From: Deltaproteobacteria bacterium
GTDB lineage: Bacteria > Desulfobacterota > JBBIRW01
Direction: 5' to 3'
DNA length: 64,000 nt
Assembly (NCBI GenBank): GCA_037441565.1
Contig: JBBIRW010000005.1
Coordinates: forward strand, 69,917-133,916
Every line of letters begins with the position of its first letter. The first letter of the stretch is position 1. Of this stretch, positions 1-64,000 are shown piece after piece. The notes beneath the pieces were generated by a model. That model saw nothing but the letters and a program-made list of their open reading frames with translations, had not been told where the DNA came from and ran no database searches. Both the position numbers and the translations under genes were made by a program.

Positions 1-83
1 TCTCCCCTCATAGGCTTCTATAAGGCTACCTGATAGAAGTATGATTGTTATTAAAAGGTTAAAAAATCCCATTCACGCCCCCA

Positions 84-1442
84 CTAAAAGAGCAATTCAA
101 TAAATTCCTTAATGCTTGAAACATCTATAATCTCCATGCCCCCCTCATATCTCAGTGCTTTTCTGTTTGCAGCAGGTATTATGCATCTCTTAAATCCCAT
201 CTTTGATGCCTCCCTTATCCTCATCTCACCCCTTACAACCCCCCTTACCTCACCAGCAAGACCAATCTCCCCAAATACAACCGTATCAGCAGGAATCGAT
301 TTGTCCAGAAAGCTACTTGCTGTTGCCGCAACTATACCCAGATCAACAGCGGGTTCATCAATTTTTACTCCACCTGTAACCTTTATAAATACATCATGCT
401 GGAAGAGTGGAAGACCCGCCTTCCTCTCGAGAACAGCAACAATAAGGGAAACACGATTGGGATCAATACCGATTGTTGTTCTCCTCGGCATTCCATATGG
501 ACTCTGTGAAAGGAGTGCCTGAATTTCAACAAGGATACTCCTTGTTCCCTCCATGGCAGCAACAACAACGGATCCCGATGCATTAATCGGTCTCTCAGAT
601 AGGAAAAACTCCGATGGATTTTTCACCTCCTCGAGACCGTTTTCCTTCATTTCAAATATACCTATCTCATTGGTTGAACCAAATCTGTTCTTAATCGCCC
701 TCAGTATTCTGTAAGGATAATTCCTTTCACCTTCAAAATAGAGCACAACGTCCACCATATGTTCCACAGCCTTTGGGCCTGCTATGGTGCCTTCTTTTGT
801 TACATGACCTACTATAAAAACAGGGATACCCATACCTTTTGCCAGATAAAGCATCCTGCCTGTTACTTCCCTTATCTGGCTTATACTTCCTGGCGGGGAT
901 TCCATAAAGGTTGAATAAACGGTCTGCATGGAATCAAGAACAACAAGCTCAGGCTTTATGTGTTTTATCTTTTCTAAAATAACCTCAAGTGATGTCTCGG
1001 CCATAACAAAAAGTGAACTAAAAGATATACCGATCCTCTCAGCCCTCATCCTTAACTGTGAGGAAGATTCCTCCGCCGATACGTAAAGGGCAACAGATCC
1101 CTGTGCTGCAAGCCTTCCCGCAACCTGAAGCATGAGTGTGGATTTACCTATACCCGGGTCACCCCCGATAAGTATTGCTGATCCCCTTACGATCCCTCCT
1201 CCAAGGGCCCTGTCCAGTTCTGATATCCCTGTCTTTATCCTTGCAGACTCACTTGCCGCTACCTCTGTGATAGGAATCGGTGGAGATGGTTTTCCGAAAC
1301 TTAACGACCCCGGTTTCGATACCTCTTCAACTTCCTCAACAATACTATTCCAATTGCGACATTCAGGACAGTTCCCCATCCACCTCGGTGTTCTGTAGCC
1401 ACATATCTGACACACATAATTACTTTTCTTTTTCACTTTCAC
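84..1442 (-). CDS. radA: DNA repair protein RadA/Sms
   Basis: N-terminal C4 zinc ribbon (CQICGYRTPRWMGNCPEC), Walker A GDPGIGKST, KNRFG motif, C-terminal Lon-protease-like domain. Confidence 0.95.
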   Translation of the reverse strand: MKVKKKSNYVCQICGYRTPRWMGNCPECRNWNSIVEEVEEVSKPGSLSFGKPSPPIPITEVAASESARIKTGISELDRALGGGIVRGSAILIGGDPGIGKSTLMLQVAGRLAAQGSVALYVSAEESSSQLRMRAERIGISFSSLFVMAETSLEVILEKIKHIKPELVVLDSMQTVYSTFMESPPGSISQIREVTGRMLYLAKGMGIPVFIVGHVTKEGTIAGPKAVEHMVDVVLYFEGERNYPYRILRAIKNRFGSTNEIGIFEMKENGLEEVKNPSEFFLSERPINASGSVVVAAMEGTRSILVEIQALLSQSPYGMPRRTTIGIDPNRVSLIVAVLERKAGLPLFQHDVFIKVTGGVKIDEPAVDLGIVAATASSFLDKSIPADTVVFGEIGLAGEVRGVVRGEMRIREASKMGFKRCIIPAANRKALRYEGGMEIIDVSSIKEFIELLF

Positions 1443-1490
1443 AGTCCTTTTATCACTTCTACATTATCGAAACCCTATGGTCAACGATAA

Positions 1491-3395
1491 TTATGCGGGC
1501 TCATTGATCAGAAATATGGATGAGAGGGGTGGCAGTGTGATCGATATTGAAAACGGCCTTCCGTGATATGGTATATCTTCAGCCTGTAGATCTTCCCTGT
1601 TTTTCATTCCACTTCCACCATATTCAATTCCATCACTGTTTAACACCTCCTTCCAGAAACCCTTTCTTGGAACACCTATACGATAGTTGAATCTCGGGAC
1701 AGGTGTAAAGTTGCACACAACAAGAACAATCCGATCCGTTGTCAAGCCCCTTCTTATAAATGATATGATGCTATTTTCCCAGTCAGAGAAATCGATCCAA
1801 TCAAAACCATTATGGCTGAATTCAAGTTCATGAAGGGCCTTCTCGTTTCTATAAAAGTGATTCAGATCCCTCACCCACCTTCTCACCCCCTCATGGGAGG
1901 GGTATTGCAATGCATGCCATTCAATGCTTTCGTCATGGTTCCACTCCTTCCACTGAGCAAACTCACCCCCCATAAAGATGAGCTTTTTCCCCGGATGACC
2001 GAACATATACCCGTACAGAAGTCTAAGGTTTGCATACTTCTGCCATTCATCCCCCGGCATCTTTCCATAAAGGGAGCCCTTACCGTGGACAACCTCGTCA
2101 TGAGAAAGAGGAAGGATAAAGTTTTCAGAAAAAGCATACCACATGCTGAATGTTAACAGATTGTGATGGTATTTTCTGTATATAGGATCTTTGGAGAAAT
2201 ACTCAAGGGTATCATGCATCCAGCCCATGTTCCATTTCATTCCAAATCCCAGGCCACCGAGATAGGCAGGCCTTGAAACCATCGGCCATGCTGTTGATTC
2301 CTCAGCAATTGTCTGCACATCTGGATAGGAACTGTAGATCACTTCATTCAGTTTCCTTATAAATGAAATTGCCTGAAGGTTTTCCCTTCCTCCATATTCA
2401 TTTGGTATCCACTCCCCCTCTTTTCGTGAATAATCGAGATAGAGCATGGAGGCAACAGCATCAACCCTTAAGGCATCAGCATGGTATTTATCAAACCAGA
2501 AAAGCGCACTGCTGATAAGAAAACTTCTTACTTCACTTCTTCCGTAATTGAAAATGCAGCTGTTCCAGTCGGGATGGTATCCCTTTCTTGGATCAGCATG
2601 TTCAAAGAGATGGGTGCCATCAAAAAATGAAAGCCCATGCCCATCAGAAGGAAAATGCGATGGAACCCAGTCAAGTATAACACCTATTCCGTTCCTGTGA
2701 AGAAAATCCACAAGATACATGAAATCCTGGGGTGTTCCATATCTTGATGAAGGTGAAAAATAACCTGTTACCTGATATCCCCATGAACCATAAAAGGGAT
2801 GTTCCATTACAGGAAGTAACTCCACATGGGTAAAACCCATTTCTTTGACATAATCTGCAAGCAGGTGGGCAATCTCCCTGTAGTTGAGAAATCTGTTACC
2901 TTCCTCAGGTACCCTCCTCCAGGATCCCAGATGAACCTCATAAATGGAAATGGGACTTCCAAGGCTATTCCTGTCCTTTCTATCTGCCATCCATGCTGAA
3001 TCCTTCCATTCATAATGGAGATGCCAGACGATGGATGCAGTCCCTGGTGGCAATTCAGATCTAAATGCCATGGGATCAGCCTTATCCACGCAGTAGTCTC
3101 CATACCGGGAAGTGATATGATATTTGTAAAGTGATCCGGCACCGATTCCAGGGACAAAGCCTTCCCATATGCCTGATCCATCATTGCGAAGCCTCAACGG
3201 GTGAGATCCCTTATCCCAGTTATTAAAATCCCCTATTACTGAAACGTATTTTGCATTTGGTGCCCAGAGGGCAAAATAAACGCCGCTTTTTCCATTACAA
3301 TTAACTAAATGTGAGCCCAGCTTCTCATAAAGCCTGAAATGGTTCCCCTGTTTGAAAAGATATATGTCATATTCTGTAAAAAGGCTGAAATCCAT
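1491..3395 (-). CDS. glgB: 1,4-alpha-glucan branching enzyme (GH13)
   Basis: GH13 motifs [51 protein letters not shown]. The track ORF extends to 3467. I prefer the internal ATG (MDFSLFTEY...) at 3395, which removes the overlap with malQ (stop at 3400). Confidence 0.92.
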
Positions 3396-3399
3396 TTTA

Positions 3400-5583
3400 T
3401 CAGCGCGATGTTTCTTTGAATATAGAGGCGATTTCAAAAAATCTCCTATCAGTGAACAGCTCCTCAAGTATCATGGGAATTCTACGCATCCAGTTGGGAT
3501 GAAGCGCTGGATCCGTGCCTGGAATATTCTGTTGCTCCAGAATCCCTATAATATCCTCTATGTTTACAGATAGCAACCTGGAAGGAGTCATCGATAGAAA
3601 CCTGTATATAGCCTTGCAAAGCTCATCGTTCATCTCCGGGAAAGTGCCCCTTCCATCATTAGGGGGTTCAGAATATATCCCACTGGAGATCAGTGCTGAA
3701 ATTATGAGCATTTTATCCCTGTCTCTATCCTTGAGAAGCTTTGAAAAAGTGACGTCATCCCTGATCACACGAAGTTGCCTTTTCATCTTCAGGTCATATC
3801 CATTCCAGTATCCATAAAGCGTGGGAAGATCATGTGTTGTTACCATACATATTGACATCTCAGGATAACTTTCTGGTGGCTTGAATGATGGATCCGGATA
3901 GTTTCTTTCGAAATAAAATACCTTCGAAGACAGCATCCCATACCTTCTGAATGCATCCCTCATCTCATCCGTTACTGTTCCGAGATCTTCAACTATAATC
4001 ATTGTCCTGTTACGAACGCTCTCGAGGGCAATAATCTTCAAAAGATCCTCAGAAGGGTAAACCACATAGGCCCCATCCTTTGCTGACATTCCTTCAGGTA
4101 TCCAGAAAAGCCTGAATAGAGATGCTGCATGATCAATCCTGAGGGCTCCACTGTTTCTCATATTGTTTCTGAACGTCTTTATAAAAATCTCATATCCTGT
4201 CTCTTTCAATCTTTCAGGTATCAGTGGAGGCATTCCCCATATCTGACCTTCAGGATTGAAATCATCGGGAGGGGATCCGATACTTACCCCCCCAGCAACA
4301 ATATCCCTCCAGCGCCAGGCATCAAATCCTTTACCATCAAAGCCAACTGCCAGATCCTGATATATACCCACGGATAATCCCAGATCTTTAGCAATTTGCG
4401 ATACCTCTTCCATCTGTTCATCTATAATCCATTGGACAAACTTATAAAAGAGCAACTCCTTTTCTACATCCCTCAGTAAATTGCCCTTTTCAAAATCTGT
4501 GGAAACACTGTATTTAAAATTCTCCCTCATACAGGTTAGAAACAGGGAGAACATCTGAAGGTCCTCATCCTGCGATGAGATAAACTTTCTAAATTTCAAT
4601 GCCCGCTCACTGTTATTCACATAGTGTTTCTCATAAAAAATGTTAAATGCAATCCTTAAGAAATCCTCCTTTATTTTTGCTACCTTTTCATAATCAACAA
4701 AAAGTGCCTGTCTTAACTCCTCCAGTTTTTGACGAAATTCAGGTGAATTTATGATCCCCTGTGCCTCCATCGACTCCTTTATCTCCGGTATGCTCTCAAT
4801 ATCTATGTAAATAAAATTTCTGTATAGTCTGCTCATAGGATAGTAAGGGCTAATACCATCGGTCATCCTGTTAGGCAATGCATGCATTGGATTTATCCCG
4901 ATAAAGCCACCACCTAAATTCCAGATCCAGCGGATCATATCCTTAAGATCTGTAAAGTCACCTATCCCCCAGGAACGGGAGGATGTTATGGAATAGAGTT
5001 GAAGTGAAACCCCCCACGTTTTTTTATTCATTAATTTGCTGTTAAGATAGCATTTATCTGGCGCAATAATTAGAATTCCTGACCTCTCTAAAATATCTCC
5101 ATATCCCCTTTTACATCTCATGTGGATCCTGTAATATCCCATGTTTAATATCATTCCAATTTTCATGTTTACTTTCATATATCCCGCATTTCCTATCCAG
5201 TGTGGTCCAGAAATATTGAGATCACTTACCTTTACTATATATTCATGTTTCCCACCATTTTCATCTTCAATAATAATAAAAAATTCCAGTTTACCTTCAT
5301 CACCTTCATAGGGAACATAGACAGTTAGAGGAATAGGCTGCTCACTTTCAGATAAAACCCTTACGGGTTCCATAAACCCTCTGAAGACTGTCAACCTTCT
5401 TTCCTCTATCTCCCTTTTCACATCCTCGGGGGAATCTATGTTTATCTTCATCGCCTTCAATACCTTTTTCTTGGTTTCTAATGATGTTATATGTCTTCTT
5501 CCAGAGATGTCATAATATTCAGGCAAAATACCGCAGAGATTCGATAATTCTTCTATCAATGCCTCGTATTCCTTATCGTTCAT
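3400..5583 (-). CDS. malQ: 4-alpha-glucanotransferase (amylomaltase, GH77), long form with N-terminal extension
   Basis: GH77 signatures [33 protein letters not shown], with about 200 aa of N-terminal extension. Adjacent to glgB. Confidence 0.9.
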
Positions 5584-5598
5584 AAATTTAATTGATAA

Positions 5599-6837
5599 CT
5601 ATGATTTAATCTTTATGTAGACATCCTCAATGGACCTGTTTGTTCCTTTGTAAACTACAAAAATACACCTCTCATCTTCCCACTTTTCACCTTGCTTCGG
5701 TATCCTTTCAAACTTTTCAAGAAGAAATCCACCGAGCGTCTCGTAATCTCCTTCAGGAATATCAATTCCAAGAACCTCTCGAACAGTTCCTATCTTAATC
5801 TTTGCCTTAACTATATACTCCTGCGAGCTTATCCTCTTTACAGGCTGCTCTTCCCTGTCATGCTCATCCCTTATCTCACCGACGAGCTCCTCGAGTATAT
5901 CTTCAATGGTAACAATACCCTCTGCCCCGCCATATTCATCAACAACAACTGCCATATGAATCCCGTTTCTTCTCATTATAAGAAGGAGTTCATCGATTGG
6001 TGTAACCTCAGGAACATAGTAGGCTGGCCTTACAAGAGGCTTTATAGGTTCACTCTTTGAGGATGCCTTAAGAAGATCAAAGCTGTAAAGAATTCCCACA
6101 ATCTGATCAACCCTCTCCTGATATACAGGTATTCTCGAATAACCCTTTTGAGCAACAATCTTGATAGCCTCCTCAACTGTTTCCCATTCACCAATTACAG
6201 TAACCTCGATAAGAGGGATCATAACTTCTTTTACTGTTGTTTCGGAGAAGGTGAATATTCTGTGGATCATCCTTTTCTCAAGTTCCTTACTGCTCTTTTC
6301 ATTTTTAAGAAAATGTCTGAATATGGACTTTATCTCATCCTTTGTGAGTATGGGTCCTGTGCCTGTTATTCGCCTCACAGGTAAAAGGACGAAATCAACG
6401 AGCTTTTTCAAAGATCCTATTAAAGGAAATAAAACACGGGAGAAAAATGAAATCGGGAAAGAAACCTTGGGTGCTATGGTGTCTGCATACTGCTGAAATA
6501 TTGTTTTGGGAATAAATTCTCCACAAAGCAGTATAACAGGATAAATAAAGATAATAACAAGAAATTCTCTCCCTTTGCCCAGATAATTTATTGCAAGATA
6601 TGTTGCTATTGTTGTTGACAGAACCACGGATAGATTTGTTCCAACAAGTGTGGAAACAAGTATATTTTCAGGATTCTCCCACAATTCCAGAAGTTTTTTT
6701 GCACCCTTTGAGCCAAGATTTGCCTTATACCTCATCCTGATTTTATCGCATGAAACTATAGCAATCTCTGAACCAGAAAAGAATGCTTCAGTAATTATGA
6801 ATAGAATAACAAGCAAAAGCCACTTCATCTCATCCAT
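5599..6837 (-). CDS. CNNM/CorC-type transporter-associated protein (DUF21 membrane domain, CBS pair, CorC_HlyC domain)
   Basis: N-terminal TM region with FFSGSEIA, tandem CBS region, C-terminal DEYGG..GIVTIEDILEELVGEI motif. Paralog of the upstream gene. Confidence 0.85.
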   Translation of the reverse strand: MDEMKWLLLVILFIITEAFFSGSEIAIVSCDKIRMRYKANLGSKGAKKLLELWENPENILVSTLVGTNLSVVLSTTIATYLAINYLGKGREFLVIIFIYPVILLCGEFIPKTIFQQYADTIAPKVSFPISFFSRVLFPLIGSLKKLVDFVLLPVRRITGTGPILTKDEIKSIFRHFLKNEKSSKELEKRMIHRIFTFSETTVKEVMIPLIEVTVIGEWETVEEAIKIVAQKGYSRIPVYQERVDQIVGILYSFDLLKASSKSEPIKPLVRPAYYVPEVTPIDELLLIMRRNGIHMAVVVDEYGGAEGIVTIEDILEELVGEIRDEHDREEQPVKRISSQEYIVKAKIKIGTVREVLGIDIPEGDYETLGGFLLEKFERIPKQGEKWEDERCIFVVYKGTNRSIEDVYIKIKS

Positions 6838-8095
6838 TTATACCACCCTTTATAAATCTGACCTCAAGGATCCTTGTTCTCTTAATCTTTTCTATGATGA
6901 ATTTCATCCCCCTGTATTCCACAGATTCATCCTTTCGAGGAAGCCTTCCGAAGAGGTAAAGAACAAAACCCCCAAGGGTCTCAAAGCCCTCTTCCGGTAA
7001 AGAAAGGTTAAATATTTTATTGAAGTCATCTATTGGAACCTTAGCTTTCACTATATATTCTCCATCTGATACCTTCTCGATCATAGAATCAATCGACTCA
7101 CCCTCTCCCCTTATCTCACCAAAAAGTTCCTCAAGGAGATCTTCCATGGTAACAATGCCTGCAAATCCACCGTATTCATCAACAACGATTGCCATATGCA
7201 TCCTCTTCTGGTTAAATTCGTTAAAAAGATCATATGCCTTCTTTGTTTTTGGAATAAAATAAGGGGGTCTTAACATATCCTTTAATGAGCCAGCCTTTGC
7301 TGAAGCTCCACCGAAGCCGAAAACGAGGAGATCCTTTGTATGAAGTATACCTATGATATTGTCAGGATAGTTTTTGTATATGGGTATCCTTGAGAACTTC
7401 CTTTTTGATACCTCCTCTATTATCTTTTCAAGATTGAGATCATAGGATAGAGAAAAGACATCTGTCCTCGGGGTCATAATTTCAGAAACCTTTGTTTCTC
7501 CAAATTCAAAGACTTTATAGATAAGATCTTTTTCCCCGGGATCAAGCACGCCCTCTTTTTCTCCTATATCAACAATAAACTTTATCTCCTCCTCTGTGAG
7601 AAGCTTATCCCCCCTGTCCACCCTCGGAAAAACATTAACAATGAAACTGGAGATCTTCAAAAGCAGTGCACGAACAGGAAACACAAGTTTGTAAAAAAGA
7701 TAAACAGGAGGTGCAAGAAAAGGTGAAATCCTGTCTGCATATTTAACACCCACTGTTTTCGGGATCAACTCTCCAAAAAGCAGGATAAGAGGCGTTATTA
7801 TGAGAACAGAAACCCACTTTCCCTTTACTCCGAAAGCATCAATACAGATTGATGCCATAAGAACTGATGCGGATATGTTTACGAATTCATTTCCCACCAG
7901 GATCGATACTATCAGCCCAGCTGGATTCTCAAGAAGCATTCTCAAATATTTTCCATATCCCCGATCTTGCTCACTGGGGATGGTGCGCATCTTTGTTCCA
8001 ATGGAGAAGAGGGCCGATTCAGAGCCTGAAAAGAAACCCGAAAGGATGATTAAAAATATTAAAAGTTCGATTTTTATGAGAATCGATATTTCCAT
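6830..8095 (-). CDS. CNNM/CorC-type transporter-associated protein (DUF21-CBS-CorC_HlyC), paralog 1
   Basis: FFSGSESALFS, CBS pair, DEYGGFAGIVTMEDLLEELFGEI. Overlaps the downstream paralog by 8 nt. Confidence 0.85.
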   Translation of the reverse strand: MEISILIKIELLIFLIILSGFFSGSESALFSIGTKMRTIPSEQDRGYGKYLRMLLENPAGLIVSILVGNEFVNISASVLMASICIDAFGVKGKWVSVLIITPLILLFGELIPKTVGVKYADRISPFLAPPVYLFYKLVFPVRALLLKISSFIVNVFPRVDRGDKLLTEEEIKFIVDIGEKEGVLDPGEKDLIYKVFEFGETKVSEIMTPRTDVFSLSYDLNLEKIIEEVSKRKFSRIPIYKNYPDNIIGILHTKDLLVFGFGGASAKAGSLKDMLRPPYFIPKTKKAYDLFNEFNQKRMHMAIVVDEYGGFAGIVTMEDLLEELFGEIRGEGESIDSMIEKVSDGEYIVKAKVPIDDFNKIFNLSLPEEGFETLGGFVLYLFGRLPRKDESVEYRGMKFIIEKIKRTRILEVRFIKGGING

Positions 8096-9087
8096 CAGGG
8101 GATCAAAAAATGGTTGTAACCCTTTGGAGGGAGATCGATAACCTCACCTTTTTTATCTAAGATCCTTAATCCCTTCTCTCCCTCTATAACGCCGATTTCA
8201 GTTATAGAAGTTTCAAAATGCCTTTGAAATTCCTTTATAAACTGCTCTTTCTTCCGGGATGAAACCGTAAAGAGTAATTCATAATCCTCACCACCTGATA
8301 GCACACAATCCCAGAGTCCCTCTTTCATCTCTTCCCTTATCCTTAAAAAAGATTTTGAAAGCGGTATCCGTTCCAGCCATAATGTTGCACCCTTTTTGCT
8401 CGATTCAAGTATGTGGCTCAGATCCTGCAAAAGTCCATCGCTTATATCTATCATTGATGTTGCAAACCCCTTTTTTGCAATAAACGATCCCTCCTTTACC
8501 CTCGGTTGCACCTCGATGTGCCTGAGCACCACCTCATCCTCGCCTTTTATCCACCCCATCCCCTTTTCCTCAAGGATCTTTAATCCCAGTGAAGAATCAC
8601 CAATTGTTCCTGTAACGAATATAGCATCCCCCTCTTCCGCACCGCTTCTTGTTACAAAGGCATCTGAAAAACCAATCATTGTTATGTTTATCATCATTTT
8701 GTTTGACGAAGACATGTCCCCCCCGATAAGGTAAACACCAAAGCTTTCTGCCATATGCTTCATACCCATATTAAACTCATCGATGAAATCAAGCTCAGTC
8801 TGGGGACTTAATGCTATAGAAAGCAGGAAATATCTTGGCTCTCCACCCATTGCGGCTATATCACTCAAATTAACAGCAACAGCCTTCTTACCAAGCTGAT
8901 AAGGGGTAATGTAGTCAAGCTTGAAATGAACATCCTCGATGAGGAGATCAGTTGTGAGGAGAATATATCTCTCCCCGCATTTTATTACACCAGCATCATC
9001 ACCGATACCAACTATAGCATCTCCCTTGTTCCATCCCTCCGAAATCCTCTTTATAAGATTGAACTCTCCAAATCGACCGATTTCCAT
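8095..9087 (-). CDS. thiL: thiamine-monophosphate kinase
   Basis: AIR-synthase-like N-terminus GEFNLI..IGDDAGV...TTDLLIEDVHF and C-terminal GGEDYELLFT. Confidence 0.9.
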   Translation of the reverse strand: MEIGRFGEFNLIKRISEGWNKGDAIVGIGDDAGVIKCGERYILLTTDLLIEDVHFKLDYITPYQLGKKAVAVNLSDIAAMGGEPRYFLLSIALSPQTELDFIDEFNMGMKHMAESFGVYLIGGDMSSSNKMMINITMIGFSDAFVTRSGAEEGDAIFVTGTIGDSSLGLKILEEKGMGWIKGEDEVVLRHIEVQPRVKEGSFIAKKGFATSMIDISDGLLQDLSHILESSKKGATLWLERIPLSKSFLRIREEMKEGLWDCVLSGGEDYELLFTVSSRKKEQFIKEFQRHFETSITEIGVIEGEKGLRILDKKGEVIDLPPKGYNHFLIP

Positions 9088-11483
9088 CAGATTGTTTTTA
9101 CCCTGGGTGTTTGTCCTGAGATCCCTGCGGATTTAATAATAGGGGTTTTGAAAGCAACATCAAGAATCTCATCCATATGCTTTACAATCCTAAATTCCAT
9201 CTTCTTCCTTATATTGGAGGGAACCTCCTCAATATCCTTCTCATTCTTTTCGGGTATGATCATACATTTTATCCCCGATCTTGCAGCAGCGAGCGCCTTT
9301 TCCTTAATACCACCCACAGGAAGAACCCTTCCCCTGAGCGTAACCTCCCCTGTCATTGCAATATCCCTCTTTACAGGAATCTTCAGAAGTGCAGATATAA
9401 GTGCAGTTGCCATTGTTACACCCGCAGAGGGCCCATCCTTTGGAATAGCGCCTGCAGGAACATGTATGTGGATGTCCATTTTTGAAAAATCCTCTTTCCT
9501 GTCCCACTCCATCATCTTTGCCCTTGCATAGCTTAAAGCTGCCTGAGCAGATTCTTTCATAACCTCTCCGAGATGACCGGTGAGAATGAGGTTCCCTTTA
9601 CCCTTGAGGATTGTTGCCTCAACATAAAGAATGTCTCCACCACTTTCTGTCCAGGCAAGACCTGTAGCCACACCTATCTCATCCCTTTCCTGCTCTGTCT
9701 CTGGAAGGAAGCGAGGTGGGCCAAGGAATTTAAAAAGATTATTTGCATTTATATTAACGATCCCCTTTTTACCCTCAGCAATCATCTTCGCTACCTTTCT
9801 ACAGATTGTGGCTATCTCCCTTTCAAGATTTCTCAATCCCGCTTCCTTTGTGTACTCAAGGATTATCTTCATGATGGCCTTCGGAGAGATACTCAGGTGC
9901 TTATTTGTAAGACCATGTTCCTTGAGCTGTTTCGGAATAAGAAAATCCATTGCAATCTTTAGTTTTTCCTCTTCTGTGTATCCAGCAAGCCTTATTATCT
10001 CCATCCTATCCTTAAGGGCAGGAAGAATGGGATCAACAAGATTGGCAGTGGTGATAAACATAACCTTCGAAAGGTCAAAAGGCACACCAAGATAATGATC
10101 GCTAAAGGAAAAGTTCTGCTCAGGATCAAGAACCTCAAGAAGTGCTGCGGATGGGTCCCCTCTAAAATCTGCACCTATCTTGTCCACCTCATCAAGCATA
10201 AATACAGGATTGTTTGTGCCTGCCTGCTTGATACCCTGAATAATCCTTCCTGGTAATGCCCCAACATAAGTTCTCCTGTGACCTCTGATCTCTGCTTCAT
10301 CATGCACACCACCCAGTGAGATCCTGACAAACTTCCTTCCAAGTGCCCTTGCAATAGATTTTCCAAGGGATGTCTTACCCACACCTGGAGGTCCAACAAA
10401 GCAAAGGATGGGACCTTTCATATCCTTCTTGAGCTTTCTTACTGCAAGGTATTCAAGGATTCTTTCTTTCACCTTTTCAAGATCATAGTGATCCTCATCA
10501 AGGACCTTCTTTGCCTTTTTGAGGTCAAGATTATCCTTTGTTGATCTACTCCAGGGAAGCTCCACAAGCCAGTCAAGGTATGTCCTTACAATGGCTGCTT
10601 CTGCAGACTCTGGATGCATCTGTTCGAGTCTCCCCAGTTGCTTCAATGCCTCCTTCTCTACCTCAGCAGGCATTCTTGCCTTTTTAATCTTTTCCCTGAA
10701 TTCCTGGATCTCCTCATCCCTTGCATCAAGCTCACCCAACTCCTGTTTAATAGCCCTCAATTGCTCCCTGAGGAAGTATTCCCTCTGACTCTTACTTATC
10801 TCTTCCTTCGCCTGGGATGCAATCTTTGCCTGCATTTCGGATACTTCTATTTCGCGGACAAGGATTTCATTTATCTTATGAAGCCTTTCAATAGGGCTTA
10901 TAATTTCAAGGACCTTCTGGGATTCCTCAATCTTAAGCCTCAGATTTGATGCAACAATATCAGCAAGCATGCCCGGATCGGATATATTATCTGTAATCAT
11001 GCTTAATTCTGCAGGAAGACTTCTCAGGGTAAGTATCCTTTCAACCCTTTCCTTAACAGTTCTGAGTAATGCCTCGACCTCCAGTGATATCTCGCTGGGC
11101 TGTTTTTCAACAATCCTTTCCACCCTTACCCTGTAGCAAGGTTTATAATCTGTATAGGAAATTATCCTGCCTCTGGATATACCCTGTATCAGTATCTTTA
11201 CCCTTCCATCGGGCAGTTTAAGCATCTTCAGGATAGTGGCTATGGTTCCCATTGAAAAGATCTCATCAGGGTTGGGGTTTTCTATTGTGGGATCCTTCTG
11301 CGTTGCAAGAAAAATGAGCCTGTCCCTTGATAGTGACTCATCAACTGCCCTTATCGAGCTTTCTCTTCCCACAAAAAGAGGTATGGTCATGTATGGGAAG
11401 ACTACTATATCCCTTACTGGAAGGAGTGGGAGAAATTCCGGCACCTCCAGTATCTTTTTTTCTTCATCAAATTTCTCTTCCAT
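9087..11483 (-). CDS. lon: ATP-dependent Lon protease
   Basis: LON N-domain, AAA+ Walker A GPPGVGKTS, catalytic Ser in PKDGPSAGVTM. Confidence 0.97.
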   Translation of the reverse strand: MEEKFDEEKKILEVPEFLPLLPVRDIVVFPYMTIPLFVGRESSIRAVDESLSRDRLIFLATQKDPTIENPNPDEIFSMGTIATILKMLKLPDGRVKILIQGISRGRIISYTDYKPCYRVRVERIVEKQPSEISLEVEALLRTVKERVERILTLRSLPAELSMITDNISDPGMLADIVASNLRLKIEESQKVLEIISPIERLHKINEILVREIEVSEMQAKIASQAKEEISKSQREYFLREQLRAIKQELGELDARDEEIQEFREKIKKARMPAEVEKEALKQLGRLEQMHPESAEAAIVRTYLDWLVELPWSRSTKDNLDLKKAKKVLDEDHYDLEKVKERILEYLAVRKLKKDMKGPILCFVGPPGVGKTSLGKSIARALGRKFVRISLGGVHDEAEIRGHRRTYVGALPGRIIQGIKQAGTNNPVFMLDEVDKIGADFRGDPSAALLEVLDPEQNFSFSDHYLGVPFDLSKVMFITTANLVDPILPALKDRMEIIRLAGYTEEEKLKIAMDFLIPKQLKEHGLTNKHLSISPKAIMKIILEYTKEAGLRNLEREIATICRKVAKMIAEGKKGIVNINANNLFKFLGPPRFLPETEQERDEIGVATGLAWTESGGDILYVEATILKGKGNLILTGHLGEVMKESAQAALSYARAKMMEWDRKEDFSKMDIHIHVPAGAIPKDGPSAGVTMATALISALLKIPVKRDIAMTGEVTLRGRVLPVGGIKEKALAAARSGIKCMIIPEKNEKDIEEVPSNIRKKMEFRIVKHMDEILDVAFKTPIIKSAGISGQTPRVKTI

Positions 11484-11902
11484 TAATCCTCCTGTATTCT
11501 TATCTTTCTTTTTACCGATAGAGGTTCTTTTATCTTCGGAATGGCAATAATCATCACTCCGTTCCTGTAGATTGCCTTTATCTGGGAGGGATCAGGAATC
11601 CATGGAAGCTCCACTATCCTCTTGAATTTTCCGAAACACCTCTCTGCGCAATGATAGTTCCTCTTCTCACCAGCTGTATCCTCAACCTTTTTACCCATAA
11701 GGATTAGCAAATTTTCATAAATAAAAAGCTCAACGTCATCCTTCCTTACACCTGCGAGCTCAGCCTCGATAAAGAGGGTATCCCTTCTTTCAAATACATC
11801 AATGCACGGATAGGGGATAAGGGGCTCCTCCTCTGGAAGGACGCTTCCCCTGATAACGGCAAAATACCATTCCACCTCTTCGCTGATAATCTCTATCCGC
11901 AT
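11483..11902 (-). CDS. Hsp20/alpha-crystallin family small heat-shock protein
   Basis: Alpha-crystallin-like core (DVFERRDTLFIEAELAGVRKDDVEL ... GKFKRIVELP ... YRNGVMIIAIPK). Its stop shares 1 nt with the lon start. Confidence 0.8.
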   Translation of the reverse strand: MRIEIISEEVEWYFAVIRGSVLPEEEPLIPYPCIDVFERRDTLFIEAELAGVRKDDVELFIYENLLILMGKKVEDTAGEKRNYHCAERCFGKFKRIVELPWIPDPSQIKAIYRNGVMIIAIPKIKEPLSVKRKIRIQED

Positions 11903-11906
11903 AATC

Positions 11907-12770
11907 TCACTGAATATTAAGTTTTCTTATGAATTCCTTGACTTCTCTGAAAATATCCCCTCTTTTCAAAGAGAAGGCAAGGTTTGCTTTGATAAACCCT
12001 GCTTTGTCACCGCAGTCGTACCTCTCACCCGTGATCTCATAGGCATAAATGGATCTTTCGTTAAGGAGTACTCTTATCGCATCGGTAAGCTGAATCTCAC
12101 CCATTTTTCCAGGTCTCGTATTATCTAATATATCAAAAATCTCGGGTGTAAGTATATACCTCCCGATTATACCGAGATTGGATGGTGCCCTCGATGCAGG
12201 GGGCTTCTCCACCACATCTTTGATCAGATATACACCATCGGAAACCTTCTCCCCTTTTATTATTCCGTATGATGAGACCTTCTCGCGAGGAACCCTTTCC
12301 ACAGCTAATACCGGAGCCTTCATACGATTATAGATCTGGATCATCTGTCTCATTACAGGGATCTTTGCATCTATGATGTCATCCGCAAGGATTACTGCAA
12401 AGGCCTCCTGACCCACAAAACTCCTTGCGCAGAGAATGGCATGTCCAAGGCCAAGGGTTTCCTTCTGCCTTACATAGAAGATCTCAGCAAGGTCCGAGAT
12501 CTTTCTCATTTCCTTTGCAAGCTTCTTTTTACCCCTTTTTATTAGATTCCTCTCCAGTTCAAGGGATATGTCGAAATAATCCTCAATAGCTGTTTTCCCC
12601 ATCCCTGTGATAATGATGATATTTTCTATCCCTGATAATACGGCCTCTTCCACACAATAGTGGATGAGAGGCTTATCAACCAGGGGGAGCATCTCTTTTG
12701 GTGATGATTTTGTAAGCGGGAGAAATCTTGTCCCCAGTCCTGCAGCTGGAAATACCGCCTTTTTTATCAT
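11907..12770 (-). CDS. galU: UTP--glucose-1-phosphate uridylyltransferase
   Basis: N-terminal PAAGLGTRFLPLTKSSPKEMLPLVDKP and LADD motifs. Confidence 0.9.
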   Translation of the reverse strand: MIKKAVFPAAGLGTRFLPLTKSSPKEMLPLVDKPLIHYCVEEAVLSGIENIIIITGMGKTAIEDYFDISLELERNLIKRGKKKLAKEMRKISDLAEIFYVRQKETLGLGHAILCARSFVGQEAFAVILADDIIDAKIPVMRQMIQIYNRMKAPVLAVERVPREKVSSYGIIKGEKVSDGVYLIKDVVEKPPASRAPSNLGIIGRYILTPEIFDILDNTRPGKMGEIQLTDAIRVLLNERSIYAYEITGERYDCGDKAGFIKANLAFSLKRGDIFREVKEFIRKLNIQ

Positions 12771-12821
12771 CCTGTAAGAACCCCGAATCTATAAAATTTT
12801 AAGTCACATGTTTAACAGGCG

Positions 12822-13940
12822 TCAAGAAAAGAGCTTTTTTACTTTTTCCCAGAAGCTTTTACCCATAGGATGGATACTCTCTCCGGAGATCTTTGCGAAT
12901 TCCATCAAAAGCTTCTTCTGCTCCTCCGTTAATTTCTTTGGCACTTCAACAACAATCCTGATAATCTGATCACCCCTTCCAGAGCCATCAAGCCTTTCAA
13001 CCCCTTTCCCCTTTAATCTAAAGGTCTGCCCTGATTGCGTTCCTGGTGGAATCCTGAACTTTGTCATCCCATCAATTGTCGGTATATCTATTTCATCACC
13101 GAGCGCTGCCTGAACGAAGCTTATAGGTATTTCACAGATTATATCATTGCCATCCCTTTCAAAGATCGGGTGTTCCCTCACTGATATTACAACATAAAGA
13201 TCTCCTGGGGGACCACCATACAATCCCATTTCCCCTTCACCCTGAATCCTCAATCGCGTTCCAGTCTCAACACCAGGTGGAATTCTTACTGAAATCTCCT
13301 TTTCCTTCTTGACCCTTCCATTTCCTTTACATACCGGGCATATCTCTTTAATCACCCTCCCCTCACCACCACATCTGGAGCATGTCCTGCTTATGGTGAT
13401 AAATCCCTGATGAAATCTCTCCTGCCCCGTTCCCCTGCAGACCCTGCATGTTTCTATTCCTGTTCCCCCTTTTGCACCACTTCCACCGCAATCACTGCAG
13501 GTTATATACTTTGGAATTTTTATCTGTTTATCTGTCCCGAAAACCGACTCTTCAAAGCTGATCTGGAGGTTATACCTTAAGTCATGCCCCTTTTGCGGAC
13601 GCGGCCCCCTTCTTCTTGATCTGTCACCTATAAAGTCACCGAAAAATTCCTCAAATATCTCATTAAGGTCCCTGAATGAAAAACCAAAATCACTTTCAGT
13701 GAATGGTGATCCCGGTCCAGCAATGTCGCCGTATCGGTCATAATAGGCCCGCTTTTCGGGTGAACTTAAAACCTCGTATGCCTCCGATATCTCTTTGAAT
13801 TTTTCTTCAGCTTCCTTATTTCCCGGATTCCTGTCCGGATGATATTGAAGGGCAAGGCGACGAAATGCCTTTTTTATATCATCCTCTGTTGCATTTCTAT
13901 CAATTCCGAGTATTTCATAGTAGTCCTTTTTGGATCCCAC
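12822..13940 (-). CDS. dnaJ: molecular chaperone DnaJ
   Basis: J domain with HPD, G/F region, four CxxCxGxG repeats ([32 protein letters not shown]). Confidence 0.97.
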
Positions 13941-13942
13941 TT

Positions 13943-14578
13943 TTACTCACTCTCTTTTTCTTTGGATAAATCCTCCCTCTTTGGGGATTTTGAAACAATT
14001 ACAAGGGAAGGCCTCAGCAATCGATTGTAATATGTATAGCCTTTTCTCAGCTCCTCTATCACGATACCATCCTCACCTTCCTTTTCTATGTAATCAACTG
14101 CCTCATGCCTCATAGGATTGAATTTTTCATTGAGGGAGTCAATCCTCTCCACACCAAATTTATAAAGTATAGACAAAAACTGATTGAATGTAAGCCTTAC
14201 ACCCTCCACAAATGGGAAAAACTCTCCACCATCCTTTGCGTGCTTAAGTGCATTTTCAAGGTTATCCAGCACAGGAAGGAGCTCCCTAAGGAGGGACTCA
14301 TTTGAATATTTTAGATTTTCCTCCCTCTCCTTTGCGATCCTCTTCTTATAATTATCAAACTCCGCATACAGTCGGATATACTTATCCTGAAGTTCGGCAT
14401 ATGCCTTTTCAAGCTGCTCAAGTTGAGCCCTTAATTCCTCAAGTGGATCTTTTGCCTCCTGAGGCTCTGCACCACCGGAAGTCTCTACTGACTCCTCTTC
14501 TTTCTTCTCCTCTTCCACCTTTTCCCTTATTTCCCCCTTATCATCCATGATATCACCCTCCTCAAAATAAAAAAGCAA
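13943..14578 (-). CDS. grpE: nucleotide exchange factor GrpE
   Basis: Acidic N-terminus, long helix, [14 protein letters not shown] motif. An alternative ATG lies at 14548. Confidence 0.9.
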
Positions 14579-14617
14579 GGGTTTGCCTTTCTTTTTGATA
14601 ATAGATAAATGCAGATA

Positions 14618-15700
14618 TCAGATCCGTTCAAGGATGTTGCTTATTACACGGGATGTATATTCTACAAGTGGAATTACCCTCGCATAATCCATCCTGATAG
14701 GGCCAACAATACCTATTGCACCCAGAATAGAATCGGGATTCCCATAAGGGGAAAGGACAAAGCTTAGATCTTTTATATCGCCGATAGATACCTCTTCCCC
14801 GATTATTACCTGAACTCCCTCGGAAAACATGCTCTTTTCGAGAAGCTCGAGAAGAAGCCTCTTTTCCTGAAGTGCCTGATATAAATCCCTCATTTTTTTA
14901 ATATTGGAAAATTCGGGTTGGTCAAATATATTGGATGTCCCATCGATATATATTTCTGTATCCCCTATTGAATCCTCACCCTGAACATCAAATGCCTTTT
15001 TGCTCAAGGTAATAGCTTTTTGATAAAGCTCATCATAATCCTTACTGTCCTTTTCTATCTCCTTAACGATCCTCCCCTTTATCTCCTCCAATGTTAAATT
15101 CTCCATAATACCATTAAGATGCCTTGTTATTCTATCAAGCTCATCCTGGGAAATGTCATCCTCCCATTCAATAACCCTGTTCTGGATAAGTCCTCCCTTT
15201 GATATGAAGATAACAAGGATCCTGCCTTTGTCCAGCCTTATAAATTCTATATGTTTTAAGATAATCCTGCTAAATTTTGGCATAAACACGATACCAGGAT
15301 AATGTGTTATCCGCGATAAAACCCTTGAGGTCGTTTTCATAATAACCCCTATTTCCATATCAATATTGCAATAAGCATCCTCAATGAGCCTCTTTTCCTG
15401 AGGCTCCATTAACCTGATCTTAAGCAGGCTATCTATATAAAAACGGAAGCCCTTACCTGTTGGTATCCTTCCGGCTGATGTATGGGGCTGTGTGAGATAA
15501 CCCTCCTCTTCAAGATCAGCCATGATATTTCTTACAGTAGCAGGACTCATGGAAAATCGGTGCTTCTTCACTATGGCTCTTGATCCCACAGGCTCGGCAG
15601 AATTTATATAATCCTCAACTACTGCCCTGAGGACAAGCATGTCCCTCGGAGAAAGTGTTGGAGCGCCATTACTTTCGGTTTTATAATGTCTTCTTTTCAT
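14618..15700 (-). CDS. hrcA: heat-inducible transcription repressor HrcA
   Basis: N-terminal winged-helix (LRAVVEDYINSAEPVGSRAIV) and HrcA C-domain. Start moved to the ATG at 15700 (MKRRHYK...) because the longer track ORF would run into the CIRCE operator. Confidence 0.92.
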   Translation of the reverse strand: MKRRHYKTESNGAPTLSPRDMLVLRAVVEDYINSAEPVGSRAIVKKHRFSMSPATVRNIMADLEEEGYLTQPHTSAGRIPTGKGFRFYIDSLLKIRLMEPQEKRLIEDAYCNIDMEIGVIMKTTSRVLSRITHYPGIVFMPKFSRIILKHIEFIRLDKGRILVIFISKGGLIQNRVIEWEDDISQDELDRITRHLNGIMENLTLEEIKGRIVKEIEKDSKDYDELYQKAITLSKKAFDVQGEDSIGDTEIYIDGTSNIFDQPEFSNIKKMRDLYQALQEKRLLLELLEKSMFSEGVQVIIGEEVSIGDIKDLSFVLSPYGNPDSILGAIGIVGPIRMDYARVIPLVEYTSRVISNILERI

Positions 15701-15711
15701 AATTTTTAATT

Positions 15712-15738
15712 TTAGCACTCTTTTGGTGAGAGTGCTAA
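15712..15738. promoter_or_regulatory. CIRCE operator (HrcA binding site)
   Basis: Perfect consensus TTAGCACTC-N9-GAGTGCTAA read directly at 15712-15738, 11 nt upstream of the hrcA ATG. Confidence 0.92.
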
Positions 15739-15744
15739 ATATAT

Positions 15745-15773
15745 TTTTTAAAACATACAGGGCGCTCTGTCAA
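15745..15773 (-). promoter_or_regulatory. putative sigma70-type promoter of hrcA operon
   Basis: Minus strand TTGACA (15773-15768), a 17-nt spacer, TAAAAA (15750-15745). CIRCE begins 6 nt downstream of the -10, so the operator covers the predicted start site. Confidence 0.45.
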
Positions 15774-15850
15774 GGTTTTTCCTATCCTTACGCAATATCC
15801 TATCCCTCTTCTGGATTTCGGGTTATCATTTAATTAAAATTGTTCTGAAT

Positions 15851-18565
15851 ATGATGAGGCATGGGGGATTTTTAAAATATAAAGGAAAACATATATTAAG
15901 TTTGTCGATTGCTATATTAATTTCGATATGGTTTATTTCTGATAATGCAATGGCACATATAGAGAAGGAAGCTGAAAGACCAACAAAATTTGCCCTTTCC
16001 AATGGACTTAGGGTGATCCTTCAAAAGAATGCCTCTTCCCCTGTTGTTGCAATAAACCTCTGGGTCAATTGCGGCAGTGCAAATGAAAGTGATGAGGAGG
16101 CAGGGATCTCACATTTTATCGAACATATGATTTTTAAGGGAACAGAAAGGAGGCGCGTGGGAGAGATAGCACGGGATATTGAATCAAGGGGAGGGGAGAT
16201 TAATGCTTACACATCATCTGATCACACAGTCTACCATATAGTCCTATCAAAAAGATTTTATGAGATAGGTCTTGATATCCTTTCTGATGCTATTGCAAAT
16301 CCGGTATTTGACCCTGAAGAGATAGAAAGGGAAAAACAGGTTGTACTGGAGGAGATAAAGAGGGGGGAGGATAGCCCTGACTCAAGATTAACAAAGATCC
16401 TTTTCGAAAATGCTTACTCCCTCCATCCATACAGGAGGCCTGTTATAGGCTTTGAAAGGGTCATAAAGAATTTAACAAGGGAACAAATCTTAAATTACTA
16501 CGAAAAATGGTACAGACCCGAAAACATGATCCTTGTAATTGTTGGGGACTTTGATGAGAAAGATATAATCCCCCTTGTCCAATCTTACTTCACCAGGATC
16601 CCTGAAAGAAAGGGTGGTGAAAGGAAGGATCCGATAGAGCCTGAAAAGAATAACATAAGCTTTCTCCATCTTTCAGGGGACATAAAGCAGATATATTTTA
16701 AGATGGGCTTCCATATCCCATCTGTTTACAATAATGATATGTATGCCCTTGAGGTTCTATCCAGTATACTTTCAAGCGGAGAAACATCAAGATTCTATCG
16801 CGCACTTAAAGGTGAAAAAATACTGGTAACAAATATTTATACCTATGCATTTACTCCAAAGGGGCCTGGTTTATTTATCATAGGTTCAAGTCTTGAAAAA
16901 GACAAACTCAATGATTCACTTTCAGTCATCTTTGAAGAGATTGAAAAATTGAAATATCAGCCTGTCAATCAATCAGAGCTGGAAAGGGCAAAGATTAATA
17001 TAGAAAGTGATTTTATATATCAGAAAGAGACAATGGAAGGCCAGGCAAGAAAGATTGGCTATTTTGAATCGGTATTCGGAGATCCTGATTATGAAAAGAA
17101 GTATATTGAGGGTATAAAATCTGTTACATATAAGGAAATAATGGGTGTTGCAAAAAAATATCTGAACCCTGCATCAATGACAGTTGTGATTATGCATCCG
17201 AAGGAGAGTCCTGTCACGCTGGATGGTGAAACACTGTTAAAGATTGCAAAGGATGCAGAAGATAAGGTCAGGAAGAAGTTATCTTTAAAGATAACAAAAG
17301 GGGATTTAGACATTGTAAAGCACGTCCTTCCCAATGGGGTAACACTCCTTATAAAGGAAAATCATGCTGTTCCTGTAGTTGCTTTCAGGGCTGCACTCCT
17401 TGGTGGTCTAAGATTCGAAAATAGTTCAAACAATGGTATATCCAACTTTTTATCAAGCCTCTTTACAAAAGGAACAACAAAATACTCTGCCCTTGAATTT
17501 GCAGAAGAGGTTGAATCCATTGCAGGTGATATATCAGGGTTTTCAGGAGCAAATAGCTTCGGCATAAGGGGTGAATTTCTCAGCAGATACTGGGAAAAGG
17601 GGTTTGAGCTCCTTGTTGATGCACTACTCCATCCATCCCTTGATCAAAAGGAGATCGAAAAAAAGAGGGAAGAGATACTCCTTGTAATAAAAAATCAGGA
17701 AGACAACCTCCATAGATCTGCAATAAATCTCTTCCTTAAAGGGCTTTTCCCCAATCACCCTTATGGAATGAATCCCCTTGGAACCTATGACACGATAAAT
17801 CTTATAAAAAGGGAGGATCTTTTAGAATTTCATAAAAGATATGTCAAGCCAGATAACCTTGTAATAGCAGTTGCAGGCGACATAAAAAGTGAAGATTTCA
17901 TAGATAAGGCAGAAAAACTGCTTGGTGGTCTTGTAGCGGATAAATTTACTCCTCCACCTATACCACATGAACAACCCATAAGTGAGCCTGTGAGGCTTGT
18001 ACAGGAAAGGGAGAAAAAACAGGCGCATATAGTTCTTGGCTTCAGGGGGTGCACAATCTATGATAGGGACAGATATGCTCTTCAAGTATTAAATGCAGTT
18101 TTATCAGGACAGGGAGGGAGACTCTTTAAGGAACTCCGCGACAGGGAAGGGCTTGCTTATGCATTAACCTCCTTTGTAACCGAGGGTCTTGATCCTGGCT
18201 ACCTTGGAGTATATATAGCGACAGGTCCTGAAAATATTGAGCGTGCAATAGATGGAATTATTAGAGAATTAAAAAGGATAAAGGATGAAGGGGTAACTGA
18301 GGAGGAACTGGAAAGGGCAAAGATGTACATCGTCGGTGGATTTGAAATTGATCTCCAGAGAAATTCCCATCAGGCATCCGTCCTTTCATTCAATGAACTT
18401 TATGGACTTGGATATGGTGAAATAAGGGGTTTTCCTGAAAAGATACTCAGTGTAAAAACCGAAGATATATATAAAGTTGCAAATAAATATCTTGACTTTA
18501 ATCGATATATACTTGCAATAATAAAGCCTTCATCTTCAATAACAGAAAAGAGAAACAATTTTTGA
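15851..18565 (+). CDS. fused two-unit M16 (pitrilysin-family) zinc peptidase, secreted or membrane-anchored
   Basis: N-terminal signal or anchor (ILSLSIAILISIWFISDNAMA). First unit has an intact HxxEH (GISHFIEHMIFKGT, His codon at 16112). Second unit has a degenerate equivalent (GISNFLSSLFTKGT). Confidence 0.88.
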   Translation: MMRHGGFLKYKGKHILSLSIAILISIWFISDNAMAHIEKEAERPTKFALSNGLRVILQKNASSPVVAINLWVNCGSANESDEEAGISHFIEHMIFKGTERRRVGEIARDIESRGGEINAYTSSDHTVYHIVLSKRFYEIGLDILSDAIANPVFDPEEIEREKQVVLEEIKRGEDSPDSRLTKILFENAYSLHPYRRPVIGFERVIKNLTREQILNYYEKWYRPENMILVIVGDFDEKDIIPLVQSYFTRIPERKGGERKDPIEPEKNNISFLHLSGDIKQIYFKMGFHIPSVYNNDMYALEVLSSILSSGETSRFYRALKGEKILVTNIYTYAFTPKGPGLFIIGSSLEKDKLNDSLSVIFEEIEKLKYQPVNQSELERAKINIESDFIYQKETMEGQARKIGYFESVFGDPDYEKKYIEGIKSVTYKEIMGVAKKYLNPASMTVVIMHPKESPVTLDGETLLKIAKDAEDKVRKKLSLKITKGDLDIVKHVLPNGVTLLIKENHAVPVVAFRAALLGGLRFENSSNNGISNFLSSLFTKGTTKYSALEFAEEVESIAGDISGFSGANSFGIRGEFLSRYWEKGFELLVDALLHPSLDQKEIEKKREEILLVIKNQEDNLHRSAINLFLKGLFPNHPYGMNPLGTYDTINLIKREDLLEFHKRYVKPDNLVIAVAGDIKSEDFIDKAEKLLGGLVADKFTPPPIPHEQPISEPVRLVQEREKKQAHIVLGFRGCTIYDRDRYALQVLNAVLSGQGGRLFKELRDREGLAYALTSFVTEGLDPGYLGVYIATGPENIERAIDGIIRELKRIKDEGVTEEELERAKMYIVGGFEIDLQRNSHQASVLSFNELYGLGYGEIRGFPEKILSVKTEDIYKVANKYLDFNRYILAIIKPSSSITEKRNNF

Positions 18566-18593
18566 TTTAGAAATCTTTAAACATCAGACCCCA

Positions 18594-19460
18594 TTGGAAT
18601 CTCTCGTGTGGAAAGAGCTTATCTTTTCTTCACCATCGAAAGTAGCGGAACAGATCGCCCTCAGGATATCCTTTCTCCTTAATACATCCTATTCATGCAC
18701 AAGGGTTTTTGAAAATAATGAGAATGATATTGAAAGGGTATCCATTTATATCCCACCGGATCAGGATCTCGAATCCCGATTAAATAGTGTAAAGGAAATC
18801 CTTGAACAATCAGGTATAAAAAGCTTCCGTATCCGATCCCTTTACCCTCAAAGGTATATTTCAGGATGGAGAAGATATTTTAAACCATACAGGATTGGAA
18901 AAATCTGGATTGCCCCTCCATGGAATGTGCCACCAACAGGAAAGGGTGAAAAACTCGTTCTCATAAAACCTGCTATGGCCTTCGGAACCGGTCTCCATCC
19001 AACAACGAGGATGTGTATCATGGCATTGGCATATTCACATGAGTATTGGAAGGGAAAGTATATACTTGATGTGGGCACTGGAACAGGGATCCTCTCTATA
19101 TGCGCTATTAAGCTTGGTGCAAAAACCGCCACTGCTGTTGATATAGATCCTGTAGCAATTAAAGAGGCGAGGTATAATTGCAAATTAAACTCCGTTTCCC
19201 ATAAAATTGTTATTCGGGATTCATTGCCTGAGGGGGATTTAAATCGATATTCCCTGTCAGTTGCGAATATAGGAACTGATGAGCTCCTTCAGATGAGTGA
19301 AAAGATCCTTTCATTAACAGAGAAGGCGGGATATATAATACTTTCAGGGATTACAGTTAATAACAAGGAAATGCTTATATCACGATATACCCCTGCATCC
19401 ATTCTCAAAAAGGTGTGGAAAAGGGATTCCTGGATAACACTCCTATTTAAGAGGCTTTAG
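18594..19460 (+). CDS. prmA: ribosomal protein L11 methyltransferase
   Basis: PrmA-like layout and SAM motif DVGTGTGILSI. TTG start at 18594. Confidence 0.82.
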   Translation: MESLVWKELIFSSPSKVAEQIALRISFLLNTSYSCTRVFENNENDIERVSIYIPPDQDLESRLNSVKEILEQSGIKSFRIRSLYPQRYISGWRRYFKPYRIGKIWIAPPWNVPPTGKGEKLVLIKPAMAFGTGLHPTTRMCIMALAYSHEYWKGKYILDVGTGTGILSICAIKLGAKTATAVDIDPVAIKEARYNCKLNSVSHKIVIRDSLPEGDLNRYSLSVANIGTDELLQMSEKILSLTEKAGYIILSGITVNNKEMLISRYTPASILKKVWKRDSWITLLFKRL

Positions 19461-19466
19461 GATAAT

Positions 19467-20219
19467 ATGCCACACTTTTACGTTCCACCTGAACAAATAA
19501 AAGGAAACAGGGCATTTATAACAGGCGATGAGGCACGACACATAAGAAGGGTATTAAGGATGAGGTCGGGCGATGAGATATTCTTCTTCGATGGAACAGG
19601 ACGTATTTATCAGGGAAGGATTATTGAGGTTGATCCCTTCGATGTTGTTATTGAAATACTGGAAAGCTGGGAAAAGAAGGATGGATCCATAGATATATAC
19701 CTTGCCCAGGGCATACCAAAAGGTGAAAAGATGGATTTCATCGTTCAAAAGTCAACAGAACTCGGGGTTCGTATGATCTTCCCCCTTATAACGGAGAGAA
19801 CAATCCCTGAGATGGATGAAGTCTCGCGTATGAAAAAGGTTGAAAGATGGAGAAGGATATCCATTGAGGCAAGTAAACAGTGCGGCAGATCAGACCTACC
19901 GATCATAAAAGATATTAGTATGCTGGATAGCTTTCTCTCAAAAAACATAAGTGGATCTCTAACTGTTGCAAAAAATGAATTGCGTATAATCCTGTGGGAA
20001 GGAGAAAAGAAAATCACACTTCGTGATTTTCTGAGATCCCGGACAAGACCGAAAAGGGTCGTTCTACTTATTGGACCAGAAGGGGGATTATCACTCAGGG
20101 AGGTTGAAAGGGCATGCTCAGAAGGGTTCAGAACAGTAAGCCTTGGACATAATATATTGAGAACAGAAACAGCATCTATAATTGCCATTGGGAATATCCT
20201 TTATGAATATGGAGGTTAG
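19467..20219 (+). CDS. rsmE: 16S rRNA (uracil1498-N3)-methyltransferase
   Basis: PUA-like N-terminus (HFYV...ITGDEARHI..VLRM) and SPOUT C-terminus with GPEGGLS and LG..ILR.ETA. Confidence 0.88.
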   Translation: MPHFYVPPEQIKGNRAFITGDEARHIRRVLRMRSGDEIFFFDGTGRIYQGRIIEVDPFDVVIEILESWEKKDGSIDIYLAQGIPKGEKMDFIVQKSTELGVRMIFPLITERTIPEMDEVSRMKKVERWRRISIEASKQCGRSDLPIIKDISMLDSFLSKNISGSLTVAKNELRIILWEGEKKITLRDFLRSRTRPKRVVLLIGPEGGLSLREVERACSEGFRTVSLGHNILRTETASIIAIGNILYEYGG

Positions 20220-20697
20220 ATCCGCAAAGTTCCCATCAATTTTTATCAGATCCCTGGCCTTCTGGATCGATGCAATTATAGTAGCAATTGCTGTTACTCT
20301 CCTTTTTTTTGCAGGTCTGCTTGGTTCTGCTGGTGCTTTTATCGTCTGCAGATTGCAATGGGATAAAAGACTTATAACCATCCCGACTGATACACTCCTC
20401 CTCCTGGTACCCTTTTTGATTCCACTATATTCCTGTTTTTTCAATGGTCTTTATGGCAAAACTCCGGGTAGGGCCATTATGGGTATAAGGGTTTTGGATA
20501 TGGCTGGAAGAAATCCTGGTATACTTAAGGCTGCTTTTAGATTGTTCCTTTCATTTATCTCTTTAATGTTATGCTTTATAGGATTTTTATGGATATTGTT
20601 CAACAGGGAAAGAAGGGCGCTTCACGACATACTATCGAGAACAATTGTTGTATATGAAAGAGATCTTTTCCTTGACAGTGGGGGTGAAATGGCATAG
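20182..20697 (+). CDS. RDD family membrane protein
   Basis: TM segments, GKTPGRAIMGIRV, and the terminal R..LHD motif. The start is uncertain (ATGs at 20203 and 20209) and the ORF overlaps the rsmE end. Confidence 0.72.
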   Translation: MPLGISFMNMEVRSAKFPSIFIRSLAFWIDAIIVAIAVTLLFFAGLLGSAGAFIVCRLQWDKRLITIPTDTLLLLVPFLIPLYSCFFNGLYGKTPGRAIMGIRVLDMAGRNPGILKAAFRLFLSFISLMLCFIGFLWILFNRERRALHDILSRTIVVYERDLFLDSGGEMA

Positions 20698-20715
20698 ATT
20701 TTATGTTTGATCCTC

Positions 20716-20788
20716 GGGGGGTTAGCTCAGTCGGTAGAGCACAGGACTGAAAATCCTGGTGTCCACGGTTCAATTCCGTGACCCCCCA
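20716..20788 (+). tRNA. tRNA-Phe (anticodon GAA)
   Basis: Cloverleaf folded by hand. Acceptor GGGGGGT/ACCCCCC, D arm GCTC-AGTCGGTA-GAGC, anticodon loop CTGAAAA, T arm CACGG-TTCAATT-CCGTG, discriminator A. CCA is not encoded. Confidence 0.93.
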
Positions 20789-20790
20789 TA

Positions 20791-21141
20791 TTATACCATC
20801 CTTATAAGATCCCTACTTCCGCAGCTCGGACATACAAGTTCTCTGTTCATACATCTCCAGAGTCCATAAAATATTCCAGGAAGAAAAAGGATCAGGAGAA
20901 GGAGTTCAAGAAACAAGCTTCCCTTTAAACGATATTCGCAAAGTCCCCTGTATGTACAGTAAAGACACTGTATATAAAAGGGTGGGGGCTTTTTTATCCT
21001 TACGAATATGATGTAAAGAAGCGTAATGGCAGCAATTGTTGAAAAACCAAGGATATACCAGATCCATAAGGGTTCAACATGCATGAAACCTGAGAATTGT
21101 ATGGAAAGGATAGCGAATCCCTCCCCATATTTTTTCATCAA
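20791..21141 (-). CDS. small membrane protein with split zinc ribbon (LITAF-like topology)
   Basis: One N-terminal TM, then CLYC, 13 aa, a roughly 20-aa hydrophobic stretch (LFLELLLLILFLPGIFYGLW), then VCPSCG. Its start overlaps the upstream MerR-TPR stop (ATGA). Its stop lies 2 nt from the tRNA-Phe 3' end. Confidence 0.6.
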   Translation of the reverse strand: MMKKYGEGFAILSIQFSGFMHVEPLWIWYILGFSTIAAITLLYIIFVRIKKPPPFYIQCLYCTYRGLCEYRLKGSLFLELLLLILFLPGIFYGLWRCMNRELVCPSCGSRDLIRMV

Positions 21142-22004
21142 ACCCCCTTTTCCTCAAGCTCCTCAAGTCTTCTCCTTGCGATCTCTGCCCATACACTATC
21201 ACCATCTATCTGGAGGTATCTCCTCCAGTGATACTTTGCCCTTTTTAGCTGCCCTTTCTTCTCATATACCCTGGCAATATTGAAATGTGCATCAGCAAAG
21301 AGTGGATCACACTTGAGGGCCTTCAAATATGTCCTTCTTGCATCCTCGAGGCATCCTTTCTCCTCTAAGGCATTGCCCAGGTTGTAATATCCCTCGGGCC
21401 TGTGGGGTGATGAGATTATCCCTTTCTTGAATGCCTCTATAGCCTTCTCCATGAGACCCATGCTAAAGTGAATGTTGCCAAGCTCCATGTATGCTTCGTA
21501 AAAATTTTTCTTAAGGGCTATAGCCTTCTTCAGCGCATCAACTGCTCTTTCCATGGACACATCCTCGAGTTGGATCGCCTTCATAAAGTACTGCCAACTC
21601 TTTGATTCCTTTTCCGTTAGCCTCTCAACCTTTCCCTTCAGGATATCAAAAAGATCCGCGGTATCAAGTTCAAGGAGAAGTTGGCCGGTTGAGGGATCCA
21701 TTGCTATATCCCCCTTCACCACGTAAACATTCTTCCCCTTCACCATAAATCTTACCCTGACAGGTGGCTCCTCATCAGGGTAAATCCTCCGAAGGGATTC
21801 AACAGCCCTCCTCATCTTATTGAATGGCACACCCTTGTGAAGTAGTTCCTTTGCTGCTCTTAAAAAGACGAGGTCCCGAAAGCTATAAATTTTAATTTTT
21901 CCTTTTAACGATGGTCTGATAAACCCTATCCTCTCCCAATAATAGAGCCTCTGCCTCTTTATTCCGATAATTCTTGCTGCATCCACCCTGCGATAGCCTT
22001 CCAT
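21138..22004 (-). CDS. MerR-type HTH protein with C-terminal TPR repeats
   Basis: N-terminal HTH (RVDAARIIGIKRQRLYYWERIGFIRPS...YSFRDLVFLRAAKEL). The C-terminal half has 3-4 TPR-like repeats (YMELGNIHFSMG.., YYNLGNALEEKG.., HFNIARVYEKKG..). Confidence 0.75.
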   Translation of the reverse strand: MEGYRRVDAARIIGIKRQRLYYWERIGFIRPSLKGKIKIYSFRDLVFLRAAKELLHKGVPFNKMRRAVESLRRIYPDEEPPVRVRFMVKGKNVYVVKGDIAMDPSTGQLLLELDTADLFDILKGKVERLTEKESKSWQYFMKAIQLEDVSMERAVDALKKAIALKKNFYEAYMELGNIHFSMGLMEKAIEAFKKGIISSPHRPEGYYNLGNALEEKGCLEDARRTYLKALKCDPLFADAHFNIARVYEKKGQLKRAKYHWRRYLQIDGDSVWAEIARRRLEELEEKGV

Positions 22005-22030
22005 CTCCGTCCCGCATTATTCACATTTAG

Positions 22031-23458
22031 TTATATATTCGTCCTGAATGCAGAGAAGTGGTAGCCCGATTGATTCATAGCCTTCTCAGCAGCCTCAGAA
22101 ATTTCCCTGTCGTGATCGTGATCGAGTGCATAGATCCTCAGTTGAGCAACCCTTGCTGGTATATATTGAAAGAACTCCCTCAAGGGCTCCTTTGAAACCT
22201 CCCTCGTGGAAGGGTTATAAATATAGATCTGTTTGTCACCCATACTCAGAGGATTTATAGGCCTTGGGTCCTGAATTGCCATATCCACCCTTATCTCTTT
22301 TTTCCTCAGGGATGGTGGAAGAAGCCTTCTTATCTCCCTTTCCAGATCCTTTTCCTTTATAAAAGTAAAACCCCGAAGTGGCTCGCTTACAGGGAGAATT
22401 GACTCATATGCCATCTTCCATTTCACCTGTCGTGATAATATCTTTGACCACTCCTCTCCAAGCCTTTTTAAATCCCTTCTCCTCGATTGAACCCACTTCT
22501 TTACTTCTTCCAGTACAAACCAATCCGTAAGATTAAGGTATTCGTCCAGTTTCTTTGATGGATCGCCAGGGAACAGATTTGAAATTGTATCGTGAAAAAT
22601 CTCTTTTAGATGGAGATCTATTGCCCTTGTTGTTCTGTGATAATAGACATTCTGATAAAGATAAAGGCGGCTGTTAAGAAACATGGTGAGGGCACCGCTT
22701 CCTGCCCTGTGAAGAGTAATCCCCTTCTCCGTCAGGAATGTATAGTACATGAGCCGCTCAAGATCAATCGGACCAACAGCGACACCACACATATACGAAT
22801 CCCTCAATACATAATCAAGGTTGTCTACGGTGTAAACGCCACTGAATAAAGGCTGAACGAGCGAAAGCCAGAAGGGTATATTCTCATAATCGGCCATCTG
22901 ACCGCCTTTTCTCATGAGGTAACCAATATATTCAGGCCTTATTATCTCACCCTCATCAAAATATCCGTGAGGGCTTCTTCTTATCCCTTCAAGCACACCG
23001 GGGAACTCCTTCTTTATAATCATTTCACCCAGTATTTCGTGATCGAGGGAATAACTGGCGAGGAAATTGTCATCAAAAAAATGCCCGAAGGGACCGTGCC
23101 CTATATCGTGAAGAAGGGCTGTTATTCTCAATATCTCCTCAAAGAAGTACGGTGATGGAAAGGGTTCATTTTGAGATTTTAGCGATTCTTTCAGTGATGG
23201 ATAAAGGTGGATCGCAAACTTTCCCGCGATATCCATTGCACCTATTGAATGCTGGAATCTTGAATGTTCGGCTGATGGATATACCCATCTTGCACTCTGA
23301 AGCTGATATATCGATCTTAAACGTTGAACCCATGGTGTATCGATAATATCCTTTTCCGTTACCTCGTTTGAATCTCCTTTTTTCGGGACAGTGAAAACAA
23401 TATACTTATGTATGGGATCTGCAATGAGCGCAATCCCATCATGAAATCGATATTCCAT
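22031..23458 (-). CDS. HD-domain phosphohydrolase, SAMHD1/dNTP-triphosphohydrolase-like
   Basis: DPIH..I...ID.PWVQRLRSIYQL, HSRFQHSIG, LLHDIGHGPFGHFFD, YTVDNLDYVLRDSYMCG. This is the motif order of SAMHD1/EF1143-type HD hydrolases. Confidence 0.82.
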   Translation of the reverse strand: MEYRFHDGIALIADPIHKYIVFTVPKKGDSNEVTEKDIIDTPWVQRLRSIYQLQSARWVYPSAEHSRFQHSIGAMDIAGKFAIHLYPSLKESLKSQNEPFPSPYFFEEILRITALLHDIGHGPFGHFFDDNFLASYSLDHEILGEMIIKKEFPGVLEGIRRSPHGYFDEGEIIRPEYIGYLMRKGGQMADYENIPFWLSLVQPLFSGVYTVDNLDYVLRDSYMCGVAVGPIDLERLMYYTFLTEKGITLHRAGSGALTMFLNSRLYLYQNVYYHRTTRAIDLHLKEIFHDTISNLFPGDPSKKLDEYLNLTDWFVLEEVKKWVQSRRRDLKRLGEEWSKILSRQVKWKMAYESILPVSEPLRGFTFIKEKDLEREIRRLLPPSLRKKEIRVDMAIQDPRPINPLSMGDKQIYIYNPSTREVSKEPLREFFQYIPARVAQLRIYALDHDHDREISEAAEKAMNQSGYHFSAFRTNI

Positions 23459-23504
23459 ATCCGCCCCGTATTTCAGAATATTTCAGATTGTTATCGATCT
23501 GTTT

Positions 23505-23726
23505 TCATCCACCCCTTATCTTTGGGACAAGCAACATTATATCACCATCAGCAAGAAGCTCCTCTCTCTTCTTCTCTACACCGTTCACCCTGGCCTCCAT
23601 ATTTCCATTCACACCCAGTTCATCCATTAAATCACCAATTGTTATTGGGGCTTCCTTTGTATAGGTGGAAACCTCCTTCCCCATTATAACTACCTTTACT
23701 GTTATCTTTCCGTTTTTTCTTGCCAT
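23505..23726 (-). CDS. ubiquitin-like / ThiS-MoaD-like small protein ending in Arg-Gly-Gly
   Basis: 73 aa. C-terminus is ...LLVPKIRGG followed directly by TGA (GG codons 23508-23513). GGAGG lies 4 nt upstream of the ATG. The alternating hydrophobic pattern fits a beta-grasp fold. Confidence 0.75.
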   Translation of the reverse strand: MARKNGKITVKVVIMGKEVSTYTKEAPITIGDLMDELGVNGNMEARVNGVEKKREELLADGDIMLLVPKIRGG

Positions 23727-23738
23727 GCTGCCTCCTTC

Positions 23739-24398
23739 CTAATTAATTGTTAATGTTAGTGTTTTCAAATCAAAAATAATCTCCTTCTGTAAATCCTCTC
23801 CCATTAAGAATTTTTTGATCTGATTACCAACAATACTCGCAATGGCAAATCCCGTATAAGCGATGGCCCTTGCTGTACACGGCAGGTTGAATGAATCCTG
23901 ATCGGAATAGAGGGTTTTCTCATAAAAGCGAACATCCCCAATATCAATAGGTCTAATCGTATATGTCCTCATCACCTCTCCACCCATTCTACTCTCTATG
24001 TACAGTGGAACCGATGCTTTGAATCTCACCGAATTCACCCATATATCCTTTCTGTCTTTCATACTGTCAACAGCGCATACAACAATACCTGTTAGCCTCT
24101 CCCTTTCCACCCTCATAATTCTACCTTCCGCCTTTATCCCTGTTGACTCATATATGATCTCTGAAAGTGCATCCGCCTTGGCAATTCCCACATCCTTTGG
24201 GCGATAGATCTGGTTGGGGATATTGTGTTCCTCAACTATATCGTGATCCATAAGGACTAACCTTCTGAACCCCATCTTTGCGAGAAGTAAAGCAAGAAAG
24301 GACCCTATCCCTCCAAGACCTATGATATTTATCCTTGTATCCAGCGTCTCTTCATTCAATATATCCATCTGTCTTAGCAGATCCATCTTTAACCCCAC
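23739..24398 (-). CDS. minimal ThiF/MoeB-type E1-like adenylyltransferase
   Basis: Rossmann motif NIIGLGGIGSFLALLLAKMG, then DHDIVEEHNIPNQ and VDSMKDR motifs. There are no CxxC zinc pairs and no rhodanese or extra domains. The track start at 24398 is GTG. The ATG at 24386 lies 2 nt after the JAMM stop and is equally plausible. Confidence 0.8.
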   Translation of the reverse strand: MGLKMDLLRQMDILNEETLDTRINIIGLGGIGSFLALLLAKMGFRRLVLMDHDIVEEHNIPNQIYRPKDVGIAKADALSEIIYESTGIKAEGRIMRVERERLTGIVVCAVDSMKDRKDIWVNSVRFKASVPLYIESRMGGEVMRTYTIRPIDIGDVRFYEKTLYSDQDSFNLPCTARAIAYTGFAIASIVGNQIKKFLMGEDLQKEIIFDLKTLTLTIN

Positions 24399-24940
24399 CA
24401 GAGGGTCTCATACCTTCCATCATGAGGATATATGTAGAGAACCTTTTTATCTATATCCCTCATTACCTCTTTTCTCAAATAATTCATATCAAAATCCCTC
24501 TCTCCAATTCCGACCAGTTTAACATCGTTTATGGTTCTCCTAACAGGTTCCCTCCAGTCAATCCTCACCATATACTCCCCCCTCTTATTGCCAACTATTG
24601 AAATCAGCCAGTCCACAGGGAATGAATCTATTGTACTCTCGTCTGTCTCACTCCATGAAAGATCCCATATTGCGTGACTGTGCCACCAAACCCTTATCTG
24701 CCATGGATCGAGCCCATCATTTATGGCATCCTCAAGCAGATTGAAAAGTGCTCCAGTGTCGAGCTTTGTTTCCCATAGGGATGCTTCTTGATGAACAAGA
24801 AAGAGATTCTCAATAACGGGTATCCCCTCTCCCTTTGAGACGAATCCTATACCACAGATTTCGCCTGGACATATTTCAATATATAACTTTAACTTCTCAA
24901 GTGCCATCCATTTTATATAAACATGATCAATGGTGTGCAT
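24389..24940 (-). CDS. JAMM/MPN+ metalloprotease (JAB domain)
   Basis: Glu in PGEICGIGF plus HSHAIWDLSWSETD, which matches H-x-H-x7-S-x2-D (codons 24641-24682). The preferred start is the ATG at 24940, preceded by GAGGTGGAGG. The track ORF extends to 24988. Confidence 0.82.
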   Translation of the reverse strand: MHTIDHVYIKWMALEKLKLYIEICPGEICGIGFVSKGEGIPVIENLFLVHQEASLWETKLDTGALFNLLEDAINDGLDPWQIRVWWHSHAIWDLSWSETDESTIDSFPVDWLISIVGNKRGEYMVRIDWREPVRRTINDVKLVGIGERDFDMNYLRKEVMRDIDKKVLYIYPHDGRYETLWWG

Positions 24941-26126
24941 CCTCCACCTCGGGCCAGTTTGTAATGGGAATCCTCCAGTCATTAGCATTTACGGTCTTTA
25001 GATAATCAATCAGTACCTCAATGGCTGTCACAAATTGATACTCTCCAATGAGCCTTGCCACCCCTGCCCTTATGCTCCCAAGGCATGGTTTACCATAAGA
25101 GATATGAGGATGATCAAATATTTTATAAGGATTAGTAAGATTTTTTATGAGCAGTTCACCATCAGTTGATATCTTTATCAGGAATGATCCTATCCTGTAT
25201 TTTTTATTTTCATATTCGACAACGATATCCTTTGTATATACAAAAATCTTACTATCCCTGACCTGCACATCCCTTACCTCAGGAATGTTCAAAAGGTTAT
25301 TGAATTCATTTAGAGTAAAAGAGCTATCCTTCTCGTTTCTGAGAATGCATATCCTCCTCCAGTAGTCTGCCATCAATTTACTGCATTGGGTGATTCTTCT
25401 GGAGTATTTCTCTATTGTTCTTTCCATTGCCTGCATCTCCTGCTCTAGAAACTTTAATTCCTCCTCCGCCCCCTTTTTCACCATTTCTTTATATTCCAGC
25501 ATATTTAACACCCTGTGATTATCGAAATAATCCATCTCTTCATCCTCCGCCTCCCTCACCATCCGCATGAATATCTCTCTGAATTTTTGGCTACCTGCAT
25601 AACTTATCCCTTCCCAAAATTCAATCGATTCATTGATTGCCCTGTTCAGGCACTTTCTGATGAGTATCCTCCTTTCCACATCATCCTGATCGATTATATT
25701 AAAGAGTACATATATGTTGTTACCCACAAGCTCCATCACATCAACTCCATCATCATCCCTGATGATCTTACCCCTTCCCGAACCCCTTGATCCCTTGTAG
25801 GCTAGATCCGCTCCCTCCTTAAGAGGTATGGAAAATACACGACTTATTCTTTTCACTGGTTTTCCAGCCCATAATCGAAAAAGAAACATCTTCACTGGAA
25901 TTGAAAATAGATGCATATATAGCTTTCTTCCTCCTCTTGGGGCAGAATAACCTCCAGGGCAGAAGAAAACGACCATATCCATCTGGAGGGCTTTTGAATG
26001 ATATCTGCAAATTTCACTAATACCCTTCAGGGGGGAGTTCTCATATTCGGGATAGAATATCTCTTCTCCTTTATGGTTTATAGAAAGTACATATTCCTTT
26101 ACGGCTCGGGAAGATAATATAGACAT
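24927..26126 (-). CDS. 399-aa protein: unknown N-terminal domain, coiled coil, and C-terminal UBC/E2-like domain (candidate catalytic Cys348)
   Basis: The C-terminal roughly 110 aa has three beta-strand-like segments, then DHPHISYGKPCLGSIRAGVARLIGE. HPH is at 25104-25112 and the Cys TGC at 25083-25085. This resembles the E2 HPN flap, Cys and helix. The central segment is charged and heptad-rich. The CDS itself is solid. The E2 assignment is inference. Confidence 0.6.
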   Translation of the reverse strand: MSILSSRAVKEYVLSINHKGEEIFYPEYENSPLKGISEICRYHSKALQMDMVVFFCPGGYSAPRGGRKLYMHLFSIPVKMFLFRLWAGKPVKRISRVFSIPLKEGADLAYKGSRGSGRGKIIRDDDGVDVMELVGNNIYVLFNIIDQDDVERRILIRKCLNRAINESIEFWEGISYAGSQKFREIFMRMVREAEDEEMDYFDNHRVLNMLEYKEMVKKGAEEELKFLEQEMQAMERTIEKYSRRITQCSKLMADYWRRICILRNEKDSSFTLNEFNNLLNIPEVRDVQVRDSKIFVYTKDIVVEYENKKYRIGSFLIKISTDGELLIKNLTNPYKIFDHPHISYGKPCLGSIRAGVARLIGEYQFVTAIEVLIDYLKTVNANDWRIPITNWPEVEDAHH

Positions 26127-26135
26127 TATAATTAA

Positions 26136-26164
26136 ATCTTAAAGACCCTTATGGAGGGTGTCAA
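26136..26164 (-). promoter_or_regulatory. putative sigma70-type promoter of the Ubl cassette (leaderless geometry)
   Basis: Minus strand TTGACA (26164-26159), a 17-nt spacer, TAAGAT (26141-26136), then 9 nt to the ATG at 26126. No Shine-Dalgarno sequence in between. Confidence 0.35.
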
Positions 26165-26173
26165 GGTAAGCCT

Positions 26174-26734
26174 TTAATCTGATTTTAATATATCGTCCCT
26201 TTTGAAGATAGCATTAACTCTGTACCCTTTCTCTTCAAGGAATAACCTTCCACCCTCCTCCCTATCCACGATACAGAAGACACCCTTTACAATAGCTCCC
26301 TCTCCTTCTGCAGCAGAGATGGCTTTAAGTGAAGAAGCACCTGTAGTAATAACGTCCTCAACGATTACTACCCTATCACCTTCATACAACGGTCCCTCAA
26401 TGAACCTCCTCGACCCGTGAGGCTTTTCCTCCTTTCTCACGATAAAGCCCCTCAGTGGTTTCGATAAATTGAAGGATAGGGCAACAATTGACCCCACAAT
26501 GGGATCAGCTCCGAGTGTTAATCCACCAACAGCATCTATATCCACATCCATGTAAGTATTTAGAAAAATCCGACCTACAAGATATGCACCCTCCGGATCA
26601 AGGGTTATATATTTACCATCTATATAATAATTGCTCTTTTTACCCGAGGAGAGAATGAAATCTCCTCTTTTAAGGGACCTTTCCTTTATAAGCTCAAGAA
26701 GTCTCCTTTTCAGTGCCTCTAAATCATGGATCAT
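26174..26734 (-). CDS. pyrE: orotate phosphoribosyltransferase
   Basis: Type I PRTase with PRPP loop VVIVEDVITTGASS. Length and N-terminal layout fit PyrE. Confidence 0.92.
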   Translation of the reverse strand: MIHDLEALKRRLLELIKERSLKRGDFILSSGKKSNYYIDGKYITLDPEGAYLVGRIFLNTYMDVDIDAVGGLTLGADPIVGSIVALSFNLSKPLRGFIVRKEEKPHGSRRFIEGPLYEGDRVVIVEDVITTGASSLKAISAAEGEGAIVKGVFCIVDREEGGRLFLEEKGYRVNAIFKRDDILKSD

Positions 26735-26774
26735 CTTATTGCCTCTTTTGAAATAATTGCAGAAAATAAAGGAT

Positions 26775-26803
26775 TTGACAATATGGCTTTCTAGATCTTA
26801 AAT
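26775..26803 (+). promoter_or_regulatory. putative sigma70-type promoter of pilin-like gene (leaderless geometry)
   Basis: TTGACA (26775-26780), a 17-nt spacer, TTAAAT (26798-26803), then 9 nt to the ATG at 26813. No Shine-Dalgarno sequence. Confidence 0.35.
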
Positions 26804-26812
26804 ATTCTTATC

Positions 26813-27196
26813 ATGAAAAGTGGGATACATGGCTTTACATTAATAGAATTACTTATAGCTCTTAGCATTATCGCAATCCTTCTTGGTATTGCAATCCCCT
26901 CCTATATACATATCAGAGCAAAAGTCCTTCAATCTGAACCACAAGTAAACTTTGCTACCCTCCTTTCCCTCGAATTTGTTTATAAGGGGCAATATCAAAC
27001 CTTTACATCCGATTTGCAGGCCCTTGGTTTCAATTTAGATGGAAAGGCCTGCTATACCTATACTGTTCTTGAGGCTACACGCGACCACTTTCTCATTCAG
27101 GCCAGTGGGAATCTGGACTTAGATTCTACACTGGATATATGGACCCTTGATCATGAAGGAAGGATCAGACATATCCGCAATGACATAGCTGAATGA
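26813..27196 (+). CDS. type IV pilin-like / pseudopilin protein (prepilin N-terminal methylation motif)
   Basis: Class III signal peptide MKSGIHG/FTLIELLIALSIIAILLGIAIP, with Glu at +5. Confidence 0.8.
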   Translation: MKSGIHGFTLIELLIALSIIAILLGIAIPSYIHIRAKVLQSEPQVNFATLLSLEFVYKGQYQTFTSDLQALGFNLDGKACYTYTVLEATRDHFLIQASGNLDLDSTLDIWTLDHEGRIRHIRNDIAE

Positions 27197-27204
27197 TTTT
27201 AAGA

Positions 27205-27393
27205 TCAGGCACTCTCTTTTGCTACTATCCTTCGCATTCTTCTGATTGCCTTTTTAATCTTGATCCTCTTCCTTTGACTTTTACTCAGGAAGAACTGATG
27301 CCTCTTCAGCTGGGGCAATACATTCTGCTCGAAGTCCTTTTTTAATTTCTTAATCGATTTCTCAAGCTCTCCTTCTTTAACAATAATCTTCAT
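27205..27393 (-). CDS. rpsU: 30S ribosomal protein S21 (probable)
   Basis: 62 aa and very basic. The pattern V.V...E..E.A/SIKK.KK......L..L.R...F..KS..RK.K...A.RR resembles S21. Confidence 0.65.
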   Translation of the reverse strand: MKIIVKEGELEKSIKKLKKDFEQNVLPQLKRHQFFLSKSQRKRIKIKKAIRRMRRIVAKESA

Positions 27394-27416
27394 AAACCCT
27401 TTCTATAGATCCCCCT

Positions 27417-28916
27417 TTATCTCAAATTTTCATTAAAATCATTTATAAGTGTGTCGGGCTCATAGGGTTTTAACTCAAGGAGCCTGATTGTATCCTGCTC
27501 ATCACTTTCAAGAATTTCCATAATAAAAGAACCTGCCCCTGGATTCCTATACCAATCATCATCAAATTTATCCCTCAGCCAAGCCTCAATTTGAGATGCA
27601 ACGATCCATCCCATGATATACTCTGCACTCATTATAAATGGATCCATATCATAAAGAAAGAACCCTTCAGGATGATCTGTATATGTGCCTCTAAATAGGA
27701 AGTCTCTATACAGGCCCCTCATATCTTTACAATCCATCTTTTCATGAATTGTAGATTCAAATTGAAACTTTGCACAGTATCTCCTTATCATGTAAAGCTT
27801 CTGGAAATATGCATAAAATAAATAATTCTCCGGGCTGGAAAAATCAAGATACCTTTTGAGCCACCCCCTTTTCAAAGGCAGATAATGAAAGATAAATGCA
27901 ATGGATTCAGAAAAGAAAGGCTCAACAAGATACCTCTTCTCAAATGGCATATCCCCTTTCTTTGTTATATAAAGAAAGGCATGCCCAATTTCATGAAATA
28001 AGGATTGATAATCCTCCTGTCCCCCAAAGGGATTTATCATAATATAGACCCTATCTGGTACGCTTACAGGAAAACAGGATGCCCTTGCCACCTTTCCAGT
28101 TTTTACCTCTATATCAATATAGAGACCAGGGGATTCCCACAGATTCCATCTAGAATCCCGAGCCCATCTCTTCATCACCTCCCTTAACCGCTCATGAGGG
28201 AAATATTTATCAAACTCCCTCATCCTGAAAAAATAAAGGAGATCATGTTTTTCTATCACCTTTATTCCCAGTTTTCTTTTTGCCACCCATTGCAAGATAT
28301 CCCAATAAAGATCCTCTGTTTCCTGAAGTAACCTTGATACTGCCTTTCGAAGCTGTGAGAAATTCCTCTCCTTAAGATTCTCCCATGTTTGTATATAGCT
28401 TTTGAACCCAATCTCCATACAACTCTCCCATGAGACCTCCCACATCTTCATCATTATTGGATTAATACTTTCAATGAATTCAAGCCTCCTTTTCTCAATC
28501 TCAACCCTCTTTTTCCTATCGCCCTCATTTGCAATATAAATCAGACTTGATCGGAAGGGGATTAATTCGCCGTCGATCTTAATATTCTCTTCAAGCTCTA
28601 ACTTATTTATCCTTAATTCGTATGGAATTCTTTTTAAATTCTCCCGTTCGGAAATCAGAAAGGATAGGATCTTTTTAATACCCCTTCTTTCATATGGATC
28701 GACATCTGTCTGTCCTTCCTTTCTTCTCAGATCCATTATAAGTTTTCTCGAAAAAAGCCATTTATACCTCTCATATATCCCGGAAAGACCCTCTCCCCTC
28801 CCCATTCCGGCCTTCTCATGATACTCCTCTTCTGTCTTTTCCTTCCAGAAGGCCTCGGCCTCTTTTCTTATATTCGTAATTTCATTAGCTTCGGCAGAAG
28901 GTCCCGCCCCTCGCAT
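27417..28916 (-). CDS. HExxH zinc metallopeptidase, M3/oligoendopeptidase-F-like (divergent)
   Basis: HEIGHAF zinc motif with a downstream Glu (FSESIAF). Size and all-helical character resemble M3B peptidases. The family assignment is tentative. Confidence 0.6.
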   Translation of the reverse strand: MRGAGPSAEANEITNIRKEAEAFWKEKTEEEYHEKAGMGRGEGLSGIYERYKWLFSRKLIMDLRRKEGQTDVDPYERRGIKKILSFLISERENLKRIPYELRINKLELEENIKIDGELIPFRSSLIYIANEGDRKKRVEIEKRRLEFIESINPIMMKMWEVSWESCMEIGFKSYIQTWENLKERNFSQLRKAVSRLLQETEDLYWDILQWVAKRKLGIKVIEKHDLLYFFRMREFDKYFPHERLREVMKRWARDSRWNLWESPGLYIDIEVKTGKVARASCFPVSVPDRVYIMINPFGGQEDYQSLFHEIGHAFLYITKKGDMPFEKRYLVEPFFSESIAFIFHYLPLKRGWLKRYLDFSSPENYLFYAYFQKLYMIRRYCAKFQFESTIHEKMDCKDMRGLYRDFLFRGTYTDHPEGFFLYDMDPFIMSAEYIMGWIVASQIEAWLRDKFDDDWYRNPGAGSFIMEILESDEQDTIRLLELKPYEPDTLINDFNENLR

Positions 28917-28965
28917 CTCCGTTTAATAAATCCTTTTGATCCATAATTATTTCATTTCTCTTCCT

Positions 28966-29406
28966 TCAGGCAGAGGGGTAAAATTTCTCATCCTTTATTA
29001 ATTCATACAATGGTTTCCTTCCTGCAAAACCCTCATTCAGTCCATGCCAGTATGAGATCCTCTCCTCATCGATCTGCCAGCAAAGGTATACCTCCCGACC
29101 ATCTATTAATGCGGGAAAATCAACCAGGCCTCTTTCCACATCTTTGAGGATACACCCGTACATATCAACAGTACTTAGCTTCTCCTGTATTTCATCCATA
29201 ATAAACTGAACCTCTTCTTTTAACTTGAAAAACCCTTTTATACCAACGCCTTCGCCCTTCCATACCATCTTGAGGCTTTCCTCGAGGAGAAGTTGTTTTT
29301 CAAAGGCCTCCCTTCTCTTATCCCTGATCTCTTCGAGAATTCTCCTCAGCAGGGGTATCATCCTGTTTGCCTCTTCAATGGTGAAAAATTTCAACGGCAT
29401 AATCAC
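28966..29406 (-). CDS. conserved hypothetical protein (DUF2203-like)
   Basis: The N-terminus FTIEEANRMIPLLRRIL and the C-terminus GLVDFPALIDGREVYLCWQIDEERISYWHGLNEGFAGRKPL match my recollection of the DUF2203 family. Confidence 0.5.
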   Translation of the reverse strand: MIMPLKFFTIEEANRMIPLLRRILEEIRDKRREAFEKQLLLEESLKMVWKGEGVGIKGFFKLKEEVQFIMDEIQEKLSTVDMYGCILKDVERGLVDFPALIDGREVYLCWQIDEERISYWHGLNEGFAGRKPLYELIKDEKFYPSA

Positions 29407-29412
29407 ACCCCC

Positions 29413-30048
29413 CTATTTACCTCTTGAATTATTACCCCATATTATCTTGTGCAGTTGCAACTGAAGCCTTGCCTTTATTCCGTCATCAAGGATCCACTGT
29501 GCCAGATCTCTTGCCTCAATCTCTCCATGCACGGGTGATAGAAGGATATGGCATCTCCTTTCAAGGGAATACCTCTTTATTATATCCCGCGACCATATAT
29601 AATCCTCCCTCGATGAAATCACAAATTTTATTTCGTCCTTCTCATCAAGGGATTCTATATTGCTCCACCTCATGCGATCCGTCATCCCTGAACCTGGTGG
29701 TTTCAGATCCATAATCCTTACAGCCCTTCTGTCAATCTTTTCTATATCAAGGCTCCCATTTGTTTCAACAAGCACCTTAAAACCTTCTGAAATTAACATA
29801 GAAACAACCTCAGATAGGTCTGTCTGGAGAAGTGGTTCACCACCAGTAATTTCTACAAGATCGAGATTGGAATCCCTAACGATCTTCAAGATTGTACTGC
29901 AATCTAATTCACTCCCTCCTGAATATGCATAAGCGGTATCACACCATCTGCATCTGAGGTTACAGCCCGATGTCCTTATAAAGAAGCATGGGAGTCCTGC
30001 ATATGAAGATTCGCCCTGAATGCTTTTGAACATCTCAATGATAGTCAT
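29413..30048 (-). CDS. queE: 7-carboxy-7-deazaguanine synthase (radical SAM)
   Basis: FKSIQGES..AGLPCFFIRTSGCNLRCRWCDT (Cx3Cx2C) and the short QueE length. Confidence 0.9.
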   Translation of the reverse strand: MTIIEMFKSIQGESSYAGLPCFFIRTSGCNLRCRWCDTAYAYSGGSELDCSTILKIVRDSNLDLVEITGGEPLLQTDLSEVVSMLISEGFKVLVETNGSLDIEKIDRRAVRIMDLKPPGSGMTDRMRWSNIESLDEKDEIKFVISSREDYIWSRDIIKRYSLERRCHILLSPVHGEIEARDLAQWILDDGIKARLQLQLHKIIWGNNSRGK

Positions 30049-30130
30049 GCTCTCTACAATCAGATTTTATAATGAATGCGGGATTCTATCCACCCCTGTA
30101 TGTATAAGGAAGTGATATTAAAGAAAAAAT

Positions 30131-31048
30131 TTAAAGATAAGTAAGCCAATTTCTAAATTTTTCGTTTCTCCCCCTCACTATATCAAAAAAGGTCTTCTGT
30201 ATCTCTTTTGTAATGGGACCAGGTTTTCCATCCCCGATGGGTCTATCATCAACCTCCCTTATCGGTGTTACCTCTGCTGCTGTCCCTGTAAGAAATACCT
30301 CATCTGCTATATAAACCTCATCCCTCGTAAATCTTTCCTCCCTAAGTGGTATGTTCAGCTCTTCAGCGATCCTGATTACAGAATCCCTCGTAATACCCGG
30401 AAGGATTGAGGTAAGGGGTGTTGTCTTTATCACCCCTTTTTTTATTATAAATATATTCTCCCCGCTTCCTTCAGATACATACCCCTCTGTATCAAGGATA
30501 ATTGCCTCATCATAACCAACCTTTTTAACCTCCCTCTTTGCCAGTATAGAATTAACATAGTATCCGATTACCTTTCCTTTTGTCATTGAACTGTTGACAT
30601 GATGTCTTACAAAGGAGGAGACCTTTGCCCTTATACCATTTTTCAGACCTTCCTCTCCAAGGTATGCACCCCAGGGAAAGGCTGCGATTACAGCATGAAC
30701 AGGATTTCCCGAGACATACAAACCCATCTCACCAGCACCAATAAACACAATGGGTCTTATGTATGCCTCCTTTAATCCATTGAATCTCAGGACCTCAAGG
30801 GATGCACTTATTATCTCTTCTTTTGTGAAGGGCACCTTTATATCGATAATATGGGCAGACTCAAACAGGCGATTTATATGCTCATCCAATCTGAAAACAG
30901 CTGATCTCCCATCGTATGTTTCATAGCACCTTATGCCTTCAAATACACCCCAGCCATAATGCAGGGTATGTGTTAGCACATGAACCCTTGCATCATCCCA
31001 GTCTACCATCTTTCCATCCATCCAGATTTTCTTTACTTTTTGCACCAT
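30131..31048 (-). CDS. ilvE: branched-chain-amino-acid aminotransferase (fold type IV PLP)
   Basis: Typical IlvE motifs ([46 protein letters not shown]). Confidence 0.93.
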
Positions 31049-31061
31049 TTTTAAACCCCTA

Positions 31062-34000
31062 TCAAATATTTATTTGAAATAATTCCATATAAATCCTTCT
31101 TATATGGGATGTATAAAAGGAGTAATCATGAAGTAGCCCCCTTTCATCCACATATCCCATGCTCCTTGCAATCGGAATAAGCCTGTCACCCACTGCCTCA
31201 ATCTCATCAAGGGATCTGTCGTGAAGCAGTCTCAGTCGATTCTCCAGATTTCTCAGGAAATAGTACCCATCCATGAGGACCTTTGAATCCTCTTCAGGCA
31301 GATAATCCCTTTTCTGTAAAAGGTTAAGAAGCCTGAAACTATTTGTTTGTCTCAATTCCACATCATCCTTCCCATAGATGATCTGCAATGCCTGGATAAT
31401 AAATTCTACATCAACGATTCCACCTTTGCCAACTTTGATATTGTATTTACCTTCACCCTCTTTAGCAAGTTCAACCTCCATCCTTCTCCTCAGGTGATGG
31501 AGCTCCCTGAGTGCCTCCCTTTCCACTGGCCTTAGAAAGACAAACTTCTCGATAATTGCCTTGATCTCCTCCGCAAGGATCGGATCGCCAGCAACAGCCC
31601 TTGCCTTTAGAAGGGCAAACCTCTCCCATAACCATGAACTTCTTCTATGATATTCCTCAAATGAGGAAAGCGAGCACACAAGGGGGCCAGCATTCCCTGA
31701 AGGTCTAAGCCTTGTGTCTATCTGATAGAGTATACCACCCCTGGTTCGCACTGAAAGAAAGGAAATGATCCTCTGCGCAAGCTTAGTGAAGAATTCATGA
31801 TTGCTGATCCTCTTTTCACCTCCCCTTGTTTCACCAGTTGAGGAGTAGATGAAAATGAGATCAAGATCTGAATAGTAGTTTATCTCCCTTCCACCCAACT
31901 TTCCCATACCCAATATGAGAAAAGCAGGCTTATCCCCACTTCCCTCAGGAATACCATAAACCCTTGTAAGATGCTTCCATGAAATCTCCATGGCTTTTTC
32001 CACACATATATCCGCTATATCGGAAAGTTGTGCAGTTACCTCTTCAAGACCCAGTTCACCCGCTATATCGTTGATCCCTACCCTTAAGAGCTCTGCATGC
32101 CTGAACTGTCTTGTTATCTCCAGGATCTCTTCAATATCTTCAACCCCCTCCAGCGCTTCCTCGAGCTCCCGGCTTATCTCATCCTTTTGCCTTCTTATGT
32201 GTGCGGAGCCATAGAGGAGAAGGGTATCAAGAATCTCCGGGTGCTCGATTAGATAATTGCTCAGGAAATCGCTCGTACCAAAAAGGTGCATGAGTGTTTT
32301 AAGGATTTGGGGATTCTCATAGAGGAGCGCATAGTACGATCTCCTTGCCCCAACAGAAGAAAGAAATTTCTCAAGGTTTATCAATGCCTTATCAGGATCG
32401 GGATTCTTAGCCACCTCTCCCATTATCCTTGGTGCCATCCTTCTCAAGAGCTCCTTTGTTTTTTCGGAAAAATGGGCAAAAGGGGGGCCTTCATAAAGCA
32501 GCCTCAAATTTTCGTATGCCCTTTCAGGTCTTTTAAAACCAATCTGCCTCAATCTTAAGATCAAATCCTCACCACCCTGCTCTTCCTGAAATAGTTCATC
32601 AAGACAGACAACTGTAGTCGCTTCATCCCTTTCACCTCCACTGAACAGCCTGTTAAAAATAGATTTTACCCTTTCCGTATGTATCCTTAAGACCTCCTGA
32701 AACTTCTCCTCCGCACTCATTTTATCACTATCAGTGAACCCAAGCGCCCTTGCAAGCCTTCTCATATCCCTCCTTGTTAAAGGCAGGGAGTGCGTTTGTC
32801 TTTCTTGATAGAGTTGAATTTTATGCTCGGTTTCCCTAAAAAAGATATAAGCCCTTCTCAGACCTTCACCATCCTGCTCATCGATGATCCCTTCCATCAC
32901 AAGTCTCTCAATTGTATTAAGTGTGTTCCTCTCCCTTATCCTTCTATTTCTACCCCCGTAGATGAGTTGATGCGCCTGAAGAAAGAACTCTATCTCCCTT
33001 ATCCCTCCTTCACCAAGTTTCAGATCCTGCCCCCTGCCTATATTTCTCCAGAGACTTGATTCGATCCTCTTCTTGATAGCCTTTATTTCATCAATCGCAC
33101 CAAAATCCAGATACCTCCTGTAAACAAAAGGCTCTACCACTTTTAAAAACTCCTCACCAAGAGCAACACTTCCTGCCACAGGTCTTGCCTTAATCAATGC
33201 TGCCCTTTCCCAGGTTTGACCCCAAGATTCATAGTAGATTTCAGCACTTCTCAGGGAATATGCAAGATCCCCATTTATCCCCTCCGGTCTGAGACGGAGA
33301 TCGACCCTGAATACGAATCCATCTTCGGTGATATTGCCTATCAATTTCACTATCTGTTCCGATGCCTTAACATAAAAGGTATGCAGATTTATTCTGCTAC
33401 CGCTTCTTCCACCTTCTGTCTCGCCCCTGTCTGAAGAATATATGAAAAATATGTCCACATCCGATGAATAATTCAGCTCCTCACCACCAAGCTTCCCAAG
33501 ACCGATAACACAAAACTCCGCTCTCTTCTTATTACCTTCGTAATCAACAAAATATGGAACGCCGTATAAGTCCTCAAGCTGTTTGAGGGAAAATGAGGTA
33601 GCATTTTCAAGGCATGCTGATGCAAGGTCGGAAATCTCCTTCATGAGGACAACGGGATCATCAATCCTTATCAGATCCTTCACACCTATCCTGAACATCT
33701 CTTTCCTTCTGTAATCCCTGAGGATTTTTGAAAGGATTGCAATGTCATCCACCCCTGATGAGAGGGCTTTTAATACTTCATCGTGCCTCTGTTTGAACCT
33801 TCTCTCTGTGATCTGCGGAGAACACAAAAGCTCAAGATAGTCTGCTGGATTTTTAAGAAAAATATTGCTGAGGCTTTCTGAATAACCAAAAAGTGCGCAC
33901 ACCCTTTTCATTAAAGAACTTTCCTTCAGGCACGCAAGATACATATCAGGATGTGAACTGCTTATCCATCTTTCTATATTACCCAGTGCCATATCTGGAT

Positions 34001-34139
34001 CAGGTGCATGGGAAATCTCCTCTACAAGACTTTGCAGCAACTCCTTATCAAGAAAGCGAGAAAGCTCTCTAATTTCCTGTGCTGCCCTTTCAGGTTCAAA
34101 GAAGCCCCGATTTGAAAGGTATTCAGGAGAGAAAAACAT
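31062..34139 (-). CDS. glnE: bifunctional glutamine synthetase adenylyltransferase/adenylyl-removing enzyme
   Basis: Two nucleotidyltransferase modules ([20 protein letters not shown] and [20 protein letters not shown]), each followed by a GlnE helical domain. Confidence 0.9.
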
Positions 34140-35209
34140 TATAAATTTTTCTCCCGAAGTCTCTTAAGGGACGATATATATGGTCTTTTTGCAATCCCTT
34201 TATCAGTGATTATAGCAGAAATCAACCATCTCGGCGTTACATCAAAGGCTGGATTTCTTGCCCGAGAACCATAAGGCGTTATCTGTATTCCCATAAAATG
34301 GGTCACCTCGGATGGGTCCCTTTCCTCAATGGGAATCTCTTCAGGATTCTTTTTTGAAAAATCTACTGTTGAAATCGGGGCTGCTACATAAAAGGGGATC
34401 CTGTGTGCCTTTGCAAGGACCGCAATTGTATAAGTTCCTATCTTGTTCGCAACATCACCGTATGAAGTAATCCTGTCCGCACCCACAATAACGCAATCTA
34501 TCTCGCCCTTTTTCATAAAATATCCAGCCATGTTGTCCGTAATCACGCAGAATGGAATGGAGGCCCTTTTCAATTCCCATGCAGTAAGCCTTGATCCCTG
34601 AAGGAATGGTCTTGTTTCATCAACAAAAACAAAGATTTTTTTGCCCTCCTCAAATGCAGCCCTTATAACACCAAGTGCAGTTCCATATCCTGCTGTCGCA
34701 AGTCCTCCAGCATTACAATGGGTTAGTATTCTGAAGCCATCACCTATGAGCTCCTTTCCAAAATGGCCTATCCTTTTGCACGAAAGCATATCCTCCTCAT
34801 AAATCTTCATCGCCTCCTCTACTAACAATTCTGAAAGCTCCTCAACATCCATATGGGTATTTTTTTGAACAATGTCTTTCATCCTATCAATTGCCCAGAA
34901 AAGATTAACGGCTGTTGGTCTGCTCGAGGCAAATTCTCTAAATATCATCTCAAGCTCCATTCTGAAGTGGTCCTTATCTTTAATACCCATATCCTCAACA
35001 ATTGTTTTTGCCCCGATAGCAATGCCAAAGGCTGCAGCAATCCCTATTGCTGGTGCACCCCTTATAGCCATATCCTTTATCGCCATTACAACTTCCTGAT
35101 ATCTTTTTGTCGATATATAAACCTCTTCAGATGGGAGCCTTCTCTGATCAAGGATTATAACCTCCCCATTTTTCCACTGTATTGGCTTTGGTTCCATATC
35201 ATTATTCAT
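34139..35209 (-). CDS. mtnA: S-methyl-5-thioribose-1-phosphate isomerase (eIF-2B-like family)
   Basis: IRGAPAIGIAAAFG, THCNAGGLATAGYGTALGVIR, VDETRPFLQGSRLTAWEL, GADRI..YGDVANKIGTY. Confidence 0.85.
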   Translation of the reverse strand: MNNDMEPKPIQWKNGEVIILDQRRLPSEEVYISTKRYQEVVMAIKDMAIRGAPAIGIAAAFGIAIGAKTIVEDMGIKDKDHFRMELEMIFREFASSRPTAVNLFWAIDRMKDIVQKNTHMDVEELSELLVEEAMKIYEEDMLSCKRIGHFGKELIGDGFRILTHCNAGGLATAGYGTALGVIRAAFEEGKKIFVFVDETRPFLQGSRLTAWELKRASIPFCVITDNMAGYFMKKGEIDCVIVGADRITSYGDVANKIGTYTIAVLAKAHRIPFYVAAPISTVDFSKKNPEEIPIEERDPSEVTHFMGIQITPYGSRARNPAFDVTPRWLISAIITDKGIAKRPYISSLKRLREKNL

Positions 35210-36372
35210 AACTTTGAAAATTGGGCAAGCTGATTAAGGACAAACTCCCTTATCTCCCTTGGCGTAGGAAGGGTCTCCATTAATTTACCACCTTTAATAA
35301 AGTTAACATGAAGAAGTCTCATCTCACCACCGCATGCGCACCTGCCTGGATCTTCACCCTCTATGAGGATTCTATCCCTCATACAAGAATTGCACCTCCA
35401 TACCCTCTTTGCGCCAGATTCCTTCCCCTTCTTCGCAATCTTCTCCCCATCAATCTCAACGATATCAAGCGAAAAGTCAAGGACCTTTGCGGCACTTATG
35501 GATGTACCCACACCAAATCCATCTGCAACATCCCTCAATTCGCGGATATTACCCTCATCAAGACCTCCGCTTATAAAAATCTTCACATGCCCGAAACCCC
35601 TTATACCAAGCTCCCATCTTATCTCCTCGATTATCCTCCTCATATCGCCTTTTCTCGATGCTGGTGTATCAAGCCTCACGCCGTAAAGGTTCTCCTTTAG
35701 GGCGGATGCAACCCTTATAGCTTCAAACTTCTCGTCACCGAAGGTATCTATAAGCGAAACCCTTCTTACATTCCTGTCAATCACCTCGTGGAATGCCTCG
35801 ATCGCCTTTACAGTATCCCCGATTATCAGCACCAGTGCGTGAGGGATTGTTCCAACAGGCGCCTCACCAATCACCTCCGCACTCTTAAGCACACTTACAG
35901 CATCGCACCCTCCTATGAATGCGCTTCTGTCCATCATTGGTGCAATTGCGGGATGAACCCTTCTTGCGCCAAAACTAAGCAGAATCCTGTCACCCGCAGC
36001 GAGTCTGCAACGTGCTGCCTTCGTTGCAATCCCTGAGGCATGACATAGAAATCCAAGGAGAGAGGTCTCAAATATTCCGAATTCTGTATACTTTCCTTCA
36101 ATAATCATAACTGGCTCAAATGCCCTGAATATCGTCCCTTCCCTCATGGCCCAGACATTTACAGGAACTCCCATAAGTAGCTTCAAAGCCTCTTCCAGAC
36201 CTGCAAAGACGCCCCACTGATACTGTTCGGGAAACTTCTTTAAAAATATCTCCACCTTTACATATTTTTCTATACCCTTTGCCCTGAGGATCTCCATTGT
36301 TCTTGCAAAATAGACATCTGTGACATAACCCCCTTTGATATCCTTTTCATCAGCAATATGGAAAAGCCCCAT
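35206..36372 (-). CDS. nicotinate phosphoribosyltransferase (archaeal/thermophile type with C-terminal zinc ribbon)
   Basis: N-terminal TDVYF, a type II PRTase barrel, and a C-terminal CNSC...CACGG ribbon. Confidence 0.78.
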   Translation of the reverse strand: MGLFHIADEKDIKGGYVTDVYFARTMEILRAKGIEKYVKVEIFLKKFPEQYQWGVFAGLEEALKLLMGVPVNVWAMREGTIFRAFEPVMIIEGKYTEFGIFETSLLGFLCHASGIATKAARCRLAAGDRILLSFGARRVHPAIAPMMDRSAFIGGCDAVSVLKSAEVIGEAPVGTIPHALVLIIGDTVKAIEAFHEVIDRNVRRVSLIDTFGDEKFEAIRVASALKENLYGVRLDTPASRKGDMRRIIEEIRWELGIRGFGHVKIFISGGLDEGNIRELRDVADGFGVGTSISAAKVLDFSLDIVEIDGEKIAKKGKESGAKRVWRCNSCMRDRILIEGEDPGRCACGGEMRLLHVNFIKGGKLMETLPTPREIREFVLNQLAQFSKL

Positions 36373-36383
36373 TCTCAGACCTC

Positions 36384-37826
36384 CTAATTCCTCATTCCCT
36401 CAAGAAGCCTTCTTAACACCTCATTGGCTTTCTTCGGATTTGCCCTCCCCTTTGTCCTCTTCATAAGTTCACCTACAAAAAATCCTATCAATCTCTCTTT
36501 CCCTTTTAAATACTCCTCAACCTCTGATCTGTACTGCTCAATCACCTCCCTGGCTACTCTTTCAATCACTGCCTCATCGGTGATCTGGACAAGACCCTTT
36601 TCCTTTACAATCTGTGAGGGCATCTTCTGGCTTCTGTAACTCTCCTCAAACACACCTTTTGCCATTTTTCCGCTTATGATCCCCTTATCTATCAGTCTGA
36701 GCAGGTCCACCATGTGCGAAGGTGTGAAGGGTGATCTGTCCGCATCTATATTCTCACGGTTTAATTCCCTTAACAATTCTGTCAATATCCAATTGCTTAC
36801 GATCTTTGGACGCGGGTATGATTGCACTACCTGTTCGAAATAATCCGCAAGCGCCTTTGAGGACACAATGATTTCCGCATCGTAAGGGGGGAGGAGCAAT
36901 TCTTTTATAAAGCGCTCCTTTCTCTGCTGGGGAAGCTCAGGGAGCTTGCCTCTGATCTCTTCAATCCATTTCTCATCGATAACGAGTGGAACAAGATCAG
37001 GCTCAGGAAAATATCTGTAATCATGCGCTTCCTCTTTCCCTCTCATGGATACCGTAATACCTTTTTCAGCATCCCAGAGCCTTGTTTCCTGAACGATCTG
37101 CTCACCATCTTCGAGAAGTCTTATCTGTCTTTTTATTTCATAATCAAGAGCCTTTTCAATGAACCTGAAAGAGTTCATATTTTTCACTTCCACTTTTGTT
37201 CCAAGTACATTGGAGCCTTTTGGTCTTACAGAGACGTTTGCATCGCATCGGAAACTCCCCTCCTCCATGTTTCCATCACAAACATCGAGATACATCAGGA
37301 TCGCCCTGAGCCTCCTGAGATATAAAACCCCTTCCTCAGGACTTCTTATATCAGGTTTGCTCACAATCTCAAGGAGCGGAACAGCTGATCTGTTGAAATC
37401 AACAAGGCTCCAGTGACCATCCCCCTCGATATGGATGAGCTTTCCTGCATCCTCCTCCATATGTATCCTTATGAGGCCTATTCTCTTAATACCATCTGCT
37501 GTTTCTACCTCGATAAACCCGTCGTATGCAAGTGGCAATTCATATTGTGAAATCTGATAGTTTTTGGGAAGATCAGGATAAAAATAGTTCTTCCTCGCAA
37601 ACCTGCAGCTTTTTGCAATTTTACAGTTTGTTGCAAGTGCAGTTTTTATTGCCATCTCCACAACTCTCCTGTTAAGAACAGGAAGCGCACCTGGCATCCC
37701 GAGACATACAGGGCATGTATTGGAATTGGGAGGTGATCCAAATGCTGTTGAGCATCCGCAGAAAATCTTTGTATTCGTTTTAAGCTGTGCATGAACCTCA
37801 AGGCCGATTACAGCTTCGTACTCCAT
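36384..37826 (-). CDS. gatB: Asp-tRNA(Asn)/Glu-tRNA(Gln) amidotransferase subunit B
   Basis: [21 protein letters not shown] and full-length GatB similarity. Confidence 0.97.
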
Positions 37827-37835
37827 TGTCTCTCC

Positions 37836-39296
37836 TTACAGTTTAGGCCTTATTTTGTTCCACGGTGTATGGGTTTCGTATGCATAAGCGACCTGCAATA
37901 CTGTGGACTCGTCAAATGGTTTTCCTATAATCTGCATCCCTATTGGCAGACCCTCCCTGCTGAAACCACAAGGGATTGAGATAGCTGGAAGTCCAGCAAG
38001 ATTAACTGAGATGGTGAATATATCGGAAAGGTACATCTTGAGCGGATCATCAATCTTTTCTCCAAGCAGGAATGCAGGCGTGGGGGATGTGGGAGTGATC
38101 AAGCAGTGACAAGTATTAAATGCCTTGGAGAAATCCTCCCTGATAAGGGTCCGAACCTGCTGCGCCTTTCTGTAATAGGCCTCATAGTAGCCTGCAGACA
38201 GTGCGTATGTGCCGAGCATAATCCTCCTCTTTACCTCCGTGCCAAATCCCTCTGCCCTACTCCTCATATACATTTCCAGAAGATCCTTTGCATAAGGTGA
38301 TCTGTAGCCATATTTTACACCATCATATCTTGCAAGATTTGAGCTTGCCTCAGCGGTAGCAATAATATAATAAACGGGTATCGCATATTCTGTATGTGGA
38401 ATGCTTACCTCCTCAATAACTGCACCCATTTTTTCAAGCAGCCTCAGTGCATTCCTAACAGAAACTTCAACATCCTCATCCATTCCCTTTATGAAATATT
38501 CCCTGGGAACACCTATAATCTTTCCCTTAACACTATCTGTGAGGATGTCAGGATAATCAGGAACAGGTATATTCACGGACGTTGAATCCCTCGGATCATA
38601 GCCGCTTATTGCCTTTAGCATTATTGCACAATCCCTTACATCCTTCGTTATGGGCCCACCTTGATCAAGCGAAGATGCAAATGCGATCATCCCGTATCTG
38701 CTGACCCTTCCATAAGTGGGCTTCATGCCAACAACACCACAAAGCCCTGCTGGTTGTCTTATCGACCCCCCTGTGTCCGTTCCAATCGAGGCAATAGACT
38801 CACCAGCAGCAACTGCTGCAGCTGATCCACCACTTGAACCACCAGGAACCCGCTTAAGATCCCATGGGTTTCTCGTTGGGTAGAATGCAGAATTTTCAGT
38901 GGAAGAACCCATTGCAAACTCATCCATATTATTTTTACCGATTATAATAGCCCCCTCAGCCTTCAATCTTTCAACAACAGTTGCATTATATGGAGGGATA
39001 AAATTGGAAAGTATCTTTGACGCGCACGTGGTAAGGATCCCTTCTGTGCAAAATATATCCTTGATGGATATGGGGATCCCGGTAAGGAGCCTTATCTCCT
39101 CTCCTCGAGAAATCCTCTGGTCCAGTTCTTTTGCTTCATTGATCGCATCTTCGCCTCTTATGGTTATAAATGCCTTTATCTTCTCCTCAATAGATCCTAT
39201 CCTTTCAAGCACAGCCTCAACGACCTCTTTACAACTTACCTCCCTCTTCTTTATGAGCTCATGAAGTTGAAATAGCGTAAGATTCCATAAATCCAT
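37836..39296 (-). CDS. gatA: Asp-tRNA(Asn)/Glu-tRNA(Gln) amidotransferase subunit A
   Basis: Amidase signature [14 protein letters not shown]. Start placed at the ATG at 39296 ([17 protein letters not shown]), downstream of the gatC stop. The track ORF extends to 39362. Confidence 0.95.
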
Positions 39297-39309
39297 ATTA
39301 TCTCTTCCC

Positions 39310-39597
39310 TTATTCGAGAATAGGTGGGACCTTAAAGTAATCCCCATCCCTCTGCGGTGCATTCATCAGTGCTTTATCAACAGAAATTGAGTCTGTTACT
39401 CTATCCCCCCTCATAATATTTATTATGGGAATTACATGTGATGTGGGCTCCACATCCTTTGTGTCAAGCTCACTGAGCTTATCAAAATACAGGAGTATGG
39501 AATTAAGCTGCTTGGTGAACAACTCCTTCTCCTTCTCCTCGAAGGCAAGGCGTGCCAGAAATGCCACATGCTCCACATCCTTTATTGTTATCTTCAT
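39310..39597 (-). CDS. gatC: Asp-tRNA(Asn)/Glu-tRNA(Gln) amidotransferase subunit C
   Basis: 95 aa, with [15 protein letters not shown]...E and gatC-gatA-gatB order. Confidence 0.9.
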
Positions 39598-39674
39598 AAG
39601 GATCCTTTTCTATCTTACAATCTGCTGAGGGTGTTTTAAATAGATTTAAAATTACCACATATATTTGGAAATTT

Positions 39675-41486
39675 TCAACTTGCGCCCGAGCCCTTTAAAA
39701 ATTGATTATATGCAATCAGGATATCCTTCCTGCTTAACATCCCAACTATTTCATTATCCCCGGAACCGCCCATAACAGGAATCTCCACCAGCTCTGTTTC
39801 GGAAAATATCGCTGCAGCATCCTTAAGATTGCTGTCCTCCCTTAAATAAAAGACTTCATCTGATGCAAGATCCTTTGCGAGGATAAGATCATAAAGACTC
39901 TCTTCCCTTATAATCCTCCGTAGTGTCTCCAGGGTTATCATCCCTGATATCCTTCCATCTCTATTACTTATAGGGAATGTATACTGGTGGGAATCTGCAA
40001 GCCTCTCAAGGATCTCCTTAAGTTGAATATTTTCAGGAAGAACAACGATATCTTTCTTCTTTATTGCATTCTTTACAGGTATCTTTTCAAGTATATCAAT
40101 AGCAAAATCCCCAAAGTGGGCTGGTGAATCCATTCTGCCTGGATACTGTTTTTCAAATATCGAATACCTTCCTGTAAGCAGGTATGCTATGGATGAGACA
40201 AGCATCATGGGAACAAGGAGCCCATACCCACCTGTCATTTCTGAAACCATTATAAGAGACGATACAGGCACTTTACCCACACCAGCAAAAAAGCCCCCCA
40301 TTCCAACCACAATAAAGGTGGCTGGATACTTTATCAGACCAGGTGCTATATGACTGGCCAGGTATCCAAAGGCACCACCGATCATCGCTCCTATATAGAT
40401 CGAAGGTGCAAATATCCCCCCGCTTCCACCTGATGTGATTGTAAGGGAGGTGGCAATAATCTTTGCAAAACCCAGGATTATCATCATAACCATGGAAAGC
40501 TTTCCGTCGAGTGCAAGCTGGATCCAGCCATATCCTGGACCAAGGACCCCTGGTAGAAATAAGGCCATAATTCCAAGAAGGAAGCCTCCCAATGCAGGTT
40601 TAAGGAATTTTCTTATTTTTATCCTCTTAAAAAGGGCCTTTTCAATTCCGTAAAAAACCTTTACAAATACAATCCCTACCAACGCCAGTATCACACCAAG
40701 CACAGAATAGAATATAAGTTCCATCGGGTCACTGAAAACACCCTGAGGGATATTAAAAAGGGGCTCCCATCCAAAGAATATTCCAAAGACGGAGTATGCG
40801 ATTATCGATGAAATAATGCATGGAATAAGCGCTTCAAACTCAAATTCAGGTCCGGTATAAAGGATCTCCACAGCAAGTATAGCCCCACCAAGTGGTGCCC
40901 TGAAGATGGCACCGATACCCCCCGCTACACCAGCAAGCAGGGCTTTTCTTCTTTCCCTCTCATTCAGTCCCAATAATCCTCCAACAATAGAACCAATACC
41001 TGCACCTATCTGTGCAATAGGCCCTTCTCTCCCTGCTGAACCTCCAGAACCTATCACAACAGATGAAGCAACAGTCCTTACGAAAGGGACAACCCCTTTT
41101 ATAACACCCTTCCTTTCGTGGAATGCCACAAGCATATGGTCAGTCGGGCAGACAACTTCATCCTCTTCTCCTTTACTGCTCCCCCCCTCAAAAAAGTGGA
41201 TCAGTATACCACATATAAGCCCACCTAGCGCAGGGATAAAGGGGAGTATGTACCATATGATGGACTCACCCTTCCCAAGTGATGGACCCTTCTCCCCTGC
41301 AGGGTAAGGCGGCGCGAAATGGGCCAGTTTAATGAGAAATATTTGTGTGCAGAGGTTTATCAGATGAAAAAAAACTGCTGCCGCAATTCCGGAGAGAATA
41401 CCCATTAATAAACCAATAAGGATAATCTCCCTTACCTGCTGAAACCCATGTATTCTGTGCAGTTTCAGAAATGATCCCCGCTCCAT
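39675..41486 (-). CDS. ClC-family chloride channel/antiporter with C-terminal CBS pair
   Basis: Selectivity motifs GSGGSAGREGP and GGSGGIFAPS. The C-terminal roughly 150 aa is a CBS pair. Confidence 0.9.
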   Translation of the reverse strand: MERGSFLKLHRIHGFQQVREIILIGLLMGILSGIAAAVFFHLINLCTQIFLIKLAHFAPPYPAGEKGPSLGKGESIIWYILPFIPALGGLICGILIHFFEGGSSKGEEDEVVCPTDHMLVAFHERKGVIKGVVPFVRTVASSVVIGSGGSAGREGPIAQIGAGIGSIVGGLLGLNERERRKALLAGVAGGIGAIFRAPLGGAILAVEILYTGPEFEFEALIPCIISSIIAYSVFGIFFGWEPLFNIPQGVFSDPMELIFYSVLGVILALVGIVFVKVFYGIEKALFKRIKIRKFLKPALGGFLLGIMALFLPGVLGPGYGWIQLALDGKLSMVMMIILGFAKIIATSLTITSGGSGGIFAPSIYIGAMIGGAFGYLASHIAPGLIKYPATFIVVGMGGFFAGVGKVPVSSLIMVSEMTGGYGLLVPMMLVSSIAYLLTGRYSIFEKQYPGRMDSPAHFGDFAIDILEKIPVKNAIKKKDIVVLPENIQLKEILERLADSHQYTFPISNRDGRISGMITLETLRRIIREESLYDLILAKDLASDEVFYLREDSNLKDAAAIFSETELVEIPVMGGSGDNEIVGMLSRKDILIAYNQFLKGSGAS

Positions 41487-41493
41487 GGTCCTA

Positions 41494-43323
41494 TTACTCC
41501 ACCGTTACACTCTTAGCAAGATTCCTTGGTTGATCCACATCATATCCCCTCAGGCATGCAATTTCATATGCCAGTAGCTGCAAAGGAGGGATCATCAGAA
41601 GTGGTTTTAATGGATCAGTAACATAGGGAAGAGGGATAAAATGCTCACACTTGCTTTGAAGAAGATCGTCCCCTTCCTCTCCTATGCCAATTATCCTTCC
41701 CCCTCTTGCCCTTATCTCCTCAATATTTGAAAGCATCTTCTCATATGTTCCATCCCTTGGAAGAAGTGAGACAACAGGCATTTGCTCATCTATTAGGGCT
41801 ATGGGGCCATGTTTCATCTCCCCTCCAGGGTATGCCTCGGCATGGATGTAGGAGATCTCTTTTAGTTTAAGGGCACCTTCCAGAGCCAGAGGGAAGTTTA
41901 TCCCCCTTGCTATATAGAGAAAATTCCTTGCATCCGCATAAACCCTTGAGATATCCTTTATCTTGCTTCTAAAGGCGAGGATCTCTCTTAGCTTCCCTGG
42001 TATCTTTATCATTTCTGAGATTATGCGTTGGATATCTATGGGATTAAGAATACCCCTGATGCTCCCCAGAAAAAGGGAAAGCAGATAAAGCACTACCACT
42101 TGTCCGATGAATGTTTTTGTTGCTGCAACGCCTATTTCCGGTCCTGTATGTGTATATATAACAGCATCTGATTCCCTCGCAACAGTAGATTCCATAACAT
42201 TGCAGATCCCTATTACCTTCAAACCCCTCTTTTTACCCTCCCTCAGGGCAGCTATGGTATCTGCTGTTTCTCCTGACTGGGATATTGCTACTAAAAGTCC
42301 TTTTCTATCCACAACAGGATCGCGATAGCGGAACTCTGAGCCCCAGTCCACTTCAACAGGAATCCTTGCGAATCTTTCTATGAGGCACTTTCCTATGAGT
42401 CCTGCATGCCAAGCAGTCCCACAGGCAATTATATAGATCCTGCTGATCTTTTTTAGCTCCTTTGAAGAGAGGTTGAGCTCCGGAAGGTATACCTCCCCTT
42501 TTTCCTCAGAAATCCTCCCTCTCATGGCATTTATGCATGCCTCAGGCCCTTCATGAATCTCCTTTTCCATGAAATGTCTGTACCCACCCTTTTCAGCCAT
42601 TGCGGGGCTCCAGCTTATCTCGCGGAGCTCCTTTATTATCCTTTTACCACTGAAATCGCTGAAGATGATGCTACCTGGCTCGATGATTACCACCTCACCA
42701 TCGTCCATAAAAAAGATCCTTCTCGTGTAGGGTAGGATGGCAGGCACATCAGAGGCGAGGAAGGCCTCCCCATCACCCATGCCTACTACAAGAGGTGAAG
42801 CAAGTCGTGCACCGATAATCTTACCTGGCGCCTCCCTACACAGAATGGCAACAGCAAATGCACCCTTCAGACTCCTGAAGCATTCAAGGGATGCCTCCTC
42901 AAATGACATCCCTTCTCTCATATATCTCACTATGAGATGGCAAATAACCTCTGAGTCTGTCTCAGAGGAGAAGGTGTGTCCTAAGGAGGAGAGTTCCTCT
43001 TTTAATGAAAGGTGGTTCTCGATAATTCCGTTATGAACAACAGCAACACCTCCATACCTGTGAGGATGTGCATTCTCCTCTGATGGCCTCCCATGTGTCG
43101 CCCATCTTGTATGACCTATACCACAATTTCCCTTCAGAGGTGTTACCCTGATCTTTTCACTTAATGATGCAATTTTTCCCTTGCATCGAACAACCTTCAA
43201 ATCCCCACCATCGACAACACATATACCCGCTGAATCATAACCCCTGTACTCTAATCTTATCAATCCATCAAGGAGCAGTGGAGCTGCTTCCCTTTTTCCA
43301 GTATACCCTATAATCCCGCACAT
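41494..43323 (-). CDS. glmS: glutamine--fructose-6-phosphate aminotransferase
   Basis: N-terminal MCGIIGY (Ntn Cys), two SIS domains, C-terminal NLAKSVTVE. Confidence 0.97.
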   Translation of the reverse strand: MCGIIGYTGKREAAPLLLDGLIRLEYRGYDSAGICVVDGGDLKVVRCKGKIASLSEKIRVTPLKGNCGIGHTRWATHGRPSEENAHPHRYGGVAVVHNGIIENHLSLKEELSSLGHTFSSETDSEVICHLIVRYMREGMSFEEASLECFRSLKGAFAVAILCREAPGKIIGARLASPLVVGMGDGEAFLASDVPAILPYTRRIFFMDDGEVVIIEPGSIIFSDFSGKRIIKELREISWSPAMAEKGGYRHFMEKEIHEGPEACINAMRGRISEEKGEVYLPELNLSSKELKKISRIYIIACGTAWHAGLIGKCLIERFARIPVEVDWGSEFRYRDPVVDRKGLLVAISQSGETADTIAALREGKKRGLKVIGICNVMESTVARESDAVIYTHTGPEIGVAATKTFIGQVVVLYLLSLFLGSIRGILNPIDIQRIISEMIKIPGKLREILAFRSKIKDISRVYADARNFLYIARGINFPLALEGALKLKEISYIHAEAYPGGEMKHGPIALIDEQMPVVSLLPRDGTYEKMLSNIEEIRARGGRIIGIGEEGDDLLQSKCEHFIPLPYVTDPLKPLLMIPPLQLLAYEIACLRGYDVDQPRNLAKSVTVE

Positions 43324-44709
43324 CTATCCCTCTCCCTTCTTCCTCTTCTTTTCTACCCACCCCTCTATATTCCTCTGTCTCTCCCTTGCTATGCCAAGTG
43401 CACCTGGAGGCACATCCTTTGTTATTGTTGATCCTGCACCGATGTAACATCCCTTGCCGAGTCTTACAGGTGCAACAAGGGATACGTTTGTTCCCACAAA
43501 AACACTATCGTCAATGAAGGTGGGGTTTTTCTTTTCGCCATCATAATTGCATGTTATTGTTCCAGCACCTATGTTTACTTCCTCACCAACTGTTGCATCA
43601 CCGATATAAGCAAGATGGTTTGCCTTTGTTTTTCTTCCCAGAATGCTTTTCTTGACCTCAACAAAATTTCCAATCCTCACTTCCTCTTTAAGTTCTGTTT
43701 CAGGTCTTAAGTGAGCAAAAGGACCGATCTGAACACCCCTTCTCAGGATCGCCATCTCCATAACGCTGTAGGGCTTAACAATAACATCACTCTCTAATCT
43801 ACAATCCTTTATCCTTACGCCCTGACCAATAATACAATTGCTGCCAATCTTTGTTTCTCCCTCTATGATAGAAAAGGGGTAAATTAAAGTTCCATTACCA
43901 ATTTCAACAGACTCATCAATAAAAGTATTGCGTGGATCCATAATCCTAACTCCATTTAACATATGCTTTCTGTTAATCTGGCACCTTAAATAGATTTCCG
44001 CATTTGCAAGGTCCTCCATAGTGTTTATTCCTATAATCTCCTCTTCTCCTTCAATGTTTATCGCGTTTACACCTCCTTCCTCATAAGCTATTCTCACAAT
44101 CTCCGGGAGATAGTATTCGCCCTGTGCGTTATTGCATCCTATCCTCTCAAGGGATGAAAATAGGAATCCTCCTTTCACAATCATAATGCCTGTATTTATC
44201 TCCTTTATCATCCTTATATCATTCGCTGCATCACTCTCCTCTATTATCCCTTTAACACAACCCCTATCATCCCTCACAACCCTTCCATAACCGGATGGAT
44301 CATTTACATATGCTGTAAGCAATGTTACAGGTTTGTTATTAATTCGGTGTGACTCTACAAGCCTCTTCAATGTTTCCACTCTCACAAAGGGGACATCTGC
44401 ATATAGAATAATTATATCACTATTAGCGATATCAACATGACCTTTAACACAATATACAGCATGTCCTGTTCCGAGAGGTGGGTCCTGAATAACATACTTC
44501 AACATGCTGTATGATGAGAGTATTTCCTTTGCCTTTTCCATATAAGGGTTTATAACAACAACAATATCATCAGGATTCATCATTACCGCTTTTTCAATAG
44601 AATAGGATATCAGGGGCCTTCCCGCGATCCTTTGAAGGGCTTTTGGTATCGAGGATTTCATCCTCTTTCCCATACCTGCAGCAAGGATTACTATTGAAAG
44701 TTTACCCAT
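43324..44709 (-). CDS. glmU: bifunctional UDP-N-acetylglucosamine pyrophosphorylase / GlcN-1-P acetyltransferase
   Basis: LAAGMGKRMKS and a left-handed beta-helix hexapeptide C-terminus. Its stop abuts the glmS start with no gap. Confidence 0.95.
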   Translation of the reverse strand: MGKLSIVILAAGMGKRMKSSIPKALQRIAGRPLISYSIEKAVMMNPDDIVVVINPYMEKAKEILSSYSMLKYVIQDPPLGTGHAVYCVKGHVDIANSDIIILYADVPFVRVETLKRLVESHRINNKPVTLLTAYVNDPSGYGRVVRDDRGCVKGIIEESDAANDIRMIKEINTGIMIVKGGFLFSSLERIGCNNAQGEYYLPEIVRIAYEEGGVNAINIEGEEEIIGINTMEDLANAEIYLRCQINRKHMLNGVRIMDPRNTFIDESVEIGNGTLIYPFSIIEGETKIGSNCIIGQGVRIKDCRLESDVIVKPYSVMEMAILRRGVQIGPFAHLRPETELKEEVRIGNFVEVKKSILGRKTKANHLAYIGDATVGEEVNIGAGTITCNYDGEKKNPTFIDDSVFVGTNVSLVAPVRLGKGCYIGAGSTITKDVPPGALGIARERQRNIEGWVEKKRKKGEG

Positions 44710-44776
44710 TTTAAAGACTCCTCTTTTTTAATAATCTCCTTATAAATCAAAGATTTCCTCCAGTCAAGGTTATCCT

Positions 44777-44805
44777 TTGAAGTTCCTGCCCTGTTTTGCT
44801 ATCAT
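44777..44805 (+). promoter_or_regulatory. putative sigma70-type promoter of the 187-aa gene (leaderless geometry)
   Basis: TTGAAG (44777-44782), a 17-nt spacer, TATCAT (44800-44805), then 8 nt to the ATG at 44814. No Shine-Dalgarno sequence. Confidence 0.35.
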
Positions 44806-44813
44806 TTTTATAA

Positions 44814-45377
44814 ATGGCTGGCCCTCAGGATATAACATTTCTTGAAGAAAGGATAAAAGAGGCAAAACGCCAGTATGATATGTTCTTTCTTGGAATTCAG
44901 AAGGTCGAACCATATAAATTAAGGGAAGAAATAAGGCAGATGATTCTGAAAATGCATGCTGATCACCTACCAACTTACCCCCTAAAATTTAAATTCAAGG
45001 CCCTCGTTGATAGGTTCAATATGTATCAGCAATACTGGGACAGGATGCTAAGAAAGATAGAAGAGGGAGATGCTAAAAGATATCATCAGAAACACGAGGA
45101 AATGGAGAGCCCATCCCGGAGGGAGAGGGTCGTTTTACTTGAGAGAAAAGAGGATGGTTCCTTTAAAGAGGAATCGCTCTGGAAGGTTTACAGTTGCTAT
45201 ATGGAGATAAAAAATCTATTAAATGAGCCTCCCGAAAATATCTCATTTGAAAAATTATCACGATCCGTGGAAAAGAAGGCATTTGATCTCATCAATAGGT
45301 CCAGATGTTCATCTGTTGAAGTAAAAATCGTTGAGGAAGAAAAGAGTGTAAAGATAAAACTTATCCCAAGGCCTTAG
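44814..45377 (+). CDS. hypothetical protein (charged, helical; no motif recognised)
   Basis: Uninterrupted 187-aa ORF with its own promoter-like signal. It is the only plus-strand gene in about 30 kb. No family recognised. Confidence 0.55.
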   Translation: MAGPQDITFLEERIKEAKRQYDMFFLGIQKVEPYKLREEIRQMILKMHADHLPTYPLKFKFKALVDRFNMYQQYWDRMLRKIEEGDAKRYHQKHEEMESPSRRERVVLLERKEDGSFKEESLWKVYSCYMEIKNLLNEPPENISFEKLSRSVEKKAFDLINRSRCSSVEVKIVEEEKSVKIKLIPRP

Positions 45378-45793
45378 CCCTTTCCTCCTACTTCAATCCT
45401 TGTCAAAGCCCTTTTCCATGCAGCAAGTACATGTGCATACTCCTCATCATCAAGCGTGATCTCTTTAAGCCTCTTTTCTGCCCTCTCGTATGCCCTTCTT
45501 GCCCTCTCCACATCTATTTCCGATGCCATTTCTGCTGTCTCCGCGAGCACAATAACCCTGTTGGGTAGTACCTCTGCAAATCCACCACTTATGGCACAAC
45601 TGTATATCTCCTTTCCCTTCCTGTACGAAAGCCTTCCAACTGACAATGAAACTAAATAAGGTGTATGCCCGGGGAGAACGCCGAATTCTCCCTCATATCC
45701 TGGCGCCACAATTTCATCAACCCATTCCCTTAGAACAAGCCTTTCAGGTGTGACAAGCTCTAAAAGTATCTTCTCCTCCTTCTTTTCCGCCAT
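45374..45793 (-). CDS. atpC: F0F1 ATP synthase subunit epsilon
   Basis: L.L.TPE........V..V..PG.EGEFGVLPGH motif and its position after atpD. Confidence 0.9.
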   Translation of the reverse strand: MAEKKEEKILLELVTPERLVLREWVDEIVAPGYEGEFGVLPGHTPYLVSLSVGRLSYRKGKEIYSCAISGGFAEVLPNRVIVLAETAEMASEIDVERARRAYERAEKRLKEITLDDEEYAHVLAAWKRALTRIEVGGKG

Positions 45794-45798
45794 AAGGC

Positions 45799-47232
<1,434 letters not shown>

Positions 47233-47237
47233 TTAAT

Positions 47238-48113
47238 CTATCTAATACCCTTCTTTCTCAAGGCCTCCGCCCCTCCTACAATCTCCATAAGCTCCTTTGT
47301 TATAGAGGCCTGTCTTGCCTTATTGAATTGAAGGGTGAGTTTCTTGATCATCTCCTCCGCATTTGATGATGCGGCATCCATTGCTGTCATGCGGGCCCCA
47401 TGCTCGCTTGCTATAGCCTCAAGAAGCGCCCTGTAAACTTGAAAGCTTACATGCCTCGGGAGGAGGGATTCAAGCAGATCTGATACAGAAGGCTCATATA
47501 TGTATTCGATTTTTAAACCCTCCTCAGGCTCGGGTGGATGGATCGGAAGCAACTTCTCCATAACAGGTCTCTGACTTATAGCGCTCCTGAACTCGTTATA
47601 TATCAGATGAAGTTCATCAAATGCGCCATCCCTGTAGCCTTCAATCAGCTCTGCTGCGATCTCCTTTGCCTTTTCATAACCAAAATCTTTCTGAATATTT
47701 ATGTACCACTTCCTTACATTAAAATTCCTCTTCAAAAAGTAGTCCCTTCCTTTCTTTCCCACAACTGTTATCACAATATCCTCATAATTATCCCTTTCCC
47801 TCTTTATATACCTCTCCACAAGTCTGTTTATGTTGTGATTGTAGCTGCCGCAAAGACCTCTATCTGCGGTTATAACAAATAGTGCAACCCTTTTAACCTC
47901 CCTCGGTTTTAACAGATAGTGTGCATCCCTTTCCACCCTACTTGCAAGACTGATAATCACATCCCAGAGCTTGTCTGAGTATGGTCTTGCAGCCATAATG
48001 GCATCCTGAGCCCTCCTTAATTTTGCTGCAGAGACCATCTTCATTGCACGCGTTATCTTCTGTGTGCTCTGGATGGATTTTATGCGCCTCCTGATATCCC
48101 TGAGCCCAGGCAT
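47238..48113 (-). CDS. atpG: F0F1 ATP synthase subunit gamma
   Basis: N-terminal IRRRIKSIQSTQKITRAMKMVSAAKLRRAQ and C-terminal ITKELMEIVGGAEAL. Confidence 0.95.
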   Translation of the reverse strand: MPGLRDIRRRIKSIQSTQKITRAMKMVSAAKLRRAQDAIMAARPYSDKLWDVIISLASRVERDAHYLLKPREVKRVALFVITADRGLCGSYNHNINRLVERYIKRERDNYEDIVITVVGKKGRDYFLKRNFNVRKWYINIQKDFGYEKAKEIAAELIEGYRDGAFDELHLIYNEFRSAISQRPVMEKLLPIHPPEPEEGLKIEYIYEPSVSDLLESLLPRHVSFQVYRALLEAIASEHGARMTAMDAASSNAEEMIKKLTLQFNKARQASITKELMEIVGGAEALRKKGIR

Positions 48114-48134
48114 CCCTCTCCCCTTGAAATGGAT

Positions 48135-49643
48135 TTAAACAACAAATCTCTCAGCAAACTCTTCCAAGCAACGGTTTATACGGGTCCTCAGATCATCTGT
48201 AAGTTCCTTCTTCGTCCTTATCTCCTCAAGTATCTCAGGGTACTTTGTATCCAGAAATTTATAAAGCTCCTCCTCATACCTTTTCAGTGCATCCACAGGA
48301 TACCTATCTACAAATCCATTTGTTGCAGCGTAAATAATCATGATCTGTTTTTCAACAGGAAGAGGCTGATATTGCGGCTGCTTAAGGATTTCCACCAATC
48401 TTGCTCCACGAGCAAGCTGTGCCTGGGATGCCTTGTCAAGGTCGCTTGCAAATTGTGCAAATGCCTCAAGCTCCCTGTATTGGGCAAGCTCAAGCCTGAG
48501 CCTTCCTGCAACCTGCTTCATCGCCTTTATCTGTGCAGCCCCGCCAACCCTTGATACGGATATACCAACATTCAGGGCAGGTCTTACACCTGCATAGAAT
48601 AGACCTGTCTCAAGGTATATCTGTCCATCAGTAATTGATATGACATTTGTAGGTATATAGGCAGATACATCCCCTGCCTGGGTCTCAATAACCGGAATGG
48701 CAGTAAGTGATCCACCTCCCTTCTCATCGCTCATCTTTGCCGCCCTTTCAAGCAATCGGGAGTGAAGGTAGAAAATATCCCCTGGATAAGCCTCCCTGCC
48801 GGGTGGCCTTCTAAGAAGCAGGGACATCTGTCTGTATGCAACCGCATGCTTTGAAAGATCATCATAGAATATTACACAGTGCTTTCCCGAATCCCTGAAA
48901 TATTCACCCATGGCGCATCCCGCATAAGGTGCAATAAATTGAAGGGGTGCAGGCTCGCTTGCTGTTGCTGCCACCACAGTTGTATAATCCATTGCCCCGT
49001 ATTCCCTCAATTTTGCTACGACCCTCGCCACGGTGGATCGCTTCTGTCCAATTGCAACATAGATACAATAAACGTCGGTGTTTTTCTGATTTATAATCGT
49101 GTCAACTATGATTGCCGTTTTACCCGTCTGCCTATCCCCTATGATAAGTTCCCTCTGTCCTCTTCCGATGGGTATCATGGAATCTATGGCCTTAATTCCA
49201 GTTTGTAATGGCTCCTTTACAGGCTGCCTCCAGACAATACCTGGGGCCTTCAGTTCAACCCTCCTGAAATGTTTTGCCTCTATGGGGCCTTTCCCATCGA
49301 TTGGCTGACCTATCGCATTTACTACCCTCCCCATAAGCTCTTCGCCAACAGGAACTTCCACAATCCTTCCTGTTCTTTTAACAATATCCCCCTCTTTAAT
49401 CAGATAATCCTCCCCGAGGATAGCCGCACCAACATTGTCCTGCTCGAGATTGAGCACCATTCCGTAGATCTCGCCAGGAAATTCAATAAGCTCTCCAGCC
49501 ATACAGTTCTCCAGCCCATAGATTCTTGCGATACCATCACCTACGGAGATCACAATGCCTGTTTCTTTAATATCAATCTTCTTTTCATAATCTGTAATCC
49601 TTTCTTTTATTATCTTGCTTATCTCATCCGCCCTAATCTCCAT
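48135..49643 (-). CDS. atpA: F0F1 ATP synthase subunit alpha
   Basis: Walker [10 protein letters not shown] and full-length alpha-subunit similarity. Confidence 0.98.
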
Positions 49644-49652
49644 GGCAACCCC

Positions 49653-50192
49653 TCACTCCTTTATTAATTTTTCTCTTATTGTCTCAAGCTGGGTTCTCAG
49701 GCTTCCATCAAGAACAGTGGAATCTATCTTGCATATTATACCGCCCATTATAGCTTCATCCTGTGTGTAAGAAATTATAACCCTTTTTTCCAATAATATC
49801 TCAAGACCTTCCCTTAACGCTCCTATCTGTGCTTCAGAAAGGGGGAAAGCCGTTATAATATGGACCCTTGCCTTTCCCAGTATATTGTCTTCAAGTTCCA
49901 CATAATATTGATATATTGCCTCAAGGGCATTTATCCTTTTCCTCTCTCCAATAAGCTCGAGGAATCTTTTAATTGTGTTGCTTGTTTTGAGTGCATCTGC
50001 AATCTCACCCATGAGCCTCCTTTTTGTTTCCGGAGGGCAGAGGGCTGATGTAAGATACTTTCTTAGGGACTCATCACCCTTTAGAAACTCTACAACCCTT
50101 TTTAGTTCCTCACCCGCCTCCTCAATCCTCCCCTCTTCCTGTGCGGACTCAATAAGTGCCTTTGCATACCTTCTTGCGATTGCACCATTCAT
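49653..50192 (-). CDS. atpH: F0F1 ATP synthase subunit delta (OSCP)
   Basis: N-terminal IARRYAKAL, about 180 aa, and its position between b and alpha. Confidence 0.85.
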   Translation of the reverse strand: MNGAIARRYAKALIESAQEEGRIEEAGEELKRVVEFLKGDESLRKYLTSALCPPETKRRLMGEIADALKTSNTIKRFLELIGERKRINALEAIYQYYVELEDNILGKARVHIITAFPLSEAQIGALREGLEILLEKRVIISYTQDEAIMGGIICKIDSTVLDGSLRTQLETIREKLIKE

Positions 50193-50761
50193 AATTTCTT
50201 AAGCCCTTTTATTTTATCAATGTATTCAGTAAGCAACCTTTCGTGATCCGACTCTTGAATATTTCTCTTTATGAGCTGCTCTGTTATCTTCAATGAAAGA
50301 TCAACAGCTTCTTCCTTAAGCGCAATCTTTGCCTTTTTTACTTCCTGCTGGGCAATAAATATGGCTTGCTCCCTTATCCTCTCCGCTGCTTCCCTGGCCT
50401 CCTTCAAAATCCTCTCCCTTTCCATATCCCCTTCCCTTCTATAACTTTCTATAAGCTCATCTATATGGCTCTGCAGGTTAGACATCTTCTTCTCGATCTC
50501 CTGAAACCTCTCCTCAGCCTCCTTTATAGCAGCCCTGGACTCCTCGATCGCCCTTTTTATATCAGTAGATCTTTTCCTTAGGTTTTCCCTGCCATATTTA
50601 TTATAGGCATAATAACCGATCCCGATCATGATTGCGAAATTTATACCATGCCATATTATTGTTCCCCACCCCCTTGCCTCCTCCCCAGCTGCAGCTGCTC
50701 CAGATGAGGCAAAAAATAGAAGAATGATGGCGGCAAAGAAATATATAGGCCTTTTACTCAT
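50189..50761 (-). CDS. atpF: F0F1 ATP synthase subunit b
   Basis: Single N-terminal TM followed by a long charged helix. Start moved to the ATG at 50761 (MSKRPIYFF...), 4 nt after the b' stop. The track ORF extends to 50800. Confidence 0.8.
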   Translation of the reverse strand: MSKRPIYFFAAIILLFFASSGAAAAGEEARGWGTIIWHGINFAIMIGIGYYAYNKYGRENLRKRSTDIKRAIEESRAAIKEAEERFQEIEKKMSNLQSHIDELIESYRREGDMERERILKEAREAAERIREQAIFIAQQEVKKAKIALKEEAVDLSLKITEQLIKRNIQESDHERLLTEYIDKIKGLKKL

Positions 50762-51194
50762 TAATAACCTTCCTTCCCAGGATCTTTTCTGCAAGATCAA
50801 AAGCTATCTTTTCGGCATCCCTCCTTAAAATCTTTCTTGCCTCCTCCGCCTCCCTCTGAATCCTTTCCCTCATCTCCTCGATCATCTTATTCCCCTGGTC
50901 CTGCGCCCTTAAAATTATCTCCCTCTCTGCTGCCATGGCCTCTTTTCTTATCATCTCTTTCTCCTCAGCTGCCCTCTGCCTTGCTTCATAAATTTTTAGC
51001 TCATACTCTGCAAGCCTCCTTTCCGCCTCCTCCATCAGCTCCTTTGCCCTCCTCCTCGGCTCCTCTATCCTCCTCTTTCTCTCCTCTATTATCTGAAGAA
51101 GGGGCTTAAAAAGGAATTTTGACAGGGAAATCATAACAATGAGAAAGATGGCAATTTGGATAAGCAGATTTCCAATTGATGGGATTTCAATCAT
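50754..51194 (-). CDS. F0F1 ATP synthase subunit b' (second b-type stalk subunit)
   Basis: N-terminal TM (LLIQIAIFLIVMISL) followed by a long Glu/Arg/Ala-rich helix. It lies immediately upstream of atpF. Confidence 0.72.
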   Translation of the reverse strand: MIEIPSIGNLLIQIAIFLIVMISLSKFLFKPLLQIIEERKRRIEEPRRRAKELMEEAERRLAEYELKIYEARQRAAEEKEMIRKEAMAAEREIILRAQDQGNKMIEEMRERIQREAEEARKILRRDAEKIAFDLAEKILGRKVINE

Positions 51195-51250
51195 ATGTTA
51201 AATCTTTTGTGCCTTAAAAATAAACCAAATTTTAATAGCACAACCCTTTA

Positions 51251-51685
51251 TTAACTGTCAAGGGTTTTATTGATGCTTCTCTCTGGGGACCCAGAAGCTT
51301 GCATGGAACAATTTCCTTCAAAAAATGCGCCCTCCTCCATAATCAGCGTGGGTGCAACGATGCTCCCAAAAACCTGCCCTTTGGATCTGATTTCTACCTT
51401 CCCGCTGGAATAAATTTCACCTTCCACCCTACCTTTAATTATAAGATTATTGACCTTTATCTGACCCTTTAGCTCTCCACTTTCGCCAACTATCACAGTC
51501 TCCGTTGATAAAATCTCGCCCTCCATTTTTCCATCGATCCTTGCAAGACCGTTAAGCTGGATCTTTCCGTTGATATGGACGCTGACTCCTACAAAGGCAG
51601 AAAGCTCCTCTTTGATAATATCAGGAACTTTTCCGCCTCCATCTTCACCTTTCATAGGTACCCTTTTTCTCCATAATATATCCAT
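51251..51685 (-). CDS. bactofilin family cytoskeletal protein
   Basis: Repetitive beta-helix pattern (V.I.G.I.G.I......V.I...G.V.G.I). An alternative ATG lies at 51655. Confidence 0.85.
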   Translation of the reverse strand: MDILWRKRVPMKGEDGGGKVPDIIKEELSAFVGVSVHINGKIQLNGLARIDGKMEGEILSTETVIVGESGELKGQIKVNNLIIKGRVEGEIYSSGKVEIRSKGQVFGSIVAPTLIMEEGAFFEGNCSMQASGSPERSINKTLDS

Positions 51686-51698
51686 TAATCCATCCTCC

Positions 51699-52565
51699 TT
51701 AGTCCTTTATGATCAATTCCATTATCCTCTCAAGCTCTTCACGCGAAAAGAAATAGATTACAACCCTTCCCCTCCCTTTTCTGAAATGGATCTGAACCTT
51801 TGTTGCCAGTATCTTTCTCAATTCATCCTCCAGAGGCTTTATTTCAGATGGAATCCTCCTCGAAATCACGCTTGCAGACCTTTCTGCTGATGATAACCTT
51901 TTTACGAACTCTTCTGTTTCCCTTACGGAGAGTTTTTTCTTAATAATATGATCCCTTGCCTTCAGCTGGAGTTTCATCTTTCCCAGGGAAAGGATTGCCC
52001 TTGCATGACCTGCAGAGATATTGCCTTTTATCAGGTCATCCTTTATCTCACGGGGAAGCCTTAAAAGCCTCAGTGTATTTGCAATAGTAGTTCTCTCCTT
52101 TCCAATCTTTTTGGCAATCTCCTCCTGTGAATAACCAAATTTCTCGATAAGATACTGATAAGCCTCCGCCTCCTCTATGGGATTGAGATCCTCCCTCTGG
52201 ATATTCTCTATCAAGGCAATCTGCAATGCCTCTTCCTCAGAAATATCCTTTACTATCGCAGGGATCTCTTCAAGATTTGCTATTTTTGCTGCCCTGAGCC
52301 TCCTTTCGCCTGCAATCAGTTCATATCCATCCTTCGCTTTTCTCACAATAATCGGCTGAAGGATCCCCTTTTCCTTTATAGATTGGGCAAGCTCCCTGAT
52401 CTTTATGCCCTCAAAATGCCTCCTTGGCTGATATCTGCTTGAAACTATCTCATTTATTCTTATAAATTGGATCCCCCCTCCCGCAGCAATCTGCTCAACA
52501 GGAAGAAGCGCACCCAACCCCCTCCCCAGCGCCTTTCTTTTACTGATCCCCTCTTTTTCGTTCAT
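51699..52565 (-). CDS. parB: chromosome partitioning protein ParB/Spo0J
   Basis: KRKALGRGLGALL, the GERRLRAAK box, and an HTH. Confidence 0.95.
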   Translation of the reverse strand: MNEKEGISKRKALGRGLGALLPVEQIAAGGGIQFIRINEIVSSRYQPRRHFEGIKIRELAQSIKEKGILQPIIVRKAKDGYELIAGERRLRAAKIANLEEIPAIVKDISEEEALQIALIENIQREDLNPIEEAEAYQYLIEKFGYSQEEIAKKIGKERTTIANTLRLLRLPREIKDDLIKGNISAGHARAILSLGKMKLQLKARDHIIKKKLSVRETEEFVKRLSSAERSASVISRRIPSEIKPLEDELRKILATKVQIHFRKGRGRVVIYFFSREELERIMELIIKD

Positions 52566-53316
52566 TGGAAATTATCTCCTTGGCAAGTTCTAAATAGCTA
52601 ACTGCCCCACGACAGGTTGCATCATAAAGGATAACAGGCTTTCCGTAGCTTGGGGACTCGCTTAATCGAACGTTCCGCGGGATGATTGTATTGAAAACCT
52701 TCTTTCTGAAATGCCTTCTTACCTCCTCAGCAACCTGCCTGCAAAGATTATTTCTGCTATCGAACATTGTAAGCAGTATCCCCTCAATCTCAAGGGTTGA
52801 ATTTAGTGTTGACCTGATTATTCCGATCGTTTTGAAGAGCTGACTTAATCCCTCCAGTGCGTAATATTCACACTGAAGTGGTATGAGAACAGAGTCGCTA
52901 CATGTTAATGCATTTATGGTAAGAAGCCCGAGGGAAGGAGGGCAGTCAAGGATTATATAGGAAAATCTGTCTTTTATCCTCTTCAGTATATCCCTCAGGA
53001 CGAATTCCCTCGCCTCCATTCCAACAAGCTCTACCTCTGCACCTATGAGATCATGGGTTGAAGGAACCATGTAGAGGTAAGGGATGGCTGTTTTCCTGAC
53101 CGCCTTATCTATCCTTATTCTCTGAATCATGACATCATATATGTTCCCTTTTTCATTTGGAGAAAATCCAAGACCGCTTGTTGCATTTGCCTGAGGATCA
53201 ATGTCAATTAGTAAAGTGCTCATTTCAGCAATTGCAATGGAAGCCGAAAGATTTATTGCCGTTGTCGTCTTTCCCACACCACCCTTCTGATTAGCAATAC
53301 ATATCGTTTTCCCCAT
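52540..53316 (-). CDS. parA: chromosome partitioning ATPase ParA/Soj
   Basis: Deviant Walker A NQKGGVGKTT. Overlaps parB by 26 nt. Confidence 0.95.
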   Translation of the reverse strand: MGKTICIANQKGGVGKTTTAINLSASIAIAEMSTLLIDIDPQANATSGLGFSPNEKGNIYDVMIQRIRIDKAVRKTAIPYLYMVPSTHDLIGAEVELVGMEAREFVLRDILKRIKDRFSYIILDCPPSLGLLTINALTCSDSVLIPLQCEYYALEGLSQLFKTIGIIRSTLNSTLEIEGILLTMFDSRNNLCRQVAEEVRRHFRKKVFNTIIPRNVRLSESPSYGKPVILYDATCRGAVSYLELAKEIISNERKRGDQ

Positions 53317-53368
53317 TTCTCAAAGAAAATATCACAGACAGGATAAAAATGAAAGCATCATCTGCTTT

Positions 53369-53384
53369 TGTTTCACGTGAAACA
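53369..53384. promoter_or_regulatory. parS centromere-like site (ParB binding)
   Basis: Perfect 16-bp palindrome TGTTTCACGTGAAACA, equal to the chromosomal parS consensus. It overlaps the last codons (Cys-Phe-Thr-stop) of rsmG. Confidence 0.88.
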
Positions 53385-54032
53385 CCCCCCTTTAAACCTT
53401 AAAATTAGCACAGACCTTTGAAGATCGGAAAAGGGGATCGTATAGCTGTATATGCCTTCAAGTTTCCATTGTCTCTTCTCCCGCATATCCATGGATTCCC
53501 ATTCATCCGCTCCCTTTTCTCCCTTCATAGCAAGGAATATACCCCCATCTTTAAGAAGGCCGCCTACAATCGTAATAATCTCACTGAGTGGCCCTGCGGC
53601 CCTGCTAACGATCTTTTCAAACTGCATCTTCCCTATGAAGGATTCAGCCCTCCCCCTAATGATGTTCAGATCAGTTAATCCGAGCACTCTTTTTATATGT
53701 TTCAGGAATCCAGCCTTTTTTGCAGATGCCTCCATCAGTGTTAACCTAAGTAATGGTCTCACTATCTTCAGAGGGATACCAGGAAATCCTGCACCTGTTC
53801 CCATATCAAGAATAGCCTCTGACTCTGAGATTAAGGGATTTATGAAGAGGGAGTCAAGGAAGTGCCTGATAATAATCCCTTTTTCATCCCTGATTCCTGT
53901 AAGATTTATACTCCTGTTCCAGATCATCAATTCCTCAAGATATAAACTGAAGGCGTATAGTTCAGCCTCTGTAATCTTAACCCCCGCCTGGCTCCCACCC
54001 TTACAGAGTATCCTTTCCAACTCCTTCCGCAT
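53373..54032 (-). CDS. rsmG: 16S rRNA (guanine527-N7)-methyltransferase
   Basis: GidB-like sequence (NLTGIRD, DMGTGAGFPGIPL) and its conserved position between mnmE and parA. Confidence 0.9.
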   Translation of the reverse strand: MRKELERILCKGGSQAGVKITEAELYAFSLYLEELMIWNRSINLTGIRDEKGIIIRHFLDSLFINPLISESEAILDMGTGAGFPGIPLKIVRPLLRLTLMEASAKKAGFLKHIKRVLGLTDLNIIRGRAESFIGKMQFEKIVSRAAGPLSEIITIVGGLLKDGGIFLAMKGEKGADEWESMDMREKRQWKLEGIYSYTIPFSDLQRSVLILRFKGGCFT

Positions 54033-54051
54033 TTATAAATACTCGAATTAA

Positions 54052-54067
54052 TGTTTCACGTGAAACA
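54052..54067. promoter_or_regulatory. parS centromere-like site (ParB binding)
   Basis: Second perfect TGTTTCACGTGAAACA, within the 18-bp palindrome ATGTTTCACGTGAAACAT at 54051-54068. It lies in the mnmE-rsmG intergenic gap. Confidence 0.88.
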
Positions 54068-54077
54068 TTGTATATTA

Positions 54078-55448
54078 TTATTTTCCCACACAGAAATTCT
54101 TGAAGATCTCATCAAGTATATCATCCGTGGTAAATTCCCCAGTAATCTCACATACTGCCTGGAGGGCATCCTTCACCTCTATCGATATTATCTCTTCAGG
54201 TGCACCTTCCTTCATCAACATGATTGCCCTCTCCATTGATCCCTTTGCCCTCTCCAGACACAATCTGTGCCTTTCACCTATAATAACTCCCTCCGGACGA
54301 TTGATTTCGATGGTCCTCTTTATCTCACCCTTCAGTTCTTCAACCCCCCATCCATAAAGGGCTGAAATTTCGTAAATAGCCCTCCTCCAAGGGATAAGTG
54401 CATCGATATCCCTCCGGGAAACAATCCTATCCTTATCGATCTTATTTATCACAGCAATTACACTTCTGCCTTTCAAATCATCTGCAATCCTTAAGTCCTC
54501 ATCACCCAGTGCTGTGCTGCCATCAACCATGAAAACAACGACCTCTGCCTCATCAATTGTCTTTCTTGACCTTTTTATCCCCTCCATTTCAACTGGATCC
54601 TCTGGCTCCCTTATGCCTGCAGTATCAACAAGGACTATCCTCTTTCCATCGAGATATATTTCCTCCTCAACTGTATCCCTTGTTGTTCCCGGCCATTCTG
54701 TAACAATTGCCCTATCCTTTCTCAACATCGTGTTAAGGAGGCTTGATTTGCCCACATTTGTCCTTCCGACGATTGCAACCCTATGCCCTCCTCTCATATA
54801 TCTCCCTTCCTCATAGCCCTTTAGCAACCCATCTATTTCATCAAGAATCTGCAGGGAGAGCCCATTCATCCGGTCCCTGTCTATTTCAATATCCTCATCA
54901 TTGAAATCGATATCTGCTTCAAGTATTGCTGCAACCAGCTTAAGATCCGCTGTTAGCTTTACAAATCTTTCTGAAAGCCCCCCTCTTAGCTGAAAAGAGG
55001 CAATTGCAAGCTCTTCTTCGCTTTTTGCCCTTATCAGCTCGCACACCGCTTCAGCTTGAATGAGATCCATCTTCCCATTTAGAAATGCCCTCTTTGTATA
55101 CTCACCAGGCTCAGCCATCCGTGCACCATTTCTTATAAAGATATTGATGATCTTTTTAAGAATCAAAGGGTTGCCATGCGCATGGATCTCAACCATATCT
55201 TCTCCCGTATAGGAATATGGCCCTTTGAAAAATGCATACAATACATCATCAACCCACCTGCCGCTCTCCGGATCTATAACCCTTCCCCTGAAAAGGAGTC
55301 TGGGCGTTATCTTCTCTCTGAAAGGCTCGATTATCTTCGATGAGATGCGATGTGCATCCGGACCGCTAACCCTTATGATTCCAATTGCCCCCACACCCTC
55401 AGGTGTGGCAACAGCAACAATGGTGTCTCCTCCAAGAAATCCTTTCAT
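54078..55448 (-). CDS. mnmE: tRNA modification GTPase MnmE/TrmE
   Basis: G domain GRTNVGKSSLLN, DTAG, NKID, and the C-terminal CVGK motif. Confidence 0.95.
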   Translation of the reverse strand: MKGFLGGDTIVAVATPEGVGAIGIIRVSGPDAHRISSKIIEPFREKITPRLLFRGRVIDPESGRWVDDVLYAFFKGPYSYTGEDMVEIHAHGNPLILKKIINIFIRNGARMAEPGEYTKRAFLNGKMDLIQAEAVCELIRAKSEEELAIASFQLRGGLSERFVKLTADLKLVAAILEADIDFNDEDIEIDRDRMNGLSLQILDEIDGLLKGYEEGRYMRGGHRVAIVGRTNVGKSSLLNTMLRKDRAIVTEWPGTTRDTVEEEIYLDGKRIVLVDTAGIREPEDPVEMEGIKRSRKTIDEAEVVVFMVDGSTALGDEDLRIADDLKGRSVIAVINKIDKDRIVSRRDIDALIPWRRAIYEISALYGWGVEELKGEIKRTIEINRPEGVIIGERHRLCLERAKGSMERAIMLMKEGAPEEIISIEVKDALQAVCEITGEFTTDDILDEIFKNFCVGK

Positions 55449-55458
55449 AGATTGCTTC

Positions 55459-57021
55459 TTATGCCTTTACTTCCTTGAGCATCCTGTTTATAAAAATCTG
55501 CTGGATAATGGAAAGGATGTTGTTAATAAGCCAGTACAAAACAAGCCCTGATGGAAAGTAGATAGAAATGATGGTAAAGAAGATCGGGAGGAAAAGGAGC
55601 ATCTTTTCCTGTGTAGGATCACCTCCACTGGGTGTTATCCATTGCTGAATGAACATAGTTACACCCATAAGCACGGGTGTTATGTAGTAGTGATCATAAT
55701 CGGAAAGATCCTTTATCCACATTATAAATGGTGCATGCCGGAGCTCTATGGCAATAAGAAGAACTTTATACAGTGCAAAGAAGACTGGAATCTGAACGAT
55801 TATGGGAAGACATCCCCCGAAGGGGTTTACCTTATGTATCCTGTAGAGCTGCATTATCTCTTTGTTGAGTTTCTCCGGCTCATTCTTATATTTTTCTCTG
55901 AGCGCTGTTATCTTGGGCTGCAATTTTTGTATCTCTTTCATAGATCGGAATTGATATATGCTCAGCGGAAAAAATATGATCTTTATTATCATTGTTAACA
56001 GGGCTATTGCATATCCATAATTACCAGTTATCCTGTAAAAAAATTTAAGCACGTACAAAAATGGCCTTGCAAGAAATCCAAAGTATCCAAACTCGATCGT
56101 TCGCTCCAGCCCGATCCCCATTCCCTTCAGTATTTCGATCTGTTTTGGTCCTGCAAAAATAGTAATTTTAAGTCTTCTGTCTTCCTTGATAACATCGGAT
56201 AGCTCTACTATTGCCCTTTCATCCTTTCTTGAAAACACTGCCCTTCCACCCTTTTCCATGATCAGCGCGATAAGGAAATATTTGCTGTCCATACCTGCCC
56301 AGAAAACATCCCTTTTCAAAGAACCAGCTTCATCCCATTTTTCGCTTTCCTTTTTCTCGAATTCCTTCCCATTAAACCAGACTCCGCGGGAAAGGTATAT
56401 ATCTTCATGTTTTTTAACTCCTGCAGGAAGATTGCAAGAAAATCTCATCCCATAGGGAGGCGTTCCTATATTACCTATCTCTATTTCAACATCAATAATG
56501 TATCTGTCCGCATAAAAGGTATATGTCTTTATAATATACCCCCCCTTTGGATTTTTCCATTTCAGGACGACATTCCCTTTTCCACTTTTTATTACTGCTT
56601 CTTTTATATCAGATCGGAAGACGGCATTTGATGATACCAATTCCCTGTCAAGAATATCCGCATGAATTACCCCCCTTTTTCCATTCTGCTTAAGAATATC
56701 AATGGGTTTTCCATCCTTTCCGACTCTATCCCTGTAGTTTATTAATTCAATGGCGATCAGCGATCCATCTGCCTCATTTAAAACCGCCCTGTATAGCTGG
56801 GTTTCTACAACTATACCCCTCCCCTCAGATGCGAGATCAGGGGGCTTTACTGCCCTTCTCGTCTTAACTTCACCAATATCTGCAACCCCTTTTTCCCTGG
56901 GTTCCACCTTCCCACCCTCCGTTTTAATTGGGGCCCTTTTTGCAGAAATATACTGAAATACAATGATAATCAAAACAGAGAGTATTATTGCCAGGAGTGT
57001 CCTCTTCTCCATATCATCCAT
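55459..57021 (-). CDS. yidC: membrane protein insertase YidC
   Basis: N-terminal TM, large periplasmic domain, and a conserved C-terminal 5-TM core (GGCLPIIVQIPVFFALY). Confidence 0.93.
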   Translation of the reverse strand: MDDMEKRTLLAIILSVLIIIVFQYISAKRAPIKTEGGKVEPREKGVADIGEVKTRRAVKPPDLASEGRGIVVETQLYRAVLNEADGSLIAIELINYRDRVGKDGKPIDILKQNGKRGVIHADILDRELVSSNAVFRSDIKEAVIKSGKGNVVLKWKNPKGGYIIKTYTFYADRYIIDVEIEIGNIGTPPYGMRFSCNLPAGVKKHEDIYLSRGVWFNGKEFEKKESEKWDEAGSLKRDVFWAGMDSKYFLIALIMEKGGRAVFSRKDERAIVELSDVIKEDRRLKITIFAGPKQIEILKGMGIGLERTIEFGYFGFLARPFLYVLKFFYRITGNYGYAIALLTMIIKIIFFPLSIYQFRSMKEIQKLQPKITALREKYKNEPEKLNKEIMQLYRIHKVNPFGGCLPIIVQIPVFFALYKVLLIAIELRHAPFIMWIKDLSDYDHYYITPVLMGVTMFIQQWITPSGGDPTQEKMLLFLPIFFTIISIYFPSGLVLYWLINNILSIIQQIFINRMLKEVKA

Positions 57022-57053
57022 GGATCATCTACCCTTCTCTATCCGTGATATGC

Positions 57054-57272
57054 TCACATATCAGGCGGAGGATCATAACCCCCATAGCTCCAGGGATTAC
57101 ATCTAAGAATCCTTCTACTTATAATCAAAAGCCCGTTTAAAAAGGGGCGGTTTCCTTTTAGCACAATCATTGCATATGTGCTGCAGGAAGGGTAAAACCT
57201 GCAGTTCCTTCCCAGGAATGGTGAAATTGTGATTTTATAAAGTCTTAATAACAGGAGAAAAAGCGCCTTCAT
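57054..57272 (-). CDS. yidD: membrane protein insertion efficiency factor YidD
   Basis: YK..ISP.LG..CRFYPSCS.YA motif, 72 aa. Confidence 0.87.
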   Translation of the reverse strand: MKALFLLLLRLYKITISPFLGRNCRFYPSCSTYAMIVLKGNRPFLNGLLIISRRILRCNPWSYGGYDPPPDM

Positions 57273-57622
57273 AGATTTTTAAATATATTTATTAACTCCT
57301 TTTCTATCTCTGAGAAACCCACATCCAATTGAGTCTCTTTCTTATATATGATATATATGTCCTTGCCCTGTGGAAAAAGGAGTTTATTTTTCCTGAATAC
57401 CTCCCTTAACAACCTTTTTATGTAATTACGACTTACAGAGCTCCCGGCCTTCTTCCCAACACTTACCCCCAGCCTTCTATAACCATGCTCATTTTCTGAT
57501 AATAATATTATAAAATGATCCGTTGATAATCGTTGACACCTTTTGGTTCGCAGGAATTCGCGCCCCTCTATCCTCTCCTTCTTGCTTAACCCCTGGGAAG
57601 CTCTATTTTTTTGGGATCTCAA
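57269..57622 (-). CDS. rnpA: ribonuclease P protein component
   Basis: Basic 117-aa protein with [22 protein letters not shown], positioned between rpmH and yidD. The exact start is uncertain because the ORF overlaps the rpmH 3' end. Confidence 0.85.
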
Positions 57623-57752
57623 CGGTAAGCCTCTTTCTCCCCTTTTCTCTTCTTCTTTTCAGAACACGCTGGCCACCCTTTGTCTCCATCCTCTTCAAGA
57701 ACCCATGTGTCCTCTTTCTCCTCAAATTGTGTGGTTGATATGTTCTTTTCAT
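57603..57752 (-). CDS. rpmH: 50S ribosomal protein L34
   Basis: Not in the ORF track because it is under 60 aa. Hand translation gives [49 protein letters not shown]-stop, the canonical L34 sequence. Confidence 0.92.
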
Positions 57753-57920
57753 TCCAAAACTCCTTTAAAATCCTGAGGGCATATTATTTAAACTTTTTTT
57801 AATCCATTATGTCAATAGTTCAGTTGCTTGGGAAAAAAAATTTAATTGATTTTCAATAATTTCTATTTTCCAATCGTTTTAACCCTATATAAAATATCGA
57901 ATCTAAATCGAAATTTTTTT

Positions 57921-57949
57921 TTGACATGTTTTCGTCCAGGTGATACCAA
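57921..57949 (+). promoter_or_regulatory. possible dnaA promoter
   Basis: TTGACA (57921-57926), a 17-nt spacer, and a weak -10 TACCAA (57944-57949). It lies upstream of the DnaA-box cluster and the dnaA ATG. Confidence 0.25.
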
Positions 57950-58040
57950 TAACTCCATAATTTATGTTCAAACCAATCCTAATACATTATAAACAACCAA
58001 TTATTTACTTAACCATGCATACTTCATATATCTTTTTAGG

Positions 58041-58072
58041 TTATCAACAGCTGTTGATAACCCTGTGAATAA
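58041..58072. promoter_or_regulatory. DnaA-box cluster upstream of dnaA (inverted pair plus a third box)
   Basis: TTATCAACA (58041-58049) and TGTTGATAA (58052-58060) form the perfect 20-bp palindrome TTATCAACAGCTGTTGATAA. TGTGAATAA (58064-58072) is the reverse complement of TTATTCACA and fits TTATNCACA. The boxes end about 20 nt before the dnaA start, inside a 340-bp AT-rich rpmH-dnaA spacer. Confidence 0.65.
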
Positions 58073-58092
58073 ATGGACTGCTGTGGAGAGTA

Positions 58093-59439
58093 ATGGATAT
58101 GAGTGAAAGCTGGAAAAGGTGCACAGAGATTATTAAAGAGATCATTACCGACGATAATTTTGAAAAGTGGATTAAGCCATTAAAGCCCATAGGATTAATC
58201 GGTAACGAATATATTCTTGAGGTCCCGAATAAATTTCTGAGGGACTGGATTTTTGAAAACTACCGATCAATAATTATAGAAAGCCTTAAAAAGGCTCTTA
58301 ATAATCCCGAGATCTCCCTCTCATTCACTGTTCCTGATGAAAATAACCTTCCAAGGAGAGAGGGGACAAAGCAAAGGCCACCATATTTTGATCCATCATC
58401 AATTATTATAAATAGAATCTATAAATTTGAAAATTTTGTAGTCGGACCTTGCAATCAGTTTGCCCATGCAGCAGCCCTTGCAGTAGCTACAAATCCTGCA
58501 AAATCTTACAATCCACTTTTTATCTATGGAGGTGTTGGGCTTGGAAAAACACATCTTCTCAATGCTATCGCAAATTATATCTACAACACAGATCCCGGAA
58601 GAAGGGTCTGTTATGTAACATCTGAAAAATTTATGAATGAGCTTATAAATTCAATACGTTTTGATAAGATGGATCAATTCAGAAATAAATATCGCAGCAT
58701 GGATGTTCTTTTAATCGATGATATTCAATTTCTCTCAGGAAAGGAAAGAACACAGGAGGAATTTTTTCACACATTTAACACGCTTTATGAAGCCAGGAAG
58801 CAGATAGTTATAAGTAGCGATAGATTTCCCAAGGACATACCTCATCTTGAGAATAGACTTAAATCAAGGTTTGAATCGGGGTTAATAGCTGATATCCAGC
58901 CACCGGATTTTGAAACGCTTCTGGCCATAATTGAAAAGAAAATGGAATCTCACTCCATCCAATTGCCCGGAGAGGTTGTTGAGCTGCTTGCAAGAAATAT
59001 AAATTCAAATATAAGGGAGCTCGAGGGCGCCCTTGTAAAGCTCGTTGCATATGCCTCTCTCACAAAAAGGGATATAACAATAGATATTGCAAGGGATTTA
59101 CTGAAGGAATATCTATCGCGAGTAAGGAGGGATATAAGTATTGAAGACATACAGAGGATCGTCTCATCCTATTTCAATATTAAATTAAACGATTTAAAGT
59201 CTCCCAGGCGTTCAAAAGACCTTTCCTTTCCAAGACAGATAGCAATGTATCTCTGCAGATCCCTCACAAAGAGCTCTTTTCCAGAAATCGGTATAAGATT
59301 TGGTGGAAAAGATCACGCTACGGTTATCCATGCTGTAAAAAAGATAGAGAAACTTATTGTGCAAGATGAAAAGATAAGGATTATTATCGAAGATATAAAA
59401 TCGAATATTATGAATAATAGTAGAAATAATTGTGAATAA
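58093..59439 (+). CDS. dnaA: chromosomal replication initiator protein DnaA
   Basis: AAA+ Walker A GGVGLGKTHLL and C-terminal DNA-binding domain (...GGKDHATVIHAVKKI). Confidence 0.98.
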   Translation: MDMSESWKRCTEIIKEIITDDNFEKWIKPLKPIGLIGNEYILEVPNKFLRDWIFENYRSIIIESLKKALNNPEISLSFTVPDENNLPRREGTKQRPPYFDPSSIIINRIYKFENFVVGPCNQFAHAAALAVATNPAKSYNPLFIYGGVGLGKTHLLNAIANYIYNTDPGRRVCYVTSEKFMNELINSIRFDKMDQFRNKYRSMDVLLIDDIQFLSGKERTQEEFFHTFNTLYEARKQIVISSDRFPKDIPHLENRLKSRFESGLIADIQPPDFETLLAIIEKKMESHSIQLPGEVVELLARNINSNIRELEGALVKLVAYASLTKRDITIDIARDLLKEYLSRVRRDISIEDIQRIVSSYFNIKLNDLKSPRRSKDLSFPRQIAMYLCRSLTKSSFPEIGIRFGGKDHATVIHAVKKIEKLIVQDEKIRIIIEDIKSNIMNNSRNNCE

Positions 59440-59589
59440 TATATGCATTAAATTTTCTTGTTGATAAATAATGGATTTTGATTTTTTTTATGATCGAAAT
59501 AGTCTATTATGGGTGCTGATTTTTTTATTTTTCAACATATACACAGGCTATATAATTACGAGATTTAATATATTATAGAGGAAATTAAA
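59431..59589. other. candidate oriC segment: DnaA boxes plus AT-rich unwinding region in the dnaA-dnaN spacer
   Basis: TGTGAATAA (59431-59439, overlapping the dnaA stop) and TGTTGATAA (59459-59467). These are followed by T-tract repeats GATTTTGATTTTTTTTATGATCG and GCTGATTTTTTTATTTTTC. Confidence 0.5.
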
Positions 59590-60714
59590 ATGGAGATAAG
59601 TATAAAAAGGGAACCTTTTTTAAGAGCACTTCAGAAGATCCAAGGAATTGTTGAAAAGAGAGTTACTATGCCAATCTTATCACATTGTCTTGTTGAAGTT
59701 ACGGGAGGAAAGGGCTTAATGTTGACAGCGACGGATATGGAAATTTTGTTAAACACAAGGGTTGAATGTAATATCAAGAGAGAGGGAAGGGTAGCAGTTC
59801 CAGCAAGAAAACTATTTGAGATCGTGAGGGACCTTCCAGGGGATCATATAAATATGAAATGGAAGGAGGGTTATTTTCTTGAAATAACAAGTGGTAAAAG
59901 TATATTTAAAATAACGTCACTTCCTGCTGATGAATTTCCAAGCATTAATCTTGAAATTGCCAAATGTATAGAGATAGAGGCTGAAGCCCTGCAAAGATTA
60001 ATAGATAGATGTTTTTTTGCCGTATCAACAGATGAGACAAGATATAATCTGAACGGCATTTATTTTGAGGCGATAAGACCGAATAAATTAAGAGCTGTTG
60101 CAACGGATGGGCATAGATTATCTTACCATGAATATATGATTGGCGAGGAGAGATTGGGGAAACTTTTAATAACCTCATCAAAAAGGAGCGGTATAATTGT
60201 TCCAAGAAAGGGGATACAGGAAATAAGAAGATTGATAAGTGATGAGGAGAGTGTTGGCATTAATATCATGGAGTCATCGATAGGACTTGAGATTGAGGAA
60301 ACAAGGTTGACAATAAGGGCACTTGATGCAGAGTTTCCAGAGTACAAGCAGGTGATACCGAGGGAGAACAATAACAGGGCGATAATGGTGAGGGAGGATT
60401 TTCTTGATGCTATAAAAAGGGTATCGATTATTTCTTCTGAGAGGACGAGGGCAATTAAGTTGGATTTTAAAAAGGGATCATTGAAGATATCATCAGCAAA
60501 TCCTGACATTGGGGAAGCAGAAGAGGAGATAGATATTGAATATAATGGTTCCGAACTTCTGATAGCATTCAATGCAAAATATCTTATTGATGTACTGGAG
60601 AATTCAGAAAGTAGCAATGTTGTAATGGAGATGAAAGATGATCTATCACCAGTAGTTGTAAAATTTATCGGAGAGGAGGATAATTTAAATATAATCATGC
60701 CCATGCGAATCTAA
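59590..60714 (+). CDS. dnaN: DNA polymerase III subunit beta (sliding clamp)
   Basis: Three-domain clamp of 374 aa with typical N-terminus (L.R..L...L..V.......P.L) and C-terminus (MPMRI). Confidence 0.97.
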   Translation: MEISIKREPFLRALQKIQGIVEKRVTMPILSHCLVEVTGGKGLMLTATDMEILLNTRVECNIKREGRVAVPARKLFEIVRDLPGDHINMKWKEGYFLEITSGKSIFKITSLPADEFPSINLEIAKCIEIEAEALQRLIDRCFFAVSTDETRYNLNGIYFEAIRPNKLRAVATDGHRLSYHEYMIGEERLGKLLITSSKRSGIIVPRKGIQEIRRLISDEESVGINIMESSIGLEIEETRLTIRALDAEFPEYKQVIPRENNNRAIMVREDFLDAIKRVSIISSERTRAIKLDFKKGSLKISSANPDIGEAEEEIDIEYNGSELLIAFNAKYLIDVLENSESSNVVMEMKDDLSPVVVKFIGEEDNLNIIMPMRI

Positions 60715-60798
60715 AAATCCCTTCTTAAAAATTTAGCCTATATATGATAGAATAATATAATTAAGCCTTTCACAGGATTATAAAAATCATATTGATAA

Positions 60799-63222
<2,424 letters not shown>

Positions 63223-63251
63223 TCCCCGGATAATTTCGATAAGGGTGCTAT

Positions 63252-64000
63252 ATGCCTGAAGGTCAGCAGATAATCCAGGTAAGCATAGAGGAGGAGCTCA
63301 AGAGGTCATATCTCGACTACGCAATGAGCGTGATTATTGGAAGGGCGCTTCCGGATGCAAGGGATGGGCTAAAGCCTGTTCACAGGAGAATCCTCTATGC
63401 GATGAGGGAACTTGGCCTTGAATGGAATAAGCCATTTAAGAAATCCGCAAGGGTTGTCGGGGACGTTATTGGAAAGTACCATCCTCATGGCGAAGGGGCT
63501 GTATATGATGCCATTGTCAGGATGGCACAGGATTTCACAACAAGATATCCTCTTATTGATGGACAGGGAAATTTCGGCTCAATAGATGGTGACCCTCCTG
63601 CGGCCATGCGCTACACGGAGATAAGGATGAGCCGCATAACCGCTGAGATGATGGAGGAGATAGATAAGGATACCGTTGATTTCCAGCCAAATTACGATGA
63701 GTCACTACAGGAACCCACAATACTACCAACAAAGATACCGAATCTCTTAATAAATGGCGCATCTGGTATTGCTGTTGGAATGGCAACAAATATACCACCC
63801 CACAATCTTAGAGAGATTAATGATGCGGCCATTGCCCTGCTTGAAAATCCAAATATAACAATCAGTGAACTAATTGAGTATGTGAAAGGGCCCGATTTCC
63901 CAACGGGGGGATTTATACTGGGGAAAGAGGGTGTTAAGGAGTCGTATGAGACAGGGAGGGGCACATTTCAGATAAGGGGAAGGGCAACGGTTGAGATAAA
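63252..64000 (+). CDS. gyrA: DNA gyrase subunit A (5' partial, runs off the window)
   Basis: Hand translation gives [51 protein letters not shown]... The frame stays open to the end of the window. It is absent from the ORF track because no stop is reached. Confidence 0.95.

Follow-up and report, generated by a model that had tools for sequence, protein, structure and literature searches.

Does a gene product from a Deltaproteobacteria bacterium belong to a bacterial pathway of ubiquitin-like conjugation? The question was raised by a first-pass annotation of the window (the whole stretch of 64,000 nucleotides that was analysed), which read the C-terminal part of one protein, here called gene X, as an E2-like catalytic module fused to an N-terminal domain and a coiled coil, and suggested a possible E2/E3 hybrid. 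Here, we argue that gene X probably supplies the E2 of a ubiquitin-like conjugation cassette of four genes, which also encodes a JAMM peptidase, an E1 and a ubiquitin-like protein (Ubl), and that the cassette looks like an undescribed protein-tagging pathway of bacteria and phage. This reading is based on homology for each part, on conserved catalytic residues, and on strict gene linkage over distant lineages and a phage. Gene X is built as follows.

24927..26126, minus strand: gene X, 399 aa, stop codon included; N-domain, probable coiled coil and E2-like domain
25602..26099, minus strand: N-terminal alpha/beta domain, residues ~10-175
25338..25514, minus strand: heptad-periodic helix, residues 205-263
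24930..25325, minus strand: predicted divergent UBC/E2-fold domain, residues 268-399
25104..25112, minus strand: H339-P340-H341 flap motif, counterpart of canonical HPN, codons cat-cct-cat
25083..25085, minus strand: Cys348, codon TGC, predicted thioester-forming catalytic Cys, lying on UBE2L3 Cys86 in the alignment
26136..26164, minus strand: weak promoter-like site (10/12 matches to consensus) within the 47 bp that separate pyrE from gene X

The open reading frame, motif and codon coordinates agree exactly with those of the first-pass annotation, and the protein contains the string DHPHISYGKPCLGSIRAGVARLIGEYQF. The total count of promoter-like sites in the region is not above shuffle expectation.

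Judged from sequence profiles and a structural model, the C-terminal ~130 residues of gene X are a true but divergent UBC/E2 domain. Three independent tests (a profile search of the PDB, a profile-profile comparison and a fold search) agree with the E2-like reading. The diverse family profile, A5, matched UBE2L3 at E 4.7e-4 among PDB sequences; E2s make up 17 of its 20 top matches, with HPH placed on HPN and the Cys on UBE2L3 Cys86. Profile-profile alignment by hhalign with hand-entered sequences of five canonical E2s covered 106 columns at 95.6% probability (E 1.2e-8), and again paired HPH with HPN and Cys348 with the catalytic Cys. The AlphaFold model of the domain (pLDDT 82.5) presents alpha1, an antiparallel beta-meander, flap, Cys and alpha helices in UBC order, and its five best Foldseek matches are all E2s (probability 0.89-0.99, E 0.01-0.04, TM 0.44-0.49), values which indicate a divergent fold. 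A non-UBC fold, which would have spoken against the E2-like reading, was not seen. RWD domains also appear among the Foldseek matches of gene X. Those matches of the full-length model that did not recur with the E2 domain alone were all insignificant.

The segments first described as strand-like are indeed strands in the AlphaFold model, which places them at residues 284-290, 293-298, 301-305, 308-313, 315-320 and 325-329, with a helix before them (268-278) and two after (350-361 and 365-377). The relationship to E2s required family profiles to be detected, since a phmmer search of the PDB with the single full-length sequence returned only noise. No Pfam model, UQ_con (PF00179) and Prok-E2 included, matched gene X at E<=0.1 or any of 20 diverse domains at E<=10.

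How well is the putative active site conserved? No variation occurs at D338, H339, P340, H341, P347, C348 and G350 among 21 homologues whose overall identity is only 24-92%. Distant relatives, with 187 domain instances, keep H339 in 92%, P340 in 99.5%, H341 in 93% (with N in 5 cases) and C348 in 96%. The HPH...C motif is therefore no chance occurrence, and the residues whose conservation had been proposed as a check on the E2-like reading (H339, P340, H341 and C348) have held up in close homologues and distant domains alike.

Canonical E2s such as UBE2L3/UbcH7 and UBE2L6 share with gene X the order of alpha1, beta-meander, HPx flap, Cys and crossover helix, and the elements match in register. 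UBE2W also carries HPH. The His-to-Cys spacing is one residue shorter in gene X, 9 residues versus 10 in UBE2L3, matching the difference from canonical E2s noted at the outset, and the HMM alignment is gapped by one residue at that point. In contrast to canonical E2s, gene X has no YPxxPP motif, no WSPA Trp following the Cys and none of the last C-terminal helices, has six short strands where the canonical fold has four, and possesses both a conserved KTVNxxxWxxPIxxW tail and the N-domain and coiled coil fused upstream.

The operon context adds support for the E2-like reading. Gene X heads a translationally coupled cassette in which the E2-like protein is followed by a JAMM peptidase, a 215-aa ThiF-like E1 and a 73-aa ThiS-like Ubl.

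24389..24940, minus strand: JAMM/JAB metallopeptidase, 183 aa, start at 24940 taken from homologues, 14-nt overlap with gene X
24641-24682, minus strand: JAMM E...HSHx7SxxD motif
23739..24386, minus strand: minimal ThiF-like E1 adenylating enzyme, single domain
23877-23879, minus strand: invariant Cys170 of the E1, on E. coli ThiF Cys184 in the alignment
23505..23726, minus strand: ThiS/MoaD-like Ubl, ending in ...VPKIRGG-stop

The JAMM peptidase keeps E, HxH, S and D without exception, and a distant orthologue (locus L041) matches Pfam Prok-JAB. The E1 matches Pfam ThiF at 1.4e-18, and its family profile matches E. coli ThiF at 3.8e-15; it is also matched by the PADLOC E1-E2 models and by NCBIfam cap2_3. 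No CxxC zinc site is found in its 215 residues, and neither a UFD domain nor any other element for E1-E2 docking can be seen. The Ubl matches ThiS and MoaD weakly, and a GG-stop end is found in the Ubl of all 19 relatives compared. One relative's Ubl has a 19-aa tail beyond RGG and that of another is a triple ThiS repeat, forms which would call for processing by a peptidase. PADLOC gave no match for X, JAB or Ubl.

If these genes form a conjugation pathway, the C-terminal Gly-Gly of the Ubl would be adenylated by the E1 and probably held as a thioester on the invariant crossover-loop Cys of that enzyme. The Ubl would then move to Cys348 in the active site of X, which is of UBC type and has an HPH flap, and from there to a target amine with no separate E3. 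The JAMM peptidase would reverse conjugation, and in relatives with a C-terminal extension or a tandem poly-Ubl it may also mature the Ubl. Within X itself, the coiled coil probably serves in oligomerisation and the optional N-domain probably docks a target or partner. A counterpoint to conjugation is that the nearest relatives of the E1 and Ubl, ThiF and ThiS, are sulfur-carrier rather than conjugation proteins.

What do the N-domain and coiled coil contribute? Both are real. Residues 1-175 are without a match among PDB sequences or the families of Pfam, NCBIfam, PHROG and PADLOC, in line with the early remark that residues 1 to ~170 carry no recognisable motif, and a search of PDB sequences with an N-domain profile gave nothing meaningful (DELLA, E 0.56). 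A duplication of the C-domain is ruled out as the origin of the N-domain (hhalign probability 0.2%). Among close homologues, G119, D124, G127, N137 and Y139 are invariant. The region of ~190-270, previously called charged and heptad-like, deserves both adjectives: residues 185-270 include 19 acidic and 16 basic residues, and the a/d hydrophobic heptad periodicity of residues 205-263 was reached by none of 2000 shuffles. Helix 205-263 is thus probably a coiled coil.

As the first-pass annotation had stated, the cassette has no E3 gene; its explanation, that the N-domain and coiled coil provide E3-like target selection, is pure inference. The combination of N-domain, coiled coil and E2 is the commonest architecture of the family and is not peculiar to gene X. 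Of the family members examined, about 45% do without the N-domain and keep the same operon, and the N-domain is therefore an accessory module. This status is compatible with a putative adaptor role but does not prove one. The eukaryotic E2/E3 hybrids UBE2O and BIRC6 carry a UBC domain within a larger protein that selects its own substrates; the extra domains of gene X have no sequence relationship to theirs, and substrate selection by the N-domain is putative.

The E2-domain family numbers ~3,000 clusters at 50% identity, with 'hypothetical protein' throughout the cluster look-ups. No model in Pfam, NCBIfam, PHROG or PADLOC covers it (gene X and 10-20 diverse relatives were scanned), and so the match to a characterised family of other function that could have overturned the E2-like reading was not found in these collections. 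The cassette E2 belongs to this large, unannotated family, and the cassette looks like a new form of bacterial ubiquitination-like system. X adjoins JAB and/or E1-Ubl in all 39 close loci. The cassette or its halves also occur, with the same gene order, in each of the 8 distant contexts examined, which include an IMG/VR viral contig. E1 and E2 are separate genes in every locus examined. Two further candidate parts were set aside: the HD-domain and MerR-TPR genes downstream of the cassette are syntenic only in a 92%-identical relative, and a second E2/Ubl pair made up of the 267-aa and 101-aa genes that follow X_B-JAB in locus L004 found no support.

Searches for further members gave uneven returns. 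Alignment A5 yielded 6 matches only in a word-index search for protein homologues, tblastn of family members found no match in isolate phages and plasmids, and a search of viral contigs with P0170 returned no related locus; a degenerate DNA pattern for the HPH..PCLGN motif found a single viral contig. Variants of the cassette include E2s anchored in the membrane, active and degenerate E2 domains in tandem, as many as four repeats of the N-domain, precursors of poly-Ubl and copies carried by phage.

How does the cassette relate to known bacterial systems? It shares with Bil a make-up of four genes (Ubl, E2, JAB and E1), a JAB able to process the Ubl beforehand, and a variety of Ubls that extends to multi-beta-grasp forms. 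In Bil E2s the HPN His is missing and a conserved His follows the Cys instead, and BilD, the E1 of Type II Bil, is a large multidomain protein that has a zinc site and keeps its Cys domain separate (PMC1779556, with the E2s in row 6d; 10.1101/2023.09.26.559546). In contrast, gene X keeps HPH before the Cys, the E1 is a single domain without zinc-binding cysteines, and the gene order is different; X, JAB and Ubl are also without a PADLOC match. Neither an E2 without the HPN His nor a multidomain E1, the marks of BilABCD (Type I/II), is found here.

Bub (operon type 6E) similarly combines bacterial E1, E2 and Ubl with a deconjugating peptidase, but it employs oxyester intermediates, a peptidase-E1 fusion without catalytic Cys, and a serine protease (PMC11601596). 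None of these features occurs in the cassette, whose E1 and E2 keep invariant cysteines and whose peptidase is a stand-alone JAMM enzyme. CBASS Cap2/Cap3 and 6A-MBL operons share related E1 adenylation domains and a JAB partner. In Cap2, E1 and E2 are fused and conjugate a cGAS-like enzyme, and there is no free Ubl; the cassette, unlike Cap2 and 6A-MBL, has separate genes for E1, E2 and Ubl and no such fusion.

The likeness to these systems raises the possibility that the same chemistry serves conflict, the cassette being a Bil-like anti-phage system, or an anti-host one when phage-borne, that tags invader proteins. The characterised bacterial E1/E2/Ubl/JAB operons (Bil, CBASS Cap2/Cap3) all act in phage defence (PMC10557695, PMC11601596). 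Moreover, family members lie on a virus-like contig and an IMG/VR contig next to phage replication genes, the best BFVD matches are uncharacterised viral proteins, and an HD dNTPase-like gene lies directly downstream of the cassette in the window. Nonetheless, the flanks are housekeeping genes (pyrE and rpsU; elsewhere RF-1, L31, S2 and EF-Ts), no defence genes were seen near the cassette, and PADLOC was silent on three of the four genes. In Methylomirabilota, many genomes carry the cassette, local synteny is conserved and there are two paralogous half-cassettes, a pattern that looks vertically inherited rather than island-like. We consider a conflict role rather unlikely.

Could the cassette belong instead to a sulfur-carrier or small-molecule pathway? 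The E1 would then adenylate and thiocarboxylate the ThiS-like protein, X would perform sulfur relay or acyl transfer via Cys348, and the JAB would free the product from the Ubl C-terminus, like Mec+ in the CysO pathway. The resemblance to ThiF/ThiS and MoeB/MoaD is considerable: E. coli ThiF is the closest relative of the E1, which has the equivalent of Cys184, and a ThiS/MoaD-like protein with a GG terminus accompanies it. The housekeeping surroundings fit as well, and JAB-E1-ThiS operons for sulfur chemistry are known (PMC1779556, rows 4a-4e). Yet the ThiF/ThiS and MoeB/MoaD pairs include no E2 and no JAB peptidase, whereas X combines a UBC fold with an E2 active-site motif. The cassette also lacks sulfur-donor or biosynthetic genes and the CxxC zinc site, and its E1 has no rhodanese domain. 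Across ~47 loci, no rhodanese, cysteine desulfurase/IscS, ThiG/MoaE, cysteine synthase/CysM or other biosynthetic partner, whether sulfur donor or acceptor, is conserved beside the cassette. Tandem poly-Ubls and tandem E2 domains in some relatives are also hard to reconcile with sulfur transfer, which we regard as improbable.

Finally, X might be a non-catalytic UEV/RWD-like scaffold that binds Ubl or E1, with any conjugation proceeding without an E2 as in archaeal SAMPylation, a reading that draws on the divergent fold, the RWD domains in the Foldseek list, the E2-independent Ubl conjugation of SAMP/UbaA and Urm1 systems (PMC9574740), and the loss of His or Cys from the second E2-domain copy of some tandem proteins, but that is very improbable given Cys348 in 96% and the HPH residues in 92-99% of domain instances, and given that loss in only some of the 187 domains, such as second tandem copies, is what an active enzyme with degenerate partner copies would be expected to show.

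The preferred reading thus remains that gene X is the E2 of a conjugation cassette. Has such a cassette been reported before? The cassette is not described in Iyer et al. 2006, Chambers et al. 2023 or Ye et al. 2024, or in what full-text searches returned. An earlier description may still exist, and the E2-fold survey of Burroughs et al. 2008 (PMC2701696) would be the likeliest place for one.

A broader proposal is more tentative, and we put it forward as possible, at somewhat less than even chances. The family may represent a widespread new ubiquitination-like pathway of uncultured bacteria and phages, with a eukaryote-type HPN/HPH-Cys E2 closer in sequence and fold to UBE2L3 than to any solved bacterial E2, and with the smallest known type of E1. 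It would need no E3, since modular N-terminal repeats and the coiled coil would themselves select the target. For Methylomirabilota, this would mean a housekeeping tagging system passed on vertically, perhaps linked to AAA+ unfoldases and not to defence.

Protein conjugation by the bacterial CBASS Cap2, Bil and Bub systems has been demonstrated only recently, and these systems bear on the origin of eukaryotic ubiquitination. The cassette would be a fourth conjugating lineage beside them, one that is very abundant in metagenomes and that pairs an E2 bearing a canonical active-site motif with an E1 barely beyond ThiF. Because of that E1, the cassette would stand between the sulfur-carrier systems and true E1-E2 cascades. 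Its compactness, with four small genes and a Ubl that is already mature, should allow direct testing in vitro and in E. coli, and the variants of the cassette would be natural experiments on how an E2 gains substrate selection without an E3.

The protein encoded by X carries DHPHISYGKPCLGS, which includes the HPH motif and Cys348; its reading frame and motif codons lie as follows.

24927-26126, minus strand: X ORF, 399 aa
25104-25112, minus strand: HPH codons of X
25083-25085, minus strand: Cys348 codon (TGC) of X

The first-pass annotation had proposed an E2-like catalytic module at the C-terminus, behind an N-terminal domain and a coiled coil. The strand-like segments that it described are present, the His-to-Cys spacing is indeed 9 residues, and the charged heptad-like stretch shows an a/d hydrophobic periodicity (residues 205-263) that was reached by 0 of 2000 shuffles. 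Searches of X against Pfam, NCBIfam, PADLOC and PHROGs found no matching family, and a single-sequence search against PDB sequences matched nothing. Close homologues form only 28 clusters, mainly from Methylomirabilota (NC10), and include a Thermodesulfobacteriota MAG 92% identical to the window. The residues singled out at first pass (H339, P340, H341 and C348) proved invariant, together with D338, P347 and G350, in an alignment of 21 close homologues (24-92% identity). One homologue, P0028 (411 aa, ENA), has a segment resembling the MoaA C-terminus (Pfam PF06463; FCxxCDRSRLT motif) in place of the first part of the N-domain; it may be truly fused to a molybdopterin-synthesis domain, or it may be a chimera produced by assembly or gene calling.

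Profile and structure searches support the proposed E2-like module. A profile of residues 262-399 ranked UBE2L3 first in the PDB, but with an E of only 0.13, while a profile built from 20 far more diverse domains reached UBE2L3 at 4.7e-4, with E2s as 17 of its 20 best PDB matches. The latter alignment is in register through helix alpha1 and the beta-meander, placing HPH on HPN and Cys348 on Cys86. Comparison by hhalign with five canonical E2 sequences gave 95.6% probability (E 1.2e-8, 106 columns). Confident AlphaFold models of full-length X (pLDDT 76) and of the E2 domain alone (pLDDT 82.5, pTM 0.79) have the order helix, six short strands, flap, Cys and two helices. The top five Foldseek matches of the domain model in the PDB were all E2s (UbcH7, UBE2L6; probability 0.89-0.99), though E was only 0.01-0.04 and TM 0.44-0.49. 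Among viral structures in BFVD, the closest were of uncharacterised proteins 420-1146 aa long (E 6e-5, TMq 0.63). The domain did not reach the threshold of the Pfam UQ_con and Prok-E2 models, and several hallmarks of canonical E2s are missing from it: the YPxxPP motif, the Trp that follows the Cys, and the C-terminal helices. It is a genuine yet divergent member of the UBC superfamily.

Three genes follow X on the same strand, with boundaries that overlap or almost abut. The first encodes a 183-aa protein with a complete JAMM signature (E...HSHx7SxxD), and Pfam Prok-JAB is present in a distant orthologue.

24389-24988, minus strand: JAMM gene as longest ORF, the start at 24988 giving a 62-nt overlap with X

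The lengths called in homologues (183-184 aa) point to 24940 as the start, reducing the overlap to 14 nt. The second gene product is a 215-aa ThiF-family E1 (Pfam 1.4e-18), probably starting at the ATG at 24386 and not the GTG at 24398; its family profile best matches E. coli ThiF (E 3.8e-15), the invariant Cys170 falls on ThiF Cys184, and a CxxC zinc site is lacking. The third is a 73-aa protein ending ...VPKIRGG-stop, with weak ThiS/MoaD matches; the GG-stop end recurs in 19 of 19 orthologous Ubls. Further genes lie on both sides of the cassette.

21138-22004, minus strand (that of the Ubl gene): MerR-HTH/TPR protein
22031-23458, minus strand: HD-domain protein, 475 aa (HD + HD_assoc_2; weak dGTPase/dNTPase-like matches)
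26813-27196, plus strand: prepilin-type N-methyl-domain gene
27205-27393, minus strand: ribosomal protein S21 gene, 62 aa
28966-29406, minus strand: DUF2203 gene (Pfam 1.1e-37)

The HD gene and then the MerR-HTH/TPR gene follow the Ubl gene at gaps of 46 and 26 bp, but their synteny extends only to the 92%-identical relative, so they are probably not cassette members. The prepilin-type and S21 genes sit between pyrE, the cassette's neighbour, and an M3-peptidase-like gene, the former breaking an otherwise uniform minus-strand run.

X occurred without any of its JAB and E1-Ubl partners in none of 39 close loci. Three arrangements were seen: X-JAB-E1-Ubl (the window, its relatives and one NC10 genome), DUF2203-X_A-E1-Ubl and X_B-JAB. 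The last two occur together, on different contigs, in at least eight NC10 genomes, as X_A-E1-Ubl plus X_B-JAB (L019/L037, L016/L035, L023/L036, L020/L038, L027/L032, L021/L029, L017/L028 and L024/L039). X_A (about 420 aa) and X_B (about 378 aa) both keep HPH...C, and the paralogous half-cassettes suggest that the system is split, or that the two E2s form a heteromer through their coiled coils. DUF2203 is immediately upstream of X_A in at least 13 NC10 loci (L001-L003, L016-L025, L030, L033); in the window and its relative it lies three genes upstream of X, and X_B-JAB loci and distant cassettes lack it. A lineage-specific partner or target is one explanation, mere synteny another. A 3.8-kb contig from a 'Candidatus Aenigmatarchaeota archaeon' MAG (L011, GCA_039090655.1) carries the whole cassette, 72% identical and with the same pyrE and prepilin-like flanks; given this bacterial synteny, the archaeal-labelled contig is probably mis-binned.

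An exhaustive search with the C-domain profile found 3,015 representative clusters (50% identity) at E<=1e-3, and 1,121 at E<=1e-10. The order X-JAB-E1, usually followed by Ubl, held in all eight distinct distant contexts retrieved (L040, L041, L043, L044, L046, L048, the IMG/VR viral contig L047 and the phage-like contig L042). One distant Ubl extends 19 residues beyond RGG, two end in G-N, and one is a triple ThiS repeat resembling a poly-ubiquitin precursor; such variants would call for the JAMM peptidase to mature the Ubl as well as to deconjugate it. In L046 (7001-11421), one protein contains two E2-like domains, the first reading APH...C and the second, UEV-like, lacking both His residues and the Cys; its paired Ubl (239 aa), the triple-repeat form, has three tandem ThiS-like repeats, each ending VKGN. 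On the viral contig, phage replication genes (AAA/RecA-like and primase-helicase) come immediately downstream of the cassette.

338-3880: L047 cassette (IMG/VR UViG_3300025151_000280), with a 78-aa Ubl-like ORF, a 589-aa E2-like protein, a JAMM peptidase and an E1

Its 589-aa protein has the E2-like domain near the N-terminus (RHPHISNGEPCLGN), then a long uncharacterised C-terminal region. Of the eight distant contexts, two have ClpA/ClpB-like AAA+ genes beside the cassette, and two have WD40 or Ser/Thr-kinase-FHA genes there (jointly, L046 12240-14342; L048 8296-10773; L041 2129-4184; L048 5615-7592); such neighbours may point to a connection with protein unfolding or signalling.

How does the N-domain relate to the catalytic module? 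The first-pass annotation recognised no motif in it and, despite a confident AlphaFold model, it found no PDB match by sequence profile or by fold; direct comparison ruled out a copy of the E2 domain. A survey of 176 proteins (150 best matches plus close homologues) gave N-domain, coiled coil and E2 in 86, only coiled coil and E2 in 79, tandem E2 domains in 10 and several N-domain repeats in one, where the N-domain profile detected four. Some members have N-terminal hydrophobic stretches that, by eye, are apparently transmembrane, and ten diverse members matched no family in Pfam, NCBIfam or PHROG. Absent from about 45% of the members examined and repeated in some, the N-domain thus behaves as an accessory adaptor module, which fits, without demonstrating, the E2/E3-hybrid idea of the first-pass annotation.

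The cassette's gene content is like that of BilABCD, yet the features that define Bil are missing: in Bil, the E2 has no HPN histidine, and the E1 of Type II (BilD) comprises several domains (PMC1779556; 10.1101/2023.09.26.559546). Nor is it an E1-E2 fusion like Cap2, or a Bub system, which is defined by oxyester chemistry and an E1 without catalytic Cys (PMC11601596). Iyer et al. 2006 (PMC1779556) do not list it in their operon catalogue, and a literature search found no description; an E2-fold survey may already mention it.

A Bil-like anti-phage system with the same chemistry is a possible reading. Against it stand the housekeeping flanks (pyrE and rpsU in the window; RF-1, L31, S2 and EF-Ts in L044), the recurrence across NC10 with local synteny and the lack of a match to any PADLOC system. 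A sulfur-carrier pathway would accord with the likeness of the E1 to ThiF and of the Ubl to ThiS, but is made improbable by X having a UBC fold and by about 47 loci showing no sulfur or biosynthetic partner gene. That X is a non-catalytic scaffold is unlikely because its Cys is 96% conserved.

The cassette is classified among the bacterial ubiquitination-like operons, as a variant that we have not found described previously. The E1 would adenylate the Gly-Gly end of the Ubl and probably hold it as a thioester on Cys170; the Ubl would then pass to Cys348 of X, probably oligomerised by its coiled coil, and lastly to a target amine, a modification that the JAMM peptidase would reverse.
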